DNA from: Bacillota bacterium | GTDB taxonomy: Bacteria; Bacillota; Limnochordia; Limnochordales; ZCTH02-B6 | DNA: 64,000 nucleotides | Direction: 5' to 3' | Assembly (NCBI GenBank): GCA_017578085.2 | Contig: PKQR02000001.1 | Location: forward strand, 7,105 to 71,104 | Shown: in pieces, positions 1 to 64,000 of the stretch | Layout: each line of letters starts with the position of its first letter | Numbering within the stretch: the stretch's first letter is position 1 | Translations under genes and position numbers: made by a program | Notes under the pieces: generated by a model | What the model saw: only the letters and a program-made list of their open reading frames with translations | Told to the model about the DNA's origin: nothing | Databases searched by the model: none

Positions 1-2
1 TT

Positions 3-131
3 ACGCTGAGCGCCCTCTACATCATCGCGCACCTGACCGCTGCGCCGGGCCGGGATAAGGACCCAGCGATTCCAGCGGACGCCGCCGTGGCCGGGGAAGC
101 GGCCGGCGCGGGAGAGCCGAAGGACAACTGA
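3..131 (+). CDS. 3' end of an upstream CDS of unknown function (partial, runs off the window)
   Basis: Frame 3 is open from the window edge to TGA 129-131 (..TLSALYIIAHLTAAPGRDKDPAIPADAAVAGEAAGAGEPKDN*). It has no recognisable family. The coding call rests only on the open frame and its position upstream of the ileS leader. Confidence 0.3.
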   Translation, partial: TLSALYIIAHLTAAPGRDKDPAIPADAAVAGEAAGAGEPKDN

Positions 132-164
132 CGGGCGTTTGGCCCGTGTGAGCAACACGCACCA

Positions 165-416
165 ACGGGCGATGATGGGGAGAGTAGGCGGGGCCGGAGG
201 CCCAAGCGAGCCGGGGTGGGTGGGAGCCCGGCGGTCCGCCGCCCGCTGAAGATCACCCCGGAGCTGCCCACCGAAAGCCGCAGGGCGAGTAGACTGGGCC
301 GGCTGCCGCCGTTATCGGCGCAAGAGTGGGACGCAAGGCCGCGAGAGGCCTTGCGTTCAATAAGGGTGGTACCGCGGGAAGATTGCCCGTCCCTTCGAGG
401 GGCGGGTCTTTTTTTT
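165..416 (+). promoter_or_regulatory. T-box riboswitch leader (Ile specifier AUC) with intrinsic terminator, controlling ileS
   Basis: The stem I base has GAUGA..GGAGAGUA (about 171-186). The specifier loop reads UGAAG-AUC-A, with AUC at 252-254. The canonical T-box sequence AAUAAGGGUGGUACCGCGG lies at about 359-377. The terminator stem is CCCGUCCC/GGGGCGGG (386-406), followed by a U-run to 416. ileS starts 57 nt downstream. Confidence 0.85.
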
Positions 417-472
417 ACTCCTGTTGTGGCCGCCGGTGGGGAGCGGCGGACATGTTCGGGAGGTGTCGTTGT

Positions 473-3289
473 ATGGACGCGGACAAGAACGTGGACTACC
501 AAAAGACGCTGCAGCTGCCGCGCACCGAGTTCCCCATGCGCGCCCAGCTGAGCCAGCGGGAACCGGAGTTCCTGCGGCGCTGGGAAGAACGGAAGCTGTA
601 CCAGCGCCTCCAGGAGCTGGGGCGGGCCCAGAACCGGCCGGTCTGGATCTTGCATGACGGGCCGCCCTACGCCAACGGGGACATCCATATCGGCACGGCG
701 TTCAACAAGATCCTGAAGGACATCGTCATCCGCTCCCACAGCATGGATGGCTATCACTGCCCTTACGTGCCGGGGTGGGACACCCACGGGCTGCCCATCG
801 AGCACGCCATCATCACCGCCCACGGCATCGACCGGCACGCCATTGACCCGGTGGAGTTCCGGCGCCGGTGCAAGGAGTACGCCCTTCATTACGTCAATGT
901 GCACCGGGAACAGTTCCGCCGCCTGGGCGTCTGGGGTGACTGGGACAATCCTTACCTGACCTTGACGCCCGAATACGAAGCGCGGCAGGTGGAAGTCTTC
1001 GGCGAGATGGCCCGGCGGGGCTACATCTACAAGGGCCAGAAGCCCGTCTACTGGTGTCCCCACTGCGAAACCGCCCTGGCCGAGGCCGAGATCGAATACA
1101 AGGACCACCGCTCGCCGTCGGTCTACTTCACATTCCCCGTCGTGGACGGCAAGGGCCTCTTGCCTGCGGACAGCGCCGTCGCGGTCTGGACGACGACGCC
1201 TTGGACGATCCCGGCCAACATGGCCATCGCCCTGCATCCGGAGTTCGCGTACGTTTTGGCGGAAACCGACCGGGGGCTGTTGCTCATGGCCGAGGGCCTC
1301 ATGGAGCAGGTGGCCCAAGCCGTAGGCCTCTCGGTGCGTGGCCTGCGGGCCCGCTTCCGCGGGCAGGAGTTGGAAGGCGTCGTGACACGGCATCCGCTCT
1401 TTGACCGGGAAAGCCCCATTATCCTGGCCGAACATGTGACGCTGGAACAGGGGACAGGCTGCGTGCACACGGCGCCGGGGCACGGCCTCGAGGACTACGA
1501 GGTGGGCGTGCGCTACGGGTTGCCGGTCTTTGCCCCCGTGGACGCCAGCGGGCGGTTCACCGCTGAAGGCGGGCCGTACGCGGGCCAGAAGGTGTCCGAG
1601 GCCAACGGGCCCATCATCGCGGACCTGGAGCGAAACGGGCGCCTGCTCAAGCGCGCCGACGTGAACCACCAATACCCCCACTGCTGGCGCTGTCGCAACC
1701 CGGTCATCTTCCGGGCCACAGAGCAGTGGTTCGCGTCAGTCGAAGGCTTCCGCGAGGCGGCCTTGGCCGCCATCGGCCGCGTCCAGTGGATCCCGCCCTG
1801 GGGCCAGGAGCGCATCGCCAACATGGTCGCGCAGCGGGCCGACTGGTGCATCTCGCGGCAGCGAGTTTGGGGCGTGCCCATCCCCATCTTTACCTGCAAA
1901 GCTTGCGGCCACCATCTCATCGATGAGGAAACCATCGCCGCCGTGGCGGACCTGTTCCGGCGGGAGGGCTCCGATGCCTGGTTCCAGCGGGCAGCCAGCG
2001 AGATCCTTCCCCCGGGCAAGGCATGCCCGCAATGCGGCGGGACCGACTTCGACAAGGAAAAGGACATCATGGACGTCTGGTTTGACTCGGGTTCGTCCCA
2101 CGCGGCGGTGCTGGACGAGCGGCCCGAGCTGCGCTGGCCGGCGGACATGTATCTTGAGGGCAGCGATCAGCACCGGGGCTGGTTCCAGTCGTCACTGCTG
2201 ACGGCGGTGGCCACGCGGGGCGAAGCGCCGTACCGCGCCGTGCTCACCCACGGTTTCGTCGTGGACGAGGAAGGCCGCAAGATGTCCAAGTCCCTGGGCA
2301 ACGTGGTGGAGCCCCAGGCGGTGGTGGGGAAGTACGGGGCGGACGTGCTGCGGCTGTGGGCGGCCTCCGTTGACTACCGCGGCGACGTGCGCATCTCGGA
2401 GAATATCCTCAACCAGCTGGCGGACGTCTACCGGCGTATCCGCAACACGGCCCGGTTTCTCTTGGGCAACATCGGGGACTTTGATCCGGTCAAGGACGCC
2501 GTGCCCTTTGACGCCATGACGGAGATCGACCGCTGGGCGGTGCTGCGGCTCAGGCGCCTTGCCCGGCGCGCCATCAAGGCGTACCGGGAGTACGAGTACC
2601 ACGTGGTGTTCCACCAGGTGCACCACTTCTGCGCGGTGGACATGGGCGGTTTCTACCTGGATGCGCTCAAGGATCGCCTATATTGCGAAGGGCCCGCGTC
2701 CCACGAGCGGCGGTCGGCGCAGACCGCGCTGTACGAAATCTTGGTGACGCTGACCAAGCTCATCGCGCCGGTCTTGGCCTTCACGGCCGATGAAATTTGG
2801 CAGTACCTGCCCGAACACGCCCGGGAGCAGGAGAGCGTCCACTTGACCACGTGGTCGGAGCCGCCTGCGGAAACGCCCGAGGAGCAGGCCTTTATGGAGC
2901 GCTGGGAGCGGCTCCTGGCGGTGCGGCGCACCGTGACGAAGGCGTTGGAGAACGCCCGCAACGAGAAGCTCATCGGCGCGTCGACCGAAGCCGCTGTGGA
3001 GCTGTATCCCAACGAAGCGACGGCGGCGCTGCTCGGCAGCTTCACCGCCGAGCAGCTGGCGGAGGCGTTCATCGTGTCCGCGGTCCGGGTCCACCCCGCG
3101 GGGACGGCTGTGCCCGCCGGGGCGCTGGACGAGGGCACCGGGGCGGCGGCCGTAGTCGTGCGCGCTCCCGGGGAGAAGTGCGCCCGCTGCTGGCGGTACT
3201 CGGAAACCGTGGGCGCACACGCGCGTCACCCGCAATTGTGTGAGCGCTGCGCAACGGTGGTCGAGCGCGATTACGGGCATGGGAGCTGA
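473..3289 (+). CDS. ileS: Isoleucine--tRNA ligase (class I, type 1)
   Basis: The tracked ORF is 326-3289. I moved the start to ATG 473, behind GGAGGTG (459-465) and after the T-box terminator. Motifs present: PPYANGDIHIGTA (HIGH), GRKMSKSLGN (KMSKS), and Cys-pair zinc motifs CPHC, CWRC, CKAC/CPQC and C-terminal CARC..CERC. Confidence 0.97.
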   Translation: MDADKNVDYQKTLQLPRTEFPMRAQLSQREPEFLRRWEERKLYQRLQELGRAQNRPVWILHDGPPYANGDIHIGTAFNKILKDIVIRSHSMDGYHCPYVPGWDTHGLPIEHAIITAHGIDRHAIDPVEFRRRCKEYALHYVNVHREQFRRLGVWGDWDNPYLTLTPEYEARQVEVFGEMARRGYIYKGQKPVYWCPHCETALAEAEIEYKDHRSPSVYFTFPVVDGKGLLPADSAVAVWTTTPWTIPANMAIALHPEFAYVLAETDRGLLLMAEGLMEQVAQAVGLSVRGLRARFRGQELEGVVTRHPLFDRESPIILAEHVTLEQGTGCVHTAPGHGLEDYEVGVRYGLPVFAPVDASGRFTAEGGPYAGQKVSEANGPIIADLERNGRLLKRADVNHQYPHCWRCRNPVIFRATEQWFASVEGFREAALAAIGRVQWIPPWGQERIANMVAQRADWCISRQRVWGVPIPIFTCKACGHHLIDEETIAAVADLFRREGSDAWFQRAASEILPPGKACPQCGGTDFDKEKDIMDVWFDSGSSHAAVLDERPELRWPADMYLEGSDQHRGWFQSSLLTAVATRGEAPYRAVLTHGFVVDEEGRKMSKSLGNVVEPQAVVGKYGADVLRLWAASVDYRGDVRISENILNQLADVYRRIRNTARFLLGNIGDFDPVKDAVPFDAMTEIDRWAVLRLRRLARRAIKAYREYEYHVVFHQVHHFCAVDMGGFYLDALKDRLYCEGPASHERRSAQTALYEILVTLTKLIAPVLAFTADEIWQYLPEHAREQESVHLTTWSEPPAETPEEQAFMERWERLLAVRRTVTKALENARNEKLIGASTEAAVELYPNEATAALLGSFTAEQLAEAFIVSAVRVHPAGTAVPAGALDEGTGAAAVVVRAPGEKCARCWRYSETVGAHARHPQLCERCATVVERDYGHGS

Positions 3290-3349
3290 GTCCCGGGGGG
3301 AATCCTACAAGGGCGCAAGCCATAAACCGCGGCGATCGGAGCGGCTGCG

Positions 3350-3655
3350 ATGCGGGAGGCTGTCAGCCGGAAGCTGGTGGAGAAGCTGCTGGTGCGCCTG
3401 GAGGGACTTATGACCCTCATGGAGCGGAACAGCCTGGCGGAGCTTATCGAGCTGTACCGCTCACCCCGGCGGATGATCTTCCTCAGCTTCGCGTCGGGTG
3501 TGGCCCGAGGCTTCGGCATTGCGGTCGGGTTCACCATCATCGGGGCCCTCTTCCTGTGGATGCTAGGGCGGCTGGCCATGCTCAACCTGCCCATTATCGG
3601 CGAGTTCGTGGCAGAGATCACCCGCATCGTCCAGGGCGAGTTGGCCCGCCCGTAA
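3350..3655 (+). CDS. Small membrane protein, DUF5665-like
   Basis: This is a 101-aa ORF with an N-terminal amphipathic segment, then ..FASGVARGFGIAVGFTIIGALFLWMLG.., a hydrophobic hairpin. The pattern matches my recollection of the small conserved protein found after ileS in Firmicutes. Confidence 0.65.
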   Translation: MREAVSRKLVEKLLVRLEGLMTLMERNSLAELIELYRSPRRMIFLSFASGVARGFGIAVGFTIIGALFLWMLGRLAMLNLPIIGEFVAEITRIVQGELARP

Positions 3656-3692
3656 AGCGCCCGGATCGCCGCAACGGAAAGGGCGGCCCCTC

Positions 3693-4271
3693 GTGGGACT
3701 CGGACCAGGCGATCGGCAGAAGTTTAAGACGCGGCTGCTCGAGGAGCGGCGCAGGCTGAGGTCGTCGCTGGAGGCGTTGGAGAGCTCCGGATGGATGGAC
3801 GCGGAAACGGGCGGCATCGGCGAGCTCTCCACTTACGACCAGCACCCGGCCGATCTTGGCAGTGAGGTCGCGGCCCGCCAGGTGGACCTAGGCCTCCAGC
3901 AAAACACCGTGCGCCTGCTGGCCCAGGTGGACCGGGCCCTCGAGCGTCTCGAAGAAGGCACGTACGGCGTGTGTGAGGAGTGCGGGCGCCCCATTCCCAT
4001 GGGGCGCCTTTTGGCTATGCCTTCTGCGACCCGGTGCGTGGAGTGCGCCGCTGCTGAGGAACAAGGCGGGCCTGGCGGCTCCAGCAGCGGGGACGGCGGG
4101 CCGCCCGGGTCGCTTCGCCGGCGCCGTCCGCCTGAGGAAGAACTGCTCTCGCCTCCTTTCGGGCGCAGCAGCCGGGGTGGGCCGGCTTATGACGGCGCCG
4201 ACGCCTGGCGGGAAGTTGCGCGCCACGGCACGTCCAACAGCCCGCAGGACGCGCCTGAAGAGATGACTTAG
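3693..4271 (+). CDS. DksA/TraR C4-type zinc-finger protein (YlyA/YteA-like)
   Basis: The start is GTG, preceded by GGAAAGGG. A coiled-coil N-terminal part is followed by CEECGRPI..CVEC, a C4 finger. It occupies the same position (ileS - ylyA - lspA) as in B. subtilis. The C-terminal tail is Gly/Pro/Arg-rich and of low complexity. Confidence 0.8.
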   Translation: MGLGPGDRQKFKTRLLEERRRLRSSLEALESSGWMDAETGGIGELSTYDQHPADLGSEVAARQVDLGLQQNTVRLLAQVDRALERLEEGTYGVCEECGRPIPMGRLLAMPSATRCVECAAAEEQGGPGGSSSGDGGPPGSLRRRRPPEEELLSPPFGRSSRGGPAYDGADAWREVARHGTSNSPQDAPEEMT

Positions 4272-4288
4272 GCTCCGGGCGGGCCCGG

Positions 4289-4317
4289 TTGTTGGGCTTC
4301 CCGCCGTGTGCTAGAAT
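4289..4317 (+). promoter_or_regulatory. Candidate sigma-A promoter with extended -10 immediately upstream of lspA
   Basis: TTGTTG (4289-4294), a 17-nt spacer ending in TGC, then TAGAAT (4312-4317). This is a TGn-extended -10. It lies 1-10 nt from the possible lspA starts. Confidence 0.35.
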
Positions 4318-4818
4318 TTGGGAAGCATGCTGACGGGAGGTCCCGCGCCGGTGCGGATGGTGGCCGTGGGACTCGCGGTGATGCTGGTGGACCAGGCCGC
4401 CAAGTGGTGGGCCGTTCACCAGCTGGCGCCGGGCGTCCGGCACCCGGTGCTGCCGGGGCTCATCTACTTGACCCGGGTCCACAACCCGGGTGCCGCCTTC
4501 GGTCTGTTCCCCTACCAGCAAGTGTTTCTCAGCCTTGGTGCCATCGGTTTGCTCCTTTTTGCCTGGTGGCGGCGCCGGGACATCCAGCGGCTGCCCAAAG
4601 GCATGCGCTTTGCCGTCGCCCTGGGCCTCGGCGGCGCAGCCGGCAACCTCATCGACCGCCTCTGGCGCGGCGCGGTGGTGGATTTCATCGATCTGGGCGT
4701 CCTGCCGGTGTTCAACGTGGCGGACATGGCCATCGTCGCAGGCGTCGCGATCTTGTCCTGGTTCGTCTTGCTAGGGCGCGACGCGGCCGAGCCGAGGGAG
4801 AACGAAGGTGGAGCGTAA
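4318..4818 (+). CDS. lspA: Lipoprotein signal peptidase (signal peptidase II)
   Basis: The 166-aa ORF has four hydrophobic segments, a conserved ..NPGAAFG.. motif and FNVADMAIVAGV (the catalytic Asp region). The start is either TTG 4318 or ATG 4327. Confidence 0.9.
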   Translation: MGSMLTGGPAPVRMVAVGLAVMLVDQAAKWWAVHQLAPGVRHPVLPGLIYLTRVHNPGAAFGLFPYQQVFLSLGAIGLLLFAWWRRRDIQRLPKGMRFAVALGLGGAAGNLIDRLWRGAVVDFIDLGVLPVFNVADMAIVAGVAILSWFVLLGRDAAEPRENEGGA

Positions 4819-5742
4819 AGAGCTGGTGGTGCCGGCGGACGCCCCACGGGAGCGGCTGGACCGATGGCTCGCGGCCCAAGGGATAGGGCCGTCGCGCGCC
4901 TTTGTGCAGCGGTTGATCGACGCCGGCCTCGTCCAGGTGGACGGGCGGCCGGCCGCCGCCAGCGACAAAGTGCGGCCGGGCCAGCGGGTGACGGTTTCCA
5001 TCCCGCCCCCGGAGCCGGCGGAGACGAAGCCTGAAGCCATTCCGCTGGACGTTGTGTACGAGGACGAAGACGTGATCGTCGTCAACAAGCCGCAGGGGAT
5101 GGTGGTCCACCCGGCGGCGGGCAACCGGGCCGGCACGCTGGTCAACGCCCTCTTGGCCCACTGCCCGGACCTTTCGGGCATCGGCGGCAAGGAGCGCCCG
5201 GGCATCGTCCACCGGCTGGACAAGGACACCTCGGGCCTTTTGGTGGTGGCCAAAAACGATCAAGCCCACATTTCCCTGGCCCAACAGATCCAGGCGAGGG
5301 AGGCGGTGCGGGAGTACGTGGCCATCGTGCACGGGCAACTCCGGGCAGATCGTGGCCGGATCGAGGCGCCCATCGGGCGCCACCCCGTGGACCGCAAGCG
5401 GATGGCCGTCGTGCCGGGCGGCCGGCCGGCGATCACGGACTATGAAGTGCTGGAGCGGTTTCCCGGGTACACGTACGTCCGCGCCAGGCTGCAGACGGGC
5501 CGCACACACCAGATACGGGTGCACATGGCCCACATCGGCCACCCCGTGGTGGGAGATCCGGTCTACGGCCCCCGCCGCTGCCCGTGGAACTTGCAGGGGC
5601 AGTGCCTGCACGCCTGCCGGCTCGGTTTCCGCCATCCGCGCACGGGCCAATGGATGACCTTTACGGCGCCGCTGCCGCCGCATATGGAAAAGGTCTTGCG
5701 CGATCTGCGCAGCCGCCGCCAGGTGGAGATCCGTGAGGGTGG

Positions 5743-5746
<4 letters not shown>
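4808..5746 (+). CDS. rluD: 23S rRNA pseudouridine synthase, RluD family
   Basis: The GTG start overlaps the lspA 3' end by 11 nt. An S4-like N-terminal domain (RLDRWL..) is followed by the catalytic motif HRLDKDTSGLLVVAKN. Confidence 0.92.
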
Positions 5747-7809
<2,063 letters not shown>

Positions 7810-7902
7810 AGCGCCGTCCCGCCTGCTGGACCCGGTGCCGGTCGCAAGCCTAGCCGGGGCTTGGCGCCGGCGCCGGGCGGGCATAGATGGGAGGGGAACC
7901 GC

Positions 7903-8841
7903 GTGGGTTTGGCACGCAGGAATTTGATCCGCATGCGGGACTTGTCCGCGGCCGATATCCAGCAGATTCTCAGCACAGCCGCCGCCTGCAAGGACATCTT
8001 CAGCCGGGAAGTCAAGAAGATGCCCACGTTGCGGGGGCAGGTGATGGTCAACCTCTTCTATGAGCCCAGCACCCGTACCCGCACTTCCTTCGAGCTTGCG
8101 GGCAAATGGATGAGCGCCGACGTGGTCAACATCGCGGTGGCGACCTCCAGCGTCGTGAAAGGCGAGAGCTTGACCGATACCGCGAAGACCCTCGAATCCC
8201 TCGGCGCCGACATCGTCGTCATCCGCCACCCGTCGGCCGGGGCGCCGGCGCTCCTGGCCCGCTCCATCCGGGCGGCGGTGATCAACGCCGGCGACGGCAT
8301 GCATGAGCACCCCACTCAGGCGCTGCTCGACCTCTTCACAATCCAAGAAGCCAAGGGCACCGTGGCGGACCTGCACGTCGTCATCGTGGGCGACATCCTG
8401 CACAGCCGGGTCGCCCGGTCCAACATCTGGGGATTGCGGACGCTGGGGGCACGGGTGACGGTGGTCGGCCCGCCGACGCTCATGCCGCCGGGCCTTGAAG
8501 AGTTGGGCGTGCGGGTGAGCTACGACCTGGACCGGGTGTTGCCGGAGGCCGATGTGGTCAACGTGCTGCGCATCCAGCGGGAACGCCAGCCTACGGCCCT
8601 CATTCCCAGCCTGAGGGAATATACCCGCTACTTCGGCCTGACCCGGGAGCGCCTGGAGCGGTTGCGCCCGGATGCGCTCATCCTGCACCCCGGCCCAGCC
8701 AACCTGGGTGTCGAGATCGTGCAGGAAGCCGTCGACGATCCGCGCGCCCGCATTCACGACCAGGTCACCAACGGCGTCGCGGTCCGCATGGCCGTACTTT
8801 ACCTCGTGACGGGAGGCCGGCACGATGCGGTGGCTGCTTAA
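7903..8841 (+). CDS. pyrB: Aspartate carbamoyltransferase catalytic subunit
   Basis: The start is set to GTG 7903, 7 nt after GGGAGGGG. Motifs present: FYEPSTRTRTSFE, HPTQALLD and HPGPANLGVEI. Confidence 0.95.
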   Translation: MGLARRNLIRMRDLSAADIQQILSTAAACKDIFSREVKKMPTLRGQVMVNLFYEPSTRTRTSFELAGKWMSADVVNIAVATSSVVKGESLTDTAKTLESLGADIVVIRHPSAGAPALLARSIRAAVINAGDGMHEHPTQALLDLFTIQEAKGTVADLHVVIVGDILHSRVARSNIWGLRTLGARVTVVGPPTLMPPGLEELGVRVSYDLDRVLPEADVVNVLRIQRERQPTALIPSLREYTRYFGLTRERLERLRPDALILHPGPANLGVEIVQEAVDDPRARIHDQVTNGVAVRMAVLYLVTGGRHDAVAA

Positions 8842-10111
8842 GGGCGGGCGGGTGGTGGACCCTGCCCAAGGGATCGACGCGGTGCTGGATGTGCTGGTGG
8901 CCGACGGCCGCGTCGTCGAGTTGGGACAGGACCTGTCCGGCGCGGGTGAGGTCGTCGACTGCCAGGGCAAGGTGGTCGTGCCTGGCCTGATCGACCTCCG
9001 CGCGCACTTGGGCGAGCCGGGGCGAGAACTGGCCGAAACCATCGCCTCCGGGACCCGGGCCGCGGCCGCCGGCGGCTTCACCGCGGTCTGTGCCCGCCCG
9101 GGCCGCGAGCCGGCTGTGGACAACGCCGGCTGGGTGAGCTTTGTGCGGGAGCGGGCGCGGCAGGACGGCGTTGTCAAGGTGTACCCCCTGGCGGCCGTTA
9201 CGAAAGGATACGCCGGCGATGAACTGGTGGAGATGGGAGACCTCAAGGCCGCAGGGGCCGTCGCCCTCTATGACGGTGACCGCAGCCTGGCGCGCGCCGG
9301 GGTGATGCGGCGGGCGCTGGAGTACGCCCGCATGGTCGGGCTGCCCGTAATGGTCCACTGCGAGGACGCCGACTTGGCGGGCCCCGGCGTCATGCACGAG
9401 GGGCTTTACTCGACCATCAACGGCCTGGCCGGCATCCCGGCGGCGGCCGAGGAGATCGTCGTCGCCCGCGATTTGATGCTGGCCCAACTGACGGGGGCGC
9501 GGCTGCACATCGCCCATGTGAGCACCGCAGGCAGCGTAGCGCTGATCCGGGCGGCCAAGGCCCGGGGCGTCGCGGTGACCGCCGACGTGACGGCGCATCA
9601 CCTGGTGTTGACCGATGCCGATGTGCAGCCCGACGACGCCAACTGGAAGGTGCGGCCGCCTCTGCGCACAAGCGCCGACGTGGAGGCTTTGCTGGAGGGT
9701 TTGCGGGACGGCACCATCGATTGCATCGCCACCGATCACGAGCCGCATCTTGAAGAGGACAAGCAGGTGGAGTTTGACCGGGCGCCCTTTGGCATTATCG
9801 GCCTGGAAACCGCATTGCCCTTGCTCCTGACGCGGGTGGTCGCCGCGGGCTCCTTGTCCTTGAACGAGTTGATCGCGCGCCTGAGCTGGCATCCCGCCCG
9901 GATGCTGGGACTGCCGGGCGGCACCCTCGCGCCGGGCTCTCCGGCCGACATCACCGTGATCGATCCGGAGCGCGAGCGGGTCTACGACCCCAAGCAAGGG
10001 TATTCCCGCAGCCGCAACACTCCGCTGGCCGGCTGGAGGCTCAAGGGATGGCCGGTAGCCACCATGGTGGACGGGCGCTGGGTGGTTCAGCAGGGAAGGG
10101 TGTTGGTGTGA
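8825..10111 (+). CDS. pyrC: Dihydroorotase
   Basis: ATG 8825 overlaps the pyrB end by 17 nt. The metal-binding motifs resemble DLHVH (here DLRAHLGEPG) and TDHAPH (here TDHEPH). The 428-aa length is typical. Confidence 0.95.
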   Translation: MRWLLKGGRVVDPAQGIDAVLDVLVADGRVVELGQDLSGAGEVVDCQGKVVVPGLIDLRAHLGEPGRELAETIASGTRAAAAGGFTAVCARPGREPAVDNAGWVSFVRERARQDGVVKVYPLAAVTKGYAGDELVEMGDLKAAGAVALYDGDRSLARAGVMRRALEYARMVGLPVMVHCEDADLAGPGVMHEGLYSTINGLAGIPAAAEEIVVARDLMLAQLTGARLHIAHVSTAGSVALIRAAKARGVAVTADVTAHHLVLTDADVQPDDANWKVRPPLRTSADVEALLEGLRDGTIDCIATDHEPHLEEDKQVEFDRAPFGIIGLETALPLLLTRVVAAGSLSLNELIARLSWHPARMLGLPGGTLAPGSPADITVIDPERERVYDPKQGYSRSRNTPLAGWRLKGWPVATMVDGRWVVQQGRVLV

Positions 10112-11115
10112 AGACTATGGAGTCGTTTCCGGCGCGGGTGTTCGCGGCCACGGCGGAGAAAGGAGGGCCGGTGGTCGTCGGCCTCGACCCCCGGCCGGAG
10201 CTGTTGCCCCCGGACCTGATCGCCTGGGGCCGCAGGCAAAGCTCCGACCCGAGGCAGGCCGCCGCTCTGGCGATTTCCGCCTTTAACCGCCTCATCATCG
10301 ATGCGGTGGCAGACATCGCGGTCGCGGTCAAACCGCAATTGGCCTTTTTCGAACAGTTGGGCTGGCCGGGCATCCGGGCGCTGGAGGAAACCATGGCCTA
10401 CGCCCGGGAACGAGGGCTTCTGGTTATAGCGGACGGGAAGCGCCACGACATCGGATCTACGGCCGAAGCCTACGCCCGGGCGTACCTGGGGTACACAGGC
10501 GCTCGCGGGAAAGGCGCGTGTGGCGGGCTTGATGACATCGCCTCAGGGCTTGAGGCCGACGCGCTCACGGTCAGCCCATACATGGGCACCGACAGCCTGG
10601 AGCCGTTCCTGGCCGCCTGCCGGGAGCGGGGCAAAGGCATCTTCGTGCTGGTGCGGACCTCCAACCCGTCGGGCGCGGAGCTGCAGGACCTGCCGGTGGG
10701 GATGGGGGAGAAGCCAACGACGCTGGCCGAGCGCGTGGGACAGCTGGTGATGCGCTGGAACGAGGGGATGCCGACGGCGGATGGGTACGGTCCGGTAGGG
10801 GCCGTGGTCGGCGCGACGGGGCCGGAGGAAGCGGCGCGCCTGCGGCGGCAGCTTCCCGGTGTCCTCTTCCTCGTTCCGGGGTACGGGGCGCAGGGCGCGG
10901 GCGCGACAGAAGCCGCCGCCGCCTTCGCTCCCGACGGCCGCGGGGCGCTCGTCAACGCCGCGCGGGCGATCCAGTACGCGTGGCGTCTCGAGCATCCCGA
11001 CGACCCGGGCAGCGCCGACGACTATGCGGCCGCCGCCCGCCGGGCGGCTCTCCGCATGCGGGCGGAGCTGCGGGCGGCGGTGCAGACAGGGAGGGTTTCG
11101 GGTGACGGGGACTGA
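10108..11115 (+). CDS. pyrF: Orotidine 5'-phosphate decarboxylase (long, type 2)
   Basis: GTG 10108 overlaps the pyrC stop (GTGA) and lies 7 nt after GGGAAGGG. ATG 10117 is an alternative start. Motifs present: VVVGLDP and IADGKRHDIGSTA. The long form is the type seen in Actinobacteria and high-GC taxa. Confidence 0.9.
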   Translation: MKTMESFPARVFAATAEKGGPVVVGLDPRPELLPPDLIAWGRRQSSDPRQAAALAISAFNRLIIDAVADIAVAVKPQLAFFEQLGWPGIRALEETMAYARERGLLVIADGKRHDIGSTAEAYARAYLGYTGARGKGACGGLDDIASGLEADALTVSPYMGTDSLEPFLAACRERGKGIFVLVRTSNPSGAELQDLPVGMGEKPTTLAERVGQLVMRWNEGMPTADGYGPVGAVVGATGPEEAARLRRQLPGVLFLVPGYGAQGAGATEAAAAFAPDGRGALVNAARAIQYAWRLEHPDDPGSADDYAAAARRAALRMRAELRAAVQTGRVSGDGD

Positions 11116-11119
11116 AGTG

Positions 11120-11680
11120 ATGGAGACGCTGGTCAAGAGCGGCGCCGTCTTGCAGGGACACTTCCTGCTCACCTCCGGCCAGCACAGCGACACCTACGTG
11201 GAGAAGTTCCGGCTGCTGGAGCGACCGGACCTGGCGGAGCCGGTGGTGCGGGCCTTGGCCGACCGGTTTCGGGGCGCGGGCGTCCAGGTGGTGCTGGGGC
11301 CGGCGGTGGGCGGCATCATCGTCGCCTACGAGATGGCGCGCCAGCTGGGAGCCCGGGCCGTGTTCGCCGAGAGGCAGGACGGGCGGTTGACCTTGCGCCG
11401 CGGGTTCCGCATCCAGCCGGGCGAACGCTGCCTGGTGGTTGAGGACGTGGTCACCACCGGCGGTTCCGTCCGGGAAGTGCTGGAGGTGGCCCGGCAGGCG
11501 GGTGCGGACGTGGTGGGCGTGGCCGTGCTGGCCGACCGCAGCGGGGGGCGGGCGCTTGACCTGGGCGTGCGGGTTGAATATTTGCTTTCCCTGGAGGCAC
11601 CCGCCTGGGATCCGGACGACTGCCCCTTGTGCCGGGCGGGCGTGCCCCTCGAAAAACGGGGAAGCCGGGATCTGGCGTGA
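11120..11680 (+). CDS. pyrE: Orotate phosphoribosyltransferase
   Basis: ATG 11120 lies 4 nt after the pyrF stop. Motifs present: GHFLLTSGQHSDTY and the PRPP loop LVVEDVVTTGGS. Confidence 0.93.
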   Translation: METLVKSGAVLQGHFLLTSGQHSDTYVEKFRLLERPDLAEPVVRALADRFRGAGVQVVLGPAVGGIIVAYEMARQLGARAVFAERQDGRLTLRRGFRIQPGERCLVVEDVVTTGGSVREVLEVARQAGADVVGVAVLADRSGGRALDLGVRVEYLLSLEAPAWDPDDCPLCRAGVPLEKRGSRDLA

Positions 11681-12669
11681 GTCGACCCATCGAGGAACTG
11701 GGCGAATTCGGCCTCATTGAGCAGTTGCGCCGCTACCAGCGGGGGCGTCCAGGGCTCTTGGCCGGCATCGGCGACGACGCCGCGGTGCTGGCCGGCCCGC
11801 CGGGGTACCGGACCCTGTTCACCGCCGACATCCTGGTGGAAGGGGTCCATTTCTTCCCCGACACCGATCCGTACGCCCTGGGGCGCAAAGCGATGGCCGT
11901 CAACGTGAGCGACATCGCCGCGATGGGCGGGATCCCCACCTTTGCCACCGTCGGGCTGGGCGTGCCGCCGGGGACGAGCGCCGACCGGATCGATCGGCTG
12001 TATGCGGGCATGAGCGACGAAGCAGCCGCGTTTGGCGCCAGCATCGTCGGCGGCGACACCGTGAGGGCCCCGGTGCTTTTCATCAGCGTCGCGCTCCTGG
12101 GCGAGGTGGAGGAGCAGCGGCTGCTGTTGCGCAAGGGCGCACTGGTCGGTGACCGGATCTGCGTGACGCACCGGATCGGGGAGGCGGCCGCAGGGCTGCT
12201 CCTCTTGCAGCGCCCGGACCTCCAGGTACCCGAGGACACCCGCAGGCGCCTTGTGGACAGGCTCCTGCGTCCCACGCCCCGGGTTGAGGCCGGGCGGGAG
12301 CTGGGGCTGGGCATCGCCACGGCCGCCATCGATCTGAGCGACGGCCTCGCGGGCGACTTGTACAAGCTGTGCGCGGCGAGCCAGGTCGGAGCCATCATCG
12401 ATCTGGCCGCGCTGCCCATCTCGGACGACGTGCGCCGGGTGGCGGAGGCCGCGGGTGTGGATCCGGTGGAACTCGCCCTCAGGGGCGGCGAAGACTACGA
12501 GCTGCTCTTCACGACTTCCTCCTTGCGGGAAGGCAGCCACGTGTTGCCCCGCTCAGGCACCCCTTATACCGTCATCGGCGAGGTCGTCGATGAGTGGCGC
12601 GGGGTGCATGTGCGCCAGCCCGACGGCCGCCTGCGGCCGCTCGAGGATTCGGGGTTCCGGCACTTCTAG
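11677..12669 (+). CDS. thiL: Thiamine-monophosphate kinase
   Basis: GTG 11677 overlaps the pyrE stop (GTGA). Motifs present: GEFGLIE, GIGDDAAVL, AMAVNVSDIAAMGG and GGDT. Confidence 0.9.
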   Translation: MSRPIEELGEFGLIEQLRRYQRGRPGLLAGIGDDAAVLAGPPGYRTLFTADILVEGVHFFPDTDPYALGRKAMAVNVSDIAAMGGIPTFATVGLGVPPGTSADRIDRLYAGMSDEAAAFGASIVGGDTVRAPVLFISVALLGEVEEQRLLLRKGALVGDRICVTHRIGEAAAGLLLLQRPDLQVPEDTRRRLVDRLLRPTPRVEAGRELGLGIATAAIDLSDGLAGDLYKLCAASQVGAIIDLAALPISDDVRRVAEAAGVDPVELALRGGEDYELLFTTSSLREGSHVLPRSGTPYTVIGEVVDEWRGVHVRQPDGRLRPLEDSGFRHF

Positions 12670-13812
12670 GCGCGGCCGTGCGGCGGCGGACCGGGCCTTG
12701 AGCGGCCGGCTCTCCTCGGCGACCGCGGTGACGTATTGAATCAGGTTCTCGACCCAGCGGCGCTGGATGTCCCGCTCGTCGAACCGCAACGGCTTGGAGT
12801 TCAGTTCAAAGATCCAAAGGCGCTGCCGGTCGTCGATTCCTAGGTCCAGGGACATTTCCATGAAGTCGCGCCCGAGTGAGGCCTCCATGGCCCGCGCGGC
12901 CCGCTCGGCCAGGGCGGCCGCCCGGGCGCTCAAGATCCGGGCCGCGCCGTCGCCGAAGGCGGTGACCAGGGCTTCGTCCATGGGCATGCGTCGCCCGCCC
13001 CTGGGTACGTGGGTCGTGATCTGCCCGGGGCCGGCGACGCGGGCCGCGCCGCCGGTAAACCGCCACTGGCCGCTGGGTTCTTTTTGCACCAACAGGCGCA
13101 GGTCAAAGGGCCGGCCGTTCACCTTCGCCAGCCGGATGGCTTGCTGGGCCAAATACGGCCGGCCCCGCACCAGCCTCGTCACCGCGTCCCACAAGGCGTC
13201 CCAGGACGGCAGGTAGGCGGTACGGGTGCGGCCGAAGCTGGGGTTGTAGCGCAGCCGCCAGCGACCGCGCGCGCCGGGCGAGATCTCCATCGTGCCGTTG
13301 CCGAGGCTCCCGCCCACGGCTTTGAGGTAGACCCGCCCGTGCTCTTCCACGAACTGCCGCAGGCGGGCACCGTCCCGCAGCGGGATGGTCGCCGGCAGAT
13401 GGCCGGCCAGCTCTGGGTCGCGGCCAAGTGCCCGGCTGAGCACGGCTTTGTTGAGGTAGTGGGGGTTGAAGACGCGCCCGTCCAGCTCACGCCTGAGCCG
13501 GCGCAGGCACTCGCGGACGGAGGGCTTGCCTTCCGCGGTACGGGTCGGCACGCGGTTGTAGACGACGTCCGGCATGGGAAACCAGCGGGCATGCCACTGC
13601 CGGGGCCCCTGGGCGCTGACCCGCCAGCCCAGCACTTGCCGGCGGCGCCAGTCGACGCCGCCGGGAGAAAACACGTAGACCAAGACCCCGTGCTCGCGCC
13701 CGGCGCGGATGATCTCGGAGAAAGTGCGCCACTGGGGCCAGCGGGGTCCCCGCACCGAGGAACCGTCGGGGTAAGTCGTCAGGATGCCCAACACTGCCCG
13801 CGCCATACTCAC
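12553..13812 (-). CDS. YheC/YheD-family ATP-grasp protein (endospore coat-associated type), short form
   Basis: The 419-aa ORF has its GTG start in a GTGA overlap with the upstream paralogue. The layout is YheC/D-like: ..GILT.., FNPHYLNKAV, YLKAVGGSLGNG, and a C-terminal ..MSLDLGIDDRQRLWIFELNSKP motif typical of ATP-grasp Mg/ATP sites. The last 39 codons overlap the 3' end of thiL. Confidence 0.85.
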   Translation of the reverse strand: MSMARAVLGILTTYPDGSSVRGPRWPQWRTFSEIIRAGREHGVLVYVFSPGGVDWRRRQVLGWRVSAQGPRQWHARWFPMPDVVYNRVPTRTAEGKPSVRECLRRLRRELDGRVFNPHYLNKAVLSRALGRDPELAGHLPATIPLRDGARLRQFVEEHGRVYLKAVGGSLGNGTMEISPGARGRWRLRYNPSFGRTRTAYLPSWDALWDAVTRLVRGRPYLAQQAIRLAKVNGRPFDLRLLVQKEPSGQWRFTGGAARVAGPGQITTHVPRGGRRMPMDEALVTAFGDGAARILSARAAALAERAARAMEASLGRDFMEMSLDLGIDDRQRLWIFELNSKPLRFDERDIQRRWVENLIQYVTAVAEESRPLKARSAAARPRLEVPEPRILERPQAAVGLAHMHPAPLIDDLADDGIRGA

Positions 13813-15230
13813 GCTCGCTCCCTTTCGTCGGCGACCTGGACGGGTCCGCCGTTTTCAAAGCCGGCCAAGTAGCGGGCGAAACGCAGCGGCCGCTGCACCG
13901 ACAGGCCCAAGATGTGGGGCGAGCCCGCCTCCCGGGTCATCTGCAGGAACGGCTTGGAGTTGACCTCAATGAGCCAGATGCGCCCCAGCCGGTCGATTCC
14001 CAAGTCCAGCCCCAGCTCGCCCACGGTGCCGCTCACGGTCCGCTCGATCTCCCGCGCGCACTCCAATCCGGTCGCGTAAAGCTGCCTGAGCAGCAACCCA
14101 GCCCGCGCCCCAAATAGGCGGCGCAAGAGGGCCCCCGCCCTGGCGCCCTGGCCCCCGCGGCTCAAGTTGGCCGTGAAGCTGCCGGGTGCCGCGATGCGGG
14201 CGTACATCTTGGTCATGGCCCATTGCCCCCGCTGGGACCGCTGCATAAGGATGCGCACGTCAAAGGGACGACCGTGCCAGGTGGCCAAGGGCAGGCCCTG
14301 TTGGATGATGTAGGGACGGCCGCGAATGGCCCGGTCCACCCTCGCCGCCGCCCGGGCCAGGCTCGGCACATGCTGGACGACGGCCCTGTCTTTCAGCTGG
14401 AAAGCCAGGCTATAGCCGCTAGCGGTGCGGCGCACGCACACGATCCCGAGGCCGAGGCTGCCGCCGATGGGCTTGAAAAACACCGCCCGTCCCGCACGCA
14501 AGAAGCGTTCCAGCTGCGCCGGGCTGCTGTAACGCTCGGTTTGGGGCAGAAGCCGCGCGAGGGCGGGGCTCTTGGAGAGTTCCTGGTGCATGCGCCACTT
14601 GTCAAAGAATCCGGTCTCGTTGAACCAAGCCGGCACGTGCTTGGCCAGCCGCTCCCGGAAGCGCATGTATGGCGCGCTCCACTCGGTGCGCCGGGTCTGG
14701 ATCCGGTCGTACACCACGTCCGGAAACGGGAACACGCCGCGCCGCCAGCGGCCCAAAGGCCACAGGCCGCTGTAGGTGTAGCCGTGCACGAGGCGGCGCT
14801 CCCAGTTCACGTCCCTGGGTGCGAACATGTAGGCGCCGATGGCCAGCCGTTCGCCCCAGCGGGTAAGGGCGCGGAAGAAGGGGTCGTGTTCGCCGTAAAG
14901 GGGCCCGCGGCGCACCCGCAGGGCGAGAATCCCGACGAAGGGCCCAAGGTGCAGCATCCGCCGTTCGGGATCAAAGCGCAGGTGCAGGCGGGTCCCGTGG
15001 GGCACGTGCAGTTCGTCCAGAAGGGCCGGATCCATGACGACCTGGGGTGTCGGCTGGCCGGGCCGGTCGGGTACCACCACCGCTCGCGCCGGCTGGCGCA
15101 GCAGCCCTGCGCCGATCTGGACCTCGCCGGACGCAAGCCCGAGTCGCGCCGCCACGGAGGCCGGCACGAACACTTCACGGCGGGTGGCGTGCGGCGTCGC
15201 GCCGATGAGAACGGGGTGGACAACCGGCAT
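13809..15230 (-). CDS. YheC/YheD-family ATP-grasp protein, long form with extra N-terminal domain
   Basis: This 473-aa ORF is a paralogue of the downstream gene. Shared motifs: LGPFVGIL, FFKPIGGSLGLG and ELGLDLGIDRLGRIWLIEVNSKP. An extra N-terminal domain of about 95 aa resembles B. subtilis YheD. Confidence 0.85.
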   Translation of the reverse strand: MPVVHPVLIGATPHATRREVFVPASVAARLGLASGEVQIGAGLLRQPARAVVVPDRPGQPTPQVVMDPALLDELHVPHGTRLHLRFDPERRMLHLGPFVGILALRVRRGPLYGEHDPFFRALTRWGERLAIGAYMFAPRDVNWERRLVHGYTYSGLWPLGRWRRGVFPFPDVVYDRIQTRRTEWSAPYMRFRERLAKHVPAWFNETGFFDKWRMHQELSKSPALARLLPQTERYSSPAQLERFLRAGRAVFFKPIGGSLGLGIVCVRRTASGYSLAFQLKDRAVVQHVPSLARAAARVDRAIRGRPYIIQQGLPLATWHGRPFDVRILMQRSQRGQWAMTKMYARIAAPGSFTANLSRGGQGARAGALLRRLFGARAGLLLRQLYATGLECAREIERTVSGTVGELGLDLGIDRLGRIWLIEVNSKPFLQMTREAGSPHILGLSVQRPLRFARYLAGFENGGPVQVADERERA

Positions 15231-15274
15231 GCTGAGGGTAGTCCCCTTTCCCGTGCGGACTCCCGCGCAAAGGT

Positions 15275-15296
15275 CGAGCCCCCGGATGGGGGCTCG
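15275..15296 (-). terminator. Hairpin after cotE (weak terminator or processing site)
   Basis: CGAGCCCCC-(4 nt)-GGGGGCUCG is a 9-bp GC stem lying 18 nt after the cotE stop. On the minus strand it is followed only by ACCUUUG, so there is no real U-run. Confidence 0.35.
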
Positions 15297-15313
15297 TAAT
15301 CACCCAGCAGGGG

Positions 15314-15943
15314 TCAGCGGTTGACTTCCTCTTTAAGCTCTTCGTCGATGCCGGCGTCCAGCTCGTCGTCGACCAGGTCATCGTCGAACTCGTCGTCCAA
15401 CTCGCTGTCCATGATCTCCCAGAGTTCCAGCGTCTTCTTGTCGTCGCCGCCGGACCCGACGCCCGCGTATACCGGCACCCACAGCGTGGTTTCACCGATG
15501 ACCTCGGCCGCGTACCCGTCCTCCACCAGCACCTGCACGACGCCGTCCGCGTCCAGTGCGATCTCCCGGGCGCGCGGCTGGCGGGTGCACGCCACGCGGC
15601 ACTCAGGGTGGAGCACCGCACCGGCGGAGCCGGTCAAATACTGCACCGGCAAATGCTCGTCGAACTCCACCGACTGGACCGCAACCGCCGTATGGACCCG
15701 GCCGCGCCCGGAGTCGCTCCCGTCGCCGGTGCCCGTGTAGGCGTACCAGACGTGGATGTCGTAGGAGCCTTGTACGGCCACCGCGCCGCCGCTGGTCAAG
15801 ACCGCCGTGACCCGGTGGTTGGTGATGCGGCACCCGAGCAGGTCCTCGGGGTGGAATTTGGTCCGGAAACGGTGGGTGCGCACAAAGCCCCGCTTGCCCC
15901 GCGCACAGACCGCCTTGACAAAAATCTCCCGCAAGGCGCTCAT
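15314..15943 (-). CDS. cotE: Outer spore coat morphogenetic protein CotE
   Basis: The 209-aa sequence aligns along its whole length with my memory of B. subtilis CotE (MS.YREI..KAV.A.GK..; ..ILG..I.NH...; Y.I.VWY.Y; AEV.GET). It has the characteristic highly acidic C-terminal tail. A strong RBS AGGAGGAGGAG lies upstream. Confidence 0.88.
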   Translation of the reverse strand: MSALREIFVKAVCARGKRGFVRTHRFRTKFHPEDLLGCRITNHRVTAVLTSGGAVAVQGSYDIHVWYAYTGTGDGSDSGRGRVHTAVAVQSVEFDEHLPVQYLTGSAGAVLHPECRVACTRQPRAREIALDADGVVQVLVEDGYAAEVIGETTLWVPVYAGVGSGGDDKKTLELWEIMDSELDDEFDDDLVDDELDAGIDEELKEEVNR

Positions 15944-15979
15944 GAGCTTTTCACTCTCCTCCTCCTGGCTGGACCTTGG

Positions 15980-15990
15980 TGTATGTTATG
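15980..15990 (-). promoter_or_regulatory. Possible mother-cell (sigma-E/sigma-K type) -10 element upstream of cotE
   Basis: The minus strand reads CATAACATACA. This fits both CATA---TA (sigma-K -10) and CATACA (sigma-E -10 core). An AC lies 17 nt upstream. It sits about 20 nt upstream of the cotE RBS. The call is motif-only. Confidence 0.25.
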
Positions 15991-16015
15991 GAGGCGGGGC
16001 GAAGGGTGTTCCGGT

Positions 16016-17494
16016 TCAGCCGGCCAGCCACCGCCGCTTCAAATCAACCCGCTCGTTCCACCGGCGCTCCTCCGCCACCATCTGGCGGATCAGCTCGATG
16101 TGCTGGCGGAACTCCTGGAACGTGGGCGCCTGTTCCAGGTCCCGCCAAATTTGCAGGAAGCATGGCCGCAAGGCCGGCTTGTCGGCTTGGTAGAACGCCC
16201 GCTGGTTGGCCAGCGACAAAAAGACGTTGCGGCGGAGCAGGGGGTAGTCGGTGGCTACCACCTTGGCCAGGCACAGCACCGCCTGCGCGTACTGGGGTGA
16301 GATGAGCCAGCTGCCGGGGGTGCGGTACTCAAAGCCTCCATGGGGCTGCGAGCGCCAATCGCCGAGGAAACCATAGCGGGGGCGCCGCAGGCGGGAGCTC
16401 TTGGGGTTCTCCAGGAACAGCACCGGCAGGGCCAAGTAGTTGTCCAAGGCCTGGAGCAGGTCGGTGGTAAGCCGGATGTTGCTGAAGTGGACGTGGCCGC
16501 CGATGGTGAAGCGCCTGAGCGCGGTGCCGCCGGCTTCAAAATTGATCCGGTAGCCCCGCACGATGCTGGCCGCCCGGGCGATAGCCCGCCGCAAATTTTC
16601 CACGAGCTGCAGGGGGTCTGGACTTGGGTCAGGGCGAACTTCGGCCAGCGGGTAGATGAGAACCCCGTTGCGCATGAAGCAGGCGCGGTCGAGCCCCACC
16701 GTCCCAAACCGGCTGAAAAAGCGGGAGGCGCTCACCGTGCGGCCGCTGATGCGGCTGCGCAGGATGAACTCGGGGTCTGCTCCCAAGACCACTTCGCGGC
16801 CGGGATTGTGGCCCACCGCCGTCGCGCACGCGTCGGCCACCGCGGCCACGTAGGTTTCCATGGCGTGGGCCCACCGGCGGGCCAGGCGCGCATCCAGGGC
16901 CGGCGCGGGCACGACCCGCACGACGGCCAACTGGCCTGAAGAGGTGACGCCGATGTCCACGGCGCCGAAGTGGAGGCCCAGCGCATAGCACGCCCGCCGG
17001 CCCAGGTTGCGCAGGCGGGCCAAGAGGCGGGCGCCGCCGGAAAAGGAGTGGCGCAGGCGCCGGCCGGACCATTGCAGCACGGCCAGGGTGCGCAGGTCAA
17101 AGACATGCACGCGCCAGCGGGGTTCGACGCCCGGGGCGGCGGGGATGTTGTTCAACCGCAGGATCGCGGCCGCGTCGGGACCGATGGCGTTAAGGATAGC
17201 CTCCCGGGCGTTGACGACCCACAAGCCGTCGTCGCGCCCGTGGGTGGCGCCCCAGCGAAAAACGCACGTCCAGTCTTCTGGCGGGAGATCCTGGGAAAAG
17301 ACAAAGCCGGGCAGACGCTTGGCCAAGGCCGGGTGGGGCGCCCGGTCCCCAATCAGCACGAGACAGCGCAAGGGGGAGAACCTCCCCGAGTCGGGCGTGG
17401 TCGGTGGTACCACAATATGCGGGACGGCGGGGGGATGCAAATCCTGGGGCGTCGAGGAAGCGTCCGCGGCAAGGGATCGCGTCCTTGAGTGCAA
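16016..17494 (-). CDS. Fusion protein: ATP-grasp-like N-terminal module plus phiEco32-like COOH-NH2 ligase (amidoligase, glutamine-synthetase fold) C-terminal module
   Basis: The maximal ORF is 492 aa from TTG 17494. A better start is TTG 17371, which lies 9 nt after GGGGAGG and gives MRCLVLIGDR... The N-terminal half has ATP-grasp C-lobe-like strings (RVHVFDLRTLAV.., LGLHFGAVDIGVTSSGQLAVVRV). The C-terminal half has GADPEFILR.., AEVRPDPS, IGGHVHFS, LDNYLALP and GGFEYRTPGSWL, which I recognise as the COOH-NH2 ligase type-2 family. Confidence 0.8.
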   Translation of the reverse strand: MHSRTRSLAADASSTPQDLHPPAVPHIVVPPTTPDSGRFSPLRCLVLIGDRAPHPALAKRLPGFVFSQDLPPEDWTCVFRWGATHGRDDGLWVVNAREAILNAIGPDAAAILRLNNIPAAPGVEPRWRVHVFDLRTLAVLQWSGRRLRHSFSGGARLLARLRNLGRRACYALGLHFGAVDIGVTSSGQLAVVRVVPAPALDARLARRWAHAMETYVAAVADACATAVGHNPGREVVLGADPEFILRSRISGRTVSASRFFSRFGTVGLDRACFMRNGVLIYPLAEVRPDPSPDPLQLVENLRRAIARAASIVRGYRINFEAGGTALRRFTIGGHVHFSNIRLTTDLLQALDNYLALPVLFLENPKSSRLRRPRYGFLGDWRSQPHGGFEYRTPGSWLISPQYAQAVLCLAKVVATDYPLLRRNVFLSLANQRAFYQADKPALRPCFLQIWRDLEQAPTFQEFRQHIELIRQMVAEERRWNERVDLKRRWLAG

Positions 17495-17545
17495 GGGATC
17501 GCCGCCCGGGTCAGGAACTTACTTGGCAAAGGAGGAGCAGCCCAC

Positions 17546-18955
17546 GTGGACGCGTACGTGTTTGCCAACATCAGCCCATTGGACCATCGTTACCAGGTGA
17601 GCGACCCGGAGTTGGCGGCCGAGCTGCGCCGGTACTTGTCGGAGGACGCCTTCGTCCGGTTTCAGCTGGAGGTGGAGGTGGCACTGACGGAGGCCCTCGC
17701 CGCGCGCGGCGTCTGCAGCCCGGAGGTGGCCGCGGCGGTGCGGCAGGCCGCGGCGCAAGTTTCGCCCGCGGAAGTGTACGAGCGGGAGCGGCAGACCCGG
17801 CACAACGTGCGGGCCCTGGTCAACGCCATACGCGATCGGCTGCCCGAGGAGGCCCGGCCTTACGTCCATTTTACTGCGACTTCTATGGACATTATGGATA
17901 CGGCGCGGGCCTTGCAGTACCGGGCGGTGACCCGCGATGTGCTCCTGCCGCGGCTGGGATCCCTTTTGCGCACGTGGATCGCGCTGGCCCGGCGGGAGGC
18001 GGAGACGCTCCAGATCGGCCGAACCCACGGCCAGCACGCGGTGCCCATCACCTTCGGTTTCGCCGTGGCAGGCTACGTGGCGCGGCTTGGGGAGCGGATG
18101 GAACGCATCGCTGCGGCCGCGGCCAACCTGCGGGGCAAAATGGCGGGCGCGGTCGGCGCCTACAACGCGGCATCGCTTTTCTTCCCGGACCCCGACGCCT
18201 TTGAGCGGGAGGTGCTGGCGCGCCTGGGGCTTGAGCCGGGGGAACACGCGACGCAAATCGTGGCGCCGGAGTACGTGACGGACTATGTGCACGCCCTCGT
18301 CAGCTGCTTTGGCGTCCTGGCCAACTTTGCCGACGACATGCGGCACCTGCAGCGCACGGAGATCGGGGAAGCCGGCGAGGCCTTTGACCCGCAGCAGGTC
18401 GGCTCGTCCACCATGCCCCACAAGCGCAACCCGTGGAATTTCGAGCATGTGAAAAGCCTCTGGAAGACCTTCATGCCGCGGATGATGACCGTGTACATGG
18501 ACCAGATCTCCGAGCACCAGCGGGATCTGACCAACTCCGCCTCGAGCCGGTTTGTGGTGGAGATCATTGCAGGGCTCGCACTGGCCGCAGCGCGCCTTGG
18601 GCGCGAGTCCGAGCGGCTGGTCGTGGACCGTGAGGCCATGGCCCGCAATTTCGCCAGAAGCCGCGACACGATTATTGCGGAGCCACTCTACATCCTCTTG
18701 GCCAGCGCCGGTCACCCGGACGCCCATGAAGTCGTGCGCCGCCTGACGCTGGAGGCGGAGCGCCTCGGCCGGCCTTTGCCCGAGCTGGTGCGGGAAAGCG
18801 CGGAGCTGCAGGCCTATCTGGAGAAGCTGACGCCTGAGCAGCGGGCCGTGTTGGCGGAGCCCGAGCGTTACGTGGGTATCGCGGCGCGCAAGGCGCGGGC
18901 CGTCTGCGATCGGTGGGAGGAGCGGCTCGCCCGGTTAGAGGCGAACAAACTCTGA
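17546..18955 (+). CDS. purB: Adenylosuccinate lyase
   Basis: GTG 17546 lies 9 nt after AAAGGAGGAG. Motifs present: SPLDHRYQ and the signature SSTMPHKRNP. Confidence 0.95.
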   Translation: MDAYVFANISPLDHRYQVSDPELAAELRRYLSEDAFVRFQLEVEVALTEALAARGVCSPEVAAAVRQAAAQVSPAEVYERERQTRHNVRALVNAIRDRLPEEARPYVHFTATSMDIMDTARALQYRAVTRDVLLPRLGSLLRTWIALARREAETLQIGRTHGQHAVPITFGFAVAGYVARLGERMERIAAAAANLRGKMAGAVGAYNAASLFFPDPDAFEREVLARLGLEPGEHATQIVAPEYVTDYVHALVSCFGVLANFADDMRHLQRTEIGEAGEAFDPQQVGSSTMPHKRNPWNFEHVKSLWKTFMPRMMTVYMDQISEHQRDLTNSASSRFVVEIIAGLALAAARLGRESERLVVDREAMARNFARSRDTIIAEPLYILLASAGHPDAHEVVRRLTLEAERLGRPLPELVRESAELQAYLEKLTPEQRAVLAEPERYVGIAARKARAVCDRWEERLARLEANKL

Positions 18956-19063
18956 ACCAAAGGAGAAAATGTACGGAAATCGGGTTGCCAACCCGCCGGT
19001 TGTCTGCTAACATTGGGGTGGATTTGTTCGGATTCCGAACGATAGGCGGAACGGCGGGGGGCT

Positions 19064-19792
19064 ATGTTCATGAGCGAGGCGCGGTCGCCGACTGGGCCCA
19101 TCCTTTACCGGGGGAAGGCCAAGACCATTTACGGCACGGACCGGCCCGACCAGGTCCTCATCTTTTTCAGGGACGATATTACCGCCGGCAACGGGCGGAA
19201 ACGGGCGGAGATACCGGGCAAGGGCATGCTCAACAGCCGTATCTCCGCCCTTCTCTTTGCGGAGCTGGAGCGGGCCGGCGTCGCGACCCACTTTCTGGAG
19301 GAGCGGGAACCCGGGGTAATGCTCGCCCGCGCGGTGCGCATCGTGCCCCTGGAGGTGGTCGTCCGCAACCGCGCGGCCGGCAGCTTGAGCCAGAGGCTGG
19401 GCCTGCCCGAAGGCGAGCCGCTGTCCCGGCCGGTCGTCGAGCACTACTACAAGCGGGATGATCTGGGCGATCCGCTGATCAATCGCGACCACATCCGGGT
19501 ATTGGGGATCGCTTCCGACGATGTGGTCGATCGGATGGAAGCCGTCGCCCGGCGGGTCAACGAGATCCTGTCCGCCCGCTTCGCCCGGGCGGGGCTGGTG
19601 CTGGTCGACTTCAAGCTGGAGTTTGGCCTTGCTGGAGGCGAGCTGGTGGTCGCGGACGAGCTGTCGCCCGACACGATGCGGGTGTGGGATGCGGAGAGCG
19701 GCCGCCGGCTGGACAAGGACCGCTTCCGCCGGGGCTGGGGCGGTGTGCTGGAAGGCTACGAAGAAATCTGGCGCCGCCTGCAGGAAAGCTAG
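19064..19792 (+). CDS. purC: Phosphoribosylaminoimidazole-succinocarboxamide (SAICAR) synthase
   Basis: Motifs present: [19 protein letters not shown] and the DTMRVWD-type C-terminal region. The length is 242 aa. Confidence 0.95.
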
Positions 19793-19863
19793 GCAGAAAA
19801 CTGCATCGCTCACGGAACGGGCGGGACAGCAGGGGACAGCGCAACGGGAGGTGCCCGACTGGC

Positions 19864-22086
19864 ATGAGCACGCAGGCTCCTTGGCGGGCCATGGGGCTGA
19901 AGGACGAAGAATACCGGCGCATCCTGGAGCTTCTGGGCCGCGAGCCCAACCGGGTGGAGCTGGGCATGTTCGCCGTCCTGTGGTCCGAACATTGCGCCTA
20001 CAAGCATTCTAAGCTCCTTTTGAAACGGTTCCCGACAAAAGGAGAAGCGGTGGTGGTAGGCCCTGGGGAAAACGCCGGCGTCATCGACGTGGGCGCCGGC
20101 GACACGCTGGTGGCCTTCCGCTGCGAATCCCACAACCGCCCGTCGGCCGTTGAGCCGTACCACGGGGCCGCGACCGGCGTCGGCGGCATCCTGCGGGACG
20201 TCTTGGCCATGGGCGCCCGTCCCATCGCGCTCCTCGACTCGCTGCGGTTCGGTCCTCTCGACGACGAGCGGGTGCGACACTTGTTCGCCGGCGTCGTGGC
20301 CGGCGTCAGCGGCTACGGGAACGGCGTCGGAGTGCCCACGGTCGGCGGTGAGATCCGGTTTGACCCGGGTTACCGGCATAATCCCCTGGTGAACGTCATG
20401 TGCGTGGGACTCCTTCCCCGCAGGCGGCTCACCCGGGCGGTGGCGGCCGGGCCGGGCAACTCCGTCATCTACGTCGGCTCGGCTACCGGGAGGGACGGCA
20501 TTCACGGCGCCACCTTTGCCTCCGACCAGCTGGGGCGGGAGACCGAGGCCCGCCGGCCGTCCGTCCCGACCGGGGACCCCTTAGCCGAAAAGCGGCTCAT
20601 CGAAGCGTGCCTGGAGCTGATCGACCAGGGTTTCGTGGTCGGCATTCAGGACATGGGTGCTGCCGGGCTGACGTCCTCGTGCGCGGAAACGGCCGCCCGG
20701 GGCGGCTGCGGCATCGAGATCGACTTGGACCGAGTGCCGCAGCGGGAGGCAGGCATGGACGCCTACGAGATCATGCTGTCCGAGTCGCAGGAACGGATGC
20801 TGGTCATTGTGCGGCAGGGGTACGAAGAGCAGGTGCATGCCATCTGCCGCCGCCACGGCGTCCCCAGCGCCACCATCGGCACCGTCATCGCCGAACCGGT
20901 ACTGCGGGTGCGCCACCGGGGGCAGGTCGCGGCGGAGGTGCCCGTGCAGGCCCTGACGAGCCAAGCGCCCGTGTACGATCCACCGGCGGAGCGCCCGGCT
21001 GACCTGGAGCAGCGCCAGGCATTGGATTTGGCCTCCGTGCCCGAGCCCGCCGATTTGGGCGCCGTGCTCCTGCGGCTCTTGGCCAGCCCAACCGTCGCGG
21101 AGAAGGCGTGGGCGTATACCCAGTACGACTCCGAGGTGGGCGGTGGGACGGTGCTGGGGCCGGGCCGCGCCGACGCCGCCGTCGTGCGCATCCCCGGCAC
21201 CCGGCGGGCCGTCGCCCTCAAGATGGACGGCAACGCCCGCTACTGCCAGCTGGACCCGCTGACCGGCGGCATGATCGCGGTGGCGGAAGCGGCCCGCAAC
21301 GTCGTCTGCAGCGGCGGCCGGCCGGTGGGGATCACCAACTGCCTCAACTTCGGCAGCCCCGAAAAGCCTGAGGTGTTCTGGACGCTGAAGGAGGCGGTGG
21401 AGGGCATGAGCCGTGCCTGCGAAGCCCTGGGCACGCCCGTCACCGGCGGCAACGTCAGCCTCTACAACGAGCACGACGGCACGCCGATCCCGCCGACGCC
21501 CATCGTCGGGGTAGTGGGCGTAGTGGACGATGTGGACCAGGTGGTCGGAATGGGATTCCCGGGCGAGGACCTCGTCGTCGCCCTGCTCGGGGAAACCCGG
21601 GAGGAGTTGGGGGCCAGCGAGTACTTGGCCGTCATCCACGGGGAGGTGCGGGGATTGCCGCCACGGCTGGATTTGGACCTCGAGCGGCGGGTGCAGGCGG
21701 TGTGCCTGAGCGCCATCCGCAAGGGGCTCGTCCAGTCCGCCCACGACTGTTCCGACGGCGGCCTTGCGGTAGCGGTGGCCGAGAGCTGCCTTGTGGGCGG
21801 CGTAGGCGCGCGGCTTGACCTGTCCTTCGCCGGCCGCACCGACGCGCTGCTGTTTGGCGAGACCCAGTCCCGCATCGTCGTGTCCCTGCGAGAAGGAGAC
21901 TGGCCGGCTTTGCAGGCGCTGGCCGACGCGGCCGGTGTGCCGCTGACGCGCCTTGGGCGCACGGGCGGGAATGCGCTGATCATCTCGGTAAACGGCGCCG
22001 AAGCCGTCAACGTGAGCCTGACCGACATGGACAAGGCGTGGCGGGGTGCTCTTCCCGCCTCGATGGACACGGGAGGGGGGACATAG
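19864..22086 (+). CDS. purL: Phosphoribosylformylglycinamidine synthase subunit PurL (small type)
   Basis: The tracked ORF starts at 19684. I moved the start to ATG 19864, behind GGGAGGTG. Motifs present: [12 protein letters not shown] and ENAGVIDVG, in duplicated AIR-synthase-like domains. The 740-aa length matches the PurS/PurQ-dependent type. Confidence 0.95.
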
Positions 22087-22089
22087 CCC

Positions 22090-23490
22090 ATGTGCGGTGT
22101 TATTGGGGTGCTGGGGCCTGCGGGGTCCCGGGCGGCGGACCTCATCTACCTTGGGCTCTACGCCTTGCAGCATCGGGGCGAGGAGTCCTGCGGCGTGGCG
22201 GTGGCCGACGGCGCCGATGTGCACCTTTATAAAGGGATGGGACTTGTCCCCGACGTGTTCGACCGGCAACGGCTGGCCGGACTGCCCGGGTCCATGGGCA
22301 TCGGGCACGTCCGCTACTCGGCGACGGGAGCGGCGCACGCGGTCAACACCCAGCCGCTTGTGGCCTATACCAGCCGCGGTCCCGTGGCCGTGGTCTACAA
22401 CGGCAACTTGGTCAACGGCCGGGAGCTTAGGGCGGAGCTGCAGCGCAAGGGTTCGGTGTTTCAAACAACCAGCGATGCGGAAGTCATCCTCAACATGTTT
22501 GCCCGCTTCGCCGACGACGATCCGGACACGGCCGCCCTGCGCACCATGTCGGCCATCCGCGGCGGCTACGCCGTCGTGATGCTCACCCGTGACCGGCTGC
22601 TGGCGTTTCGGGATCCGTACGGCATCCGGCCCCTGTGCTGGGGACGGGCGGGCGATACGTTTATCGTCGCGTCGGAGAGCTGCGCCTTGGCGGCCCTTGG
22701 CGTGGACGAGGTGCACGAAGTGGCGCCGGGAGAGCTCTTGTCTGTGGACGGGGGCGGCATGCGCCGGCGGCGGCTGCCGGGGGCGGCCGACGGCCGGGCC
22801 CCGTGCGCATTCGAGTACATCTACTTCTCCCGGCCCGATTCCGAGCTGTTTGACCGCAACGTGCACCTGGTGCGCAAGGCCATCGGGCGCCGTCTGTATG
22901 AGGAGCGGCCGGTGGAGGCCGACGTGGTCATCGCCGCGCCCGACTCGGGCACGTCAGCCGCGATGGGATTTGCGGAAGCCGCCGGCATCCCGTTCGAGAT
23001 CGGCCTGGTCAAGAACCGGTACGTCGGGCGGACGTTCATCAATCCCGAAGAGGGCATGCGCCCCCTCGCGGTCAAAGTCAAGCTCAACCCCAACCGCCGG
23101 GTGCTCGAAGGCAAGCGGGTCGTCGTGCTGGACGACTCCATCGTAACGGGCACGACGTCGCGGCGCACCGTCGCGCTGGTGCGGGACGCTGGGGCGCGGG
23201 AAGTGCACATGTACGTGGCGGCGCCGCCGTTTTTGCACCCGTGCCGCTACGGCATCGACATCTCGTCCCGCAAGAAGCTGATCGCCGCCCAGCGGACCAT
23301 CGAGGAGATACGCCGGTACATCGGCGCCGACTCCCTCTATTTTCTGAGCGTCGAGGGATTGTGCCAGGCGGTGGGCGTCAGTGCCGACCGTCTTTGCCTC
23401 GCCTGCATGACCGGCGTTTACCCGGAACCCGTGCCCGAGGAGCCGGAAGCGCACGAGCACGCCCTGGAGGGGATGGAGCACTGTGCGTGA
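22090..23490 (+). CDS. purF: Amidophosphoribosyltransferase
   Basis: N-terminal MCGVIGV supplies the catalytic Cys1. Motifs present: LQHRGEES and the PRPP loop VVVLDDSIVTGTT. The C-terminal Cys residues are typical of the 4Fe-4S type. Confidence 0.96.
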   Translation: MCGVIGVLGPAGSRAADLIYLGLYALQHRGEESCGVAVADGADVHLYKGMGLVPDVFDRQRLAGLPGSMGIGHVRYSATGAAHAVNTQPLVAYTSRGPVAVVYNGNLVNGRELRAELQRKGSVFQTTSDAEVILNMFARFADDDPDTAALRTMSAIRGGYAVVMLTRDRLLAFRDPYGIRPLCWGRAGDTFIVASESCALAALGVDEVHEVAPGELLSVDGGGMRRRRLPGAADGRAPCAFEYIYFSRPDSELFDRNVHLVRKAIGRRLYEERPVEADVVIAAPDSGTSAAMGFAEAAGIPFEIGLVKNRYVGRTFINPEEGMRPLAVKVKLNPNRRVLEGKRVVVLDDSIVTGTTSRRTVALVRDAGAREVHMYVAAPPFLHPCRYGIDISSRKKLIAAQRTIEEIRRYIGADSLYFLSVEGLCQAVGVSADRLCLACMTGVYPEPVPEEPEAHEHALEGMEHCA

Positions 23491-24532
23491 GGAGCTGACG
23501 TACAAGGCCAGCGGGGTCGACATCGAAGCCGGCTACCGGGCCGTGGAAAAGATCAAGGCCTTGGCCCAGGCCACGCTGGGGCCCGAGGTGGTATTGCCGC
23601 CCGGCGCCTTCGGCGGCGCGTATGTCTTGGGCGACGGTCCCGAGGCACCGGTGCTGGTGGCCGGCTGCGACGGGGTGGGCACCAAGCTCAAGGTAGCCTT
23701 CCTGACCGGCCGGCACGACACGATCGGCATCGACGCCGTCGCGTACTGCGTTAACGACATCATCTGCCACGGTGCGCGGCCGCTGTTCTTCCTTGACTAC
23801 GTGGCCGTGGGCAAGCTCGATCCCGACCAGGTGGCGGCCATCGTCCGCGGCGTCGCGGCGGGCTGCCGGGAGGCGGGCTGTGCGCTCTTGGGCGGGGAAA
23901 CCGCGGAAATGCCCGGGTTTTACGCGCCGGGGGAGTACGACATCGCGGGTTTCGCGGTCGGCGTCGTGCCGAGAAACCGCCTCATCGACGGCAGCCGTGT
24001 CGCGCCCGGCGACGCGATCATCGGCCTGGCCTCCACAGGGTTGCACAGCAGCGGTTATTCGCTGGCCCGCCGGGTCCTGCTGGAGCGGGCGCAGCTTGCG
24101 CTCGACTCCGTAGTGCCAGAGTTGGGCCGGACCCTGGCGGAGGAGCTGCTGGAGCCGACCGCGATTTACGTCCGGCCGGTCTTGAGCCTGTGCGAAGCCG
24201 TCGAGGTGCGGGGAATCGCCAACATTTCGGGCGGGGGCTTGCCGGAAAACCTGCCCCGGGCCATGGCTCCGGGCACCCGCGCCTGCCTGTATTGGGGAAG
24301 CTGGCCGGTACCGCCTATCTTCCGCTTGATCCGCGAGATGGGCCCGGTGAGCGGCAAGGAGATGCTGCGCACCTTCAACTTGGGCGTCGGCATGGCGGTC
24401 ATCGTCCCCAAGGACCAGGCGGAGGCGGCCGTGCGCCACTTGAACGGGCTCGGCCAGCCGGCGTGGATCATCGGCCAGGTGGTGGCCGGCGAGCCCGGCG
24501 TCGAGGTCGTCGGGTACGGGGATGGGCCATGA
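23483..24532 (+). CDS. purM: Phosphoribosylformylglycinamidine cyclo-ligase (AIR synthase)
   Basis: The GTG start overlaps purF by 8 nt. Motifs present: YKASGVDIEAG and CDGVGTKL. Confidence 0.95.
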   Translation: MREELTYKASGVDIEAGYRAVEKIKALAQATLGPEVVLPPGAFGGAYVLGDGPEAPVLVAGCDGVGTKLKVAFLTGRHDTIGIDAVAYCVNDIICHGARPLFFLDYVAVGKLDPDQVAAIVRGVAAGCREAGCALLGGETAEMPGFYAPGEYDIAGFAVGVVPRNRLIDGSRVAPGDAIIGLASTGLHSSGYSLARRVLLERAQLALDSVVPELGRTLAEELLEPTAIYVRPVLSLCEAVEVRGIANISGGGLPENLPRAMAPGTRACLYWGSWPVPPIFRLIREMGPVSGKEMLRTFNLGVGMAVIVPKDQAEAAVRHLNGLGQPAWIIGQVVAGEPGVEVVGYGDGP

Positions 24533-25140
24533 TCCGGTTGGCGGTGCTCGTATCCGGGCGGGGGAGCAATCTCGAGGCGATCCTCAAGGAGGCAGCTGCG
24601 GGCGGCCTCAACGCGCAGCCGGTGCTGGTGCTCTCCGACAACCCGCAAGCGCCGGCATTAAGGTTAGCCCGAGCCTATCGCGTGCCGGTGCTGGGCGTGT
24701 CGCCCCGGGAGGTGGGGGGCCGCGAGCCGTTTTTCCGCCTGGTCGAGGAGAAACTGGTGGAAGCGAGGGTGGACTTGGTCGCGCTCGCGGGTTTCATGCG
24801 GATCTTGCCTGCTTGGCTGGTGGAGCGGTTTCGGTGGCGAATCCTCAACATTCATCCCTCGCTCCTGCCGGCGTTTCCCGGCCTTGATGCGCCTCGGCAG
24901 GCGCTGGAGTACGGCGTGCGGGTGAGCGGTTGCACCGTGCACTTTGTCGATGAAGGGGTCGACACCGGTCCCATCGTGCTGCAGGCGGCGGTGCCGGTGC
25001 TGCCGGACGATACGCCCGAGACCCTCGCGGCCCGCATCCGCCAGGAAGAGCACCGCATTTACCCCGAAGCCATCCGGCTGTTTGCCGAAGGGCGGCTTGT
25101 GATCGACGGCCGCCGGGTGATCATTCGGGAGGCAGAATAG
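24529..25140 (+). CDS. purN: Phosphoribosylglycinamide formyltransferase
   Basis: It overlaps the purM stop by ATGA. Motifs present: [27 protein letters not shown] and [12 protein letters not shown]. Confidence 0.95.
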
Positions 25141-25151
25141 GAGGACACAGC

Positions 25152-26744
25152 ATGCATGCGGCCCAAAGGCGGCGCGCTTTGATCAGCGTTTCGGACAAGC
25201 GGGGCATCGTAGACTTCGCCCGGGGGCTTGTGGCCCTCGGCTTTGAGATCGTGTCCACGGGCGGCACGGCGGCGGTGCTCAGGGAACACGTGCCGGTCAC
25301 AGCGGTGTCCGACGTGACCGGGTTTCCCGAGATCTTGGACGGGCGGGTCAAGACCTTGCATCCGGCCGTGCACGGCGGAATCCTCGCCCGCCGCGATCGG
25401 CCCGAGCACATGGCGGTCCTGGCGGAGCTGTCCATCGCCCCCATCGACGTGGTGGCGGTAAACTTGTATCCCTTCGCGGATACCGTGCGCCGCCCGGGGT
25501 GCAGTTTTGAGGAAGCGGTGGAGCAGATCGACATCGGCGGCCCGGCCATGGTGCGGGCTGCGGCCAAGAACCACGCCCATGTTTGGGTCGTGGTGAACCC
25601 CGACCGTTACGGAGAGGTCCTGGAAGCGCTGGCCCGCCCCGACGACGAAGCCGCGGCGCGCCTGCGCCGGGTGCTGGCCCAGGAAGCCTTTGCGCACACG
25701 GCGGCCTACGACGCGGCCATCGCGGCCTACCTGGAGCGGCAGCTGGACGGCGCGGGTGAGGCGGCGCGGGAGGCGGGCGACGGAGCAGGGCGCTTTCCTA
25801 ACGTGTGGCGGGTGCCCCTGGTTTTGGCCCAAGGCCTGCGCTATGGGGAGAACCCTCATCAGGCGGCCGCGTTTTACGTGGAAAGCCCGCCGCCGCCGGG
25901 CACCATCGCTGCCGCTGAGCAGCTGCAGGGCAAGGAGCTGTCGTTCAACAACATCCAGGACGCCCATGCAGCGCTGGAGATGGTGCGGGAATTCGACCGG
26001 CCCGCGGTGGCGGTGGTGAAGCATACGAACCCGTGCGGCCTGGCGCTGGCCGACACCATCGCGGACGCCTTCGCCCGGGCCCGGGATGCGGACCCCGTGT
26101 CCATCTTCGGCGGCATCGTGGCCGCCAACCGGGTCATTGACGGGGCGGCGGCCGCGCTCATGCGCGAGCTGTTCCTGGAAGTGATCATCGCCCCCGATTT
26201 CACGCCCGAGGCGCGGGAAATCCTAGCCGGGCGGCCCAACCTGCGGCTCCTGCGGGTGCAGCCGTGGGCGCCGCCTGGGCCGGCCTGGGACTACAAGCGC
26301 GTCGGCGGGGGCCTCTTGGTTCAAGAAGCGGACTGGCAACCGGAGGCCCTGGATCCGGCCCGGGAGCAGGTCGTCACCCGGCGGGCGCCGACCCCGGAAG
26401 AGTGGGCGCAGCTGGAGTTTGCGTGGAAAGTGGTCAAGCATGTGAAGTCCAACGCCATCGTGCTCGCGCGGGACTTTGTCACCATCGGTGTAGGCGCGGG
26501 GCAGATGAACCGGGTGACGGCGGCCCGCCTCGCCATCGAACAGGCGGGCGAGCGGGCCCGCGGGGCGGTGCTGGCGTCGGAGGCGTTTTTCCCGTTCCCC
26601 GACGTGGTGGAGACGGCCGCCGCGGCGGGCATCACGGCCATCGTACAGCCAGGCGGATCCCGGCGCGACGCGGACTCCATCGCGGCCGCCGATGCCGCGG
26701 GCATTGCGATGGTGTTCACCGGCCGGCGCCATTTCCGCCATTAA
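25152..26744 (+). CDS. purH: Bifunctional AICAR transformylase / IMP cyclohydrolase
   Basis: Motifs present: [18 protein letters not shown] and [12 protein letters not shown]. The C-terminal region has VKHTNPCG and [10 protein letters not shown]. Confidence 0.96.
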
Positions 26745-26802
26745 GGCGTAGGCCGGCCGCCGGAGCGTGCCAAGAAATGCGGCCGGCAAAGGGGAGGTCG
26801 GC

Positions 26803-28092
26803 ATGCGGGTACTGATCGTCGGGCAGGGGGCTCGCGAGCACGCCCTGGCGTGGGCGGTCGCGCAAAGCCCGCAGGTGGAGCGGCTTTATTGCGCCCCCGG
26901 CAACGCCGGGATCGCCCAGGTGGCCGAGTGCGTCGCGGTCGCGCGGGGCGGCGCGGTTGACTTGGCCGATTGGGCGGCCGAGAACCGGATTGACCTGACC
27001 ATCGTCGGGCCCGAGGCCCCTTTGGTCAGCGGCATCGCCGACGCTTTCGCCGCCCGGGGGCTGCGCCTGGTGGGCCCGTCCCGGGCCGCCGCCGAGATCG
27101 AAGGCAGCAAGGTCTTTGCCAAGGAGCTCATGAGCCGCTGGGGCATCCCCACCGCCGCCTACAGGGTGTTCCACGATCCCGACAGCGCCCGCGCCTACGC
27201 CCGCCGCCAGGAACTGCCCGTCGTCATCAAGGCCGACGGCCTCGCCGCCGGAAAAGGCGTGACGGTAGCGCATGACTGGGAAACGGTGGACGCCGCCATC
27301 CGGGCGATCATGGAAGAGCGGATCTTCGGCGAGGCGGGGCGGCGTGTCATCATCGAGGAGTTCATGCCCGGCAGGGAAGTGAGCGTGCTGGCCTTAACGG
27401 ACGGGGAGACCGTCGTCCCCTTGGCGCCCGCCCGGGACCACAAGCGGGTAGGGGACGGGGACACGGGCCCCAACACGGGCGGCATGGGCGCGTTTTCGCC
27501 CGTGCCCGACGTGACGCCGGAGATCTTGGAGCGCGTGCAAAAGGAGATCCTCGAGCCCACCGTCCGGGCGTTGGCCGCGGAAGGGCGCCCCTATCAGGGC
27601 GTGCTCTACGCCGGGCTGATGCTCACGGGCGCTGGGCCCAAGGTCGTGGAGTTCAATTGCCGTTTGGGCGATCCAGAAGCTCAGGTGGTGCTGCCGCGCT
27701 TGGCGGGCGACTGGCTGACCGTCTTTGACGCACTGGCCGACAGGCGGCTGCATGAGGTGCGCCTCGAGTGGCGGCAGGAAGCCGCCGTCTGCGTGGTCCT
27801 GGCGTCCAAAGGGTACCCCGGCGATTATGAAACGGGATTTCCCATCCACGGGCTTGAGGACGCCGCCGCGGAACCCGGCGTGGTGGTCTTCCACGCGGCC
27901 ACGCGCCGGGCCGGGGATGAGTTTGTTACCGCGGGAGGGCGGGTGCTGGCGGTCACCGCTCTCGGGGACGACCTCGCGGCGGCCCGGGAACGCGCCTACC
28001 GGGCCGCGGGCCTGATCCGGTTTGCGGGCATGCACTACCGGCGCGACATCGCCAAGAGCGCCTTGACCGTGTCCTCATCGGGCGATACGTAG
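26803..28092 (+). CDS. purD: Phosphoribosylamine--glycine ligase
   Basis: The start is moved to ATG 26803, behind AAAGGGGAGG. Motifs present: MRVLIVGQGAREHALAW and an ATP-grasp core (VVIKADGLAAGKGV, EFNCRLGDPE). The 3' end overlaps the rqcH 3' end. Confidence 0.95.
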   Translation: MRVLIVGQGAREHALAWAVAQSPQVERLYCAPGNAGIAQVAECVAVARGGAVDLADWAAENRIDLTIVGPEAPLVSGIADAFAARGLRLVGPSRAAAEIEGSKVFAKELMSRWGIPTAAYRVFHDPDSARAYARRQELPVVIKADGLAAGKGVTVAHDWETVDAAIRAIMEERIFGEAGRRVIIEEFMPGREVSVLALTDGETVVPLAPARDHKRVGDGDTGPNTGGMGAFSPVPDVTPEILERVQKEILEPTVRALAAEGRPYQGVLYAGLMLTGAGPKVVEFNCRLGDPEAQVVLPRLAGDWLTVFDALADRRLHEVRLEWRQEAAVCVVLASKGYPGDYETGFPIHGLEDAAAEPGVVVFHAATRRAGDEFVTAGGRVLAVTALGDDLAAARERAYRAAGLIRFAGMHYRRDIAKSALTVSSSGDT

Positions 28093-29852
28093 ATGGTCTG
28101 GTGGCGATCGTAGATCACCATTCCCGGCCGGGCGCCCTTGGGCTTGTGCACGTGGCGGACCCTGGTCCAGTCCACGGGCACGTTGCTCGAGTGGCGGGCT
28201 TTGCTGAAATACGCGGCGAGCATGGCCGCTTCCCGCAAGTCCTCTTCTGCCGGCTCCCCTTGTACCTCCAAGATCACGTGCGCGCCGGGCAAGTCCTTGA
28301 CGTGCAGCCAGATGTCGTCGGGACGGGCGATCCGCAAGGTCAGCCGATCGTTTTGCCGGTTGCTGCGGCCGATGCGCACCCGCGCACCGCGGCTCGTGCG
28401 AGCCTCGATGGGGCCCGCTGCCCCCTCCTGGGCCCAACGGGAGGCGTTCCGGTCTTGCGCGGAGGCCTTCCCGCGCCCGCTTGGCGGGGGCGCCGCACCA
28501 GGGCTTTGCGGGGGCACTACGCCTGCGGCGGCGAGTTCGGCTTCGATGTCGCTCAAGGCTTCTTCACTGTCGGCCATCTCGATGTGCACCGCCGCCTGTT
28601 CCAAGTAGGCCAGCTCGGCCAGCGTAGCGTCCAACTGCGCCTGCACGGCGGACTGGGCCGACCGCGCCTTGGCGTAGCGCTTGAAATAGCGTTGCGCGTT
28701 CTCGGCTGGGGTCAGGGACGGGTCCAGCGGGATGGTCACCGGCTTGTTGTCCTCGTAGTAGTTGGGCAGCGTCACCTCAGGTCCCCGCTGGACGAGATGG
28801 AGGTGCGCCGTGAGCAGCTCCCCGTAGAGCCGGTACTCTTCAGCCCGCTCCGCCATGGCCAGGTCCTGGCGGAGGTTTTCCGCCTTCCGCTCGAGGCGCT
28901 CTTTCGCCTGGCCAACCAGGCGTTCCAGGCGCTGTTTGCGGCGCTGGAAAGATACGACGGCCAGCCGGCGAGAGTAATACGCCTCTGCCGCTTCGCTGGC
29001 GCTGGCACACGGCTGCAGCCTGCCTTGGACCTGCGCGGGCGGGAAGGCCCAAAATTCCTGGGGTTCGCCAGCGGCGTCCATGACCAGCACGGGTGCAAAC
29101 CGGCCCTCTGCCGCATCGGCGGCCAAGCGGGCCAGTGCCGCCGCCACCCGTTGTAAATCCTCCGGCTGCAGGTCGCCGCGGGCGGCGTCGGGGTCAACCC
29201 CCGCCCGGAGAAGAACCTCCCGCGCGGCGAAGGGCCCAAAGCCGTCAAAGAGATCGGTGATGGCGCGGGCGAGCTTCTGGGGCGCCGGCTGGAGGCCCAG
29301 GAGCCTGCCGATCTCTTCGGGCGAGGTGCGGCGCGGGTCCCGCTTTTCCGGGACAGGAGGCGGCACATAGGTTTCCCCCGGGAGCAGGTCCCGGCGGGCA
29401 CCCTCTTGGCCCCCGGTCCGGTGGAGGGCGTCGAGGATGCGGCCGCTGCCTTCCTCTACCAGGATTACGTTGCTGTTGCGTCCTGTGAGCTCGGCGATGA
29501 GGACGAGCCGCACGCGGCGGCCCGAGGCTTCCATCGCCTCGCAGGTGACGTGCAGGATGCGATCGAGGCCCACCTGAGAGACTTTCAAGATCCGGGCCGG
29601 TTCCAAGTGCTTGCGCAAGAGCATGCAGAAGGCCGGAGGGTGGGGCGGATTGGGCGGCGCCGTCTCGACAAGATGGGCGCGCGCGTAGTTGGGCTCCGTG
29701 CTGATGAGCAACCGGCACGTCCGGCCGGGCTTGTAGCACTGCAGCACCAGGGTGCGGCTGTCGGGCTGGTGGATTTTCTGTATCCTGGCGTCCGCCAGTT
29801 GCTGGTCCAGCTCCGCCGCGAGCGCGGCGACAAAGAGGCCGTCAAAGGGCAT
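28035..29852 (-). CDS. rqcH: Ribosome quality control factor RqcH (NFACT family, FbpA/YloA-like)
   Basis: The tracked ORF extends to 30491. The real start is ATG 29852, behind GGAGGA. The NFACT-N domain starts MPFDGLFV..IQKIHQP, a coiled-coil middle follows, and the C-terminal NFACT-R/DUF814 motif is IWLHVKDLPGAHVIL. Confidence 0.9.
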   Translation of the reverse strand: MPFDGLFVAALAAELDQQLADARIQKIHQPDSRTLVLQCYKPGRTCRLLISTEPNYARAHLVETAPPNPPHPPAFCMLLRKHLEPARILKVSQVGLDRILHVTCEAMEASGRRVRLVLIAELTGRNSNVILVEEGSGRILDALHRTGGQEGARRDLLPGETYVPPPVPEKRDPRRTSPEEIGRLLGLQPAPQKLARAITDLFDGFGPFAAREVLLRAGVDPDAARGDLQPEDLQRVAAALARLAADAAEGRFAPVLVMDAAGEPQEFWAFPPAQVQGRLQPCASASEAAEAYYSRRLAVVSFQRRKQRLERLVGQAKERLERKAENLRQDLAMAERAEEYRLYGELLTAHLHLVQRGPEVTLPNYYEDNKPVTIPLDPSLTPAENAQRYFKRYAKARSAQSAVQAQLDATLAELAYLEQAAVHIEMADSEEALSDIEAELAAAGVVPPQSPGAAPPPSGRGKASAQDRNASRWAQEGAAGPIEARTSRGARVRIGRSNRQNDRLTLRIARPDDIWLHVKDLPGAHVILEVQGEPAEEDLREAAMLAAYFSKARHSSNVPVDWTRVRHVHKPKGARPGMVIYDRHQTIYVSPDEDTVKALLAMSRR

Positions 29853-30014
29853 GGGCAGTCCTCCGGTGGGGCCGGGTTTCGTCCGGCGGGGTCTCAGTTC
29901 ACGGGTGCGACCCGCGGACCATTCTATCACAGGCCCCGGCAGCGTTGGCAGCAGGCCAGCGAGCAGGAGGCCGTCTTTAGGCGGCGAAAGTTCGAAACGA
30001 GGGGTGCCTCCGAG

Positions 30015-30761
30015 ATGCGCACGATGGCGGTAATATTGGCCGGCGCCTTGCTTGTTGTCGCCTCGGCCGGTGACCTGGTGGAGGGCCAGGTGGACAGCGC
30101 CAGGATCCGGATGGAGACCGCGCTGCGCTTTATGGCGCTGGGCTGGTTCCGGGAAGGCCGGGAGCACCTGGAGCAGGCGGTGCGGCTCGCGCCCGGTTGG
30201 ACGGAGGCCCGGGTGTTGCTCGCCCTGAGCTACCACGCGGACGGCCTGTGGAATGAGGCCCTGGCCCATTACCGGGCTGCCTTGGAGCTTGACCCAAGCC
30301 TGGGCGCGCTGCGGGTGCTCATCGGCGACATCTATTTCGCTCAAGGGCAGTACGATGCCGCGGAGGCCGAGTACACGGCCGCCCTGGAAACCGTTGAGGG
30401 TGCCGGCTGGGCATACTACGGCCTGGGGCGGGTGCGCGAGTTCCACGGGGAGCCGGGTGCGGAGGAGATGTATCTGGCCGCGGTCGCCCATGCGCCTGAC
30501 CTGCTGGATGCCCGCTTGCGGCTGGGCCGGCTGCTAAGGGCCCGGGGAGAGCTGGAGGCTGCGCTGGAGCACCTCCTGCACGCGCACCGGCTCAACAGCC
30601 GTCTGCCCGAAGTACGGCTGGAGCTTGGGCTCACGTATGAGCAGCTGGGCCGCGTCGCGGAGGCCGAGCACGAGTACCGCATGGTCCTCCAGTTGGACCC
30701 GGCCAATGACGAGGCTCGCCTGCGCTTAGGGACCTTGCAGGCCGCCCAAGGCGACACATGA
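30015..30761 (+). CDS. TPR-repeat protein with N-terminal signal/anchor
   Basis: The tracked ORF starts at 29406, which overlaps rqcH. I set the start to ATG 30015, after GAGGGG. The N-terminal hydrophobic segment is MAVILAGALLVVASA. Repeated A..Y..AL.LDP TPR-like units follow. Confidence 0.75.
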   Translation: MRTMAVILAGALLVVASAGDLVEGQVDSARIRMETALRFMALGWFREGREHLEQAVRLAPGWTEARVLLALSYHADGLWNEALAHYRAALELDPSLGALRVLIGDIYFAQGQYDAAEAEYTAALETVEGAGWAYYGLGRVREFHGEPGAEEMYLAAVAHAPDLLDARLRLGRLLRARGELEAALEHLLHAHRLNSRLPEVRLELGLTYEQLGRVAEAEHEYRMVLQLDPANDEARLRLGTLQAAQGDT

Positions 30762-30838
30762 TCCACCCGCGGGACAAATAAGGATGAACTGCTGCCGGAC
30801 CAGCACCCGGCGGCGTTTTCCCGCGAGGGGGGCCTCGA

Positions 30839-33541
30839 GTGGAAGAACCTCACTGGCACCACCTGTCGGTGGCCGAAACGCTGCAGCGCGCAGGCACCCA
30901 TCCTGAGACGGGCCTCTCCGAGGAGGAGGCCCGCCGCCGGCTGGCCCGCCACGGACCCAACCGCCTGCCTGAACAGGAGGGCCTATCCCCGCTCTCCCTC
31001 TTCATCAAGCAATTTACGGACCTCATGGTGCTGGTGCTCCTGGGGGCGGCGCTCGTTTCCGCCCTGCTCGGTGAGCTGTTGGATGCGGCGGCCATTTTCG
31101 TCATCGTGCTGCTCAACGGCGTGCTGGGCTTCCTGCAGGAGTACCGGGCCGAACAGTCGCTGGCTGCCTTGAAGAGGCTGGCTGCCCCGACGGCGCGCGT
31201 TCTAAGGGATGGACTTGAGCGGGTCGTGCCGGCCGCCGAGCTCGTGCCGGGCGATGTGGTGCTGCTGGCGGACGGCGATCGCGTGCCGGCCGACGGCCGG
31301 CTCATCGCAGCCCACGCCCTGGCCGTGGACGAGTCGCTCCTGACGGGCGAATCCGCACCGGTAATGAAGGACGCGCGCGCCGTGTTGCCGGCCGATACGG
31401 CCCTGGCTGACCGCAACAATATGGTGTTTATGGGCACGGCGGTCGCGCGCGGCCACGGCGTGTGCGTCGTAACCGGCACGGGAATGCAGACGCAAATCGG
31501 CCAAATCGCAGGCATGATCCAAGAGGCCGAGCCCCAGGCGACCCCCTTGCAGCAGCGCCTGGAACAGCTGGGCAAGGTGCTGGTGCTGGCGTCGCTGGCC
31601 GTGGTGGCGATCGTGTTTGCCGCCGGGGTGTTGCGCGGCTTTCCCGTTTACCGAATGTTCCTCACCGCGGTCAGTTTGGCGGTGGCCGCCATCCCGGAGG
31701 GGCTGCCCGCGGTGGTGACGATCGCCCTGGCCGTGGGCGTGCAGCGCATGCTGCGGCGGCGGGCCATCATCCGGCGACTGCCCGCGGTTGAAACCCTCGG
31801 CTGCGCGACGGTGATCTGCTCGGACAAGACCGGCACCCTGACCCGCAACGAGATGACGGTGACCCGGCTTTGGCTGGGCGGGCGCGAGATCGAGGTCACG
31901 GGGACCGGCTATGTGCCCAAGGGCGAGTTCCTTTCCGAAGGCGAGCGCATTGACCCAAGCCGCGATGCAGACCTGAGGCTTGCCCTGCGCATCGCAGCCA
32001 CCTGCAACCACGCGCGGCTGCAGCGGACCCCGGACGGCGGCGGGTGGCAGGCGCTCGGGGACCCGACCGAAGCGGCGCTGGTAGTGGCCGCCGCCAAGGC
32101 GGGCATTGCGCCCGCCCGGGGCATCGTGGGGGAGATCCCCTTCGACGCGGAACGAAAACGCATGAGTGTTCTCCTCCAGGAAAGCGGCCAGTTGGTGCTC
32201 ATGACGAAAGGCGCGCCCGACGTCCTCCTGCCCCGTTGCGACCGCTGGCGGCGGGACGGCCGGGTGGAACCCTTGCGGGCGGAGGACCGGCGCAAAATCC
32301 TCGCAGCCATGGAGCAAATGGCGCGCCAGGCGCTCCGGGTGCTGGCTGTGGCCTACGCCGAGCGGCCGGCGGGGCCTGTGCCGCGCCAGCTGGACGACAG
32401 CTGGGAGCAGCAGTTGGTATTCGCAGGCCTCATCGGCATGATCGACCCACCCCGGCCGGAGGTCCGAGCCGCGCTCAAAAAGGCGCGCGAGGCGGGCATC
32501 CGGACCATCGTGATCACCGGCGACCACCGAGACACCGCGCTGGCGATCGCACGGGATCTGGGCGTCGTGCGCGACGCGTCGGAAGTGGCCACGGGGGCGG
32601 AGATCGACGCCTGGTCGCCAGCCCAGTTGGACGAAGCGGTACGGCGCGTGCACGTCTTTGCCCGCGTCGCCCCGGAGCACAAGTTGCGCATCGTCCAGAC
32701 GTTGCGGCGCCAAGGCGAAGTGGTGGCCATGACCGGGGACGGCGTCAACGACGCGCCCGCCCTCAAAGAGGCCGACATCGGGGTGGCCATGGGGATCACA
32801 GGCACCGACGTCACGCGGGACGCCGCGGACATGGTGTTGGCCGACGACAACTACGCCACCATCGTGGCCGCCATCGAGGAAGGCCGCGGCATCTACGACA
32901 ACATCCGCCGTTTCATCCGTTACCTGCTCGGGTGCAACGTGGGCGAAGTCATCACCATGTTCGCCGCCGCCCTGGCTGCTTTACCCCTGCCGTTGACGCC
33001 GCTCATGATCCTTTGGGTCAACCTGGTCACCGACGGCCTCCCGGCCATCGCACTGGGTCTGACGAAGCCCGATGATGACATCATGCGCCGGCCGCCCCGG
33101 TCGCCAAAGGAAGGCGTCTTCAGCCGCGGCCTGCACTGGAAAATCCTCGGTCGGGGATTGCTGATCGCGGTGGGCACCTTGGCGGTCTTCGTACTGCCCC
33201 TGCGTGGGTCAGGCGATGAGGTGCAAGCCCGCACCCTGGCCTTCACGGCGCTGGTGGTGGCGCAGCTCGTCTACGCGTTTCAATGCCAGTCGGAGCACCA
33301 CAGCGTTTTCGAGGTCGGTTTCCTGCGCAATCCCAATCTTGTGGCGGCGGTGGCCACGTCTTTAGGAATGCACGTGGCCGTGCTGTACGTGCCGCTCTTG
33401 CAACAGGTGTTTGGCGTCATGCCGCTGGACGCCCGCGGCTGGCTGCTGGTGCTTGGGTTCTCCGCCTGGTTCCTCGGGGTGGAGGCGCTGCTGCGGGTCG
33501 CCGGGCGGGCGCTGAGGTCGGTGACCGGGTTCCGGGCGTAG
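30839..33541 (+). CDS. P-type Ca2+-transporting ATPase (YloB-like, P2A)
   Basis: The 900-aa protein has a cation-ATPase N-terminal domain, the phosphorylation site [14 protein letters not shown], the hinge [11 protein letters not shown] and 10 predicted TM segments. Its position next to yloA/rqcH matches B. subtilis. Confidence 0.93.
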
Positions 33542-33571
33542 TTTACAAGCCCGCTGGGCTTGCGTTACAAT
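33542..33571 (+). promoter_or_regulatory. Candidate sigma-A promoter for yicC-mihF-remA-gmk-rpoZ
   Basis: TTTACA (33542-33547), an 18-nt spacer containing the small hairpin AGCCC-GCU-GGGCU, then TACAAT (33566-33571). Confidence 0.45.
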
Positions 33572-33604
33572 GGGTGCAAATGCGCCCAGGAGGTTCACGC
33601 GGCC

Positions 33605-34480
33605 TTGCTGCGCAGCATGACGGGCTACGGCTGGGCCGTGGCCAGCGTGGGGGATCGGTCGGCCACGGTGGAGGTCCGCTCTGTCAACCACCGGTATCTG
33701 GACCTAGTAGTCCGGATGCCGCGGGGCTTGGGCGGGCTGGAGGAGCGTGTGCGCAGCACGGTCCAGCAACGGTTCGAGCGCGGGCGGATCGAAATCACGG
33801 TCACCGTGGAGGATCACGGCGCCTCGGACCGAAGGGTGAAGATCGATCGCGGGCTTCTGCTGGCCCTGCGGGCAGCCCTCGAGGAGGCGCGGGCCGTTCT
33901 GGGGACGGCTGAACCCGTCACCTTGTCCCACGTGTTGAGCATCCCCGAGGTGCTCCAGGTGGAGGAGCCGGCTCCGGACCTGGAGGCTTGGTGGGACGTG
34001 GTGAGCCAAGCCCTTGGCCAGGCGCTGGACAGCGTCGTGGCCATGCGGGCGCGCGAAGGACAAGCCTTGGCTGCCGACATCCTCATCCGGCTCGACCGGC
34101 TGGAGGAGCTCGCACAGCGGGTGCGGGAACGGGCCCCTGCCGTGGTCCAGGAGGCGGCAGTCCGCCTGTCCCAGCGCCTCTCGGAGCTGGTCCCGCAAGG
34201 GGTCGACCCCCAGCGGCTGGCGCAAGAGGTGGCGATCATCGCTGACCGCTGCGACGTCAGCGAGGAGCTGGCGCGCATCGGCAGCCACCTCCGGCAACTT
34301 CGGGATTTGACCGCACAAGCGGCCCCAGCCGGGCGAAAGATGGATTTCCTGCTGCAAGAACTGAATCGCGAGTGGAACACCATAGGCTCCAAGGCCGCCG
34401 ACGCCCAGATCAGCCAATGGGTGGTCGAGGCCAAGGCCGAGCTGGAAAAGATCCGGGAGCAGGTGCAGAATATCGAGTAG
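33605..34480 (+). CDS. YicC/YloC family stress-induced protein (endoribonuclease-like)
   Basis: The tracked ORF starts at 33560. TTG 33605, after AGGAGG, gives the N-terminus LLRSMTGYG, matching the M..SMTG(Y/F)G starts of the family. The C-terminal DUF1732-like string is EELNREWNTIGSKA. Confidence 0.88.
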   Translation: MLRSMTGYGWAVASVGDRSATVEVRSVNHRYLDLVVRMPRGLGGLEERVRSTVQQRFERGRIEITVTVEDHGASDRRVKIDRGLLLALRAALEEARAVLGTAEPVTLSHVLSIPEVLQVEEPAPDLEAWWDVVSQALGQALDSVVAMRAREGQALAADILIRLDRLEELAQRVRERAPAVVQEAAVRLSQRLSELVPQGVDPQRLAQEVAIIADRCDVSEELARIGSHLRQLRDLTAQAAPAGRKMDFLLQELNREWNTIGSKAADAQISQWVVEAKAELEKIREQVQNIE

Positions 34481-34495
34481 CAGGAGGTGCGGGGG

Positions 34496-34804
34496 GTGGC
34501 TCTGCCCAAGTTGACCCCGGAGGAAAAGCGGAAGGCCTTAGCCAAGGCTCAGGAGATGCGGAGCCGGCGTGCGCAGTTGCGGCAGGACTTGAAGCGGGGG
34601 GCCGTCAGCCTGCGGGAAGTGCTGGCCAGACAGGACGACGAGGTCGTCCAAAAGATGCGCGTCTCCTACCTGCTGCAGTCGCTGCCGCATGTCGGCAAGG
34701 TCACCACCGCCCGGGTGATGCAGGAAATCGGCATCGACGCCAACCGCCGGGTCCAGGGGCTCGGCAGCCGCCAGCGCGAGGCGCTTTTGGAGCGTTTCGG
34801 ATAA
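34496..34804 (+). CDS. mihF: Actinobacterial-type integration host factor (mIHF) homologue
   Basis: GTG 34496 lies 8 nt after AGGAGG and gives MALPKLTPEEKRKAL... The protein aligns end-to-end with my memory of M. tuberculosis mIHF (MALPQLTDEQRAAALEKA..LKRG...L..VL......V..KMKVS.LL..LP.VGKV......E..I...RR..GLG.RQR.ALLE.FG). Confidence 0.8.
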   Translation: MALPKLTPEEKRKALAKAQEMRSRRAQLRQDLKRGAVSLREVLARQDDEVVQKMRVSYLLQSLPHVGKVTTARVMQEIGIDANRRVQGLGSRQREALLERFG

Positions 34805-34843
34805 ACGGATGCACGCCGCTGAGACCGGGTAGGGGAGAATTCC

Positions 34844-35119
34844 GTGGACACTAGGCTGATCAACATAGGCTTTGGCAACGTGGTCGCCGCCCACCGCATC
34901 GTCGCCATCGTCAGCCCTGAGTCTGCGCCCATCAAGCGCCTAGTGCAGGAGGCCCGGGACAGGGGGACGCTCATCGACGCCACGTATGGGCGCAGGACGC
35001 GGGCGGTGATTATCACCGACACGGCCCATGTGATCTTGTCCGCGGTCCAGCCGGAGACGGTGGCGCAGCGGCTCAACCAGCGGGACAAGCGCGAAGGCGC
35101 GGCGGCGGGAGTGTCGTGA
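34844..35119 (+). CDS. remA: Extracellular matrix/biofilm regulator RemA (DUF370, YlzA)
   Basis: [28 protein letters not shown]...[13 protein letters not shown] is a near-invariant RemA family sequence. Its position directly upstream of gmk matches B. subtilis. Confidence 0.92.
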
Positions 35120-35772
35120 GCGCGGAAGTCATGTCAAAAGCTGCCAACCGTCGACGCGGGTTCCTGGTCGTGCTCAGCGGTCCGTCGGGGGTCGGCAAAA
35201 ATACGCTGCTCAATGCCGTGCTCCCCCTGGTGGACGGGCTGCAGTATTCCGTTTCTGCAACGACGCGGCCACCCCGCCCTGGAGAAGTGCACGGGCGGGA
35301 CTACTTCTTCTTGACAGACGAAGAGTTTGACGGTATGGTCCAGCGCGGGGAGTTTCTTGAGTGGGCCGAGTTCGTCGGCCGGCGTTACGGCACGCCCCGC
35401 GCCTTCATCGAGGAGTGCCTGGACAAGGGGCTGACGGTGATCCTGGATGTCGATATCCAGGGAGCGGCCCAGATCCGGGCGGCCATGCCGGAGGCAGTGC
35501 TGGTCTTTCTGCTCCCGCCGAGCCTGGAGGAGCTCCGCCGGCGCATTTACGGCCGGGGCAAGGACTCGGAGTCGGCCATCGCCGAGCGCCTGTCGTGGGC
35601 GCAGCATGAGCTCGCGGCGGTGACCGACTATGACTACGTCATCGTCAACGACGACCTGCAGCGGGCGTGCGACCAGCTGCGGTCGATCATCATCGCGGAG
35701 CGGTGCAAAGTCAGCCGCAGCGACTATCCGGCGCTGATCGCCAGCCTGCGGGAGGAGGGAAAGACGCCATGA
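35116..35772 (+). CDS. gmk: Guanylate kinase
   Basis: It overlaps the remA stop by GTGA. Motifs present: P-loop [11 protein letters not shown] and [17 protein letters not shown]. Confidence 0.94.
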
Positions 35773-35981
35773 TTATGAACCAGCCGTCCATCGATCTCCT
35801 GCGGGAGAAGATCGACAGCCGCTACGCATTGGTAGTGGCGGCGGCCAAGCGGGCCCGGCAGCTGTTGGAGGGAGCGCCGCGGCTTGTCGATGTGCCGTCC
35901 GATAAGCCGGTGACCGTCGCGTTGTGGGAGATCGGGGAGGACAAGCTGGAGATTGAGCGGAACAAAGCCGGCATCAAGTGA
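35769..35981 (+). CDS. rpoZ: DNA-directed RNA polymerase subunit omega
   Basis: It overlaps the gmk stop by ATGA. The 70-aa protein has [16 protein letters not shown]. Confidence 0.92.
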   Translation: MIMNQPSIDLLREKIDSRYALVVAAAKRARQLLEGAPRLVDVPSDKPVTVALWEIGEDKLEIERNKAGIK

Positions 35982-38238
35982 CCCCGCCGGCCCCATCGCG
36001 GAGGTCATCGTTGACGTCCCGGTTCCCGGTGTGGACCGGGTTTTTCACTATCTCGTGCCGGAAACGCTGGCTGCCCGAGTAAGGGTCGGCCAGCGGGTGC
36101 TCGTCCCCTTCGGCGGGCGGCGGGTCGAAGGATATGTGGTCGGCTTCGCCGCCGAAACCAATGTCAGCCGCCTGAAGCCGCTCTTGGCCATCCGGAGCGA
36201 AGACCCGTTTTTTGACACTGACGGCTTGGCCCTCGCCCAATGGCTCTGCGAGCGCTACCTTTGCCTGCGGGTGGAGGCTCTCCGGTGCCTGGCACCTCCC
36301 GGTGCCACCGGACCTGAAGCGGTCCGGGCGCGCCTTGTGCCGGGTTGGAGGCTGACGGCCGATGAGGCCACTGCCCGGGCCGCCATGGAGGAGCTCCTGG
36401 CGCGCGCCCCCAAGCAGGCTGCCGTCCTCGCGCTCTTGCTGCAGGCGGCGGCCGGGGGCGATACGCGCCCGCTGCCCGCGGCAGAGATACGGCGGCGTAC
36501 TGGGGCGCCGAGCAGCTCCCTCAAGGCGCTGGCGCAACGGGGGTTGGTCCAGCCGGAGGCAGTGCGGATCGAGCGGGAGCCGGCCGCGCCGCGGGTGCAC
36601 GAGCCCGCGGCCCCGCTAACCTTGACGGCTGAGCAGGAGGCCGCCCTGGCTGCCATCACCAGCGCACGGCGGGAGGGCGACCTGCGCCCGGTGCTGCTAC
36701 AGGGGGTTACTGGCAGCGGTAAGACGGAGATTTACCTCCGGCTCGTGGCGGAGACGCTAGCGGCCGGGCGCGGGGCGCTGGTGCTGGTGCCGGAAATCGC
36801 CCTCACTCCCCAGACGTTTGCCCGCTTCTCCGCCCGGTTTCCCGGGCAGGTGGCGGTGCTGCACAGCGGCTTGGGGGCGGGGGAGCGGTTCGATCAGTGG
36901 GAGAGGGTGGCCCGAGGGCACGCCCCCATCGTGGTCGGCGCGCGCTCGGCCGTTTTCGCACCCGTGCGGGATCTCGGCCTTGTCATTGTCGACGAGGAGC
37001 ACGAGACGTCCTACAAGCAGGAGGAAAGCCCGCGGTATCATGCACGGGAAGTGGCCCTGGAGCGGGCACGCCGTGCCGGGGCCTTGTGCGTCTTAGGGAG
37101 TGCCACACCCTCGTTGGAAAGCTACGTGCAGGCGCGGGCGGGCAGGTTCCGGCTTGTCCGCTTGACGCGGCGCGTGGACGGCCGGGAGCTGCCGCCGGTG
37201 GAAGTGGTGGACATGCGGGCCGAGATGGTGGCGGGCAACCGGAGCATTTTCAGCCGGAGGCTGACGGAAGCGCTCAGGGAGTGCCTCGCCCGGGGACGCC
37301 AGGCCGTGCTGTTCTTGAACCGGCGGGGCTTCTCGCAGTTTATGCTCTGCCGCGAGTGCGGCCACGTGGTCCGGTGTCCCGACTGCGCGGTGAGCTATAC
37401 TTACCACGCGGCGCCCACCGAGCACCTGCGCTGCCACTACTGTGACGGCCTGCACCCGGTGCCCGCCCGGTGTCCCCAATGCGGTGGGCCGTACCTGCGG
37501 CCCTTCGGAGCGGGCACCCAGCGGGTGGAGACGTTGGTGCAAGAACTGTTCCCGCACGCCCGGGTGCGGCGCATGGACTTGGACACCACCGCGCGCAAAG
37601 GTTCCCACACCGCCCTTTTTGAGGCGGTGCGCCGGGGCGACGTGGACGTCATCGTCGGCACGCAGATGGTGGCCAAGGGCCTAGACTTCCCCAATGTGAC
37701 CCTGGTGGGTGTGGTGGCCGCCGACAGCACCTTGCACGTGCCCGACTTCCGGGCCGCCGAGCGCACGTTCCAGCTTCTTACCCAGGTCGGCGGGCGCGCC
37801 GGGCGGGGAGCAGATCCCGGGCGGGTCATCGTGCAGACGTACCAGCCCAACCACTACAGCATCGTCGCGGCCCGCGCTTATGACGATGAAGGCTTTTACC
37901 GCCGGGAAGCGGCTTACCGGCAAGCGGGCGGTTATCCGCCCTTCACGGCGCTGGTGCGTATCCTTATCAGCGGTCCGGAAGAGATGGTGGCAGAGGCTGC
38001 CAAGGCCGTGGCCCAGGCGGTGCGCCAATGCGCCGTGGGGGTGGACGTCACGGTGTCGGGACCGGCGCCGGCGCCCCTGCAGCGCCTGCGGGGACGGGAG
38101 CGCTGGCATGTGATCATCAAAGGACAAGGCGACGGGCCGCGCCAGGTGGCCATGGCTGCCCGGGAAATGTGGCGGCCGCTGCTGGGCCGCGGGGGCGTCT
38201 CAGTGGCCATCGACGTGGATCCGGTTTCGCTCTTGTGA
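35953..38238 (+). CDS. priA: Primosomal protein N' (replication restart helicase PriA)
   Basis: TTG 35953 is the only in-frame start upstream of the conserved AEVIVDVPV N-terminus. It overlaps rpoZ by 29 nt. Motifs present: Walker A GVTGSGKTE, DEEH, and the Cys-rich zinc region CRECGHVVRCPDC..CHYC..CPQCG. Confidence 0.92.
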   Translation: MSGTKPASSDPAGPIAEVIVDVPVPGVDRVFHYLVPETLAARVRVGQRVLVPFGGRRVEGYVVGFAAETNVSRLKPLLAIRSEDPFFDTDGLALAQWLCERYLCLRVEALRCLAPPGATGPEAVRARLVPGWRLTADEATARAAMEELLARAPKQAAVLALLLQAAAGGDTRPLPAAEIRRRTGAPSSSLKALAQRGLVQPEAVRIEREPAAPRVHEPAAPLTLTAEQEAALAAITSARREGDLRPVLLQGVTGSGKTEIYLRLVAETLAAGRGALVLVPEIALTPQTFARFSARFPGQVAVLHSGLGAGERFDQWERVARGHAPIVVGARSAVFAPVRDLGLVIVDEEHETSYKQEESPRYHAREVALERARRAGALCVLGSATPSLESYVQARAGRFRLVRLTRRVDGRELPPVEVVDMRAEMVAGNRSIFSRRLTEALRECLARGRQAVLFLNRRGFSQFMLCRECGHVVRCPDCAVSYTYHAAPTEHLRCHYCDGLHPVPARCPQCGGPYLRPFGAGTQRVETLVQELFPHARVRRMDLDTTARKGSHTALFEAVRRGDVDVIVGTQMVAKGLDFPNVTLVGVVAADSTLHVPDFRAAERTFQLLTQVGGRAGRGADPGRVIVQTYQPNHYSIVAARAYDDEGFYRREAAYRQAGGYPPFTALVRILISGPEEMVAEAAKAVAQAVRQCAVGVDVTVSGPAPAPLQRLRGRERWHVIIKGQGDGPRQVAMAAREMWRPLLGRGGVSVAIDVDPVSLL

Positions 38239-38255
38239 CTAGGGGGCGGTTTCCG

Positions 38256-38771
38256 ATGGCAGTGTTGCCGATTGTGCAGGTCCCCGACCCCGTGCTGCGC
38301 AAAAAGGCGCAGCCGGTGGAACGGGTAACCAAGCGCGTACAGAAGTTAATCCGCGATATGGCGGACACCATGTACGCCGCCAACGGCGCCGGTCTGGCCG
38401 CGCCGCAAGTGGGGGTGTCCGAGCGGATCATCGTCGTGGATGCAGGCGATGGCCTCGTGGCCTTGGTGAACCCGCGCATCATCGCGGCCGAGGGCAGCGA
38501 GGTGGACATTGAGGGCTGCTTGAGCATACCCAACGTGAGCGTCTACGTGGAGCGGGCCGCCCGGGTGGAAGTGGAGGGCTGGGACGAGCGGGGCCGGACC
38601 GTGCGCATCAAGGCCGACGGTTTGCTGGCCCGGGCGCTGCAGCACGAGATCGACCACTTGGATGGGATCCTGATCACCGACAAGGGCAGTCCCATCCGGC
38701 GTACCGATGAGGCGGAAGCGGACAGCGTGAGCGCGGGCGAAACCGGTGCCGAGGGAGAGCGGCGGGCGTGA
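38256..38771 (+). CDS. def: Peptide deformylase
   Basis: The start is ATG 38256. All three motifs are present: GAGLAAPQVG, EGCLS and HEIDHLDG. The acidic C-terminal tail is longer than usual. Confidence 0.94.
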   Translation: MAVLPIVQVPDPVLRKKAQPVERVTKRVQKLIRDMADTMYAANGAGLAAPQVGVSERIIVVDAGDGLVALVNPRIIAAEGSEVDIEGCLSIPNVSVYVERAARVEVEGWDERGRTVRIKADGLLARALQHEIDHLDGILITDKGSPIRRTDEAEADSVSAGETGAEGERRA

Positions 38772-39745
38772 GGCGTTTGCGGGTCGTCTTTATGGGCACG
38801 CCCGACTTCGCGGTGCCCTCGCTCAAGGCGGTCATCACCGCAGGGCACGCGGTGGTGGGCGTCTTCACCCAGCCGGACAAACCCCGGGGACGGGGCCATA
38901 AGGTGGCGCCGCCGCCCGTGAAGCAGGTCGCGGAGGCATGCGGCATCCCGGTGTTCCAGCCCCGCCGCCTGCGGGAACCGGAGGCCTTGGAGGCGTTGCG
39001 CTCCTTGGCCCCGGACGTCATCTGCGTGGTGGCCTACGGGCAGATCTTGCCCAAGGCCGTCTTGGACCTGCCTCCCTTGGGCTGCGTCAACGTGCATGCC
39101 TCGCTCCTGCCCCGCTGGCGCGGGGCCGCGCCTATCCAGGCGGCCCTGCTGGCTGGGGACACGGTGACTGGGGTCACCACCATGCTCATGGATGAAGGCC
39201 TCGACACCGGCGACATCCTCCTGCAGCGTCCCATCCCCATCGATCCGGCGGACGACGCCGGCACGCTCCACGACAAACTGGCCGCGGCAGGCGCGGAACT
39301 GCTGGTGGAGACGCTGGCGCTCTTGGCCGAGGGCCGGGCGCCCAGGCGCCCCCAGGACAACTCGCTGGCCACCTACGCACCCAAGATAGAGCGGGAGCAG
39401 GCGGCCATCGACTGGAGCCGGACTGCCGAGCAGATCTACAACCACGTCCGGGCCTTCGCCCCGTGGCCCGGCGCCTACACGGCCCACGGAGAGCGTATAC
39501 TAAAGGTGCTGCAGGTGGAGCCGCGCACCGCCGAGGCCGCTGGGGCGGTCCCTGGGGAAGTGGTGGCTGTCGAGGAGGCCGGGTTCGTGGTGCAAACCGG
39601 CCGCGGCACGGTGCTCGTGCGGCGCGTTCAGCCGCCGGGCGCCGCGGCCATGAGTGGCCGCGACTACGTCAACGGCTACCGGCTGCGGGTGGGAGAGCGG
39701 CTTGCACCGGTGCAGCCGGGCGCTGGTTCGGCTGGCGGCAATTGA
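38768..39745 (+). CDS. fmt: Methionyl-tRNA formyltransferase
   Basis: It overlaps the def stop by GTGA. Motifs present: VVFMGTPDFAV and NVHASLLPRWRGAAPI. Confidence 0.95.
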   Translation: MRRLRVVFMGTPDFAVPSLKAVITAGHAVVGVFTQPDKPRGRGHKVAPPPVKQVAEACGIPVFQPRRLREPEALEALRSLAPDVICVVAYGQILPKAVLDLPPLGCVNVHASLLPRWRGAAPIQAALLAGDTVTGVTTMLMDEGLDTGDILLQRPIPIDPADDAGTLHDKLAAAGAELLVETLALLAEGRAPRRPQDNSLATYAPKIEREQAAIDWSRTAEQIYNHVRAFAPWPGAYTAHGERILKVLQVEPRTAEAAGAVPGEVVAVEEAGFVVQTGRGTVLVRRVQPPGAAAMSGRDYVNGYRLRVGERLAPVQPGAGSAGGN

Positions 39746-39800
39746 CAGGCGCCGCGGCTTTGCGCAATGATCTAATTGTAATTGTGAAATTGCTCACTGG
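39743..39800 (+). promoter_or_regulatory. AT-rich pocket with TTGACA and a tandem AATTGT repeat upstream of the yugP-like gene (possible promoter/operator)
   Basis: TTGACA lies at 39743-39748, but only weak -10 candidates follow (CAATGA/AATGAT). The string CTAATTGTAATTGTGAAATTGC is a low-GC island in a roughly 70% GC context. Confidence 0.2.
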
Positions 39801-39820
39801 AGAAAGGAGGCGATGGGCGG

Positions 39821-40507
39821 TTGTTTTACCCGATGTTTGATCCGACCTTTATCCTGCTGATTCCCGCCTTGATGCTTGCTTTGTACGCGCAGCAGAAGGT
39901 GCATTCCACCTTTGCCCGCTACAGCCGCGTGCCCGCCAGGGCCATGCGGACAGGGGCGCAAGTGGCGCGGGAACTGCTGGATCACGCCGGCCTGCGGGAT
40001 GTGCCGGTCGAGCTGACCAGGGGTACGCTGACGGACCACTACGATCCCCGTGCCCGGGTCATGCGCCTGTCGCCGGAAGTGTACCATGGCACTTCCATCG
40101 CCGCGCTGGCCGTGGCCGCCCACGAGACGGGCCATGCCCTGCAGCACGCGGGCAACTACGTTCCCCTGGCAGTTCGCAACGGGCTGTTCCCGGTGGCCAA
40201 CATCGGGTCGCAGATGGCGTTCCCGCTGTTCTTCCTTGGCCTCATCATGGCGGCTGAACCGCTGATGACGCTGGGCATCTGGCTGTTCCTCGCGGCGCTG
40301 GCGTTCCAGGTTATCACGCTCCCGGTGGAGTACGACGCGAGCAGCCGGGCTATGCGGCTGCTGGCGGCCGGGGGATACCTCGCCGCCGACGAGGTGCCCA
40401 AGGCCAAGGCGGTCTTGAATGCTGCTGCCCTCACGTACGTGGCCGCGGTGGCGGTGGCGGTCATGCACCTTTTGCGCCTGCTGATCTTGCGCGAGTCCCG
40501 CGATTGA
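39821..40507 (+). CDS. Membrane zinc metallopeptidase (YugP-like, Zn_peptidase_2)
   Basis: TTG 39821 lies 10 nt after AAAGGAGG. The N-terminus MFYPMFDPTFILLIPALMLALYAQ matches the family start. HETGHALQH is the HExxH motif, and C-terminal TM helices are present. Confidence 0.88.
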   Translation: MFYPMFDPTFILLIPALMLALYAQQKVHSTFARYSRVPARAMRTGAQVARELLDHAGLRDVPVELTRGTLTDHYDPRARVMRLSPEVYHGTSIAALAVAAHETGHALQHAGNYVPLAVRNGLFPVANIGSQMAFPLFFLGLIMAAEPLMTLGIWLFLAALAFQVITLPVEYDASSRAMRLLAAGGYLAADEVPKAKAVLNAAALTYVAAVAVAVMHLLRLLILRESRD

Positions 40508-40610
40508 CGGGGCAGTTGCCTACTCCGAGGTTTCACATGGTGCGCGCGGGGCGGTCGTATGCCATCGGCCGCCTTTCATTTCTTTTTCCGGGGAAAGGGG
40601 CGGACATCCC

Positions 40611-41972
40611 TTGACGCAGCGGCGCCGGACGGGCGGGCCGTCGACGCCTCGGCAAGCCGCCGTCGACATCCTCACGGCCATCGAGGAACGGGCAGCCTTT
40701 GCGGGCCTCGCCCTTGACGCCCACCTGGAGCGGATCCAACTGCCGGCGCCTGCCCGGGGGTACGTCACCGAAATTGTCTACGGCGTGTTGCGCTGGCGAG
40801 GCACGCTGGACTGGATGCTCGCCCAGTGCAGCCATCGGCCCATAGAAGAGCTAACGCCTGCGGTGCGCAACATCCTGCGCCTGGCCGCGTACGAAGTGTG
40901 TTTCCTGGACTCGGTCCCGGCGCCCGTGGCGTGCCACGCTGCGGTGGAACTGGCCAAAGCCCGCTTTCACCCCGGCGTCGCGTCGTTTGTCAACGGTGTG
41001 TGCCGCCAGTTGAGCCGGCGCGCCTGGAGCGGGGACTGGCCGTGGCCGGACGTGGATGAGGATCCCGTCAAGGCGTTGGCCGTACGCACTTCGCACCCGG
41101 AGTGGCTTGTGGCCCGCTGGGTGGCCCGGTTTGGCGTCCAGGAGGCCCGGGCCCTCTGTGAGGCCAACAACGCGGCGCCGTCGGTCCACGTGCGGGCCAA
41201 CATCCTCAAGACGACCCGCGAGGCGCTGGCGGAGGCCCTTGCCGGGCTGGGCGCCCAAGTGAAACCGGGATTGTGGGCTCCGCAGGCGCTGCATGTGCGG
41301 GGCATGGGCGCCGTCCGGGACAACCCTGCGTTTCAGTCGGGTTTGTTTACCGTGCAAGACGAAGGTGCCCAGCTGGTCGCGCACGTCTTGGACCCCCAGC
41401 CGGGCGAGCGGGTGATCGACCTGTGCGCGGCGCCCGGCGGCAAGACGACCCACCTGGCCGAGCTCATGGGAAACGAGGGCCAGGTTGTCGCGGTGGACGT
41501 CCACGCCGGCAAGCTGGGGCTGGTGCAGCGGGCGGCCGCGCGCCTTGGCATCACCATCGTCACGACGGTCGAGGGCGACGGCCGCGAGATGCCGGGCCGA
41601 CTAGCCCCGGCGGACCGGGTGCTGGTGGACGCTCCCTGCTCAGGACTGGGGGTGCTCAGGCGGCGGCCGGACCTGCGCTGGCGCAAGCGCCCTGAGGAGC
41701 TGACGGCATTGGCCGCGCTGCAGGGGGAGCTGCTTGCGGCCGCGGCGGAGCTGACCCGGCCGGGCGGCACGCTGGTGTACAGCACCTGCACCACGGAGCC
41801 CGAGGAGACCACGGAGGTCGTAGAGGCGTTTCTCCGTTCCCGGGCGGATTTTGTTCCCGAGGTTCTTCCTTTGCGGGAATTTGTGCCGGACCGCTTCGGA
41901 GGCTACCTTTACCCGCACCGCCATGGCACCGACGGTTTCTTCATCGCTCGTTTACGAAAGATAAACACCTAG
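40611..41972 (+). CDS. rsmB: 16S rRNA (cytosine967-C5)-methyltransferase RsmB/Sun
   Basis: A NusB-like N-terminal domain is followed by the SAM motif DLCAAPGGKT, DAPCSGLGV and the STCT catalytic Cys region. Its position after fmt is conserved. Confidence 0.93.
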   Translation: MTQRRRTGGPSTPRQAAVDILTAIEERAAFAGLALDAHLERIQLPAPARGYVTEIVYGVLRWRGTLDWMLAQCSHRPIEELTPAVRNILRLAAYEVCFLDSVPAPVACHAAVELAKARFHPGVASFVNGVCRQLSRRAWSGDWPWPDVDEDPVKALAVRTSHPEWLVARWVARFGVQEARALCEANNAAPSVHVRANILKTTREALAEALAGLGAQVKPGLWAPQALHVRGMGAVRDNPAFQSGLFTVQDEGAQLVAHVLDPQPGERVIDLCAAPGGKTTHLAELMGNEGQVVAVDVHAGKLGLVQRAAARLGITIVTTVEGDGREMPGRLAPADRVLVDAPCSGLGVLRRRPDLRWRKRPEELTALAALQGELLAAAAELTRPGGTLVYSTCTTEPEETTEVVEAFLRSRADFVPEVLPLREFVPDRFGGYLYPHRHGTDGFFIARLRKINT

Positions 41973-41998
41973 AAGGGATCCTGAGTTGACTGACGAAT
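41972..41998 (+). promoter_or_regulatory. Candidate sigma-H-type promoter with overlapping 0A-box-like heptamer upstream of spo0A
   Basis: GAAGGGAT (41972-41979) has one mismatch to RnAGGwWW. A 12-nt spacer is followed by GACGAAT (41992-41998), which fits RnnGAAT. TGACGAA (41991-41997) fits the 0A-box pattern TGnCGAA. The consensus strings are recalled from memory. Confidence 0.3.
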
Positions 41999-42044
41999 CA
42001 ATACTCTGACTTTACTGGTCACTTCGCGCCAAGGAGGGGTCACC

Positions 42045-42833
42045 TTGATCAAGGTGCTCATCGCCGACAACAACATGCCGTTGTGCGCCTCCCTCAGCGA
42101 TTTCCTCAACGGCCTGCCCGACATGGAGGTGGTCGGGTGCGCGTATGACGGGGAAGAGGCGCTGGAGCTCATCGCCAAGACCCAGCCGGATGTGGTTATT
42201 CTCGACATCACCATGCCGCGGCTGGACGGCATGGCGGTCTTGGAACGCCTCCCCGACCTCAAGCTTGAGCGCCGTCCCAGGATCATCGTGTTGACCGCCT
42301 TGGCCCGTGAGGACATCGCCAAGCGGTTCACCGAGCTGGGGGCCGATTATTTCCTGCTCAAACCTTTTGACCTTCAGCTTTTGGCGGAGCGGATACGGCA
42401 GTTTGCCAACGAGCGGCCGGCGGAGCCTGCACCGGTCGCACCTGCGCCGGCACGGCCGCCCGTTTCCCGGACGCACAACCTGGAGGCCATGGTGACCCGC
42501 CTTTTGCACGAGATGGGCATGCCGGCCCACTTCAAGGGGTACCAGTACCTGCGGGATGCCGTGCTGATGGCCGTCGAGGGAACGGACCTGGTCGGCGGCA
42601 GCCTCAGCAAGGAAGTGTACCCGCGGCTTGCCAGCAAGTACAACGCTACCCCGGGCGGCGTCGAGGCGGCCATCCGCAACGCCCTGATCGCGTGCTGGGA
42701 GAACGGCAACCGCGCGTTCCTGGAGCAGCTGACCGGGCAGTCGGGCCGCACCCGCAAGGGCCGGTTCCCGACCAACTCCATGGTCATCGCCCAGCTAGCG
42801 GACCAGCTGCGGATGCAGGTGCGGGCGAGCTAG
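42045..42833 (+). CDS. spo0A: Stage 0 sporulation response regulator Spo0A
   Basis: TTG 42045 follows AAGGAGGGG. The receiver domain has VVILDITMPRLDG and LLKPF. The diagnostic Spo0A C-terminal domain has LLHEMGMPAHFKGYQYLRDAVLM, ..VYPRLASKYNATPGGVEAAIRNAL.. and FPTNSMVIAQLAD. Confidence 0.95.
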   Translation: MIKVLIADNNMPLCASLSDFLNGLPDMEVVGCAYDGEEALELIAKTQPDVVILDITMPRLDGMAVLERLPDLKLERRPRIIVLTALAREDIAKRFTELGADYFLLKPFDLQLLAERIRQFANERPAEPAPVAPAPARPPVSRTHNLEAMVTRLLHEMGMPAHFKGYQYLRDAVLMAVEGTDLVGGSLSKEVYPRLASKYNATPGGVEAAIRNALIACWENGNRAFLEQLTGQSGRTRKGRFPTNSMVIAQLADQLRMQVRAS

Positions 42834-43557
42834 GCACAAGCCCCAGCTGGGCTTTCACCTTAACAAGTGCCAGCAGCCCCTGCGTGCGCTGGGATTCGCC
42901 TTCGTCGAGCCGTTTCTTGGCGGCGGCGAGCGGCTCCGGGCGCAGGGTGCGGGCGTACTGCTGCAAGTGGGTGATGGCGGCCCGTTTGTTGGCCAGGCTG
43001 TAGTGGAAGTTGTCCAGCGCCTCCCGCAAACCCCGCTGATGTTCGAGGTTGAGGGTTTCGGGGGGCGTCAGGTCGTGCAGGGCGAGGTGGGCCTGCTTGA
43101 TGTCCTGGGAGTAGCGGGCGAGGTGAACCCAGGCGGTAAAGCGGTCCAGCGCCCCCGCGCTCAATCCGTCCAGCACGGCCGGCACCGCGCGCAGGGCCCG
43201 CTCGGCTTCCTCGTACGCGGCCAGCAGCGCGTCTTCCCACTGCCGGAATGTCTTTTCTTGCTCGGGAAACACCGTCTGCGCCTGGGGAACCGCGGGAGCG
43301 TTCTGTTCAGCGGCCTGCAGGGCCGCCCGTATGGGCACGGGTGGCCGCGTGTCGGGCAAGCCTGCGGCGCCGGGAGCGGCGCGGGTGGGCGGCGCCGCGC
43401 CGAGGAAAAGCAGGCTCAGGCCCAAGGCGGCTAGACACCCCGCTCGCGCCCGGGTGCGGATCACGCGACGGTCCAAGCGCCCCGACGCAAGGCCAATAAG
43501 CCCCAGAAAGAGGCCCGTCACACCTAGCGCGGTCACCGCCACCAGCAGCGTTTCCAT
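42784..43557 (-). CDS. Hypothetical membrane-anchored helical protein
   Basis: The tracked ORF runs to 43785 but would cover the tRNA and its terminator. ATG 43557, behind GAGGAGGG, gives 257 aa. The protein has two N-terminal hydrophobic segments, a Pro/Ala linker, and then a helical domain (..FRQWEDALLAAYEEAERAL..). I recognise no family. The 3' end overlaps spo0A by 50 nt. Confidence 0.55.
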   Translation of the reverse strand: METLLVAVTALGVTGLFLGLIGLASGRLDRRVIRTRARAGCLAALGLSLLFLGAAPPTRAAPGAAGLPDTRPPVPIRAALQAAEQNAPAVPQAQTVFPEQEKTFRQWEDALLAAYEEAERALRAVPAVLDGLSAGALDRFTAWVHLARYSQDIKQAHLALHDLTPPETLNLEHQRGLREALDNFHYSLANKRAAITHLQQYARTLRPEPLAAAKKRLDEGESQRTQGLLALVKVKAQLGLVPSSPAPASAAGPLAGR

Positions 43558-43610
43558 GCAGCCCGGGCCCTCCTCGCGCCGTAGGGTGCCCACCGGGCGG
43601 GGTCCGCAAA

Positions 43611-43647
43611 CCGCGAAAAAAGCGCCGGTCAAAAAAAGACCGGCGCT
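43611..43647 (-). terminator. Intrinsic terminator downstream of tRNA-Pro
   Basis: On the minus strand, the perfect 10-bp stem AGCGCCGGUC/GACCGGCGCU has a U7 loop and is followed by UUUUUU. Confidence 0.7.
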
Positions 43648-43656
43648 CTTGGCCTC

Positions 43657-43734
43657 TGGTCGGGGTGACTGGATTTGAACCAGCGACCTCACGGTCCCGA
43701 ACCGTGCGCTCTGACCAAGCTGAGCTACACCCCG
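43657..43734 (-). tRNA. tRNA-Pro (anticodon CGG), CCA encoded
   Basis: The reverse complement folds as a cloverleaf. Acceptor stem CGGGGUG/CACCCCG. D arm GCUC..GAGC. Anticodon stem CACGG/CCGUG with loop UUCGGGA (CGG, G37). T arm GCUGG-UUCAAAU-CCAGU. Discriminator A followed by CCA. Confidence 0.95.
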
Positions 43735-43756
43735 CGGACTGGGAACCGCAACGTTA

Positions 43757-43785
43757 AGTATACAGGAGGGCCCTGGCAGTGTCAA
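43757..43785 (-). promoter_or_regulatory. Consensus sigma-A promoter of tRNA-Pro
   Basis: The minus strand reads TTGACA (43785-43780), an exact 17-nt spacer, then TATACT (43762-43757). The -10 ends 22 nt upstream of the mature tRNA 5' end. Confidence 0.7.
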
Positions 43786-43991
43786 CGAGCCAAGGCCTTT
43801 TACCGGCGCCCCGCTCCGGGTTTCCGGACCGGCGGAGGGCCCACTTGGCTAGCGCCACGACGCCCAGTTACCGGTAGGCCAACTGCTCAAGCTTACGCGG
43901 CCTGTTGCGGGAGACTACGTGTGCGCAGGGAGAAAGCGGTCGGTGCCGAATGAGCAACATGTGGCCGCATTAGAGGGGTTGGGGTGGAACA

Positions 43992-45047
43992 GTGACCACG
44001 GGCACGAAGGCGACAACCGAACGGCGTGTCAACCTGTACGGCATGGGCCTTGAGGAACTTACGGCCTTCGTCCAGGAGCTGGGAGAGCCTGCCTACCGGG
44101 CGAGGCAGCTGATGGAGTGGCTCTACCAGCACCACGTCACCGATTTCCACGCCATGACCAACCTCCCTAAGGCGCTGCGGCACACCCTGGCCGAGCGTGC
44201 CACGGCCGAGGCGCCCACAGTGGCCCACGTGCAAGTGTCCACCGACGGTACCCGCAAGTACCTGTTGCGGGTTTTCGACGGCGACACGGTGGAAGCGGTC
44301 CTGATCCCGGAAGGAGAGCGGCTGACCGCGTGCTTGTCGTCGCAGATTGGTTGCGGCATCGGCTGCCGGTTTTGCGCCACCGCCCTCATGGGCCTAACCC
44401 GCAACTTGGCCCCGGGGGAGATCGTCGGGCAGCTGGCCGCCATCCAACAGGAATCGGGCCGCCGGGTCACCAACGTGGTCATGATGGGCATGGGCGAGCC
44501 GCTGGCCAACTACACCTCGGTCATGCGGGCGCTGCGGCTGATGAATCACCCGCTGGGCTTTGGCCTGGGAGCCCGCCGGCTGACGATCTCCACTGTCGGC
44601 ATCGTGCCGCGGATCCGGGATCTGGCCCGGGAAAATCTGCAAGTGGGGCTGGCGGTTTCGCTGCACGCGGCCGATGACGAAACGAGGGATCTGCTGGTGC
44701 CCATCAACCGGCGCTACCCGATTGCGGAGCTCATGGCCGCGGTCCGGGACTACATCGAGCAGACCCACCGGCGGGTGACGTTCGAATACGTGCTGCTGCG
44801 CGGCGTCAACGACTCGCCCGCCGACGCCCGCAAGCTCGCAAAATTGCTGGAAGGTCTCTTGTGCCACGTGAATCTCATACCCTTCAATCCGGTGCCGGAA
44901 ACCGGGTTTGAGAGGCCGGAAGCCGCGGTCATCAAGCGTTTCCAGGAGGAACTGACCAGCAGGGGCATCCCGGCCACCGTCCGCCGCTCCCGGGGGAGCG
45001 ACATCGACGCGGCGTGCGGCCAGCTGCGTCGCCGTCAGCCGGTGTGA
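43992..45047 (+). CDS. rlmN: 23S rRNA/tRNA adenine-C2 methyltransferase RlmN (radical SAM)
   Basis: The start is GTG. Motifs present: YRARQLMEWLY, the radical-SAM cluster SSQIGCGIGCRFCAT, MGMGEPL and the C-terminal DIDAACGQL. Confidence 0.94.
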   Translation: MTTGTKATTERRVNLYGMGLEELTAFVQELGEPAYRARQLMEWLYQHHVTDFHAMTNLPKALRHTLAERATAEAPTVAHVQVSTDGTRKYLLRVFDGDTVEAVLIPEGERLTACLSSQIGCGIGCRFCATALMGLTRNLAPGEIVGQLAAIQQESGRRVTNVVMMGMGEPLANYTSVMRALRLMNHPLGFGLGARRLTISTVGIVPRIRDLARENLQVGLAVSLHAADDETRDLLVPINRRYPIAELMAAVRDYIEQTHRRVTFEYVLLRGVNDSPADARKLAKLLEGLLCHVNLIPFNPVPETGFERPEAAVIKRFQEELTSRGIPATVRRSRGSDIDAACGQLRRRQPV

Positions 45048-45156
45048 TTGGCGGTGGAGCTGGTGGTCTGGGTCGCGCGCCTGGTCATCCTGGCCGGTCT
45101 TGTGCAATTCATCCGGCGGGTGGCGGCCAGTTGGCGGGACACGGAGGGAGCAGGCA

Positions 45157-45855
45157 GTGGACGTCGGGGCAAGGACCCACGTCGGCAAGGTGCGGCGGAA
45201 GAATGAGGACGGCTACCTAATCCGGGGAGGCCTCCTGGCGGTGGCCGACGGCATGGGAGGCCACCTGGCCGGAGAGATTGCCAGCGGTACTGCGCTGATG
45301 GTTCTCCGTGACTACCCCTTTGGCTCTGGCGAACCGGCGGCAGAACTGGAGGAAGCCATGAGGGCGGCCCACGCCCGCGTGCGGCAGCTGGCCGCCGAAG
45401 AACCGTCCATGGCAGGGATGGGGACGACCCTGACCGTGGCGCTGCTCCGCCCCGGACGGGTGCACGTCGGCCATGTGGGCGACAGCCGCCTCTACTTGTG
45501 GCGCCGGGGGGAGCTGCGGCAGATGACCGCGGACCATTCGGTCGCTGCTGAGCTGCTCCGGGCTGGACAGATCGACGAGGCGGCCGCGCGGGTGCACCCG
45601 CACCGGCACGTGCTGACCCGCGCCATCGGCGCCCTGCCGGAGTTGGAAGTGGATCTTATCGAGTTCCCGCTGGAGCCGGGCGACGGCCTGCTGCTGTGCA
45701 CCGACGGCTTGAGCTGTTTGGTGGACGAAGAAGATATGCTCCGGGTGCTGGCCGAGCACCCCACCGCCCAGGCCGCGGCCGACGCGCTGGTGCAGCTCGC
45801 GCTGGCCCGGGGGGGCATCGACAATGTCACTGTTGTCGTGGCGCGCCCGGATTGA
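45157..45855 (+). CDS. prpC: PP2C-family Ser/Thr protein phosphatase (PrpC/Stp)
   Basis: GTG 45157 follows GGAGGGAG. Motifs present: THVGKVRRKNEDGY, AVADGMGGH, LLLCTDGL and GGIDNVTVVV. Confidence 0.92.
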   Translation: MDVGARTHVGKVRRKNEDGYLIRGGLLAVADGMGGHLAGEIASGTALMVLRDYPFGSGEPAAELEEAMRAAHARVRQLAAEEPSMAGMGTTLTVALLRPGRVHVGHVGDSRLYLWRRGELRQMTADHSVAAELLRAGQIDEAAARVHPHRHVLTRAIGALPELEVDLIEFPLEPGDGLLLCTDGLSCLVDEEDMLRVLAEHPTAQAAADALVQLALARGGIDNVTVVVARPD

Positions 45856-48436
45856 ATCCAGGCCGCTGGAACGGTCGCTGCTTGCTGCGGCGCTCGTGCC
45901 CTGCGGTCTGCTGATCGCCCTCTCGCGCTGGGTGGACGGGGGATGGTCCGTCGGCTTTGCACTGCTGGCCGGCCATGCCGCTTTATTCTTGGGGCTGCAC
46001 GCGGCTATAGCGCTCGTGCGGCCGACGGCGGATGCCGTCTTTTTGCCGCTGGTGGCCATGCTGAGCGGCGTGAGCCTCGCGATGTTGGCCCGGCTGGATG
46101 CAGGGTTGGCTGTCAGGCAGCTGTGCTGGCTTGCAGCAGGGGGAGCGCTGCTTGTCGCTGCAGCGGCGCTGGGGCCGGTGCGCCTGCCCGCACGGGCGGC
46201 GGAGGCCATGGCCGTTGTAGCCGTCTCGGTCTTAGCGGCCACCGCGCTGTTTGGCACGGCAGCGGGCGGTGCGCGGTCGTGGCTGGTCGCGGGACCAGTG
46301 CGGTTACAACCCGTCGAAGCGGCGAAGGTGGTCCTGGTCTGGTGTTGGGCCCGGTGGCTGGCTCCCAGTCCCGCCGTGGGGCGCACCCTGCTGGTGGCCG
46401 GGCTAGCGTCACTGGCCCTTGTGGCCCAGCGGGAGCTGGGCTATCCGCTGCTGCTCTTGGCCACCGCTGTCTTGATGGTGTATATTGCCGCCGGAAAGCG
46501 CGGTTTTCAGCCGGCGCTACTGGCGGCAGCAATCTTTGTGGCGGCCTGTGCGCCAATCTTTGCCATGAATTCCGCGGCCGGCCAGCGGTGGTTTCCCCAC
46601 CTTCCGGGACGACTGGTGGCCTGGCTTGACCCGTGGGCCGAACCTTTCGGCGCGGGGTTCCAGGCGCTGCAAGGCTTGTTTGCCCTGGCGGAAGGGGGAC
46701 TGCTGGGCCGGGGCATCGGCGTCGGGTCACCTGAGGCCATCCCGGCTGTGCATACCGACTACCTTTTGGCTGCGGTGGGCGAGGAGCTGGGGTTTCTAGG
46801 CACGGCGGCGCTCCTCGCTGCCCTGGCGCTGTTTGTGGCCCGTGCCCTTTGGATCGCCCAGCGGGCCCCGGGTGAGACCGAGCGGCTCTTGGCGGCGGGG
46901 CTTGGCCTTGTGGTAGGTTTGCAATCGCTTTGGATGGCGGGTGCCCTGGTGCGGGCGCTTCCGTTGAGTGGGGTGGGACTGCCGCTGGTCAGCTACGGCG
47001 GCAGCGCCGCCTTGGCGCATATGGCCGCGGTCGGGCTGCTCTTGGGGACCAGCGCCGGGGTGCCGGCCGCCGGCTACGACGGGCATAAGCCGGAAGCCCT
47101 GGCTGCTCGCCGTGTGCGTGTTGTGGGATGGGGACTGGCGGCGGGCGCCGCGGCGGTTGTCGTCTTGCTAGGGTATTGGCAGACGGCACGGTCTGACCTG
47201 CGCACGCACCCCTTCAACCCACGGTTCACGGTGCGGAGCCTTGCGGCCAGGGGAGGAATCCTCGATCGCCACGGAGAAGCGCTGGCCGAGACCCACGCGG
47301 TAGGCGACGGCATGGAGCGGCGCCTTTTGGGACCGGCCAGCCTCAGCCATGTGGTGGGGTACGTGGACCCGCGGTTTGGCCTGGCCGGCATCGAAGCGGC
47401 CCGGCAGGCGGACTTGGCTGGGCTGGATCGGGGCCTCGTCGATTGGTGGCGGGATCCGCTGCGGCGGCGGCCTGAGGGGAAGGACGTGTGGCTGACCATC
47501 GACGCCCGGGTGCAGGCCGCCGCCGAGCGGGCCCTCGGCAACCGGCGCGGCGCGGTCGTCGCGCTTCGCCCGCGGACAGGCGAGGTGCTGGCGATGGTCA
47601 GTTATCCCGCTTTCGCACCGGAGGAGCTTCCACGGCTGCTCCGCGCGGGAGAGCACGGGGGCGAGGCACCGCTGTTCAACAGGGCGGTCCAAGGACTGTA
47701 CCCGCCGGGGTCCACTTTCAAGGTGCTGACGATGGCAGCCGCCTTTGACGCGGGCCTCATCGGATCCCAGCAAGAGCTGGAGGCGCTGCAGAGGGCCTTG
47801 GCAGCATCTTCCAACGAACCCTTTGCCAACCTTGGTCTACAATTGGGCGCGAGAGAGTTGGCCGCTGTTGCCAGTCGCGTCGGCTTCGGCTCGCAACTCG
47901 TGACGGACTTGCCCCACGCGATTTCGCCGCTGCCCGGCGCAGTCGCGGCAGGGGACCTGGCTCAAATCAGCATCGGGCAAGGGGAGCTGGTGGCCACGCC
48001 CCTGCAAATGGCGGTCGTCGCGGCCGCCATTGCCCACGGAGGCGTCGCGATGCGCCCGCACCTGGTGCGGGAGATCCGCACAAGGGATGGCCGTATCGCG
48101 CACTTTACCCGCGTCGAGCCCCTAGGGCCGCCGGCGTTTTCGCCGGCCGCGGCGCGGGCCGTGACGGAAGGCATGGTGCTGGCCGTTGAGGAAGGCACAG
48201 CCCGCCAGGCCGCGTTGGACGGGGTACGCGTGGCGGGGAAGACGGGCACCGCGCAAAATCCCCACGGTGAAGCCCACGCCTGGTTTATCGGCTTCGCGCC
48301 GGCCTTCAGGCCAGAGATAGCGGTGGCCGTCATCGTCGAAGGTGGCGGCAGCGGCGGGCAGGTGGCCGCACCCGTGGGCCGGGATGTCATGCTGAGCGCC
48401 TTGGAAGCGATGCGCGCGGCGGCTGAGGTGAACTGA
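45824..48436 (+). CDS. Fusion of SEDS peptidoglycan polymerase (RodA/FtsW family) and class B penicillin-binding protein (transpeptidase)
   Basis: This is a single uninterrupted 870-aa ORF. The N-terminal part of about 415 aa is polytopic and carries SEDS strings RLQPVEAAK, GRGIGVG..AIPAVHTDYLLAAVGEELGF and PLVSYGGSAAL. An extra TM helix follows (VVGWGLAAGAAAVVVLLGYW). The PBP pedestal and transpeptidase then carry SxxK = STFK (47711-47722), SSN, and KTGT (48239-48250). Confidence 0.88.
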   Translation: MSLLSWRARIESRPLERSLLAAALVPCGLLIALSRWVDGGWSVGFALLAGHAALFLGLHAAIALVRPTADAVFLPLVAMLSGVSLAMLARLDAGLAVRQLCWLAAGGALLVAAAALGPVRLPARAAEAMAVVAVSVLAATALFGTAAGGARSWLVAGPVRLQPVEAAKVVLVWCWARWLAPSPAVGRTLLVAGLASLALVAQRELGYPLLLLATAVLMVYIAAGKRGFQPALLAAAIFVAACAPIFAMNSAAGQRWFPHLPGRLVAWLDPWAEPFGAGFQALQGLFALAEGGLLGRGIGVGSPEAIPAVHTDYLLAAVGEELGFLGTAALLAALALFVARALWIAQRAPGETERLLAAGLGLVVGLQSLWMAGALVRALPLSGVGLPLVSYGGSAALAHMAAVGLLLGTSAGVPAAGYDGHKPEALAARRVRVVGWGLAAGAAAVVVLLGYWQTARSDLRTHPFNPRFTVRSLAARGGILDRHGEALAETHAVGDGMERRLLGPASLSHVVGYVDPRFGLAGIEAARQADLAGLDRGLVDWWRDPLRRRPEGKDVWLTIDARVQAAAERALGNRRGAVVALRPRTGEVLAMVSYPAFAPEELPRLLRAGEHGGEAPLFNRAVQGLYPPGSTFKVLTMAAAFDAGLIGSQQELEALQRALAASSNEPFANLGLQLGARELAAVASRVGFGSQLVTDLPHAISPLPGAVAAGDLAQISIGQGELVATPLQMAVVAAAIAHGGVAMRPHLVREIRTRDGRIAHFTRVEPLGPPAFSPAAARAVTEGMVLAVEEGTARQAALDGVRVAGKTGTAQNPHGEAHAWFIGFAPAFRPEIAVAVIVEGGGSGGQVAAPVGRDVMLSALEAMRAAAEVN

Positions 48437-50634
48437 TGATCGATACCGTTTTGGCCAATCGATATAGAATCCAGGCCAAGATCGGTGACGGCGGCATGGC
48501 CGTCGTGTACCGGGCGCTCGACCTCCTGCTGCATCGTCCGGTAGCCATCAAATGCCTGCGCCCGCAGTTTGCCAGCGATCCGGAGTTCCTGCAGCGATTC
48601 ATGCAGGAGGCGCAGGCGGCGGCCAGCTTGTCCCATCCCAACGTGGTGAACATCTTCGACGTCGGCCACGCCGGCGACGTCCACTATATCGTCCTCGAAT
48701 ACGTACAGGGCCGCAACTTGAAGGAGATACTGCGGGAGGAAGGCCGGCTGCCGCCCAAGCGGGCCGCCCACATCGCCCGGTCCGTGGCGCGGGCGCTGGA
48801 GGCCGCCCACCGGCGGCAGTTGATTCACCGGGACATCAAACCCCACAACATCCTCATTACGCCGGAGGGCCGGGTCAAAGTCACGGATTTCGGCATCGCC
48901 CGGGCCGCCAGCGCGGCGCAGCTGACGCAGACGGGCACCGTCATCGGGTCAGTGCACTACTTTTCCCCGGAACAGGCGCGGGGCGGGCCGGTCGGGCCCG
49001 CTTCGGACCTGTACGCGCTGGGCGTCGTCCTCTACGAGATGTTGACGGGCACCGTGCCCTTCCGAGGGGATAGCCCGATCGCTGTGGCCTTGAAGCACCT
49101 GGAGGAGGAGCCCGTGCCGCCCAGCCGCCTGGTCCCTTCAATCCCGCCGTGGCTCGAACAGGTGGTGCTAAAGGCGCTGGCCAAGGACCCGGCGCAGCGG
49201 TACGCGTCCGCCGAGGAAATGGCGCAGGACTTGGTCTGGCGCGACACGGCGCCGGCGCCGCTCCCGGCAGGGGAGGAGGATGACTGGCTGGGCGCGCCGG
49301 CCGAACCCCCGGATGTGCGGGCTGCGGGCGAAGAAGCCACCCGCCGCGTCGCGGCCGTGGGAGCCCGGGCGGTGCCGGAACAAGGCCGGCGGGAGCTGGC
49401 GCCGCCCGCTGGGGCCCAACGGGGTAGCGCAAGCGATGGAGCCAACGGGGCCGATGGAGCGGACGCGGACCAGGTGGACTCCGTTGCGGCGGGCGCCGCG
49501 GGCGACGGCGTCCGGCACCGGGGCAGGCGCCGGGGGCTGGTGTTGGCCCTTCTCCTGTTCGTCCTGCTGGGTGCAGCTGGCTACGCCGCCACACCTTATG
49601 TCCTTAGCCTGATCTTCCCGCCCGAGGTGACGGTGCCGGATGTCGTCGGCCTCACCTACGCCGAGGCCCGGGGGCTCATGGCGGCAAACGGCTTGATCCT
49701 CGTCATCGAGGCGGAGCGGCACGACCGCCATGTGCCGGCAGGCCACATCATCCGGCAAAATCCCGAAGGCGGCCGCACCGTACGCCAGGGGCGGACGGTG
49801 TATATAACGCTCAGCCGCGGCCCGGAGCTGGGCGTCGTGCCCGATGTGACCGGGCGGCCGCTGCGGGAGGCGCGGCTTGTGCTCACCCAGGAAGGCTACG
49901 TCCTGGGCGAGGAGATCGCGGCGTTCGAGCCCGGGGTGCCGGTCAACTATGTGGTGGGACAGGAGCCGGCGCCCGGTGCCGAGGTGGAGAAGGGGACACC
50001 GGTTAACCTGTGGGTCAACCGGCCGCAGGAGGAGGCGGCCACGGTCGTCGTGCCCGATGTGCGGGGCCGCACCCTGGCTGACGCGAAAGCCCAGCTGGAG
50101 TCGCTGGGGCTCGTCCTGGGCAACGCGTGGCCGGAAATCAATCCGCTGATCCCGGCGGGCCGCATCATCGACCAAAACCCGCCGCCCGCTTCCAGTGTGG
50201 AGCAAGGCACGGCGGTAGACGTGGTGTACAGCGGCCCACCGGTTCCGGACGCGCGCGGCGGTCAGGAGACCCAGGCTGGCTCAAGCCAGGCGCCCGCGGG
50301 TGGGGAGATGGCGCCCGCGCCCGGCGGGCAGGCGCAAACCGGCGCGGTGGTTGGCGAGGGCGTCGCCGCGGCCGAGGGCGAGAACTGGGAGAGCGCCCTG
50401 CGCGCGGCCGACCAGAAGCGCCGGACCGCGAGGGTGGATATTTACGTTCCTCCTGGGCCGCCGCAGGAGGTCGTCATCCTGGTCATCGACGACTTCGGCG
50501 CTCGGGAGGTGTACCGGGAAGCGCTGCCCGGCGGCACCCACGTGCGCCATTTCGTGGAAGGGCGGGGCGACAACGCACGGCTCCAAGTCTACATTGGCGG
50601 CATGATGGAAGTGGACCAGCCCTTCCCGCGCTGA
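48436..50634 (+). CDS. prkC: Ser/Thr protein kinase with PASTA repeats (PrkC/PknB type)
   Basis: The ATG shares 1 nt with the preceding TGA. The kinase domain has GDGGMAVVY, AIK, HRDIKPHNIL and DFGIA. A Pro/Ala/Gly-rich linker and one TM segment follow, then three PASTA-like units (VPDVVGL.., VPDVTGR.., VPDVRGR..) and a C-terminal beta domain. Confidence 0.94.
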   Translation: MIDTVLANRYRIQAKIGDGGMAVVYRALDLLLHRPVAIKCLRPQFASDPEFLQRFMQEAQAAASLSHPNVVNIFDVGHAGDVHYIVLEYVQGRNLKEILREEGRLPPKRAAHIARSVARALEAAHRRQLIHRDIKPHNILITPEGRVKVTDFGIARAASAAQLTQTGTVIGSVHYFSPEQARGGPVGPASDLYALGVVLYEMLTGTVPFRGDSPIAVALKHLEEEPVPPSRLVPSIPPWLEQVVLKALAKDPAQRYASAEEMAQDLVWRDTAPAPLPAGEEDDWLGAPAEPPDVRAAGEEATRRVAAVGARAVPEQGRRELAPPAGAQRGSASDGANGADGADADQVDSVAAGAAGDGVRHRGRRRGLVLALLLFVLLGAAGYAATPYVLSLIFPPEVTVPDVVGLTYAEARGLMAANGLILVIEAERHDRHVPAGHIIRQNPEGGRTVRQGRTVYITLSRGPELGVVPDVTGRPLREARLVLTQEGYVLGEEIAAFEPGVPVNYVVGQEPAPGAEVEKGTPVNLWVNRPQEEAATVVVPDVRGRTLADAKAQLESLGLVLGNAWPEINPLIPAGRIIDQNPPPASSVEQGTAVDVVYSGPPVPDARGGQETQAGSSQAPAGGEMAPAPGGQAQTGAVVGEGVAAAEGENWESALRAADQKRRTARVDIYVPPGPPQEVVILVIDDFGAREVYREALPGGTHVRHFVEGRGDNARLQVYIGGMMEVDQPFPR

Positions 50635-50645
50635 TCGTGACTTTT

Positions 50646-50680
50646 CCCGGCGGCGGGGTTCCCCGTCGCCTGCCGCCGGG
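50646..50680 (+). terminator. GC-rich hairpin after prkC (possible terminator/attenuator, no U-run)
   Basis: CCCGGCGGC (50646-50654) pairs with GCCGCCGGG (50672-50680). It is followed by UCUAAGAC and so lacks a U tract. Confidence 0.3.
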
Positions 50681-50711
50681 TCTAAGACAAGAGAACAAAA
50701 GGGGGGAACCG

Positions 50712-51596
50712 ATGACAGAAGGCATCGTGCTGCGCGGGGTCGGGGGATTCTACCGCGTCCTGCTGGACGACGGGCGGACGGTGGAATGCCGGCCCCGGGG
50801 ACGTTTGCGCAAGGACGGGATCACCTTGCTGGCCGGAGACCGCGTCGCGGTGGAGCTTCTGCCCGACGGCACAGGGACCATCGAAGCCGTCGCACCGCGC
50901 CGCACCGAGCTGCGCCGCCCCGCCGTGGCCAACGTCGACCAGGTCGTGGTGGTGATGGCGCTGGCCGCCCCTCCGCCCAACTTCTTGCTGCTCGATCGCC
51001 TACTGGCAGTGGCCGAGTTCGAAGGCCTCGAACCGGTGTTGTGCTGGACGAAAGCCGACCTGTGCAGCCAGGAGGCCGCCGAGGAGATCACCCGCCCGTA
51101 CCGTGATGCCGGCTACCCGATCATTCTTACCAGCGTCGTGACGGGACAGGGCATCGCCGACTTGCGGGAAGCGCTGCGGAATCACATTTCCACTTTTGCC
51201 GGGCCGTCCGGGACGGGCAAGTCGTCCCTTCTTAACGCCTTGGACCCGTCGCTGAATCGTCAAACCGGCGAGATCAGCCGCAAGCTCGGCCGCGGGCGCC
51301 ATACAACCCGGGTTGTGGAGCTCCTGCCGGTTCCGGGAGGCGGCCTGGTGGCGGATACCCCGGGTTTCAGCCAGCTGGATGTGACGTCCATCCCCAAGGC
51401 CGAGCTGGGCCGCTGCATGCGGGAGTTCCTCCGGTTTCTGGACGAATGCCGCTTTCCCGGCTGCCTGCACAGGGCCGAACCCGGCTGCGCGGTGCGCGCG
51501 GCCGTGGAAGCCGGCGGCATTCACCCGCGCCGGTACCACCATTACCTGGAGCTGCTGCAAGAGATCGAAGAGTGGGAGGCCCGCCGCTACTCATGA
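50712..51596 (+). CDS. rsgA: Ribosome small-subunit biogenesis GTPase RsgA (CpgA)
   Basis: The tracked ORF starts at 50127. I moved the start to ATG 50712, behind AAAAGGGGGG. An OB-fold N-terminus is followed by a circularly permuted GTPase with AGPSGTGKSSL. The zinc motif is CRFPGCLHRAEPGC. Confidence 0.93.
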   Translation: MTEGIVLRGVGGFYRVLLDDGRTVECRPRGRLRKDGITLLAGDRVAVELLPDGTGTIEAVAPRRTELRRPAVANVDQVVVVMALAAPPPNFLLLDRLLAVAEFEGLEPVLCWTKADLCSQEAAEEITRPYRDAGYPIILTSVVTGQGIADLREALRNHISTFAGPSGTGKSSLLNALDPSLNRQTGEISRKLGRGRHTTRVVELLPVPGGGLVADTPGFSQLDVTSIPKAELGRCMREFLRFLDECRFPGCLHRAEPGCAVRAAVEAGGIHPRRYHHYLELLQEIEEWEARRYS

Positions 51597-52255
51597 GTTC
51601 ACAGCCCCTGGTGCTCGCCCCGTCCCTTTTATCCGCCGATTTCGCCCGCCTGGCGGAGGAGATCGCCCGGGTGGAACCCGAGGCCGACTGGCTGCACCTG
51701 GATGTAATGGACGGCCATTTCGTGCCGAACATCACCTTCGGCCCGGACTTGGTGCGGGCGGTGCGCAGCGTGACGCGCTTGCCTCTGGACGTGCACTTGA
51801 TGATCGAGGAGCCGGACCGCCATCTGGAGGCGTTTGCCCGGGCCGGCGCCGACATCTTGACCGTCCACGTGGAGGCATGCCCGCACCTGCAGCGCACGCT
51901 GCAGCACATCCGGGACTTGGGGTGCCGCGCAGGGGTTGCCCTCAACCCGCATACCCCCCTGGACAACATCCGCTACGTCCTTGACGACGTGGATCTCGTG
52001 CTGCTCATGACCGTGAATCCGGGCTTCGGCGGCCAGAAGTTCCTGCCGGCCGTCCTTCCTAAGGTGCGGCGGTTGGCCGCGTGGCTGCGCCTGGGGGGCC
52101 GGCGAATCCATATTGAGGTCGACGGCGGCATCAACACGCAAACAGCGCCGCTGGCCGTAGAGGCCGGCGCCAACGTGCTGGTCGCCGGGTCGGCCGTTTT
52201 CGGCGCCCAGGATCCCCGCGCGGTGCTGCGGGCGCTGCGGGCGGTAGGCGCCTGA
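51593..52255 (+). CDS. rpe: Ribulose-phosphate 3-epimerase
   Basis: It overlaps the rsgA stop by ATGA. Motifs present: APSLLSADF, HLDVMDGHFVPN, MTVNPGFGGQKF and VDGG. Confidence 0.95.
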   Translation: MSSQPLVLAPSLLSADFARLAEEIARVEPEADWLHLDVMDGHFVPNITFGPDLVRAVRSVTRLPLDVHLMIEEPDRHLEAFARAGADILTVHVEACPHLQRTLQHIRDLGCRAGVALNPHTPLDNIRYVLDDVDLVLLMTVNPGFGGQKFLPAVLPKVRRLAAWLRLGGRRIHIEVDGGINTQTAPLAVEAGANVLVAGSAVFGAQDPRAVLRALRAVGA

Positions 52256-52363
52256 ACCGCCCTGGCGGCGGGCTCCTCGTTCCCTGGCGCAAGGCTTCCA
52301 ATTGCCTGTCATGCCCTGATTAAGGCGAGAAGTCTGCGTTTCTGCCCTAGAGTTTAGTGTAGA

Positions 52364-52392
52364 TTGACAGTCAGTAAGTTCTTGTTTATACT
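52364..52392 (+). promoter_or_regulatory. Perfect consensus sigma-A promoter with no annotated product directly downstream
   Basis: TTGACA (52364-52369), an exact 17-nt spacer, then TATACT (52387-52392), in a low-GC pocket. The architecture is identical to the tRNA-Pro promoter. Confidence 0.65.
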
Positions 52393-52398
52393 GGCTTT

Positions 52399-52663
52399 AC
52401 CCGGCCGGGATGGTCCCGGGGGAGCGGCGAGTACGCCGTTATTGGGGGTTGGTTGATCGGGAAAAACGCGCCGGGTGCCAGTGGCATCCTCTCCGTCCAC
52501 AACGCAACAATTCAAAAATCACCCCTGATGGGCATGGTTGGCTGGTGGTTTTCTCGCGGATAGGGACGGTCAGCCGTCGCTCCCCTCCCATGGGACCTGG
52601 CATCCGCCTTCTTCCTTGCGGCGGACCACCGCCAGCCGCCCTGGCAAGGAGAGGAATCGACCC
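52399..52663 (+). ncRNA. Candidate structured RNA (6S-like rod, or a long regulatory 5' leader) of about 210-265 nt
   Basis: This region is non-coding by my assessment, because the first RBS plus start is at 52664. Three blocks totalling 19 bp pair 52408-52426 with 52578-52605. An apical hairpin lies at 52473-52489. An A/U-rich stretch lies at 52506-52521. There is no terminator before the CDS. The fold was done by eye only. Confidence 0.4.
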
Positions 52664-53794
52664 TTGGGAGGGAAACGCGAGACGGCTGTCCCCGAGATGT
52701 CCAAAACGGCTCTCGTCCAGGCAGTGCTTGGGTCGATGCGCCGGGAGGCGCTCCGGCGGCGTCGCCGTCCCGTCCTGGGGGCCGCGATCTGGGGACAGTT
52801 CCACGAATGGGTGCGCGATGAATCGGTAGAGGCCGTGATCATCCACGGCACCAGCGGGGTGCACGTTCTTCAATCCGGCGCGTGGCGGGAAGCACAGAGC
52901 CCGTTTGTGCGGGAACAGCAGGTGCGGGAGCTGCTCCGGCGCTTGACGCTAAATCCGAGGCGCGATCGCCATCCCGTACACGTGCCGCTGCCCGAAGGCT
53001 TTGAACTGTTCTCTTGGCAAACTGTTGACCGCGGCGAGACCGTCCTGTTCTTTCGACGGCTGCGCCCGGTGCCGCCGGCGCCCGCCAAGCTCAATGAGCT
53101 CTGGCGCGGGAACCGGGAGGGGCTGCGGCTGGTGGCCAGCGCGCTCAGCCGGCGGCAACCGGTGCTGGTGTGTGGCCCAGGCCAACACGCCAGGGAACAA
53201 GTGCTGCTCGCGCTCAGCGGCCTGCTGGAACCAGGAACGCGAGCGGTTTGGCTTGTGGATGCAGGGCGCCCGTTGCCTGCGGCGGGTGCCGCGGCGGTGG
53301 TCAGCATCGACTGCCAGCGGCTGCATGCCGACCCGTTTGCGGCCCGGGACGTGCTGCAGCAGCTCCTGGCCTTGTCCCCCGATTGGATCGTCGCTCAGGA
53401 CGCACCATCCCCGCTGTTGGCGGCGGTGGCCGACGGGCTGAGGTCCGGCCGGTGGGGATTTATGGCTGCTGCCGGCTTCCCGCTGCAGCGCAGCGCCCCG
53501 GCGCGCCCGGGGCGGGACGCTTTGGCTCGATCCCAGGGAGTGCCGGAGCCCTTTCGCTGGATCGTAGAGGTCGGCGGTTACCGGAGGCCGGTGATCGAAG
53601 GCGTGTGGCGGGCGCTGCCGGGCGCAGGTCCCGCCCGCACGTGGCGGAGACTCCGGGGGAGCGAGCGGACCGTAGCCCTGCGGCCCATTCCGGTGCGTTC
53701 GGCCCGCAACCAGGCCAGCCGCCTCGTGTTCGGCAACCCCATCGGCAACAGGGCTGTGCCGGCAAGGGAGACCGAGGGGAGCTCTTCCGATTAA
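52664..53794 (+). CDS. CpaF/VirB11/PilT-like secretion-ATPase homologue with degenerate Walker A and Walker B (predicted pseudo-ATPase)
   Basis: The tracked ORF starts at 52538. TTG 52664 lies 9 nt after AAGGAGAGG. The N-terminal domain (VEAVIIHGTSGVHVLQSG) and a core aligning to ..ILISGGTGSGKTTLLNAL.. are recognisable, but the core here reads VLVCGPGQHAREQVLLAL (53162-53215). The Walker B-like string is PDWIVAQD. The opposite-strand ORFs in this interval look like GC artefacts. Confidence 0.6.
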   Translation: MGGKRETAVPEMSKTALVQAVLGSMRREALRRRRRPVLGAAIWGQFHEWVRDESVEAVIIHGTSGVHVLQSGAWREAQSPFVREQQVRELLRRLTLNPRRDRHPVHVPLPEGFELFSWQTVDRGETVLFFRRLRPVPPAPAKLNELWRGNREGLRLVASALSRRQPVLVCGPGQHAREQVLLALSGLLEPGTRAVWLVDAGRPLPAAGAAAVVSIDCQRLHADPFAARDVLQQLLALSPDWIVAQDAPSPLLAAVADGLRSGRWGFMAAAGFPLQRSAPARPGRDALARSQGVPEPFRWIVEVGGYRRPVIEGVWRALPGAGPARTWRRLRGSERTVALRPIPVRSARNQASRLVFGNPIGNRAVPARETEGSSSD

Positions 53795-53856
53795 GCCGCC
53801 GGGAGCGGTGTGTCCCTTCCGTTCGGTGTTGCAGGAAAACAAGTCTTGAAAGCAGT

Positions 53857-53883
53857 GCGGCCCGCGCATTCTACGCGGGCCGC
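53857..53883. terminator. Bidirectional GC hairpin between the convergent ATPase-like gene and rpmB
   Basis: GCGGCCCGCG-(7 nt)-CGCGGGCCGC is a perfect 10-bp stem. There is no clear U-run on either strand. Confidence 0.4.
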
Positions 53884-53943
53884 CATACAATTACAGTGAG
53901 AAAACCAGAAACAAACTGGTGAACAACCGGCTGAGCGGCGCCG

Positions 53944-54135
53944 TTACACCGCTCGCTGCACCTTGCCGCTCTTCAGGCACTTGGTGCAGACGTACGCGCG
54001 CCGGACGGAGCCATTGACCACGATGCGGACCTTCTGCAAGTTAGGCAGGAAAACCCGGCGCGTCTTCCGGTTGGAGTGGCTGACGTTGTTGCCGGTCTGG
54101 GTGCGCTTCTCGCAAACGATGCATGCCCTGGCCAT
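53944..54135 (-). CDS. rpmB: 50S ribosomal protein L28
   Basis: The tracked ORF extends to 54195. The real start is ATG 54135, behind [46 protein letters not shown] is a typical L28 sequence (63 aa). Confidence 0.95.
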
Positions 54136-54166
54136 CGGATTTCCTCCTTCGTGCGAAACCTGATAT

Positions 54167-54195
54167 AGTGTAGCATACGGCAAAAATGCGGGCAA
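54167..54195 (-). promoter_or_regulatory. Candidate sigma-A promoter of rpmB (extended -10)
   Basis: The minus strand reads TTGCCC (54195-54190), a 17-nt spacer ending in TGC, then TACACT (54172-54167). Confidence 0.4.
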
Positions 54196-54257
54196 GCAGG
54201 AAAGCCTGCGCAGGAAACGAATCTTTGTCCGGTGATGTCAAGCAGGGTGGAGTGATC

Positions 54258-54671
54258 ATGGCGCAACAGCAGGATACGGGGCTTGGCAAGATCCAGATCG
54301 CGGACGAGGTGATCGCCACCATCGCGGGTGTTGCGGCCACCGAGAGCTACGGCCTTGTGGGGATGCAGGCGCGCAACGTCCAGGAAGGGCTGTCCGTCCT
54401 GCTGCGCCGTGAGGACCTGGCGCGCGGCGTACAGGTGACGATCGCCGACAACCGGGCCATCATTGACCTATCCGTCGTGGTGCAGTACGGCGTGAACATC
54501 GCTGAAGTGGCCCACAACGTGATGGAACAGGTCAAGTACGCGGTGGAGAGTCAATGCGGCCTTGAGGTCGCACGGGTAAATGTCCACGTGGTGGGCGTCC
54601 GCGTCGATGACAAGGCGGCGCCCGCCCCCGCCGTCGGCCCGCGCCATCGCCGGCAACCCACCCGCCGATAA
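54258..54671 (+). CDS. Asp23/Gls24 family envelope stress protein (YloU-like)
   Basis: ATG 54258 follows GGGTGGAG. Family strings present: GKIQIADEVIATIAGVAATESYGLVGM, ..VVVQYGVNIAEVA.. and ..VNVHVVGV. Confidence 0.9.
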   Translation: MAQQQDTGLGKIQIADEVIATIAGVAATESYGLVGMQARNVQEGLSVLLRREDLARGVQVTIADNRAIIDLSVVVQYGVNIAEVAHNVMEQVKYAVESQCGLEVARVNVHVVGVRVDDKAAPAPAVGPRHRRQPTRR

Positions 54672-54691
54672 GATCAAGGAGGTTTGGCGGG

Positions 54692-56476
54692 TTGGCGCCA
54701 AGGCGACTGACAGCCGGATTGTTGCATGATTTGATCGCGGCCGGAGCAGCCTACTTGGAGCAGCGCAAGGAAACGGTCAATTCCCTCAATGTATTTCCCG
54801 TCCCCGACGGGGACACCGGCACCAACATGGCCCTCACCCTAGCCGCTGCCCGGCGGGAGCTGGGCGACGCGGCCGGGCTGCCGCTGGGCCAGGCGGCGCA
54901 GCGGCTGGCCCGGGGCGCGCTGCTGGGGGCCCGCGGCAACTCCGGCGTAATTTTGTCCCAGTTCCTGCGGGGCTTTGCCCAGGGCCTGGCGGGCCTTGAC
55001 AGCGCAGGTCCGCGGGAGCTGGCCGCAGCCTTCTCCTCGGCTACCGAAACCGCATATCGGGCCGTCATCAAGCCTGTGGAGGGCACCATGCTCACCGTCG
55101 GGCGGGGCGCGTCTGAGGCGGCCGAGCGGGCGGCGCAAGACGGCAAGGATCTGGAAGGGGTCCTGGAGGCGGCCGTCGCGGGAGCCAAGGAGGCGCTAGC
55201 CCGCACCCCGAGCCTGCTGCCGGTCCTGGCACGAGCTGGGGTCGTGGACGCCGGCGGCCAAGGGTTTGTGTTCTTCCTTGAAGGTATCCTGGCGGCGGTG
55301 CGCGGGCAGGTGCCCGTGCTCGCGGCCCCGGCGAATCCCGGGGTTTCCGGAGTCACACCGGCGCCGGCCGCACTGGCCGACGTCCAGGTGCACAGCGCGA
55401 TCACCCACGAGTTTGTCGAGCACCGCTATTGTACCGAATTCCTGATCCGGGGACAGAACCTGGACCTGGATGAGATCCAAAAGGCCCTCGAGCCGCTGGG
55501 CGATAGCCTCCTGGTGGTCGGCGACAGGGAGCTCGTTAAGGTCCATGTTCACACCAACCACCCTGGCCGGGCTCTCGAGATCGGCACGGCGCGCGGAGAG
55601 CTCTTGAACGTGTCCGTCGCGAACATGCAGGAGCAAAACCGCGTAGCCGCTGCTCACAACCAGGCCGCCGCGCACGGCGGGACCGTGGTCCGTGCGCAGC
55701 CGGCTCCGGCTCAGGAGCATGTGCTGGCTCAGGGGCAGCCGGCGGGCCCAGGACAGGACAAGGCAGCCGCCGCACCCGGCCCGTCGGCCCACGGTCAGCC
55801 GACCGCCAACGGCGCGCCGAAAGGCATCGGCGTCGTCGCGGTGGCCCAAGGCGAGGGGTGGCGCCGGCTGCTTGAATCCCTGGGCGTAGACCAGGTGGTT
55901 TCCGGGGGACAGACCATGAACCCCAGCGCCGCGGAGCTGCTTGCTGCCATCGAGGCGGTGGACGCGCCCGACGTCGTGGTGCTGCCCAACAACAGCAACA
56001 TCGTGTTCACAGCCCGCCAAGCGGTGGAGCTGACCGATCGCCGCGTGCATGTGGTGCCGACCCGGACGGTGGCCGCAGGGGTGGCGGCCATGATGGCCTA
56101 CACGCCCGAGGGCGATGCCGAAACGGTCGCGAGGACGATGAGCGAGGCGGCCGAGCGCGTGCGCACCGCGGAGATCACCTACGCCGTGCGGGACAGCGAG
56201 GCGTGGGATATCGCTGTGCGGGCGGGCGACTGCATCGCCCTGGTCGGCGGTGAGGTGCGAGCCGTGGCCGCGGATCCGGAAGCGGCAGCCCTGGCCGCCC
56301 TGCGGGCCATGGTGACGCCCGACGACTCGTTGATCTCCATCTACTACGGGCAAGACGTGGCGGCGGAGGCGGCGGAGGCCCTTGCGGAACAAGTGCGGGC
56401 CGAGTGGCCCGGCTGCGATGTAGAGGTCTACATGGGCGGGCAGCCCGTCTACTATTACATCCTCTCGGTTGAATAG
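54692..56476 (+). CDS. DAK2 domain fusion protein YloV
   Basis: TTG 54692 lies 9 nt after AAGGAGG. NVFPVPDGDTGTNM is the DAK2 signature. The C-terminal domain is DegV-like/YloV. A low-complexity Ala/Gln/Pro linker of about 60 aa separates the two domains. Confidence 0.9.
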   Translation: MAPRRLTAGLLHDLIAAGAAYLEQRKETVNSLNVFPVPDGDTGTNMALTLAAARRELGDAAGLPLGQAAQRLARGALLGARGNSGVILSQFLRGFAQGLAGLDSAGPRELAAAFSSATETAYRAVIKPVEGTMLTVGRGASEAAERAAQDGKDLEGVLEAAVAGAKEALARTPSLLPVLARAGVVDAGGQGFVFFLEGILAAVRGQVPVLAAPANPGVSGVTPAPAALADVQVHSAITHEFVEHRYCTEFLIRGQNLDLDEIQKALEPLGDSLLVVGDRELVKVHVHTNHPGRALEIGTARGELLNVSVANMQEQNRVAAAHNQAAAHGGTVVRAQPAPAQEHVLAQGQPAGPGQDKAAAAPGPSAHGQPTANGAPKGIGVVAVAQGEGWRRLLESLGVDQVVSGGQTMNPSAAELLAAIEAVDAPDVVVLPNNSNIVFTARQAVELTDRRVHVVPTRTVAAGVAAMMAYTPEGDAETVARTMSEAAERVRTAEITYAVRDSEAWDIAVRAGDCIALVGGEVRAVAADPEAAALAALRAMVTPDDSLISIYYGQDVAAEAAEALAEQVRAEWPGCDVEVYMGGQPVYYYILSVE

Positions 56477-56553
56477 CGGTGCCGTTGTGCCGCCGCGCCT
56501 GCCTGGGCCCGACGGCGCGGGGGGCGGTGTCGCAGTGGAAGGGAGCTGGATCG

Positions 56554-57393
56554 ATGGCCGACATTCGCGTGGTGACCGACAGCGGCGCCGACATCCCCAA
56601 AGACCTGGCACAGGAGCTTGGGATCCGTGTCGTGCCCCTGACCATCCACTTCGGCGATGAGGAGCGCCGGGACGGCGTGGACCTGACACCGGAAGAGTTT
56701 TTCCGGCGCTTGAGGTCGGGGCAGCTCTCCCGGACGACGCAACCGTCGCCGGCGGATTTTGAAAAGGTTTACCGGGCCCTGGCGGAGGAAGGGGCGGACG
56801 CCATTATCTCGTGCCACCTCTCCGCCGAGATGAGCGGCACCGTGCAGTCCGCCACGCTGGCGTCCCAGATGGTGGACGTGCCCGTGCACGTGGTGGACAC
56901 CCGCTCGGCCTCCATGGGCATTGGCATGGTCGCCATCGAGGCCGCGCGGTTGGCCCGTCAGGGAGCCGGCGTAGACGACATCCTCGCGCGGTTGCGGGGC
57001 ATCATCGCACAGCAGCGCGTGCTCTTTATGGTTGACACCCTCGAGTATCTGCAGCGCAACGGCCGGATCGGCAAGGCCCAAGCTTTCCTCGGCGGGTTGC
57101 TCAACGTGAAGCCGCTTCTCACCATCGACGACGGCGTCGTGGCCCCTTTGGAGCGGGCCCGGGGCCATGCCAAGGCGGTCTCCCGGATCGTGGAGCGGAT
57201 GGTGGCGCTGGCCGGCGATAAACCGCAGCGGGTGGCTGTGGTGCATGGCGACGCACCCGCGGAAGCCGCGTCCCTCGCGGAGCAGATCCGCGCCCGGGTC
57301 CAGGTGGCGGAAATGTTCATCGCTATGCTCGGGCCAACCATTGGCACCCACGCGGGGCCGGGGACGCTGGGGGTCGTCTTTTATCCCGCCTGA
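56554..57393 (+). CDS. DegV family fatty-acid-binding protein
   Basis: ATG 56554 follows GGAAGGGAG. Motifs present: IRVVTDSGADIP, TTQPSP and LEYLQRNGRIGKA. Confidence 0.92.
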   Translation: MADIRVVTDSGADIPKDLAQELGIRVVPLTIHFGDEERRDGVDLTPEEFFRRLRSGQLSRTTQPSPADFEKVYRALAEEGADAIISCHLSAEMSGTVQSATLASQMVDVPVHVVDTRSASMGIGMVAIEAARLARQGAGVDDILARLRGIIAQQRVLFMVDTLEYLQRNGRIGKAQAFLGGLLNVKPLLTIDDGVVAPLERARGHAKAVSRIVERMVALAGDKPQRVAVVHGDAPAEAASLAEQIRARVQVAEMFIAMLGPTIGTHAGPGTLGVVFYPA

Positions 57394-57421
57394 GACCTGA
57401 TGTCCCGACCGGAGGACAGGC

Positions 57422-59551
57422 ATGGCGGTCGACGTGTTGGATGAGCCGGTCACCGCGGTGCCGGGGATCGGCCCGGCGCGGGCGGCTTGCCTGCACCGGC
57501 TGGGCATTTACACCGTTGGGCAGCTGCTCCACCACGTGCCCCGCCGGCACCTGGATCTACGGCGGACGACCGCGGTGGCTGACCTGATCGAAGGGGTGCA
57601 GGTCACCGTCATCGGAACGGTCAGCCGGGTGCATTGGCGGCCGGCAGGCAGCGAGCCCGGCCTTTGGATTGGGCAGGCAACCCTCACCGACGATCACGGG
57701 GACACCCTGGAACTGGTCTGGTTCGCCCGGGCGCCCGCAGGCAGGCGGCGCCCGGTGCGTTTTCCGGTTCAGACAACCCCGGGCCAGCGAGTGCTGGCCA
57801 GCGGTCGCGTCTACCGGGCACTGGGGCGGGGATGGCAAATGCGCCATCCCGAATTGGAGCCGATCGCTCAAGATCCGGGCGCAGTGTCCCTGCACACGGG
57901 CCGCCTGGTGCCGCACTACCCCTTGACCGAAGGGTTGACCCAGCGGGTAATGCGCCGCCTGGTGCACGCGGCATTGGCTTACGCCGCGGGACGCGTCCAG
58001 GATCCGTTGCCGCCTCGCGTGCTGGAGGAAACCGGCCTGCCGCCTAAGGAGCAGGCCCTGCGCTGGTTGCACTTTCCCGACGATGACGCCTGTCTCGACG
58101 CCGCCCGGCGGCGGCTGGCCTTCGAAGACCTGCTGCTCTTGCGGCTCGCGGTCGCGTTGCGCCGCCAAATGGGCGGAGCTGCCGCCGGCTGGCCGCTTGA
58201 GCCCCCCGGCCCGCTGGTGCAGCGGTGGCTCTGCGGGCTCCCCTTTGCGCCAACGGCCGCGCAACGCCGGGCCATCGCGGAGATCGAACAGGATCTGGTC
58301 CAATCCCGCCCCATGCAGCGGCTGCTGCAGGGGGACGTGGGCAGCGGCAAGACCCTGGTGGCGGCCTACGTTCTCTTGCGGGCCGTGGAGCAAGGACTGC
58401 AGGCGGCGCTCTTGGCCCCCAGCGACATCCTTGCGCAGCAGCACGCCGCGACGCTGAGCGCCTGGTTCGCCCCCTTGGGCGTCCGCGTGCGCCTCTTGAG
58501 GGGCGCGACGGCGCGGGAGGAGCGGGAGGCGATTTTGGGCGAGCTGGCGCGGGGCGAGCCGGCGGTCGTGGTCGGCACCCATGCCCTCCTGCAGCCGGAC
58601 GTGGTCTTCACGCGGCTCGCGGCGGTGGTCGTCGACGAGCAGCACCGCTTTGGCGTGCGGCAGCGGGCGGCGTTGGCCGCGCGCGAGCGGCCGCCTCATC
58701 TCTTGGTGGTCAGCGCAACGCCCATCCCGCGCACCTTGGCGCTCTGCCTGTACGGCGACCTGGATCTGAGCGTCCTGGACGAAGCGCCGCCGGGCCGCTT
58801 GCCCGTGGACACCCGCTGGGTGCGGCCGGCCCGCCGCGAGGAAGTGTACCGCTTCGTGCGGCGGATGGTGGAGGGCGGACGCCAGGCATTCGTTGTGTTT
58901 CCCGCCATCGGCGACGCAGGAGACGAGGGGGGAGAGGGCGGCGACGGCGAGGGAGACGAAAGACCGGCGCTGGCGGCGGCGCACCGGCTGGTCCGGGGGC
59001 CGCTGGCAGGCTTGCGGGTCGCGGTCGTGCACGGGCGCCAGCCTCCAGCCCAGCAGGCGGAGACGATGGCCCGCTTCCGGGCAGGAGAGGTGCAGGTGCT
59101 GTTGGCCACCAGCGTCGTGGAGGTGGGGGTCGACGTTCCCAACGCCGCCGTCATGGTGATCGAGGGCGCCGACCGGTTTGGCCTGGCGCAGCTGCACCAG
59201 CTGCGGGGACGGGTTGGGCGCGGCGGCGGACAGGCCTACTGCTTCCTCATCGCCGATCCTACGACGCCTGCCGCCCGGCGGCGCCTGCAGATGATGCGAA
59301 CAACCCAAGACGGGTTTGCCCTGGCTCAAGCCGACCTGGAGCTGCGCGGCCCCGGGGAGCTGTTGGGCCTGCGGCAGTCGGGTCTCCCGGACCTGCCGGT
59401 CCTGGCCTGGCCGCACGACCCGGGTGTCCTGAGTGAGGTGGAACGGTGGGCGGAGAGGCTACTTGGCGGACAAGCCATCGACGGCGAGCTGTGGCGGGCC
59501 GCGGCACGGCGTTTCGGGGTCCCGGAGGTCCTGCACGGATTGGGGGCGTGA
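57422..59551 (+). CDS. recG: ATP-dependent DNA helicase RecG
   Basis: The wedge/OB N-terminal domain is followed by helicase motifs GDVGSGKT, VVDEQHRFG, SATPIPRT and QLHQLRGRVGRG. An acidic Gly/Glu/Asp-rich insert lies at about 58909-58965. Confidence 0.94.
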   Translation: MAVDVLDEPVTAVPGIGPARAACLHRLGIYTVGQLLHHVPRRHLDLRRTTAVADLIEGVQVTVIGTVSRVHWRPAGSEPGLWIGQATLTDDHGDTLELVWFARAPAGRRRPVRFPVQTTPGQRVLASGRVYRALGRGWQMRHPELEPIAQDPGAVSLHTGRLVPHYPLTEGLTQRVMRRLVHAALAYAAGRVQDPLPPRVLEETGLPPKEQALRWLHFPDDDACLDAARRRLAFEDLLLLRLAVALRRQMGGAAAGWPLEPPGPLVQRWLCGLPFAPTAAQRRAIAEIEQDLVQSRPMQRLLQGDVGSGKTLVAAYVLLRAVEQGLQAALLAPSDILAQQHAATLSAWFAPLGVRVRLLRGATAREEREAILGELARGEPAVVVGTHALLQPDVVFTRLAAVVVDEQHRFGVRQRAALAARERPPHLLVVSATPIPRTLALCLYGDLDLSVLDEAPPGRLPVDTRWVRPARREEVYRFVRRMVEGGRQAFVVFPAIGDAGDEGGEGGDGEGDERPALAAAHRLVRGPLAGLRVAVVHGRQPPAQQAETMARFRAGEVQVLLATSVVEVGVDVPNAAVMVIEGADRFGLAQLHQLRGRVGRGGGQAYCFLIADPTTPAARRRLQMMRTTQDGFALAQADLELRGPGELLGLRQSGLPDLPVLAWPHDPGVLSEVERWAERLLGGQAIDGELWRAAARRFGVPEVLHGLGA

Positions 59552-59554
59552 TGG

Positions 59555-60199
59555 ATGCGGGTCATTGGCGGTCGCTGCCGGGGAATGCGGCTGCAGTCTG
59601 TGCCCGGCACCACCACCCGGCCGACGGCGGACCGGGTCAAGGAATCGCTGTTCAACATCCTCGCCCCGTGGCTGGCCGACGCCCGGGTTCTGGACCTCTT
59701 TGCCGGCACCGGGGCGCTGGGGATCGAGGCGTTGAGCCGCGGCGCGCGGGAGGCGGTGTTCGTCGAGCGGGACCCCAAGGCCCTGCGCGTCCTGCGGGCG
59801 AACCTGCGGCACACAAAGCTTGAGGAGTTGGCCGAAGTCCGCGCCGGCGACGTGGCACGGGAGCTGATTCGCCTAGGTCGGCAAGGCCGGTCGTTTAACC
59901 TGGTGTTTATGGACCCGCCGTACCATCAGGGGCTTGCCCCGCCAGCGCTTGTTTCCCTCGCGGAAAATGGCCTCGTGGCGCCTGACGGATGGGTCGTGGT
60001 GGAGCATGACGGGCGAGAGGAAATGCCCGAGCGGGCAGCGAATCTCGCCAAGGTCCGCACAGTCCGCTACGGCGATACCGTGCTGGCTTTCTACCGGCCG
60101 GCTCCTGAATACGGCCGCCAGACGACCGCGGGCGCAGAGTCCGCGGCTGGGCCGCCGACCCAGCCCCAGGAGACCGGCGGCCACGAGGGGGGGCAATGA
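59555..60199 (+). CDS. rsmD: 16S rRNA (guanine966-N2)-methyltransferase RsmD
   Basis: Motifs present: MRVIGG..RG..L, TRPTADRVKESLFN, DLFAGTGALGIEALSRGA and FMDPPY. A non-conserved tail of about 35 aa follows. Confidence 0.92.
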   Translation: MRVIGGRCRGMRLQSVPGTTTRPTADRVKESLFNILAPWLADARVLDLFAGTGALGIEALSRGAREAVFVERDPKALRVLRANLRHTKLEELAEVRAGDVARELIRLGRQGRSFNLVFMDPPYHQGLAPPALVSLAENGLVAPDGWVVVEHDGREEMPERAANLAKVRTVRYGDTVLAFYRPAPEYGRQTTAGAESAAGPPTQPQETGGHEGGQ

Positions 60200-60696
60200 T
60201 GCGCATCGCGGTCTGTCCTGGCAGTTTCGACCCGGTGACCCTGGGCCACTTGGACATCGTGGAGCGGGCCGCCCGGCTGTTTGATCTCCTCTACGTGGCT
60301 GTCCTGGACAACACCCGCAAGCAAGCGCTTTTTACAGCGGCAGAGCGGGTGGAGATGCTGCGGGAAGCGACCGCGCACCTGCCCAACGTGCGGTGCGAGA
60401 CCTTCAGCGGCCTGGTGGTGGACTACGCCAAGAGTCGCGGCGCCGCCGTCATCGTCCGCGGCGTGCGCAGCCCGTCGGACTGTGAGTATGAGCTGCAGAT
60501 GGCCGGCATGAACCGTGCGCTGGCGCCCGGTATAGAGACGCTGCTCTTGCCGACGAGCCCGGCATACGCCCACGTGCGCTCGAGCCTCGTGAAGGAGGTC
60601 GCGGTGTTGGGCGGGCCCGTAGACGCGTGGGTGCCGGAACACGTAAGCCAACGCCTGCGGGAGCGCCTACAAGCGAAGGGCGGTGCAGGGCGGTGA
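60196..60696 (+). CDS. coaD: Phosphopantetheine adenylyltransferase
   Basis: It overlaps the rsmD stop by ATGA. Motifs present: CPGSFDPVTLGHLDI and VRGVRS..DCEYE. Confidence 0.95.
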   Translation: MMRIAVCPGSFDPVTLGHLDIVERAARLFDLLYVAVLDNTRKQALFTAAERVEMLREATAHLPNVRCETFSGLVVDYAKSRGAAVIVRGVRSPSDCEYELQMAGMNRALAPGIETLLLPTSPAYAHVRSSLVKEVAVLGGPVDAWVPEHVSQRLRERLQAKGGAGR

Positions 60697-61142
60697 ACCG
60701 GATCAATTTGCTGCTGCTTTTGGACAAGCTGGAGCAGATGGTGCAGGAGGCGCCGCGGGTTCCCATCGGAAACCGGGCCCTGATCAATGCCGGTGAAATG
60801 CTGGAGCTCATCGCCAAGATCCGGGAGACGCTGCCCGAGGAGGTAAAGCGGGCTGACCGGCTGGCTGCCGACACCGAACGACTGCTCCAGCAGGGCCAGT
60901 CGGAAGCCGAGCGCATGGTCCGGGAAGCAGAGGCGTACGCGGCGCGCCTGGTGAGCGAGTCCGAGGTGCTCCGGCGAGCCCAGGCCGAGGCCAAGAAGAT
61001 CATCGAAGAGGCTCAAAAGCGGGCCAAGGAGATCGAGGAGGGCGCCGACGCCTACGCGGACGGGGTCCTGCGCAACCTGGAGGAGGCCCTCGAGCGCACG
61101 CTGCGCACGGTCAAGAAAGGCCGCAGCGAACTGCAGCGCTGA
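60693..61142 (+). CDS. Coiled-coil protein (ATPase subunit b/H-like repeat; unknown function)
   Basis: GTG 60693 overlaps the coaD stop (GTGA). The 149-aa protein is predicted to be almost entirely helical, with EAE..A..L..E...L..A..EA..I..EAQ heptad-like repeats. A similar small gene follows coaD in other Clostridia, to my recollection. Confidence 0.65.
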   Translation: MNRINLLLLLDKLEQMVQEAPRVPIGNRALINAGEMLELIAKIRETLPEEVKRADRLAADTERLLQQGQSEAERMVREAEAYAARLVSESEVLRRAQAEAKKIIEEAQKRAKEIEEGADAYADGVLRNLEEALERTLRTVKKGRSELQR

Positions 61143-61155
61143 ACGCCCCGCAACG

Positions 61156-62400
61156 TCAGCGCGACCGCGTCCAAAAGGCCGTCCACCGGCCGATGGCCGA
61201 CCCGATCCCCGCCACAACCAGCATCAAGAGGCCCAGCTGGGTCGCGGTGGCGGTGGCGTGAAACAGCCGCCCGCCAAAAGACAGCGGCTGCACCGCCCAC
61301 ACCGGGGGCAACACCGGCAGCGCCGCGCCTGGGACCCCTCCGCCCAGCCACGCCCCGGCGGGACCGAGGGCGAACCAGGCGGCAATGGCGGCCAGCACGG
61401 CGTGCAGAAAGCGGGCGGCGATATAGGGCCCGAGGCGAATGTCCGTGCCGCGAAGCATCACCGCCACTTGAGCGTGGACCGAGAGCCCGCTCCAGGCGAC
61501 GATGGCGCTGGCGGCCACGGCTTTGTCCAATAGCGGGGCGGTGGCTTCACTGGCCGTCTTGGCGCCGATGGTGATCTCTACTGCACCCCGTACCAGGGCG
61601 TCGGCGACGGTGGGGTGGACGTTGAAGTGGGCGAGGGCCGCGGCCAGGAGCTGGCTGGCCAGCGGCACGATGCCCGCGATGGTCAGCACCTGGAGCATCA
61701 CCGAGAACATGATGATTGACCCGCCGACAAAGAGCAGCGTGTTCATGGAGTTGCGCACTGCGTCGCCAAACAGCTGCCCGATGGGGCGGCCGTCCCGCTC
61801 GCGGGCATCCCGGAGTGCGGCCAGTGCCCGTACCAAAAGCGGGGCCGCGGCGCGGGGCTCCTCGGTCTGCGGCGCGCGGCGGGCGTGAAACCGCATTAGA
61901 AACCCGACGCCGAACGCCCCAACATAGTGAGCAAGGGCGAGGGTCCCCGCCAGCTCGGGCACGGCGAACATGCCGATGGCGACCGCACCCGCGAGGAAAA
62001 GGGGATCGGCCGTGTTGGCAAAGCTCACGAGCCGTTCGCCCTCTGGGCCCGTGCACAGGTTGGCGCGGCGCAGGTCCGCGGCGACTTTTGCACCCAACGG
62101 GTACCCCGCGGCAAGGCCGATGGCCACGGCAAAGGCACCGGCGCCGGGCAGGCGGAAAAGCGGCCGCATAAGGGGCTCGAGAATGACGCCGATAAAATGG
62201 ATGACGCCGAGCCCCATCATGATCTCGGCCATGACGAAGAAGGGCAGCAGGGCGGGAAAAACAACTTCGAACCACAAACGGAGGCCCGTCAAGGAGGCGG
62301 AGAAGGACGCTTCGGGGAAAAGAAGGATCATGGCGGTGACCAGCGACGCCAAGATGGCCAGGCTGTAGGAGGAGATGGCCGGGCGAGCGGCTTGGGGCAC
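61156..62400 (-). CDS. ylbJ: Sporulation integral membrane protein YlbJ
   Basis: GTG 62400 follows GGGAGGG. The 414-aa polytopic protein has LRLWFEVVFPALLPFF and duplicated nucleoside-recognition (Gate)-like halves. Its location next to coaD, on the opposite strand, matches B. subtilis. Confidence 0.88.
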   Translation of the reverse strand: MPQAARPAISSYSLAILASLVTAMILLFPEASFSASLTGLRLWFEVVFPALLPFFVMAEIMMGLGVIHFIGVILEPLMRPLFRLPGAGAFAVAIGLAAGYPLGAKVAADLRRANLCTGPEGERLVSFANTADPLFLAGAVAIGMFAVPELAGTLALAHYVGAFGVGFLMRFHARRAPQTEEPRAAAPLLVRALAALRDARERDGRPIGQLFGDAVRNSMNTLLFVGGSIIMFSVMLQVLTIAGIVPLASQLLAAALAHFNVHPTVADALVRGAVEITIGAKTASEATAPLLDKAVAASAIVAWSGLSVHAQVAVMLRGTDIRLGPYIAARFLHAVLAAIAAWFALGPAGAWLGGGVPGAALPVLPPVWAVQPLSFGGRLFHATATATQLGLLMLVVAGIGSAIGRWTAFWTRSR

Positions 62401-62478
62401 AGAAGGTCCCTCCCGTCAGCGCATCATACGAGCCGCCCGTGGGGGAATATTCTTGCGGCCGCTGACAGGGTATTTTCG

Positions 62479-62507
62479 TTGACACCCCCGGGGGCAGGCC
62501 GTATAAT
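62479..62507 (+). promoter_or_regulatory. Perfect consensus sigma-A promoter of yceD-rpmF(-plsX)
   Basis: TTGACA (62479-62484), an exact 17-nt spacer, then TATAAT (62502-62507), 18 nt upstream of the yceD start. Confidence 0.7.
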
Positions 62508-62525
62508 TGGGGCGGTGAGGCAGCG

Positions 62526-63086
62526 GTGCAACTTTCCATCGCATCGATTCGCGAGCGTCGGGGGGCGTCACTCCCCTTTGATTTTATTGTGCCAGCAGAG
62601 GAGTGGGCGCCGCTGGGCGGGGAGGTGCCCGCGGTGGCGCCGGTGCATGTCCATGGCCACGTGACCAACACGGGCGAGTCGATGCTCGTGCAGGGAGAGG
62701 CCACCGGCGAGTTTGCCCTGGTTTGCGCCCGTTGCCTGAAACCCATCCGGGCCCGCCTCCGGGCTGACCTGGAAGAGCGGTTTCGCCGCCAGGCGGGACG
62801 CGCGCCGCAGCGGGACCCGGAGTGGGAAGACGTGCCGGCAGGAGGCGATGAAGAAGACGACTTCCGCCCTTACCACGGCGACCGGCTCGATTTGGAGAAC
62901 GCCGTGCGGGAAGCGTTGCTCCTGCAGGTGCCGATGAAGCCGGTCTGCCAGCCCGACTGCCGGGGCTTGTGTCCGCAGTGCGGGGCCAACCTCAACGAAG
63001 GCGACTGCGGTTGTGAGCCGGAAATCGGGGATCCCCGCTTTGCGGTGCTGCGGGAGTGGGGCAAGCGCCCGCCCGAGGACAAATAA
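62526..63086 (+). CDS. YceD/YlbN family (DUF177) ribosome-maturation-associated protein
   Basis: The start is GTG. The characteristic Cys motifs are ..LVCARCLKP.. and C-terminal CQPDCRGLCPQCGANLNEGDCGC. Its position directly upstream of rpmF is conserved. Confidence 0.9.
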   Translation: MQLSIASIRERRGASLPFDFIVPAEEWAPLGGEVPAVAPVHVHGHVTNTGESMLVQGEATGEFALVCARCLKPIRARLRADLEERFRRQAGRAPQRDPEWEDVPAGGDEEDDFRPYHGDRLDLENAVREALLLQVPMKPVCQPDCRGLCPQCGANLNEGDCGCEPEIGDPRFAVLREWGKRPPEDK

Positions 63087-63176
63087 GCTCAGAGGGCCGG
63101 CAACCGCCTGTCTACAATTCTTATCCTGGATTCACGCCAGCGGGTTTCGACGCGGATTAGAGGAGGTTGAAAAACA

Positions 63177-63365
63177 TTGGCCAATCCCAAGCGGCGCCAT
63201 TCCAAGGCTCGGACCGGCAAGCGGCGCTCCACGTGGGTGCTGACCGCACCGGGGTATACGCCCTGCCCGCAGTGCAAGGCGCCCAAGCTGCCGCACCGGG
63301 TGTGCCCGGAGTGCGGCTACTACGACGGGCGCCAGATCATCGCCAAGCAGCAGGACAAGGAGTAA
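63177..63365 (+). CDS. rpmF: 50S ribosomal protein L32
   Basis: TTG 63177 lies 10 nt after AGGAGG. MANPKRRHSKARTGKRR.. is followed by the zinc ribbon CPQC..CPEC. Confidence 0.93.
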   Translation: MANPKRRHSKARTGKRRSTWVLTAPGYTPCPQCKAPKLPHRVCPECGYYDGRQIIAKQQDKE

Positions 63366-63374
63366 GCCGCTGTC

Positions 63375-64000
63375 CATGACCGCGCGCGGGCAGAAACCCA
63401 TCGCCCTTGACGCCATGGGCGGCGACCGGGCCCCGGAAGAAATCGTGCAAGGGGGCCTGCGGGCCGCGCGCGAGCTTGGCATCCCCGTTTGCCTGGTGGG
63501 CGACCGGCCGCGCCTGGAGTCCCTTTTGTCTGGGGAAACCGTTCCTGACGGACTGACCATCGAGCATGCCCCGGAAACCGTTACGATGGAAGACCACGCT
63601 GCCGAGAGCGTGCGCCGCAAGTTGCAGTCCTCCATCGTCGTAGGGGCGCGCCTGGTCGCCAGCGGCGCCGCCTCTGCCTTGGTGAGCGCCGGCAATACGG
63701 GCGCGGCTATGGCCGCGTCCTTGTTTTATATCGGCCGCCTGCCCGGGGTCGACCGACCAGCCATCGCCATCCCGCTGCCGACCCGCACGGGGTTCTGCCT
63801 CGTCCTCGACGCCGGGGCCAACGCCGAGGTGCGGCCTGAGCATCTGGTTCAGTTTGCCCGCATGGGCCGCATATACGCCCAATCGGTCTACGGCATCCGG
63901 GAGCCGAGGGTAGGGCTGCTCAACGTGGGCGAGGAGCCCACCAAGGGGACCCGCGTCGCGCAGGAGGCCCATGCGCTGCTGAGCGCAAGCCCGGGCCTAG
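63375..64000 (+). CDS. plsX: Phosphate acyltransferase PlsX (5' part, runs off the window)
   Basis: ATG 63375 opens a frame that stays open to the window end. Motifs present: IALDAMGGDRAPEEIV, SAGNTGAAMAAS and LDAGANAE. Confidence 0.92.

Follow-up and report, generated by a model that had tools for sequence, protein, structure and literature searches.

A cotE-linked cluster of predicted amide ligases in Limnochordales and its candidate role in spore-coat modification

A neighbourhood of YheC/D, ligase and CotE genes in Firmicutes was reportedly recorded in a computational survey by Iyer, Abhiman, Burroughs and Aravind in 2009, and the Pfam descriptions of the PF14395 and PF14398 families presumably record it as well. 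The Limnochordia cluster described here contains the same adjacent, co-oriented families and leads to the same prediction of coat peptide ligation, but it differs in gene order (ligase-cotE-YheD-YheC) and in its insertion between pyr/thiL and pur genes. A sequence-only reading of this DNA had thus overestimated the novelty of the linkage; the cluster belongs to a known but uncharacterized predicted system, and its novelty is limited. To our knowledge, earlier descriptions do not include the split into N-type and H-type enzymes, the inactive ATP-grasp domain fused to the ligase, the additional barrel at the N-terminus of the YheD-like enzyme, the mother-cell promoter-like motifs with their conservation or the cotE-ligase-mutS synteny in Bacilli. 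Our literature search found no experimental or biochemical work on any member of the system.

In the window (i.e. the whole 64-kb stretch of DNA analysed), open reading frames read in the sequence define a minus-strand cluster of four co-oriented genes that encode, in transcription order, the ligase, CotE, a long YheC/D enzyme and a short YheC/D enzyme. Both flanks lie on the plus strand: the upstream side holds pyrC, pyrF, pyrE and a thiL-like AIRS gene, and the downstream side holds purB, purC and purL. All four genes are where the sequence-only reading had placed them between pyr/thiL and pur, and profile searches matched the proteins to PF14398 (twice), PF10628 and PF14395. Judged from its residues, the cluster would encode a pair of active ATP-grasps, a third that is degenerate, and a ligase with a glutamine-synthetase (GS) fold. 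The earlier count of three ATP-grasp modules therefore stands for the two with intact catalytic residues, while the third, the N-terminal domain of the ligase, lacks them.

The ligase gene (16016..17371, minus strand) encodes a two-domain amidoligase of 451 aa with a strong match to PF14395 (type 2 COOH-NH2 ligase; 4.2e-90), which spans residues 237-489 of the maximal open reading frame 16016-17494. That frame is present as first read, but its start was over-extended: the conserved start is a TTG at 17369-17371, 41 codons later. Translation probably begins at 17371 rather than 17494, because database gene calls (product P0027, 451 aa) and all aligned homologues start there with MRCLVL and because the TTG is preceded by a ribosome-binding site, GGGGAGG (17381..17387, minus strand), read in the sequence and conserved among the aligned upstream regions. 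A degenerate ATP-grasp-like domain occupies the N-terminal ~190 aa, and the type 2 COOH-NH2 ligase domain, which has a GS/GCS2-like fold, occupies the C-terminal ~255 aa. Foldseek searches with the AF2 model (pLDDT 91.3) retrieved GS, YbdK (1r8g/1tt4) and the ATP-grasps PsnB, LysX and Ddl; the C-domain resembles GS and YbdK, and LysX/ArgX also match the N-domain. Model matches and alignment indicate that the N-domain keeps the ATP-grasp fold without its catalytic residues; it can be aligned in register to the C-lobe of YheD, yet the E-x-N that binds Mg is absent. Across 25 aligned ligases, D199/E201, E244/R246, H293/H295, E321, R329, R340 and E348/R350 are invariant.

The next gene, cotE (15314..15943, minus strand), encodes a 209-aa homologue of the outer-coat morphogenetic protein. 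Its identity, as first proposed, is confirmed by a PF10628 match (1.4e-26) in which residues 4-192 align with nearly the whole profile (2-176/177), and by 26 close homologues that are named CotE in Limnochordales MAGs. The C-terminal tail is strongly acidic (DSELDDEFDDDLVDDELDAGIDEELKEEVNR), and a long acidic tail ends every CotE encoded in these clusters.

The long YheD-like ATP-grasp ligase (YheD-long; 13809..15230, minus strand; 473 aa) matches PF14398 (ATPgrasp_YheCD; 3.1e-73, residues 202-455) and is 'N-type', with the signature TANLSRGG. Its pre-ATP-grasp and ATP-grasp domains are preceded by an additional N-terminal beta-barrel of ~95 aa, which may be a cradle-loop barrel of the Cdc48-N/AbrB type, as sub-threshold matches suggest. 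Its invariant residues are K211, K253, G257/S258/G260, Q310, D324/R326, R345, N355, G359, E405/D409 and E422/N424. The best PDB folds for its AF2 model (pLDDT 91.6) are those of RimK (5zct/5zk6/4iwx; E 5e-12, TM 0.67-0.70), including a RimK-RpsF complex, and then those of GshB and LysX/ArgX. The short YheC-like ligase (12553..13812, minus strand; 419 aa; PF14398, 2.3e-65) is 'H-type' (TTHVPRGG) and has no N-terminal barrel; its catalytic signature KKGSGQDRQRHGEDEN is intact save for the N-to-H difference, which sets apart two pocket classes. The junction read in the sequence and the PF14398 matches bear out the paralogous pair with a GTGA overlap, in which the GTG start of the short gene lies on the stop of the long one. 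At its 3' end, the short gene also shares 117 bp with the convergent thiL-like gene. The ATP-grasp catalytic core is kept in 161/161 YheC/D copies and, together with the invariant residues of the 25 ligases, this conservation argues for real catalysis.

Promoter-like elements precede the ligase and cotE. That 5' of the ligase (17411..17438, minus strand) consists of GCATCC (17433-17438), a 13-nt spacer and CATATTGTG (17411-17419), which is one mismatch from a sigmaK/sigmaE-type -10 motif (CATAnnnTA) and may function as such. The pattern GCAyC-N14-GCATAnTGT is kept upstream of the ligase in 10 Limnochordales regions, and a perfect CATAGTGTA is found there in three loci (L003, L006 and L016). 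The putative sigmaK-type element 5' of cotE (15982..16010, minus strand) consists of AACACCC (16004-16010), 13 nt and CATAACATA (15982-15990), the sole CATAnnnTA on either strand of the window; a CATAnnnTA element upstream of cotE is kept in 11/11 distinct Limnochordales loci. A GC-rich stem-loop, CGAGCCCCC-atcc-GGGGGCTCG (15275..15296, minus strand), starts 18 nt past the cotE stop in the 87-nt cotE-YheD intergenic region (-42.4 kcal/mol for the whole region, with a modest z = -2.7; RNAfold), and most Limnochordales loci have a hairpin of different sequence at the same position. It has no U-tract and a scan for canonical terminators gave none; it might conceivably act as a partial terminator or an mRNA-stabilising hairpin. 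In B. subtilis, cotE has sigmaE and sigmaK promoters, of which P2 is sigmaK-dependent, and yheC and yheD belong to the sigmaE regulon and are boosted by SpoIIID (PMC517825). [quoted passage not shown]

We then compared 80 species-level ligase loci from Limnochordales, Alicyclobacillaceae, Paenibacillaceae, Thermoactinomycetaceae, Thermincola and Syntrophomonadaceae. CotE and/or YheC/D lie within 10 kb of the ligase in 77 of the 80 and directly adjoin it in 76; CotE is present in 40 loci (next to the ligase in 26), YheC/D in 60 and both in 23. The association is far beyond chance and, as the sequence-only reading had asked, the linkage of cotE and amidoligase genes is kept in several spore-forming Bacillota families. 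The four-gene module is intact across Limnochordales despite differing flanks, while gene orders vary by lineage (e.g. L-E-Y-Y, E-Y-Y-L-Y, E-E-Y-Y-Y-Y-L and E-L, where L is the ligase, E CotE and Y YheC/D) and clusters hold 1 to 5 ATP-grasp paralogues with 1-2 ligases. In Bacilli other than B. subtilis, the ligase lies exactly between cotE and mutS. Some 37 of the 80 loci, mainly those of Syntrophomonadaceae, carry YheC/D without any CotE gene inside the 10-kb range, so CotE is neither an obligatory partner nor a universal substrate. In B. subtilis, CotE works without this ligase, and the locus tags of cotE (BSU17030) and yheCD (BSU09770/80) agree with the sequence-only reading in that they are unlinked. 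Comparison of locus neighbourhoods revealed no families co-conserved across lineages besides the ligase, YheC/D and CotE, and no transporter, carrier, polysaccharide or small precursor/leader-peptide gene conserved with the module.

Folds, catalytic residues and linkage support the earlier idea of ATP-dependent ligation, for which we infer the chemistry and target as follows. We give about an even chance to a conserved mother-cell, coat-associated ATP-dependent amide-ligase module that is inherited with cotE and acts on coat carboxylates. Each enzyme would activate a carboxylate with ATP (as an acyl-phosphate, cf. RimK, GshB and GS) and join it to an amine; RimK, GshB and LysX/ArgX-LysW, all matched by YheD-long, add amino acids to a protein or peptide carboxylate. 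The substrates would most likely be protein-bound carboxylates of the assembling coat, with the Asp/Glu-rich CotE tail, or else proteins recruited by CotE, as the leading candidate. The GS-fold ligase may first make a side-chain (gamma- or beta-carboxyl) amide, which the N-type and H-type ATP-grasps would extend with further amino acids, while docking or substrate recognition could fall to the dead ATP-grasp domain of the ligase and to the barrel of YheD-long. Through the sigmaK/sigmaE-like motifs and the hairpin, the genes would be expressed specifically in sporulation and yield CotE in excess of the enzymes. The cluster points to a chemical modification of the coat beyond those studied so far.

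It is possible, though doubtful, that the enzymes instead build a non-ribosomal oligopeptide or poly-amino-acid, free or on cortex peptidoglycan or coat glycan, by glutathione-like (a GCS-type ligase, then GshB-type ATP-grasps) or cyanophycin/poly-Glu-like logic, with CotE merely co-regulated and supplying a layer for product deposition. GshB is a near-best fold for YheD-long and YbdK/GCS2 for the ligase, the varying numbers of ATP-grasps and ligases per cluster fit stepwise assembly of a defined peptide, many loci have no CotE, and the Pfam text for these families presumably mentions 'cell wall modification and spore coat biosynthesis'. However, no transporter, carrier or polysaccharide genes accompany the module, structural CotE is the tightest recurrent partner after YheC/D, the top fold is protein-modifying RimK, including its S6 complex, and the barrel of YheD-long may belong to a type whose usual ligands are proteins or peptides.

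Crosslinking of coat proteins by isopeptide (Lys to Asp/Glu) or ester bonds, as in graspetides (PsnB, MdnC), seems unlikely. Such bonds would feed the insoluble coat fraction organised by CotE; much of the spore coat is indeed insoluble and crosslinked, Asp/Glu acceptors abound in the CotE tails, and both models strongly match the folds of RiPP ATP-grasps, PsnB and MdnC among them. The macrocyclases are nevertheless outscored by RimK, GshB and LysX, the clusters lack a conserved precursor or leader-peptide gene, and known graspetide systems have no GS/GCS2-type ligase. It is very improbable that the proteins are enzymatically dead structural parts of the coat, or that adjacency to cotE is a neutral relic of synteny, even though we know of no strong yheC/yheD phenotype and cotE is unlinked to yheCD in B. 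subtilis. Galperin and colleagues remark that 'enzymes' conserved in the coat are 'not necessarily active' (bioRxiv 10.1101/2022.02.25.481979), but here 161 paralogues share the complete ATP-grasp catalytic core without variation, and 25 ligases likewise share the GS-type residues. Neutral synteny is also inadequate because the linkage outlasts rearranged gene orders and changed flanks in several families.

Several known ligases share parts of the proposed amide-ligase module. The type 2 COOH-NH2 ligases of phiEco32-like phages and the ligase C-domain fall into one Pfam family, and the Salinivibrio phage CW02 ligase is among the structural matches, as are phage ATP-grasp proteins, but the phage ligases are mostly standalone (~270 aa) without CotE or YheC/D nearby. 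Glutathione synthesis (GshA/YbdK with GshB, or fused GshF) likewise combines a carboxylate-amine ligase of GS/GCS fold and an ATP-grasp of the GshB type; here, by contrast, the ATP-grasp fused to the ligase is N-terminal and dead, the predicted active ones are separate genes, and the context is sporulation rather than thiol metabolism. LysX/ArgX (TM up to 0.74 with the YheD model) ligate a substrate to the C-terminal Glu of the small acidic protein LysW, which is however a Lys/Arg biosynthetic carrier, and Lys/Arg pathway genes are not conserved with the module. Tubulin tyrosine ligase (TTL) and TTLL enzymes are ATP-grasps that act on the Glu-rich C-terminal tails of tubulin, a structural protein that forms lattices, and different enzymes among them start and extend the modification. 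Precomputed PF03133 (TTL) matches exist for some YheC/D homologues, but a Pfam profile search found none in the window proteins at E <= 0.01 and these have no microtubule-binding domains, so the analogy is functional and not one of membership. RimK, the poly-alpha-L-glutamate ligase that extends the acidic C-terminus of S6, is the best structural match of YheD-long and shares its catalytic K, D-x-R, R...N...GG and D...E-x-N motifs, at 18-20% identity and in a different Pfam family whose profile is unmatched in the window proteins. In contrast to the S6 Glu-Glu end used by RimK, the extreme C-termini of CotE vary among clusters and carry no conserved Glu-Glu; moreover, several paralogues stand here together with a GS-fold ligase, and YheD-long has an extra N-terminal domain.

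The four consecutive minus-strand open reading frames proposed in the sequence-only reading are present in the window (G+C ∼68%), and their Pfam families can be assigned with high confidence, with matches to the ATP-grasp YheC/D, COOH–NH2 ligase and CotE families that all lie above the curated cut-offs. In transcription order they encode (i) a phiEco32-like type 2 COOH–NH2 ligase (16016–17494 as first called; PF14395, residues 237–489 against profile positions 1–252 of 254, E = 4.2e-90, 301.8 bits versus a cut-off of 25); (ii) CotE (15314–15943, 209 aa; PF10628, residues 4–192 against profile positions 2–176 of 177, E = 1.4e-26, 93.5 bits versus a cut-off of 25); (iii) a long YheC/D-like ATP-grasp protein (13809–15230, 473 aa; PF14398, residues 202–455, E = 3.1e-73, 246.6 bits versus a cut-off of 26.8); and (iv) a short YheC/D-like ATP-grasp protein (12553–13812, 419 aa; PF14398, E = 2.3e-65, 220.8 bits versus the same cut-off). 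The GTGA stop/start overlap between both ATP-grasp genes can be read in the sequence. The ligase frame is real, while its proposed 5′ end at 17494 is over-extended: the start is probably a TTG at 17371, because public gene calls give a 451-aa product (P0027), the first residues of each of the 25 aligned homologues correspond to MRCLVL, and a GGGGAGG ribosome binding site precedes this TTG.

One flank of the cluster carries genes for dihydroorotase, OMP decarboxylase, a pyrE-like phosphoribosyltransferase and a thiL-like AIRS protein, and the opposite flank those for adenylosuccinate lyase, SAICAR synthetase and FGAM synthase, all on the plus strand. The plus-strand thiL-like gene converges on the short YheC-like gene of the minus strand, and their 3′ ends share 117 bp (12553–12669); similar convergent overlaps are found in two relatives' loci (98 bp in L001 and 71 bp in L003). 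The short protein ends in ∼50 residues of low complexity and poor conservation. An NCBIfam search gave no informative family for the cluster proteins. The window is nearest to metagenome-assembled Limnochordales, in which its homologues are annotated as CotE. A contig of MAG SMAG_U7113 (locus L011) encodes a ligase of 100% identity, and matches of 100% and 97% assign the organism to Limnochordales.

The same four-gene cassette also surrounds CotE homologues of 82%, 65% and 60% identity. The more distant cassettes share none of these flanks, being bordered by the genes for an NFACT protein and, at the opposite end, a xanthine/uracil permease, so the four genes travel together as one module. An alignment of 25 diverse ligases was next used to search the GTDB representative genomes, one for each species. 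This gave at least 563 stretches with a relative, of which 80 loci were retained, with neighbours within 10 kb called by locally built HMMs for CotE, YheC/D and the ligase. CotE and/or YheC/D genes lie within 10 kb of the ligase in 77 of the 80 loci, by which chance adjacency is rejected, and are directly adjacent (<400 bp) in 76. CotE occurs in 40 loci and YheC/D in 60. All three families, which in the window are adjacent and co-oriented, share a neighbourhood in 23/80 loci. The suggested cotE–amidoligase linkage is therefore kept well beyond this genome, over several families of spore-formers and with varying gene orders and flanks.

Gene order (L, ligase; E, cotE; Y, YheC/D) is group-specific: L-E-Y-Y in Limnochordales, E-Y-Y-L-Y(-Y) in Alicyclobacillaceae (i.e. 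Effusibacillus, Tumebacillus, Kyrpidia and Alicyclobacillus), E-E-Y-Y-Y-Y-L in Thermincola-type clusters, E-L in Paenibacillus, Brevibacillus, Ammoniphilus and Thermoactinomycetaceae, and Y-Y ... Y-L without CotE in Syntrophomonadaceae. That the linkage outlasts rearrangement over such a wide phylogenetic span is strong evidence for functional coupling of the ligase, YheC/D and CotE. When all ORFs of at least 70 aa lying up to 7 kb from the ligase were clustered all-against-all in an unbiased way, no further cross-lineage family emerged, and the remaining large clusters consist of antisense shadow ORFs or of neighbours specific to a lineage; within this size limit, a further conserved component (e.g. 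a substrate peptide, transporter or peptidase) was thus rejected. Also rejected was a divergent CotE or other substrate gene hidden between the two Syntrophomonadaceae gene pairs, where the intervening genes encode an HtrA-like protease, PfkA, a membrane protein and YchF.

Seventeen loci encode HtrA-like serine proteases (Trypsin_2 + PDZ) no more than 500 bp from a gene of the system (L059:4087–5229 and 16 more, mostly Syntrophomonadaceae), and one of this type (L019:6374–7705) carries an additional Cu_amine_oxidN1 domain. Their nearness may be lineage-specific synteny, largely of one lineage. In one Clostridia MAG cluster, five YheC/D genes are interleaved with two ligase paralogues (L018:7014–11329), and the second ligase copy of MAG Ess09-15 is an orphan that lacks CotE and YheC/D genes in its vicinity (L071:9530–11392).

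Sixteen Bacilli loci place the ligase between cotE and the MutS–MutL genes, with a MiaB-type radical-SAM gene upstream of cotE (L020, L034, L041, L045, L048, L052, L061, L063, L066 (e.g. L066:8683–17798), L068, L069, L072, L076, L080, L081 and L088); in Alicyclobacillaceae, YheC/D genes also lie within the cotE–mutS neighbourhood. These Bacilli loci match the B. subtilis arrangement (ymcB-ymcA-cotE-mutS-mutL), plus the ligase between cotE and mutS. On the simplest reading, the cotE–mutS locus would ancestrally have held the full cassette, and the ligase would have been lost in the B. subtilis lineage, where yheCD is now found elsewhere. That B. subtilis cotE is unlinked to yheCD is borne out by the locus tags (BSU17030 versus BSU09770/80; PMC517825).

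We then focused on the ATP-grasp enzymes. The catalytic constellation (two Lys, a Gly-rich loop, Q, D-x-R, R...N/H...GG and D...E-x-N) is invariant in 30 homologues and in 161 paralogues from 80 loci, among which there is no obvious pseudo-enzyme; the window signatures are KKGSGQDRQRNGEDEN (long) and KKGSGQDRQRHGEDEN (short). Clusters contain one to five YheC/D paralogues, which, over all YheC/D genes of loci L009–L088, fall into two classes at one pocket position: T-x-N-L-S-R-G-G (N-type, 86 copies) and T-T-H-V-P-R-G-G (H-type, 74 copies). Most clusters have both, and in the window the long gene is N-type and the short gene H-type. This pattern suggests that the two classes may have two substrate specificities acting in succession.

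PDB sequence searches with the long YheD-like protein and with the ligase profile gave no meaningful match. With no sequence-detectable solved structure for either family, fold searches were therefore used. The AF2 model of the long protein (deep alignment; pLDDT 91.6, pTM 0.90) has the three-domain ATP-grasp fold; RimK, GshB, Ddl and LysX stand at the top of its 561 PDB fold matches (E ≤ 1e-3). Its closest fold is RimK, which acts on ribosomal protein S6 as a poly-alpha-L-glutamate ligase, including the RimK–RpsF complex (E = 5e-12 to 6e-11, TM 0.67–0.70). After it rank glutathione synthetase, LysX/ArgX (TM up to 0.74; structures with the carrier protein LysW), the graspetide ligase PsnB and D-Ala-D-Ala ligases. 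The protein also has an extra, beta-rich N-terminal domain of ∼95 residues (residues 1–97), composed of two similar halves (V-x-[VL]-P-x-x-[LV]-A-x-x-L-G-L ... G). A Pfam search of the isolated N-terminal domains found no match, and the domain profile gave only sub-threshold matches to the Cdc48 N-domain, PduL and MazE/AbrB barrels (E = 0.02–0.08). It is reasonable, if tentative, to regard this domain as a putative protein- or peptide-binding cradle-loop barrel.

The ligase model (AF2, deep alignment; pLDDT 91.3, pTM 0.92) matches glutamine synthetases and YbdK-type carboxylate-amine ligases in Foldseek (1r8g and 1tt4, E ∼1e-5), with ATP-grasp enzymes matched separately. In the C-terminal domain, E201, E244, R246, H293, H295, E321, R329, R340, E348 and R350 are invariant among 25 aligned ligases, and these are by their kind putative metal-, ATP- and carboxylate-binding residues, as in ligases of the glutamine synthetase (GS) fold. 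The N-terminal ∼190 residues give a weak in-register alignment with the YheD C-lobe motif (hhalign E = 0.0017), in which the YheD stretch GLDLGID...IWLIEVNSKP corresponds to GLHFGAVDIG...AVVRVVPAP; the Mg-binding Glu and Asn are replaced and there is no conserved Lys. This domain is a degenerate ATP-grasp and probably serves as a docking domain. The sequence-only count of three ATP-grasp modules and one GS-fold ligase is thus right for the GS fold and for the two YheC/D proteins, which keep a catalytic core, while the third module is degenerate. Phage relatives include standalone type 2 ligases and large ATP-grasp proteins.

The window CotE has 17 Asp/Glu in its last 31 residues. Of the 45 CotE homologues encoded in the loci, only the first members of three tandem pairs lack an acidic tail; the extreme C-termini of the CotE proteins are not conserved (e.g. 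...EEVNR, ...NVSH, ...HWVR and ...DDLD). In these Thermincola-type pairs (L043:2576–3875, L044:2063–3292 and L057:2669–3897), the first copy ends after the conserved core and the second has the acidic tail.

Potential expression signals were also found. On the cotE strand, a sigmaK-type −10-like element (15982–15990) is found ∼40 nt before the cotE ATG and is itself preceded, at a distance of 13 nt, by AACACCC; the element matches CATAnnnTA, the −10 consensus of B. subtilis sigmaK promoters. This is the single occurrence on both strands of the 64-kb window, where ∼1.5 are expected by chance, so its position is informative and its occurrence is not. The element is kept, as a motif match (AC-N17-CATAnnnTA), in 11/11 distinct Limnochordales loci, and a sigmaE-like GCATACAnnT is conserved upstream of cotE in Bacilli-type loci. 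A second conserved element (GCAyC-N14-GCATAnTGT) lies upstream of the ligase gene; it reads as a perfect CATAGTGTA in more distant loci and as CATATTGTG in the window (17411–17419). A GC-rich minus-strand stem-loop (15275–15296) comes directly after the cotE stop; it has no U-tract and its statistics are modest. Most Limnochordales loci also have a hairpin at this position, with an unrelated sequence, and the stem-loop of the window may act as a terminator or attenuator of the non-canonical kind that is typical of high-GC genomes. A scan for canonical sigma70 promoters and intrinsic terminators found none within the cluster. A reasonable reading of these signals is that the whole cassette would be expressed in the mother cell, with CotE in excess. 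In B. subtilis, cotE has sigmaE (P1) and sigmaK (P2) promoters, yheC/yheD belong to the sigmaE regulon boosted by SpoIIID (PMC517825), and YheD is localised to the spore coat (PMC7725329).

From these results we infer an ATP-dependent amide-ligase system working in the assembling coat. The opposite reading, in which the proteins are non-catalytic or the synteny is neutral, appears very improbable beside the invariant catalytic residues and the recurrent linkage. We consider the chance about even that the substrates are protein-bound carboxylates, with CotE itself, through its Asp/Glu-rich C-terminal tail, as the leading, still tentative, candidate. These are favoured because (i) the nearest structural relatives extend protein carboxylates (RimK–S6 and LysX–LysW); (ii) the recurrent partner is a structural protein; (iii) CotE of these clusters is acid-tailed, first tandem copies excepted; and (iv) no transporter or carrier gene is conserved. 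Against CotE as a universal target stand the Syntrophomonadaceae loci without an adjacent CotE and the variable extreme C-termini.

Synthesis of a free or matrix-bound oligopeptide is possible, if doubtful, as the alternative product, and isopeptide or ester crosslinking of coat proteins seems improbable. If protein-bound carboxylates are indeed the substrates, the GS-fold ligase could initiate at side-chain carboxylates and the RimK-like enzymes could elongate. A more elaborate form, in which the ligase would initiate at Asp/Glu side chains and the N- and H-type enzymes elongate a branched amino-acid or oligopeptide code on the CotE acidic tail or on CotE-recruited coat proteins, is rather unlikely.

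The Pfam text for PF14395 reportedly already places the family next to CotE and YheC/D-like ATP-grasps and gives it a role in spore-coat biosynthesis, and Iyer, Abhiman, Burroughs and Aravind (2009) reportedly defined both PF14398 and PF14395. The cluster is thus a Limnochordia representative of a known, computationally predicted and experimentally uncharacterised system: the initial observation and its hedged interpretation hold, with their novelty lowered by the earlier prediction. The two pocket classes, the dead ATP-grasp domain, the putative N-terminal barrel, the promoter motifs and the cotE–ligase–mutS synteny may be new. Our literature search found no experimental work tying CotE to amidoligases or ATP-grasps, apart from papers that list YheC/YheD as coat proteins, and no biochemistry for any PF14395 member; we likewise know of none for this family, nor of any demonstrated ATP-dependent post-translational modification of this kind on a spore-coat protein.

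Spore coats rank with the most resistant structures in biology, and to our knowledge the reaction of YheC/YheD, widely conserved coat proteins, has been unknown for about 20 years. The physical tie of RimK-like and GS-fold ligase genes to cotE, the gene of an outer-coat organiser, in several spore-former families gives a testable hypothesis, namely ATP-dependent amino-acid ligation onto coat carboxylates with the CotE acidic tail as prime candidate. Simple model clusters are the four-gene Limnochordales cassette and the two-gene cotE–ligase pair in the Paenibacillus cotE–mutS locus. If confirmed, this activity would be a new class of post-translational modification or crosslink for spore biology and the first for the uncharacterised PF14398 and PF14395, the latter also found in phages.

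Likeness to the RimK family lies in the fold alone: the window proteins have no RimK Pfam match and CotE has no conserved Glu-Glu end. Graspetide (RiPP) systems have a precursor peptide gene with a leader, and none was found here by neighbour clustering of ORFs of at least 70 aa, a size limit that very small peptides could escape. Klebsiella CfmP/FimA is unrelated and concerns a TupA-like ATP-grasp. Window proteins do not match TTL/TTLL (PF03133) at E ≤ 0.01, and precomputed PF03133 matches occur in some distant homologues only. In terms of division of labour, a GS-fold ligase that initiates and RimK-like enzymes that elongate would parallel the TTLL initiases and elongases; the branched code, if true, would tune outer-coat assembly and so provide bacteria with a counterpart of tubulin polyglutamylation/TTLL chemistry.

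Follow-up and report, generated by a model that had tools for sequence, protein, structure and literature searches.

A gene fusing a SEDS glycosyltransferase to a PbpA-like class B PBP in the prpC-prkC operon of Limnochordales

Natural chimeras that combine a SEDS protein with a transpeptidase (TPase) were surveyed in 2025, when 117 of them were recorded among InterPro proteins (Microlife, PMC12516126); in one of these, the 931-aa chimera of Senegalimassilia faecalis, kinase and phosphatase genes flank the chimeric gene. A related actinobacterial system is the cluster fhaA-fhaB-pstP-rodA-pbpA-pknA-pknB (Rv0017c and Rv0016c in M. tuberculosis, with the PbpA structures 3LO7 and 3UN7), and the linkage of pstP, rodA, pbpA, and the PASTA kinase gene is conserved throughout Actinobacteria, where these genes are co-transcribed (PMC6554272). 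Engineered E. coli RodA-PBP2 fusions with a (GGGS)x3 or TSGSGSGS linker restored rod shape, polymerized lipid II, and bound bocillin, being active both in vivo and in vitro, and one of them was solved by cryo-EM (PDB 8TJ3) (PMC6207328, PMC10449877). That natural SEDS-bPBP fusions exist, how they are built, and even which genes surround them has already been published.

Here we describe such a fusion from the Limnochordales (Bacillota, Limnochordia), spore-forming Firmicutes that, according to the literature on Limnochorda pilosa, have a Gram-negative-type envelope. The gene lies in the window, by which we mean the whole 64,000-nucleotide stretch of DNA analysed, and its features are collected in Table 1. 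An earlier note on this DNA had proposed an uninterrupted 870-aa ORF that joins a SEDS protein with a class B PBP and had suggested a domain scan. The frame indeed runs from ATG to stop, and the N-terminus MSxxSWRARIE is conserved in the orthologue alignment, which supports the start at 45824. Both Pfam domains were found in this one ORF far above their cut-offs: FTSW_RODA_SPOVE (PF01098; aa 72-408, profile positions 12-349 of 356, E=1.3e-57, 195.9 bits versus 26.4) and Transpeptidase (PF00905; E=1.6e-53, 182.3 bits versus 22.1). The order in the chain is SEDS domain, presumably cytoplasmic linker, bPBP transmembrane anchor, pedestal, and transpeptidase, and, judged from the alignments, neither half has lost its catalytic residues. 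Together with the fused orthologues described below, these data make it highly probable that the ORF encodes a real RodA-PbpA-type peptidoglycan synthase, made as a single chain and maintained in evolution. The scores against the NCBIfam equivalogs of RodA (TIGR02210; 168.3, cut-off 336.7), FtsW (TIGR02614; 185.5, cut-off 337.5), and MrdA (TIGR03423; 264, cut-off 455) all fall below the curated thresholds, so the fusion lies outside the orthologue groups of the canonical elongasome and divisome pairs.

Table 1. Positions in the window of the fusion gene, its parts, and the neighboring genes
Feature	Position	Strand	Basis and remarks
rlmN (radical-SAM rRNA methyltransferase)	43992..45047	+	Pfam RlmN_N, Radical_SAM
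PP2C-type Ser/Thr phosphatase gene (prpC/pstP-like)	45100..45855	+	Pfam PP2C_2 8.5e-15, PP2C 1.4e-13
Whole fusion ORF	45824..48436	+	ATG start, 870 aa + stop; 89.6 kDa, pI 9.7; SEDS glycosyltransferase + PbpA-type class B PBP
N-terminal extension, aa 1-71	45824..46036	+	two extra hydrophobic helices before the canonical SEDS core
SEDS (FtsW/RodA/SpoVE) glycosyltransferase core, aa 72-408	46037..47047	+	Pfam profile match
Predicted cytoplasmic linker, aa 409-430 (TSAGVPAAGYDGHKPEALAARR), 22 aa	47048..47113	+	AF2 coil at 411-421, joining the final SEDS helix to that of the bPBP
Membrane anchor helix of the bPBP, aa 431-455, with GYWQ at its end	47114..47188	+	hydropathy 2.05; AF2 helix 422-455
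Pedestal, short and PbpA-like (N-terminal module without catalytic function), aa 456-547, ~92 aa	47189..47464	+	phmmer, Foldseek, weak Pfam
D,D-transpeptidase domain, aa 548-861	47465..48406	+	Pfam Transpeptidase; STFK, SSN, KTGT
Deletion site (23 aa) between the SxxK and SxN motifs, aa 643-655	47750..47788	+	interruption in the phmmer alignments to 4n1x and 3un7; gap in orthologue alignment
PASTA-domain Ser/Thr kinase gene (prkC/pknB-like)	48436..50634	+	Pfam Pkinase 1.7e-54, PASTA x3 1.5e-44

The SEDS half matches E. coli RodA (8tj3_B) in phmmer with 3.6e-35. The motifs named in the earlier note are found at aa 162-168 (QPVEAAK), 310-323 (HTDYLLAAVGEELG), and 390-395 (SYGGSA). The catalytic D312 (46757-46759) aligns to the Asp of extracellular loop 4, which is D262 in E. 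coli RodA and D255 in T. thermophilus RodA (8tj3_B, 6bar_A); W153 (46280-46282), E165, and K168 (46316-46327 for the stretch E165 to K168) match the corresponding residues of both proteins, and QPVEAAK aligns with their QPSEIAK and QPLELAK. Hydropathy and the AF2 model predict 12 helices in this half, the ten of the core and two N-terminal extras (hydropathy peaks at aa 14-38 and 42-66; AF2 helices 14-33 and 41-65), and an extension with two hydrophobic segments occurs in members of this RodA subfamily whether they are fused or not. In SEDS proteins, the core of ten transmembrane helices has its two termini in the cytoplasm; since the number of predicted extra helices is even, both SEDS termini would stay on the same side of the membrane here as well. 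The proposal that the topology is compatible with fusion is backed by the engineered RodA-PBP2 proteins, which have the same order (PMC6207328, PMC10449877).

The AF2 model of the whole protein (mean pLDDT 85.7, pTM 0.71) lays out the SEDS helices, a coil, one long helix, a small pedestal, and the transpeptidase. The long helix contains the additional transmembrane segment noted earlier after the SEDS domain, whose hydrophobic part proper covers aa 431-452 by hydropathy; GYWQ also closes the N-terminal transmembrane helix of the unfused PbpA in locus L028. The pedestal had been suspected to be short, and it is: query residue 551, at the start of the transpeptidase, has residue 243 as its counterpart in P. 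aeruginosa PBP2. A PBP half of the PbpA type would explain this shortness, and the phmmer alignment to M. tuberculosis PbpA (3un7) starts at query aa 460 and target residue 6. In Foldseek, PbpA-type PBPs match best, namely M. tuberculosis PbpA and the PBP domains of Atopobium and Eggerthella, with TMt (the TM-score normalized to target length) of about 0.8; over PbpA-type structures it is 0.78-0.85 across ~440 columns. Pfam PBP_dimer_2 (PF21922) matches aa 476-537 weakly, with 23.5 bits under a cut-off of 27, and is carried by fusions at 34-40% identity. The transpeptidase motifs STFK (aa 630-633, 47711-47722), SSN (at aa 662, 47807-47815), and KTGT (aa 806-809, 48239-48250) lie precisely where they had been placed before.

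Between SxxK and SxN, class B PBPs normally have a stretch of about 50 residues with a small β-sheet in it, and the fusion protein departs from this norm. Between its K633 and S662 lie 28 residues versus ~51 in other relatives, and the small four-stranded β-sheet of the latter is missing; in AF2 models, a fusion with 40% identity (P0008) has strands at 640-662 between the two helices, whereas the window protein has only a 6-residue coil. This deletion is confined to the Limnochordales, being absent from all non-Limnochordales fusions examined, and, together with the placement of the fusion in a Firmicute prpC/prkC operon, it is what is specific to this locus. Because the deletion takes out a β-sheet beside the active-site helices, transpeptidase competence is not guaranteed. 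One reading, speculative and in our opinion unlikely, is a streamlined kinase-coupled synthase, maybe the principal and not an accessory elongation synthase, in which the transpeptidase has been remodelled toward an altered substrate or β-lactam specificity or the PBP half has become mainly regulatory. A rival explanation sees the PBP half as catalytically impaired and as serving mainly the SEDS polymerase to which it is fused, as allosteric activator or scaffold, with other PBPs doing the cross-linking. Besides the lost β-sheet, it can draw on the observation that the PBP2 transmembrane helix by itself stimulates RodA (PMC10449877), and on fused clusters outside the Limnochordales: about one-quarter to one-third of these lack SxxK, SxN, and KTG yet keep the SEDS catalytic residues, so a fused bPBP can persist without transpeptidase chemistry. 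However, the three motifs are strictly invariant among the Limnochordales orthologues despite 64-90% identity, and AF2 is confident around the deletion (pLDDT 92-98 for aa 621-660), which renders an impaired PBP half quite improbable here.

The single-chain reading depends on the junction, where the earlier note saw no stop or frame change. Indeed, aa 409-430 (nt 47048-47113) contain no stop codon, and the codon-position GC pattern, low at position 2 and high at positions 1 and 3, continues unbroken. The fused frame could still give two polypeptides, either because translation starts internally near codons 413-434 or because the linker is cut by a protease, and the working enzyme would then be a conventional non-covalent pair of SEDS protein and bPBP. 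In-frame GTG codons occur at 413, 431, and 434, the linker shows little conservation (its sequence varies, and its length is 24-33 aa among the Limnochordales orthologues, in frame every time), and a minor fraction of the engineered RodA-PBP2 fusions was cleaved (PMC6207328 S5 Fig). At the same time, no GGAGG-like Shine-Dalgarno sequence precedes these GTG codons, neither the linker sequence nor the orthologue alignment contains a conserved in-frame start or a strong Shine-Dalgarno sequence, and the orthologues read RRVRVVGW, RRVCLTGW, RRLVLISR, and GRVRRLAG at this place, i.e., the GTGs are not conserved as starts. Moreover, the fusion has persisted across deeply diverged lineages, and there would be no point in keeping it if the two chains always came apart. 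We therefore regard two separate polypeptides as very improbable and retain the single chain.

The search for orthologous fusions that had been suggested yielded at least seven Limnochordales clusters with 64-90% identity, taken from different samples and assemblers (NCBI, ENA, JGI, and Logan assemblies), and all of them read through the junction; an identical protein is present in both JGI and Logan data (11 member sequences). In a search of a representative library, about 100 of the best 150 clusters proved to be SEDS-bPBP fusions of the same kind, and P0008 lies in the same gene neighborhood, priA-def-fmt-rsmB-rlmN-...-PASTA kinase-rsgA-rpe. Among unfused SEDS proteins, the nearest relatives are encoded in FhaA-FhaB-rodA-pbpA clusters, where 4 nt (GTGA) are shared by the rodA stop and the pbpA start. 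Although a single indel removing the rodA stop could on such a background produce a false fusion, and an Arg-rich, frameshift-like tail closes one of the short representatives (P0057), an assembly or sequencing artefact is effectively refuted, and hardly credible, given the independent fused orthologues, the roughly 100 further fused clusters of the library, linker lengths that always differ by multiples of three, and the continuous GC pattern. Most likely, the single-chain gene arose from an adjacent rodA-pbpA pair with overlapping stop and start codons through loss of the rodA stop. With 117 published chimeras (PMC12516126) and the abundance of fused clusters just described, the earlier description of a covalent SEDS-bPBP synthase as unusual was overstated. 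Natural fusions have been described before and are common in metagenomes, hence the window provides a new example and not a new kind of enzyme.

The fusion gene lies inside the Firmicute operon rlmN-prpC-prkC-rsgA-rpe, probably with rlmN as the first gene of the run, and the local order mirrors the actinobacterial pstP-rodA-pbpA-pknB. The 3' end of the phosphatase gene extends 32 nt into the fusion gene, the stop of the latter shares one base with the kinase ATG (TGATG), the Shine-Dalgarno sequence of the kinase gene (GAGGTG) sits within the last codons of the fusion, and no terminator-like sites above chance were found between the operon genes. This arrangement suggests translational coupling of the fusion gene to the upstream PP2C phosphatase and the downstream PASTA kinase. 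The order from rlmN to rpe recurs in three other loci (L026, L027, and L003), with PP2C upstream and the PASTA kinase downstream on the same strand; in L023, an FHA gene stands in place of PP2C. By analogy with pstP-rodA-pbpA-pknB in Actinobacteria, the fusion is probably expressed and regulated within the PrpC/PrkC wall-sensing module.

The reading frame, the domains, the catalytic motifs, the conserved fusion, and the synteny are observed in the data. Both enzymatic activities of the protein, its intramolecular interface, and its regulation by the kinase we infer, as follows. The N-terminal half with its 12 predicted transmembrane helices would polymerize lipid II into glycan strands via D312. 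The 22-aa cytoplasmic linker would lead to the anchor helix of the bPBP, which would re-cross the membrane and presumably pack on the SEDS core as in RodA-PBP2. The short pedestal and the transpeptidase, with S630/K633, S662/N664, and K806-T-G, would then cross-link the nascent strand.

Like the S. faecalis chimera, the window protein has an FtsW/RodA/SpoVE glycosyltransferase, a PBPA_dimer-type pedestal, and a transpeptidase in identical order, and its gene also lies between Ser/Thr kinase and phosphatase genes. However, the host here belongs to Bacillota/Limnochordia and there to Actinomycetota/Coriobacteriia, the chain has 870 versus 931 aa, and the 23-aa deletion as well as the Firmicute rlmN-prpC-prkC-rsgA-rpe surroundings are found on our side. 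The example extends the known chimeras by a lineage of Firmicutes (Limnochordia).

The best matches of the C-terminal half are the PBP-domain structures of Atopobium parvulum and Eggerthella lenta (4JBF, 4N1X, 4MNR, β-lactam complexes; phmmer 5e-54, TMt 0.81-0.85), which are acylated by penicillins and keep a segment of 34 residues (chain residues 214-247) where the window protein has 11. Fused proteins are the probable source of these domains: 4MNR is entitled 'D,D-transpeptidase domain of peptidoglycan glycosyltransferase', and the C-terminal halves of the fused clusters P0077 and P0078 share 64% identity with the A. parvulum domain. The deletion in the Limnochordales is a natural variant that tests how much of a transpeptidase domain is dispensable.

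The engineered RodA-PBP2 proteins likewise connect the SEDS C-terminus to the bPBP N-terminus by a short cytoplasmic linker, but they are artificial, with a 10-TM RodA and the canonical long PBP2 pedestal including its head sub-domain, in contrast to the natural window protein with its PbpA-type pedestal and 12 predicted helices in the SEDS half. A covalent synthase sets a 1:1 stoichiometry and is handy for structural and biochemical work, and for this convenience engineered fusions have already been built and solved. Class A PBPs also carry a glycan polymerase and a transpeptidase on one polypeptide, as the fusion would if its inferred activities hold, but their polymerase is a soluble GT51 domain with a fold unrelated to the polytopic SEDS protein; a profile search of the fusion gave no significant match to GT51, and PBP_1a matches were confined to the transpeptidase part. 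No new enzyme class is opened by the fusion in the window.

Finally, M. tuberculosis PbpA shares the short pedestal and transpeptidase (phmmer 4e-48, Foldseek TMt ~0.8 to 3un7), actinobacterial RodA shares the N-terminal two-helix extension, and the actinobacterial cluster shares the order of phosphatase, SEDS, PBP, and PASTA kinase. What are two polypeptides in Actinobacteria is one chain here, and the window has one kinase only, no FHA genes, and flanks of the Bacillus-type ylo region. The locus presents the phosphatase-synthase-PASTA kinase order outside Actinobacteria.

The reading frame of the RodA/PbpA fusion is present exactly as the earlier note described it, and the coordinates that it quoted for STFK and KTGT proved right (see table). 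The domain scan that it proposed gave three Pfam domains, and the additional transmembrane (TM) helix that it placed after the SEDS domain was found behind a 22-residue polar linker. Alignment to solved structures places D312 of the fusion opposite D262 of the Escherichia coli RodA and D255 of the Thermus thermophilus RodA (the Asp of the HTDF motif), E165 and K168 opposite the Glu-Lys pair of QPxExxK, and W153 opposite the conserved Trp. All three PBP motifs are present in the C-terminal half. In sequence this half comes closest to PBP domains from the 'peptidoglycan glycosyltransferases' of Atopobium parvulum and Eggerthella lenta (5e-54) and to Mycobacterium tuberculosis PbpA (4e-48). The protein conforms to the definition of a SEDS protein in profile match and catalytic residues, to that of a class B PBP (bPBP) in all but the SxxK-SxN spacing, and to that of a natural chimera; against the NCBIfam equivalog models of RodA, FtsW, and MrdA it scores below cut-off in every case. 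RodA/PbpA-type fusion is the appropriate name for it, rather than elongasome RodA-PBP2 or divisome FtsW-FtsI. No paralogue was found within the window by tblastn of the protein.

Features of the fusion (aa numbers are fusion residues) and of its surroundings in the window
Feature	Position	Strand	Remarks
Fusion ORF	45824-48436	+	ATG start, 870 codons and stop; 89.6 kDa
Two hydrophobic helices before canonical SEDS TM1	45824-46036 (aa 1-71)	+	12 + 1 predicted TM helices in all
FTSW_RODA_SPOVE	aa 72-408	+	Pfam, E=1.3e-57
Hydrophobic anchor helix	aa 431-455	+
PBP_dimer_2 (PbpA-type)	aa 476-537	+	Pfam, weak match: 23.5 bits, just below the cut-off of 27
Transpeptidase	~aa 548-856	+	Pfam, two stretches, E=1.6e-53
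STFK (SxxK)	47711-47722	+
SSN (SxN)	47807-47815	+
KTGT	48239-48250	+
PyrR-binding-site RNA element	5788-5920	+	Rfam RF00515, 61.8 bits (gathering score 54); unrelated to the fusion
Spo0A-like response regulator	42045-42833	+	Response_reg and Spo0A_C, 2.7e-26
333-aa ORF	42784-43785	-	no Pfam match; overlaps tRNA-Pro; probably not a gene
tRNA-Pro(CGG)	43657-43734	-	11/12 sigma-70-like promoter at 43785-43757
418-aa ORF downstream of rpe	52538-53794	+	no Pfam match; a 351-aa gene, likewise without one, at the same position in locus L026

An AlphaFold2 model of the fusion, built on 31 homologues (mean pLDDT 85.7, pTM 0.71), has 12 helices in the SEDS half, followed by a coil (aa 411-421), a single long helix (aa 422-455), a small α/β pedestal, and the PBP fold. 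In a Foldseek comparison with the PDB, the best 50 matches were all PBP chains; the Atopobium and Eggerthella structures and M. tuberculosis PbpA ranked at the top (TM-score normalised to target length 0.78-0.85), and canonical PBP2 and PBP3 structures ranked next with lower scores. The short pedestal suspected from the sequence is borne out, as the transpeptidase begins about 96 residues past the anchor, at a point aligned to residue 243 of Pseudomonas aeruginosa PBP2. This is explained by a PBP half that appears to be a bPBP of the PbpA type, in which the N-terminal module is roughly half as large as the pedestal of PBP2. Two of the SEDS helices are N-terminal extras (aa 14-33 and 41-65). 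This extension is common to fused and unfused members of the RodA subfamily, including a Streptomyces protein; it is a trait shared with unfused actinobacterial-type RodA and no consequence of fusion.

The transpeptidase carries a clade-specific deletion of 23 aa. From the Lys of SxxK to the Ser of SxN there are 28 residues in the window protein and in all its Limnochordales orthologues, compared with usually about 51 in other fusions keeping all three motifs, and the segment is full-length in unfused relatives such as the PbpA protein P0062. Structure 4N1X has 34 residues where the fusion has 11. In the AlphaFold2 model of P0008, a 40%-identical fusion (pLDDT 88.8), four short β-strands (aa 640-662) lie between the two helices, where the window model has a 6-residue coil alone (pLDDT 92-98). 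Such a loss could also be read as leaving the PBP half with a regulatory role only, but the catalytic motifs are invariant within the clade; we therefore favour a transpeptidase that would be active but remodelled, and regard the purely regulatory reading as improbable.

Outside the window, the three transpeptidase motifs have all been lost (e.g., AALQ / ACP / HWG) in approximately a quarter to a third of the representative clusters of fused SEDS-bPBP proteins. These counts are approximate, since the underlying hmmalign alignment used a model made from one sequence. Such clusters include P0009-P0014, P0089, P0116, P0135, P0145, P0147, P0159, P0163, P0180, and others, and on the SEDS side they retain W, E, K, and D. 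They have the appearance of 'dead-transpeptidase' fusions that may have kept the PBP half solely for a role as activator or scaffold. One of them, P0010 (locus L024), adjoins rtcB and archease genes, with no kinase nearby.

The junction contains no stop, as had been claimed, and the pattern of GC content by codon position (high at 1 and 3, low at 2) is unchanged through it, so that hidden compensating frameshifts are absent. A search for orthologues, also proposed earlier and run on a word-indexed protein collection, recovered the identical sequence from JGI and Logan and six more fused clusters at 64-90% identity, which carry the label of Limnochordales MAGs or of 'Firmicutes bacterium ZCTH02-B6'; three of these stand in the genome collection as species representatives (loci L001-L003). 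Since translation passes the junction without a stop in all Limnochordales orthologues, and their linkers, variable in sequence and length (24-33 aa), are in frame every time, creation of the fusion by an assembly artefact is excluded for practical purposes. An internal start at the junction was rejected as unsupported at the sequence level: no in-frame start codon is conserved there among the orthologues compared, and no GGAGG-like Shine-Dalgarno sequence precedes GTG codons 413, 431, and 434 of the fusion gene.

Two candidate split forms in close relatives were also rejected: P0043 begins within the TM helix and is hence a fragment, and P0057 ends in an Arg-rich tail resembling a frameshift. 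They are evidence neither for nor against fission. A scan of genome contigs gave 22 loci, many with matches over query residues ~98-856, among which only L001-L003 are true fused orthologues. At L004, L013, and L019 the ORFs show a separate mrdA (~590-604 aa) followed by rodA (~416-422 aa), and thus the scan provides no basis for claiming that Marinimicrobia, KSB1, or Zixibacteria have such fusions.

In gene order the window corresponds to the 'ylo' region of Bacillus. The gene run opens with NFACT (yloA-like), P-type ATPase, yicC, gmk, priA, def, and fmt, and continues through a Zn-peptidase, rsmB, and the Spo0A-like regulator to tRNA-Pro; then follow, in this order, rlmN, the PP2C phosphatase, the fusion, the PASTA Ser/Thr kinase, rsgA, and rpe, with fakA and recG farther downstream. 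In Bacillus, spo0A is usually located elsewhere than between rsmB and rlmN; the regulator fits a spore-forming Firmicute host. The tRNA gene breaks an otherwise plus-strand run, so the rlmN-prpC-fusion-prkC-rsgA-rpe unit probably begins after it.

With Bacillus as the reference, the fusion has been inserted between prpC and prkC. The phosphatase gene overlaps it by 32 nt, and the kinase ATG shares one base with its TGA (TGATG), with GAGGTG just upstream, a textbook case of translational coupling. Loci L003, L026, and L027 show the same arrangement. The P0008 locus (L023) has the frame priA...rlmN-[FHA protein]-fusion-PASTA kinase-rsgA-rpe, and therefore the insertion predates the Limnochordales clade. 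At that locus the small FHA-domain protein (6558-7004) stands directly upstream of the fusion in place of the phosphatase, and FhaA/FhaB lie upstream at two loci of unfused relatives (L028, L029); these genes are a further link to the actinobacterial fhaA-fhaB-pstP-rodA-pbpA cluster. The phosphatase-SEDS-PBP-PASTA kinase order of the window is shared with the actinobacterial pstP-rodA-pbpA-pknA/B cluster, which is conserved throughout Actinobacteria and co-transcribed (PMC6554272).

Among unfused SEDS proteins, the nearest relatives are P0021 and P0022 (~43-46% identity in the SEDS core); they reside in FhaA-FhaB-rodA-pbpA clusters, where the rodA stop and the pbpA start overlap by 4 bases (GTGA). 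At the N-terminus of the unfused PbpA, some 30 cytoplasmic residues precede a TM helix whose last residues are GYWQ, the motif that also closes the anchor helix of the fusion. If an overlapped pair of this kind lost its rodA stop, precisely the architecture seen here would result. Relatives with and without the fusion are interleaved, with similar identities to each half (unfused P0062 is 56% identical, versus at most 49% for the best non-clade fusions), which suggests more than one fusion or fission event.

From the families involved, the SEDS half would polymerise lipid II, the linker would bring the chain back to the membrane via the bPBP anchor helix, and the pedestal and transpeptidase would cross-link the product. 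The corresponding helix of RodA-PBP2 lies against the SEDS core and has a stimulating effect on polymerisation (PMC10449877). In structures 6PL5 and 8TJ3 the contact is with TM8/TM9, which correspond to aa 314-375 of the fusion. Engineered fusions of the same order with 8-15-residue linkers restored rod shape, polymerised lipid II, and bound bocillin, and one of them yielded the cryo-EM structure 8TJ3 (PMC6207328, PMC10449877); the topology is thus experimentally validated for this class. Given the translational coupling and the actinobacterial precedent, regulation of the fusion by the flanking PrpC/PrkC pair is plausible.

Overall, the observation is confirmed and its interpretation as a genuine single-chain SEDS-bPBP fusion is supported, but the earlier description of it as unusual was overstated. 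Natural SEDS-transpeptidase chimeras were catalogued in 2025 in a survey of 117 InterPro proteins with a mean length of ~950 aa and both domain orders (PMC12516126). Our literature phrase searches returned nothing relevant on naturally fused SEDS proteins or on Limnochorda with RodA. An exhaustive phmmer search of 1.84 billion representatives gave 51,548 hits. In the best 150, about 100 proteins have a length of at least 790 aa and a match spanning the junction; compared with split pairs the fusion is thus uncommon, yet far from unique. The crystal structures best matching the PBP half most likely derive from such fusions, as 4MNR is titled 'D,D-transpeptidase domain of peptidoglycan glycosyltransferase' and the A. 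parvulum domain shares 64% identity with the C-terminal halves of P0077 and P0078, both of them fused clusters. The clade-specific transpeptidase deletion and the Firmicute prpC/prkC location are modest points of interest. In Senegalimassilia faecalis, a 931-aa protein combining GTase, PBPA_dimer, and transpeptidase domains is flanked by Ser/Thr kinase and phosphatase genes and coexists with canonical FtsI/MrdA and their GTases (PMC12516126); its architecture and gene context are the same as those of the fusion in the window.

Follow-up and report, generated by a model that had tools for sequence, protein, structure and literature searches.

What is made from the strong promoter that follows rpe in the window, the 64,000-nucleotide stretch of Limnochordia DNA analysed here? 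A preliminary description of the locus had pointed to a TTGACA-17 nt-TATACT promoter in a low-GC pocket, followed by about 265 nt of untranslated sequence and a TTG-initiated ORF. It had treated two readings as equals, a discrete structured RNA of the 6S kind and a leader of the ATPase-like gene downstream. The locus was compared among 13 lineages, nine with the downstream ORF and four without it (L032-L035). The comparison indicates that the region is, very probably, a stand-alone functional RNA gene. The features at its two ends and downstream of it are as follows.

52351-52363, plus strand: conserved block AGTTTAGTGTAGA, directly 5' of the -35 hexamer
52364-52392, plus strand: sigma-A-type promoter, its hexamers conserved in 13 lineages
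52399-52607, plus strand: the RNA itself (about 209 nt), matched over this length by the covariance model with 212 bits and E = 5e-52
52608-52663, plus strand: tail, or inter-cistronic leader, with a pyrimidine tract (52609-52615), the segment GACCACCGCC (52624-52633) and the SD sequence AAGGAGAGG (52646-52654)
52664-53794, plus strand: TTG-initiated ORF behind the RNA (376 aa), predicted to have a CpaF/TadA/VirB11 fold with a degenerate Walker A motif

The promoter consists of a -35 TTGACA (52364-52369) and a -10 TATACT (52387-52392) separated by a 17-nt spacer, and matches the consensus at 11 of 12 positions. It is the sole promoter-like site within positions 51000-55000, a 4-kb interval for which shuffled sequences give an expectation of 0.3. 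All 13 lineages retain both hexamers, and the spacer and the upstream sequence are variable. Only the AGTTTAGTGTAGA block is retained on the upstream side, across the ORF clade and partly in L033; farther upstream the relatives cannot be aligned. Its role could be that of an UP element or of a site for a regulator. The low-GC pocket is present as well (GC 0.42 at 52300-52399), and the roughly 265 nt that follow look untranslated. Insertions and deletions of 1, 2 and 3 nt occur within conserved blocks; since their lengths do not keep to multiples of three and a conserved ORF is lacking, the region is regarded as non-coding. A possible leader peptide (MGMVGWW, from ATGGGCATGGTTGGCTGGTGG) was rejected: it has no SD, indels of +1 and +2 break its frame and its stop, and its synonymous positions are invariant.

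Transcription would start at the A at 52399, 7 nt past the -10 hexamer, and the 3' end is provisionally placed at the end of the closing helix. The RNA would be about 205-215 nt long across relatives. The plus strand is favoured, because conserved G.U pairs in helices P1b and P5 would read C.A on the other strand, and the promoter has the same orientation. As had been described, no plus-strand terminator was found before the coding sequence. Helix P1 with a following U-tract was considered as a terminator and rejected, the U content past P1 being inconsistent (1-8 of 12 nt).

Does this RNA depend on the gene behind it? All nine ORF-containing lineages retain promoter and RNA, with a nucleotide identity (59-93%) that roughly equals that of the rpe coding sequence and exceeds those of the ORF and of the spacer. 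In L032-L035, rpe is followed by a gap of about 330 nt and the convergent gene rpmB; the ORF is absent, and a homologous RNA with its TTGACA/-10 promoter is present. The gene order prkC-rsgA-rpe...rpmB-asp23-fakA-degV is retained in these four lineages, and the locus lies between rpe and rpmB in 13 of 13. The distant loci were reached via Rpe homologues, since the ORF protein family is too small to supply them. Protein searches know only nine clusters of that family, and in the ORF-less lineages they found the protein nowhere else either.

The homology of the distant RNAs was also seen with covariance models. A model built without L035 recovered the L035 RNA with 29.3 bits and an E value of about 9e-6, and L032-L034, all three members of the seed alignment, scored 118-128 bits. 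A metagenome scan with a 20-mer returned seven true homologues, all of the same clade, and four chance matches (L022, L026, L028, L031); it placed the RNA in no other genomic context. Because the ORF-less relatives still carry promoter and RNA, the RNA is best read as an older stand-alone gene and not primarily as a leader. Of the two readings first treated as equals, the carriers without the ORF thus favour the discrete RNA over the leader. The RNA gene would be ancestral at the rpe-rpmB junction of Limnochordia-type Bacillota, and the ORF would have been inserted later, behind the RNA, in the subclade of the window.

The case for a functional RNA also rests on its structure. The two ends of the RNA form a long closing helix, made up of the following segments.

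52408-52411, plus strand: outer extension GGAU, pairing with AUCC at 52602-52605 and part of the optimal duplex for the window
52412-52417, plus strand: P1a 5' strand GGUCCC, pairing with GGGACC at 52592-52597 (6 bp)
52419-52429, plus strand: P1b 5' strand GGGGAGCGGCG, pairing with CGUCGCUCCCC at 52575-52585 (11 bp)
52575-52585, plus strand: P1b 3' strand CGUCGCUCCCC, partner of 52419-52429
52592-52597, plus strand: P1a 3' strand GGGACC, partner of 52412-52417

The pairings that had been drawn by eye are all present in the sequence. The closing helix among them was supported by strong covariation in the relatives, where such a check had been proposed, and proved three pairs longer than drawn (52419-52429/52575-52585 together with 52412-52417/52592-52597). 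In P1a, both partners have changed in three of the six pairs, with pairing in 95.7% of cells; its variants include GAUCCC/GGGAUC, ACCCCG/CGGGGU and, in L035, GGGACCG/CGGUCCC. In P1b, all 11 pairs are formed in 12 of 12 lineages (100% of cells), with G.U, A-U and G-C alternating at one pair and a change from G-C to A-U in L034. L035 has GUUCCGUUCCUU/AAGGAACGGUAC at this position. Over the 30 consensus pairs, 91.3% are formed, compared with 45-57% when the pairing is slid, and eight pairs show both-side changes, compared with 1-4. None of 500 shuffles reached the observed values. P1 was independently recovered by RNAalifold on a diverse alignment, and in each of the 13 lineages the 5'/3' duplex has an energy between -42 and -51 kcal/mol. 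In L035 the duplex is formed by wholly different yet complementary sequence (z = -5.7), and the whole L035 RNA folds at z = -4.84. The outer extension is weakly supported because its register differs among lineages. The single-sequence folding energy of the window is no better than that of shuffles (z-scores of -0.87 over 265 nt and +0.51 over 209 nt), scores that are uninformative at a GC content of 63%. The support for the structure is therefore comparative, not thermodynamic.

The closing helix encloses an interior in which conserved single strands alternate with short helices.

52444-52448, plus strand: GGGGG run on the 5' side of the large internal loop, invariant in 13 of 13 lineages
52456-52461, plus strand: P5 5' strand AUCGGG, pairing with CCUGAU at 52524-52529 (6 bp)
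52473-52489, plus strand: P3 apical hairpin, GGGUGCC, loop AGU and GGCAUCC, conserved as GGAUGCC-ARGG-GGCAUCC
52490-52523, plus strand: A/C-rich linker, nearly G-free, its length and sequence varying among lineages
52530-52550, plus strand: core GGGCAUGGUUGGCUGGUGGUU on the 3' side of the loop, invariant in nine lineages with one position excepted
52559-52567, plus strand: conserved GAUAGGGAC, able to pair locally with the P1b 3' strand as an alternative hairpin

Past P1, the loop comprises 26 nt on its 5' strand and 45 nt on its 3' strand. No conserved partner of the GGGGG run was found among the 13 lineages. The GGGCAUGGUUGGCUGGUGGUU core is near-invariant although the adjoining protein is only 48-86% identical in the nine ORF lineages, and within it the pattern GGG-N(3-6)-GGUYGG is kept in 13 of 13 lineages. 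P5 has 88.9% of its cells paired and shows a change from G.U to A-U in L013; by reading, equivalents were recognised in L035 (GAUG/CAUC) and L033 (UGAUC/GGUCA). The apical hairpin P3, already noticed in the window, is conserved in relatives, L033, L034 and L035 among them, and shows G.U replaced by A-U; L012, L013 and L032 have other sequence in its place. The A/C-rich linker is probably single-stranded. An A/U-rich stretch that had been taken as unpaired (52506-52521) sits in this linker, whose variable length and sequence are consistent with an unpaired state. Two small hairpins drawn earlier (52426-52437 and 52565-52578) can form in the window and are not kept in relatives.

Near the 3' strand of P1b, the GAUAGGGAC segment has equivalents in L034 (GAAUAGAAC) and L035 (GAUUAGAGC), and the RNAalifold pairs 211-232, 212-231 and 214-216/227-229 are kept in 10-12 of 12 ORF-clade sequences. 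Both P1b strands have local alternative pairing partners. Alignment analyses found no further conserved helices beyond P1, P5 and P3. A helix P4 (CCCU/AGGG in the window, AGGG/CCCU in L033) was left out of the model: it has the look of a strand flip, is absent from L032, L034 and L035, and conflicts with P5. In the proposed architecture, P1a (6 bp), P1b (11 bp) and variable outer pairs would close a large internal loop, from which an arm made of the P5 helix and the P3 hairpin, with a long A/C-rich bulge, would project.

Is this a member of a known RNA family? At the gathering score, Rfam returned only a tRNA and a PyrR site for the 64-kb window, both elsewhere. With short targets from the window, L033, L034 and L035, an E-value limit of 10 (E <= 10) yielded no match to 6S, 6S-Flavo, Ms1, SRP, RNase P or tmRNA, and no raiA, OLE or riboswitch/leader family was matched in either search. 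The weak matches that were returned (bxd_2, mir-202, L20_leader on the minus strand and HIV-1_SD) were set aside as chance or generic hairpins. Resemblances to SRP, T-box, CsrA-sponge and G-quadruplex elements, seen by eye, were likewise unsupported by model or conservation. A literature search combining Limnochordia with 6S or non-coding RNA found nothing relevant. The identification as 6S RNA thus failed at the covariance search that had been suggested for it, in all four lineages. From the earlier picture of a 6S-like molecule, the structured, strongly promoted RNA and its closing helix stood, and the rod-like interior was not supported.

The product RNAs (pRNAs) of 6S RNA gave a similar answer. 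Hallmarks of pRNA synthesis are a template CC that gives GG at pRNA positions 4-6 and an A adjoining the start (PMC8414754). The window reads CCGUUA at 52436-52441, and its pRNA would be AACGG. By reading, these hallmarks are not conserved: they are absent or shifted in L006, L012 and L013, and the corresponding strand of L033 has no C. The RNA is assigned to a new family that is only partly 6S-like.

What might such an RNA do? We consider it rather probable that it binds protein in trans, acting as an abundant decoy or scaffold; the single-stranded G-rich loops framed by helices would serve as its recognition surface. The leading specific candidate is sequestration of the RNA polymerase holoenzyme in the manner of 6S RNA, which is put forward tentatively and by analogy. 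Taken whole, with its mechanism, the preferred explanation of a stand-alone trans-acting RNA behind which an ORF was later inserted comes somewhat short of an even chance. A more elaborate version is doubtful: a non-canonical functional analogue of 6S, unrelated in architecture and sequence to the 6S/Ms1 models, that has in one subclade also been co-opted in cis, with pairing between the core and GACCACCGCC linking translation of the pseudo-ATPase to whether the RNA is free or bound.

The partner in trans need not be the polymerase. It is conceivable, if well short of probable, that the RNA binds some other abundant protein, serving as its sponge or scaffold, or base-pairs with C/A/U-rich target RNAs. 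The same evidence for a stand-alone, highly conserved and strongly promoted RNA serves this reading equally. The most conserved residues are unpaired G-rich tracts that have no internal partner, and such tracts typify a surface for recognising ligand, protein or RNA more than they typify 6S RNAs; neither the Rfam models nor the pRNA hallmarks place the RNA within 6S. However, the sequence points to no candidate partner, no gene for an RNA-binding protein is a conserved neighbour outside the ORF clade, and by reading the counts of GGA or ARN motifs are unremarkable.

How is the downstream ORF connected to the RNA? Its protein has no Pfam match and a weak match to TIGR03819. An AF2 model (pLDDT 74.7) compared by Foldseek with the PDB gave 9e24_A (E = 1e-14), and the product is modelled as a CpaF/VirB11-fold pseudo-ATPase. 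The TTG at 52664 and its SD are conserved, the frame from the TTG is kept in relatives, and the protein carries an invariant Arg-rich motif at its N-terminus. With neither a terminator before it nor a promoter of its own, the ORF is most likely expressed by read-through, as had been thought plausible, and it is probably co-transcribed with the RNA. The RNA would then be cut out of the read-through transcript or would coexist as its 5' part.

It is unlikely that the RNA is essentially a cis-regulatory leader, a riboswitch or protein-binding domain that senses a signal and controls translation of the pseudo-ATPase ORF via the tail and the SD. Several features of the ORF clade would suit this role. 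Neither a terminator nor a second promoter separates RNA and ORF. The tail segment GACCACCGCC is invariant between variable flanks and is complementary to the invariant core, at -24.7 to -33.6 kcal/mol and with z-scores of -1.5 to -5.5 (below -2 in eight of nine ORF-clade lineages). Pairing is predicted for 59-98% of the SD, often with the pyrimidine tract just past P1, and the window, like L010, has a perfect anti-SD in CCUCUCC (52488-52494). The Arg-rich N-terminal motif of the protein could bind RNA. Yet L032-L035 have RNA and promoter with no plus-strand gene downstream, and because the RNA occurs where the ORF is absent, regulation of the ORF cannot be its ancestral or general function. 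No riboswitch family of Rfam is matched, and the anti-SD partners differ among lineages. Folds that pair core and tail are 3-17 kcal/mol worse than those with P1 in seven of nine lineages, unless a pseudoknot is formed. In the ORF-less lineages the complementarity of tail and core has z-scores of 0 to -1.9; it is significant in the ORF clade only and was rejected as a universal feature. Within that clade the complementarity suggests at least some role in cis. A leader function survives only as a secondary, clade-specific addition to the stand-alone RNA.

It is very improbable that RNA and pseudo-ATPase make up a dedicated module in which the RNA serves the ATPase-fold protein as a cofactor or as an antitoxin-like partner. 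The protein is encoded directly 3' of the RNA in all nine clusters with a retrieved locus, and its Arg-rich N-terminus and degenerate Walker A motif suggest binding rather than catalysis; but the RNA is older than the ORF, occurs without it and is equally conserved in its core where the ORF is lacking, and there is no repeat or toxin-antitoxin-like organisation. Least credible of all is that the conservation is owed to the convergent rpmB, the region being its 3' UTR and terminator or an antisense regulator of it: 12-40 nt separate the end of the RNA from the stop codon of rpmB in the ORF-less lineages (where the two transcripts, given this gap, probably overlap), the minus strand of L035 has the reverse complement of P3 followed by seven U, and a minus-strand terminator-like site lies at 52534-52520 of the window, but in the window clade a 1.1-kb ORF parts rpmB from an RNA that is still conserved, the conserved promoter is on the plus strand, the G.U pairs favour that strand, and in most lineages the U runs do not adjoin stems.

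The stand-alone RNA would add a family of housekeeping strength for a Bacillota class that is poorly studied and for the most part uncultured. The promoter, boundaries and consensus structure of the family are defined, and its covariance model can serve to annotate it. The locus also offers an evolutionary snapshot, in which a new gene has been inserted behind a stand-alone RNA gene and seems to depend on the promoter of the latter, with signs that the RNA core and the new leader have become mutually complementary. It carries a lesson for annotation too: a promoter with a long untranslated stretch is not to be called a leader until relatives without the gene have been checked. If the RNA does bind polymerase, it would represent a third architecture of polymerase-sequestering RNAs, after 6S and Ms1, and would explain how standard 6S models can miss whole lineages.

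How does the RNA compare with known systems? It resembles riboswitches and other 5' leaders in the window clade, where it lies 5' of an ORF with no terminator between, its core is complementary to the tail, and sequestration of the SD is predicted. A purely cis-acting element would not occur, as this RNA does in four lineages, with no gene behind it. With the raiA-motif and OLE RNAs it shares multiple helices, invariant unpaired nucleotides, a promoter of its own and a restriction to part of the Bacillota; it differs in its genomic context, in its much narrower known distribution and in having no Rfam match. 6S RNAs are about 180-210 nt long and form a largely double-stranded rod with a long closing stem, a central bubble of roughly 15-20 nt per strand, a long internal stem and a terminal loop; they bind the sigma-A/sigma-70 holoenzyme and serve as templates for pRNAs. 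In E. coli, 6S RNA is co-transcribed with a downstream gene (ssrS-ygfA), and in B. subtilis pRNA synthesis induces a structural rearrangement of 6S-1. The RNA described here is like them in its housekeeping-strength promoter, its length of about 200 nt, its paired 5' and 3' parts and its large loop flanked by helices. Its closing-helix strands also have local alternative pairings, reminiscent of the 6S-1 rearrangement, and co-transcription with a downstream gene is possible. In contrast to 6S, its interior does not look like a rod: an arm of about 17 bp, which ends in a terminal loop, carries an A/C-rich bulge of 27-45 nt, and the 3' loop strand has 45 nt. Its loop strands are invariant in sequence and G-rich, and to our knowledge such strong invariance is not typical of 6S RNAs. 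The gene lies between rpe and rpmB and not in the neighbourhood of rarA, near which the 6S gene is reported to lie in lactic acid bacteria and, for 6S-1, in B. subtilis (PMC8414754), a location that supports a 6S identity and does not define it. The Ms1 RNA of Actinobacteria is a 6S-related RNA that binds the RNA polymerase core (PMC9130861). Ms1 belongs to another phylum, and the RNA of the window matches it neither in sequence nor by model. Nevertheless, both are lineage-restricted structured RNAs that are missed by standard 6S models and were found via synteny, Ms1 being abundant and the present RNA presumably so, and Ms1 provides a precedent for a 6S-like RNA of different architecture.

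The rpe stop codon lies at 52255, and the GC content downstream drops to 42%. The preliminary description had placed a consensus promoter in this low-GC pocket, and a promoter scan returned exactly that site as the sole sigma-70-type match in 51000-55000, where shuffles yield 0.3. The elements of the RNA gene are as follows.

52364-52392, + strand: sigma-70-type promoter, TTGACA-17 nt-TATACT
52412-52417 with 52592-52597, + strand: closing helix P1a, whose sequence variants stay complementary
52419-52429 with 52575-52585, + strand: closing helix P1b, 11 bp, formed in every lineage
52456-52461 with 52524-52529, + strand: inner helix P5, supported
52473-52489, + strand: apical hairpin P3, supported

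The first credible gene downstream of the promoter starts with TTG at 52664, has AAGGAGAGG ahead of the start and encodes 376 aa (hereafter the ORF). As had been proposed, the scan found no plus-strand terminator-like site between the promoter and the ORF. The gene order is prkC-rsgA-rpe-[gap]-ORF-rpmB(-)-asp23-fakA-degV-recG, and the nearest named relatives are the MAGs 'Limnochordales bacterium' and 'Firmicutes bacterium ZCTH02-B6'. A block abutting the -35 hexamer, AGTTTAGTGTAGA (52351-52363, +), is kept in the lineages carrying the ORF (the ORF clade) and partly in the ORF-less locus L033; candidate roles are an UP element and a regulator site.

Nine distinct lineages of the ORF clade were assembled from eight homologue contigs, a genome scan and a search of metagenomes for an invariant 20-mer (four 20-mer matches in other contexts were chance matches). 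All nine have the order rpe-[RNA]-ORF-rpmB. In their alignment, the sequence upstream of the promoter varies, and both hexamers are kept around a variable spacer. From the predicted start on, long invariant blocks follow: CCCGGCCGGG, GGGGAGCGGCG, GGGGG, CCCCUGAUGGGCAUGGUUGGCnGGUGGUU, CCGUCGCUCCCC, GACCACCGCC and the Shine-Dalgarno sequence (SD) of the ORF. Nucleotide identity of the RNA to the window is 59-93%, in step with the rpe coding sequence; it exceeds ORF identity in 8/8 lineages compared and rpe-promoter spacer identity in all seven lineages with a measurable spacer. A coding role for the region was ruled out, since 1-3 nt indels occur within conserved blocks and the 'third positions' of the sole short ORF-like stretch are invariant.

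Every pairing listed in the preliminary description was found in the window at the coordinates given there, and its two small hairpins are not kept in relatives. Folding energy against shuffles (z = -0.87 over the 265 nt, +0.51 over the 209-nt core) is uninformative by itself because such values are expected at 63% GC. The evidence for structure comes from relatives downstream of rpe, where the RNA is homologous in 13 lineages and its helices are supported by covariation. One P1b pair is seen as G.U, A-U and G-C; in the ORF-less locus L034 a different pair has A-U in place of G-C, and P1b of L032 has two G.U pairs. P1a occurs as GGUCCC/GGGACC, GAUCCC/GGGAUC, GAUCCC/GGGGUC, ACCCCG/CGGGGU and AACCCCG/CGGGGUU. 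In L035, P1a and P1b are wholly different yet complementary (GGGACCG/CGGUCCC and GUUCCGUUCCUU/AAGGAACGGUAC; z = -5.7 against shuffles), and the folding energy of this lower-GC RNA is far below that of its shuffles (z = -4.84). Across the 12-lineage alignment, the 30 pairs of P1a, P1b, P5 and P3 are 91.3% formed, against 45-57% with slid partners, and eight of them show two-sided changes, compared with 1-4 in the slid controls. These values were not reached in any of 500 shuffles; kinship of the sequences inflates such shuffle-based statistics, and L035 and the slid controls are more reliable evidence. P1 was also recovered independently by RNAalifold from the model-based 13-lineage alignment. 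The conserved G.U pairs and the promoter orientation fix the plus strand.

Between the helices lie an A/C-rich linker of varying length and invariant G-rich single strands (GGGGG and the pattern GGG-N(3-6)-GGUYGG), for which no conserved partner was found across the aligned lineages. The invariant core GGUUGGCUGGUGG (52536-52550, +) has four GG tracts 1-2 nt apart, resembling a two-tier G-quadruplex motif, and L034 and L035 also have several GG tracts. The 5' bases (52400-52409, +) form a perfect 10-nt palindrome, CCCGGCCGGG, which reads CCGCCGGCGG in L032 and L033, takes a G.U-tolerant form in L034 and is missing from L035. Possible roles of this palindrome are as a DNA operator at +2..+11, as a site of RNA dimerisation or as part of the outer closing stem. 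Large changes are accommodated in the hairpin arm: locus L009 (3790-3840) has a ~45-nt insertion behind P3, L032 (3835-3890) a longer unrelated insert in its place, and L012 and L013 a CUGAU-repeating sequence instead.

The four distant loci L032-L035 were reached through Rpe homologues (68-74% identical to the window Rpe). Flanking synteny is kept and the ORF is absent from these loci, leaving only ~200-360 nt between rpe and convergent rpmB. In each gap, an RNA of recognisable homology lies downstream of TTGACA-17-TAnnnT. The covariance model R1, built from 12 lineages including L032-L034, scores these three seed members at 118-128 bits and detects L035, which was left out, at 29.3 bits (E ~9e-6). 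A weak R1 match at 61221-61322 (-) (13.6 bits, E = 0.08) is almost certainly spurious, given 72% GC there and many gaps in an alignment that spans the full model length. The presence of promoter and RNA without the ORF therefore argues that the RNA is an independent gene predating the ORF and that the ORF is an insertion in one subclade. It also speaks against the proposal that the RNA is primarily a leader for the downstream pseudo-ATPase.

Terminator-like hairpins on the minus strand lie within the RNA gene (52534..52520 (-) in the window; 2157-2190 (-) in L035, where the P3 reverse complement is followed by GUAC and a seven-U run). In ORF-less relatives, the convergent rpmB transcript might stop at these hairpins, so that it may overlap the RNA transcript in antisense.

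The scan found no second promoter between the RNA promoter and the ORF; with no terminator either, the ORF is most likely expressed by read-through. Only in the ORF clade does the tail carry the invariant GACCACCGCC, which complements the invariant core and can form a duplex of up to 20 bp (-33.6 kcal/mol) with it in the window. The z of this pairing ranges from -1.5 to -5.5 in the ORF clade, with 8/9 lineages below -2, whereas lineages without the ORF give 0 to -1.9. Structure prediction places 59-98% of the SD in pairs, frequently with a pyrimidine tract right after P1. P1-keeping folds lie 0-2.4 kcal/mol from the minimum in 7/9 lineages and non-pseudoknotted core-tail folds are mostly 3-17 kcal/mol worse, so the core-tail helix, if formed, is probably a pseudoknot or transient. 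This pattern suggests a secondary cis coupling of the RNA to the ORF, which we infer would have evolved after the insertion. CCUCUCC (52488-52494, +), forming the hairpin arm's 3' side, complements the SD GGAGAGG perfectly in the window and in locus L010 and almost perfectly in L001 and L003; ORF-less relatives do not have it.

No Pfam domain was found in the ORF protein, and NCBIfam gave only a weak TadA-type match. Its AlphaFold model (pLDDT 74.7) matches CpaF/TadA, VirB11 and FlaI traffic ATPases (best 9e24_A, E = 1e-14), with a degenerate Walker A position (VCGPGQHARE) and an invariant Arg-rich motif, RRRRRP, near the N-terminus. The family is tiny: nine clusters in a 5.8-billion-protein search, and only four representatives below E = 1e-30 among 1.84 billion (the rest at E = 1e-18 or weaker). 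The gene stood directly behind the RNA in every locus retrieved and was apparently inserted there recently, with rpmB on its other side.

Of the initial interpretation, the discrete structured RNA stands; it is neither primarily a leader nor demonstrably a 6S RNA. The RNA is a previously uncatalogued family, restricted to Limnochordia-type Bacillota within the reach of the search. Our best guess is that it would act in trans as a decoy for a protein, and RNA polymerase heads the candidate partners. No Rfam 15 family matched it at gathering score in the 64-kb window, and short targeted searches in four lineages (E <= 10) gave no relevant family. This excludes membership in the 6S, 6S-Flavo, Ms1, SRP, RNase P, tmRNA, raiA, T-box and riboswitch families as currently modelled. 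The only two window matches at gathering score were a PyrR binding site (5788-5920, +, 61.8 bits) and a tRNA (43660-43734, -, 66.6 bits).

How close is this RNA to 6S RNA? Its size is similar and its promoter of comparable strength; it has paired ends, a large loop with helices on both sides, and closing-helix strands with local alternative partners. However, it lacks a rod-like interior, has invariant loop sequences and shows no conserved pRNA-template hallmarks. The locus also differs: the RNA lies between rpe and rpmB, whereas the 6S gene adjoins rarA in lactic acid bacteria and B. subtilis (PMC8414754). Because some 6S features are shared and others are not, '6S-type' is kept as a doubtful mechanistic hypothesis for this RNA and not as its classification.
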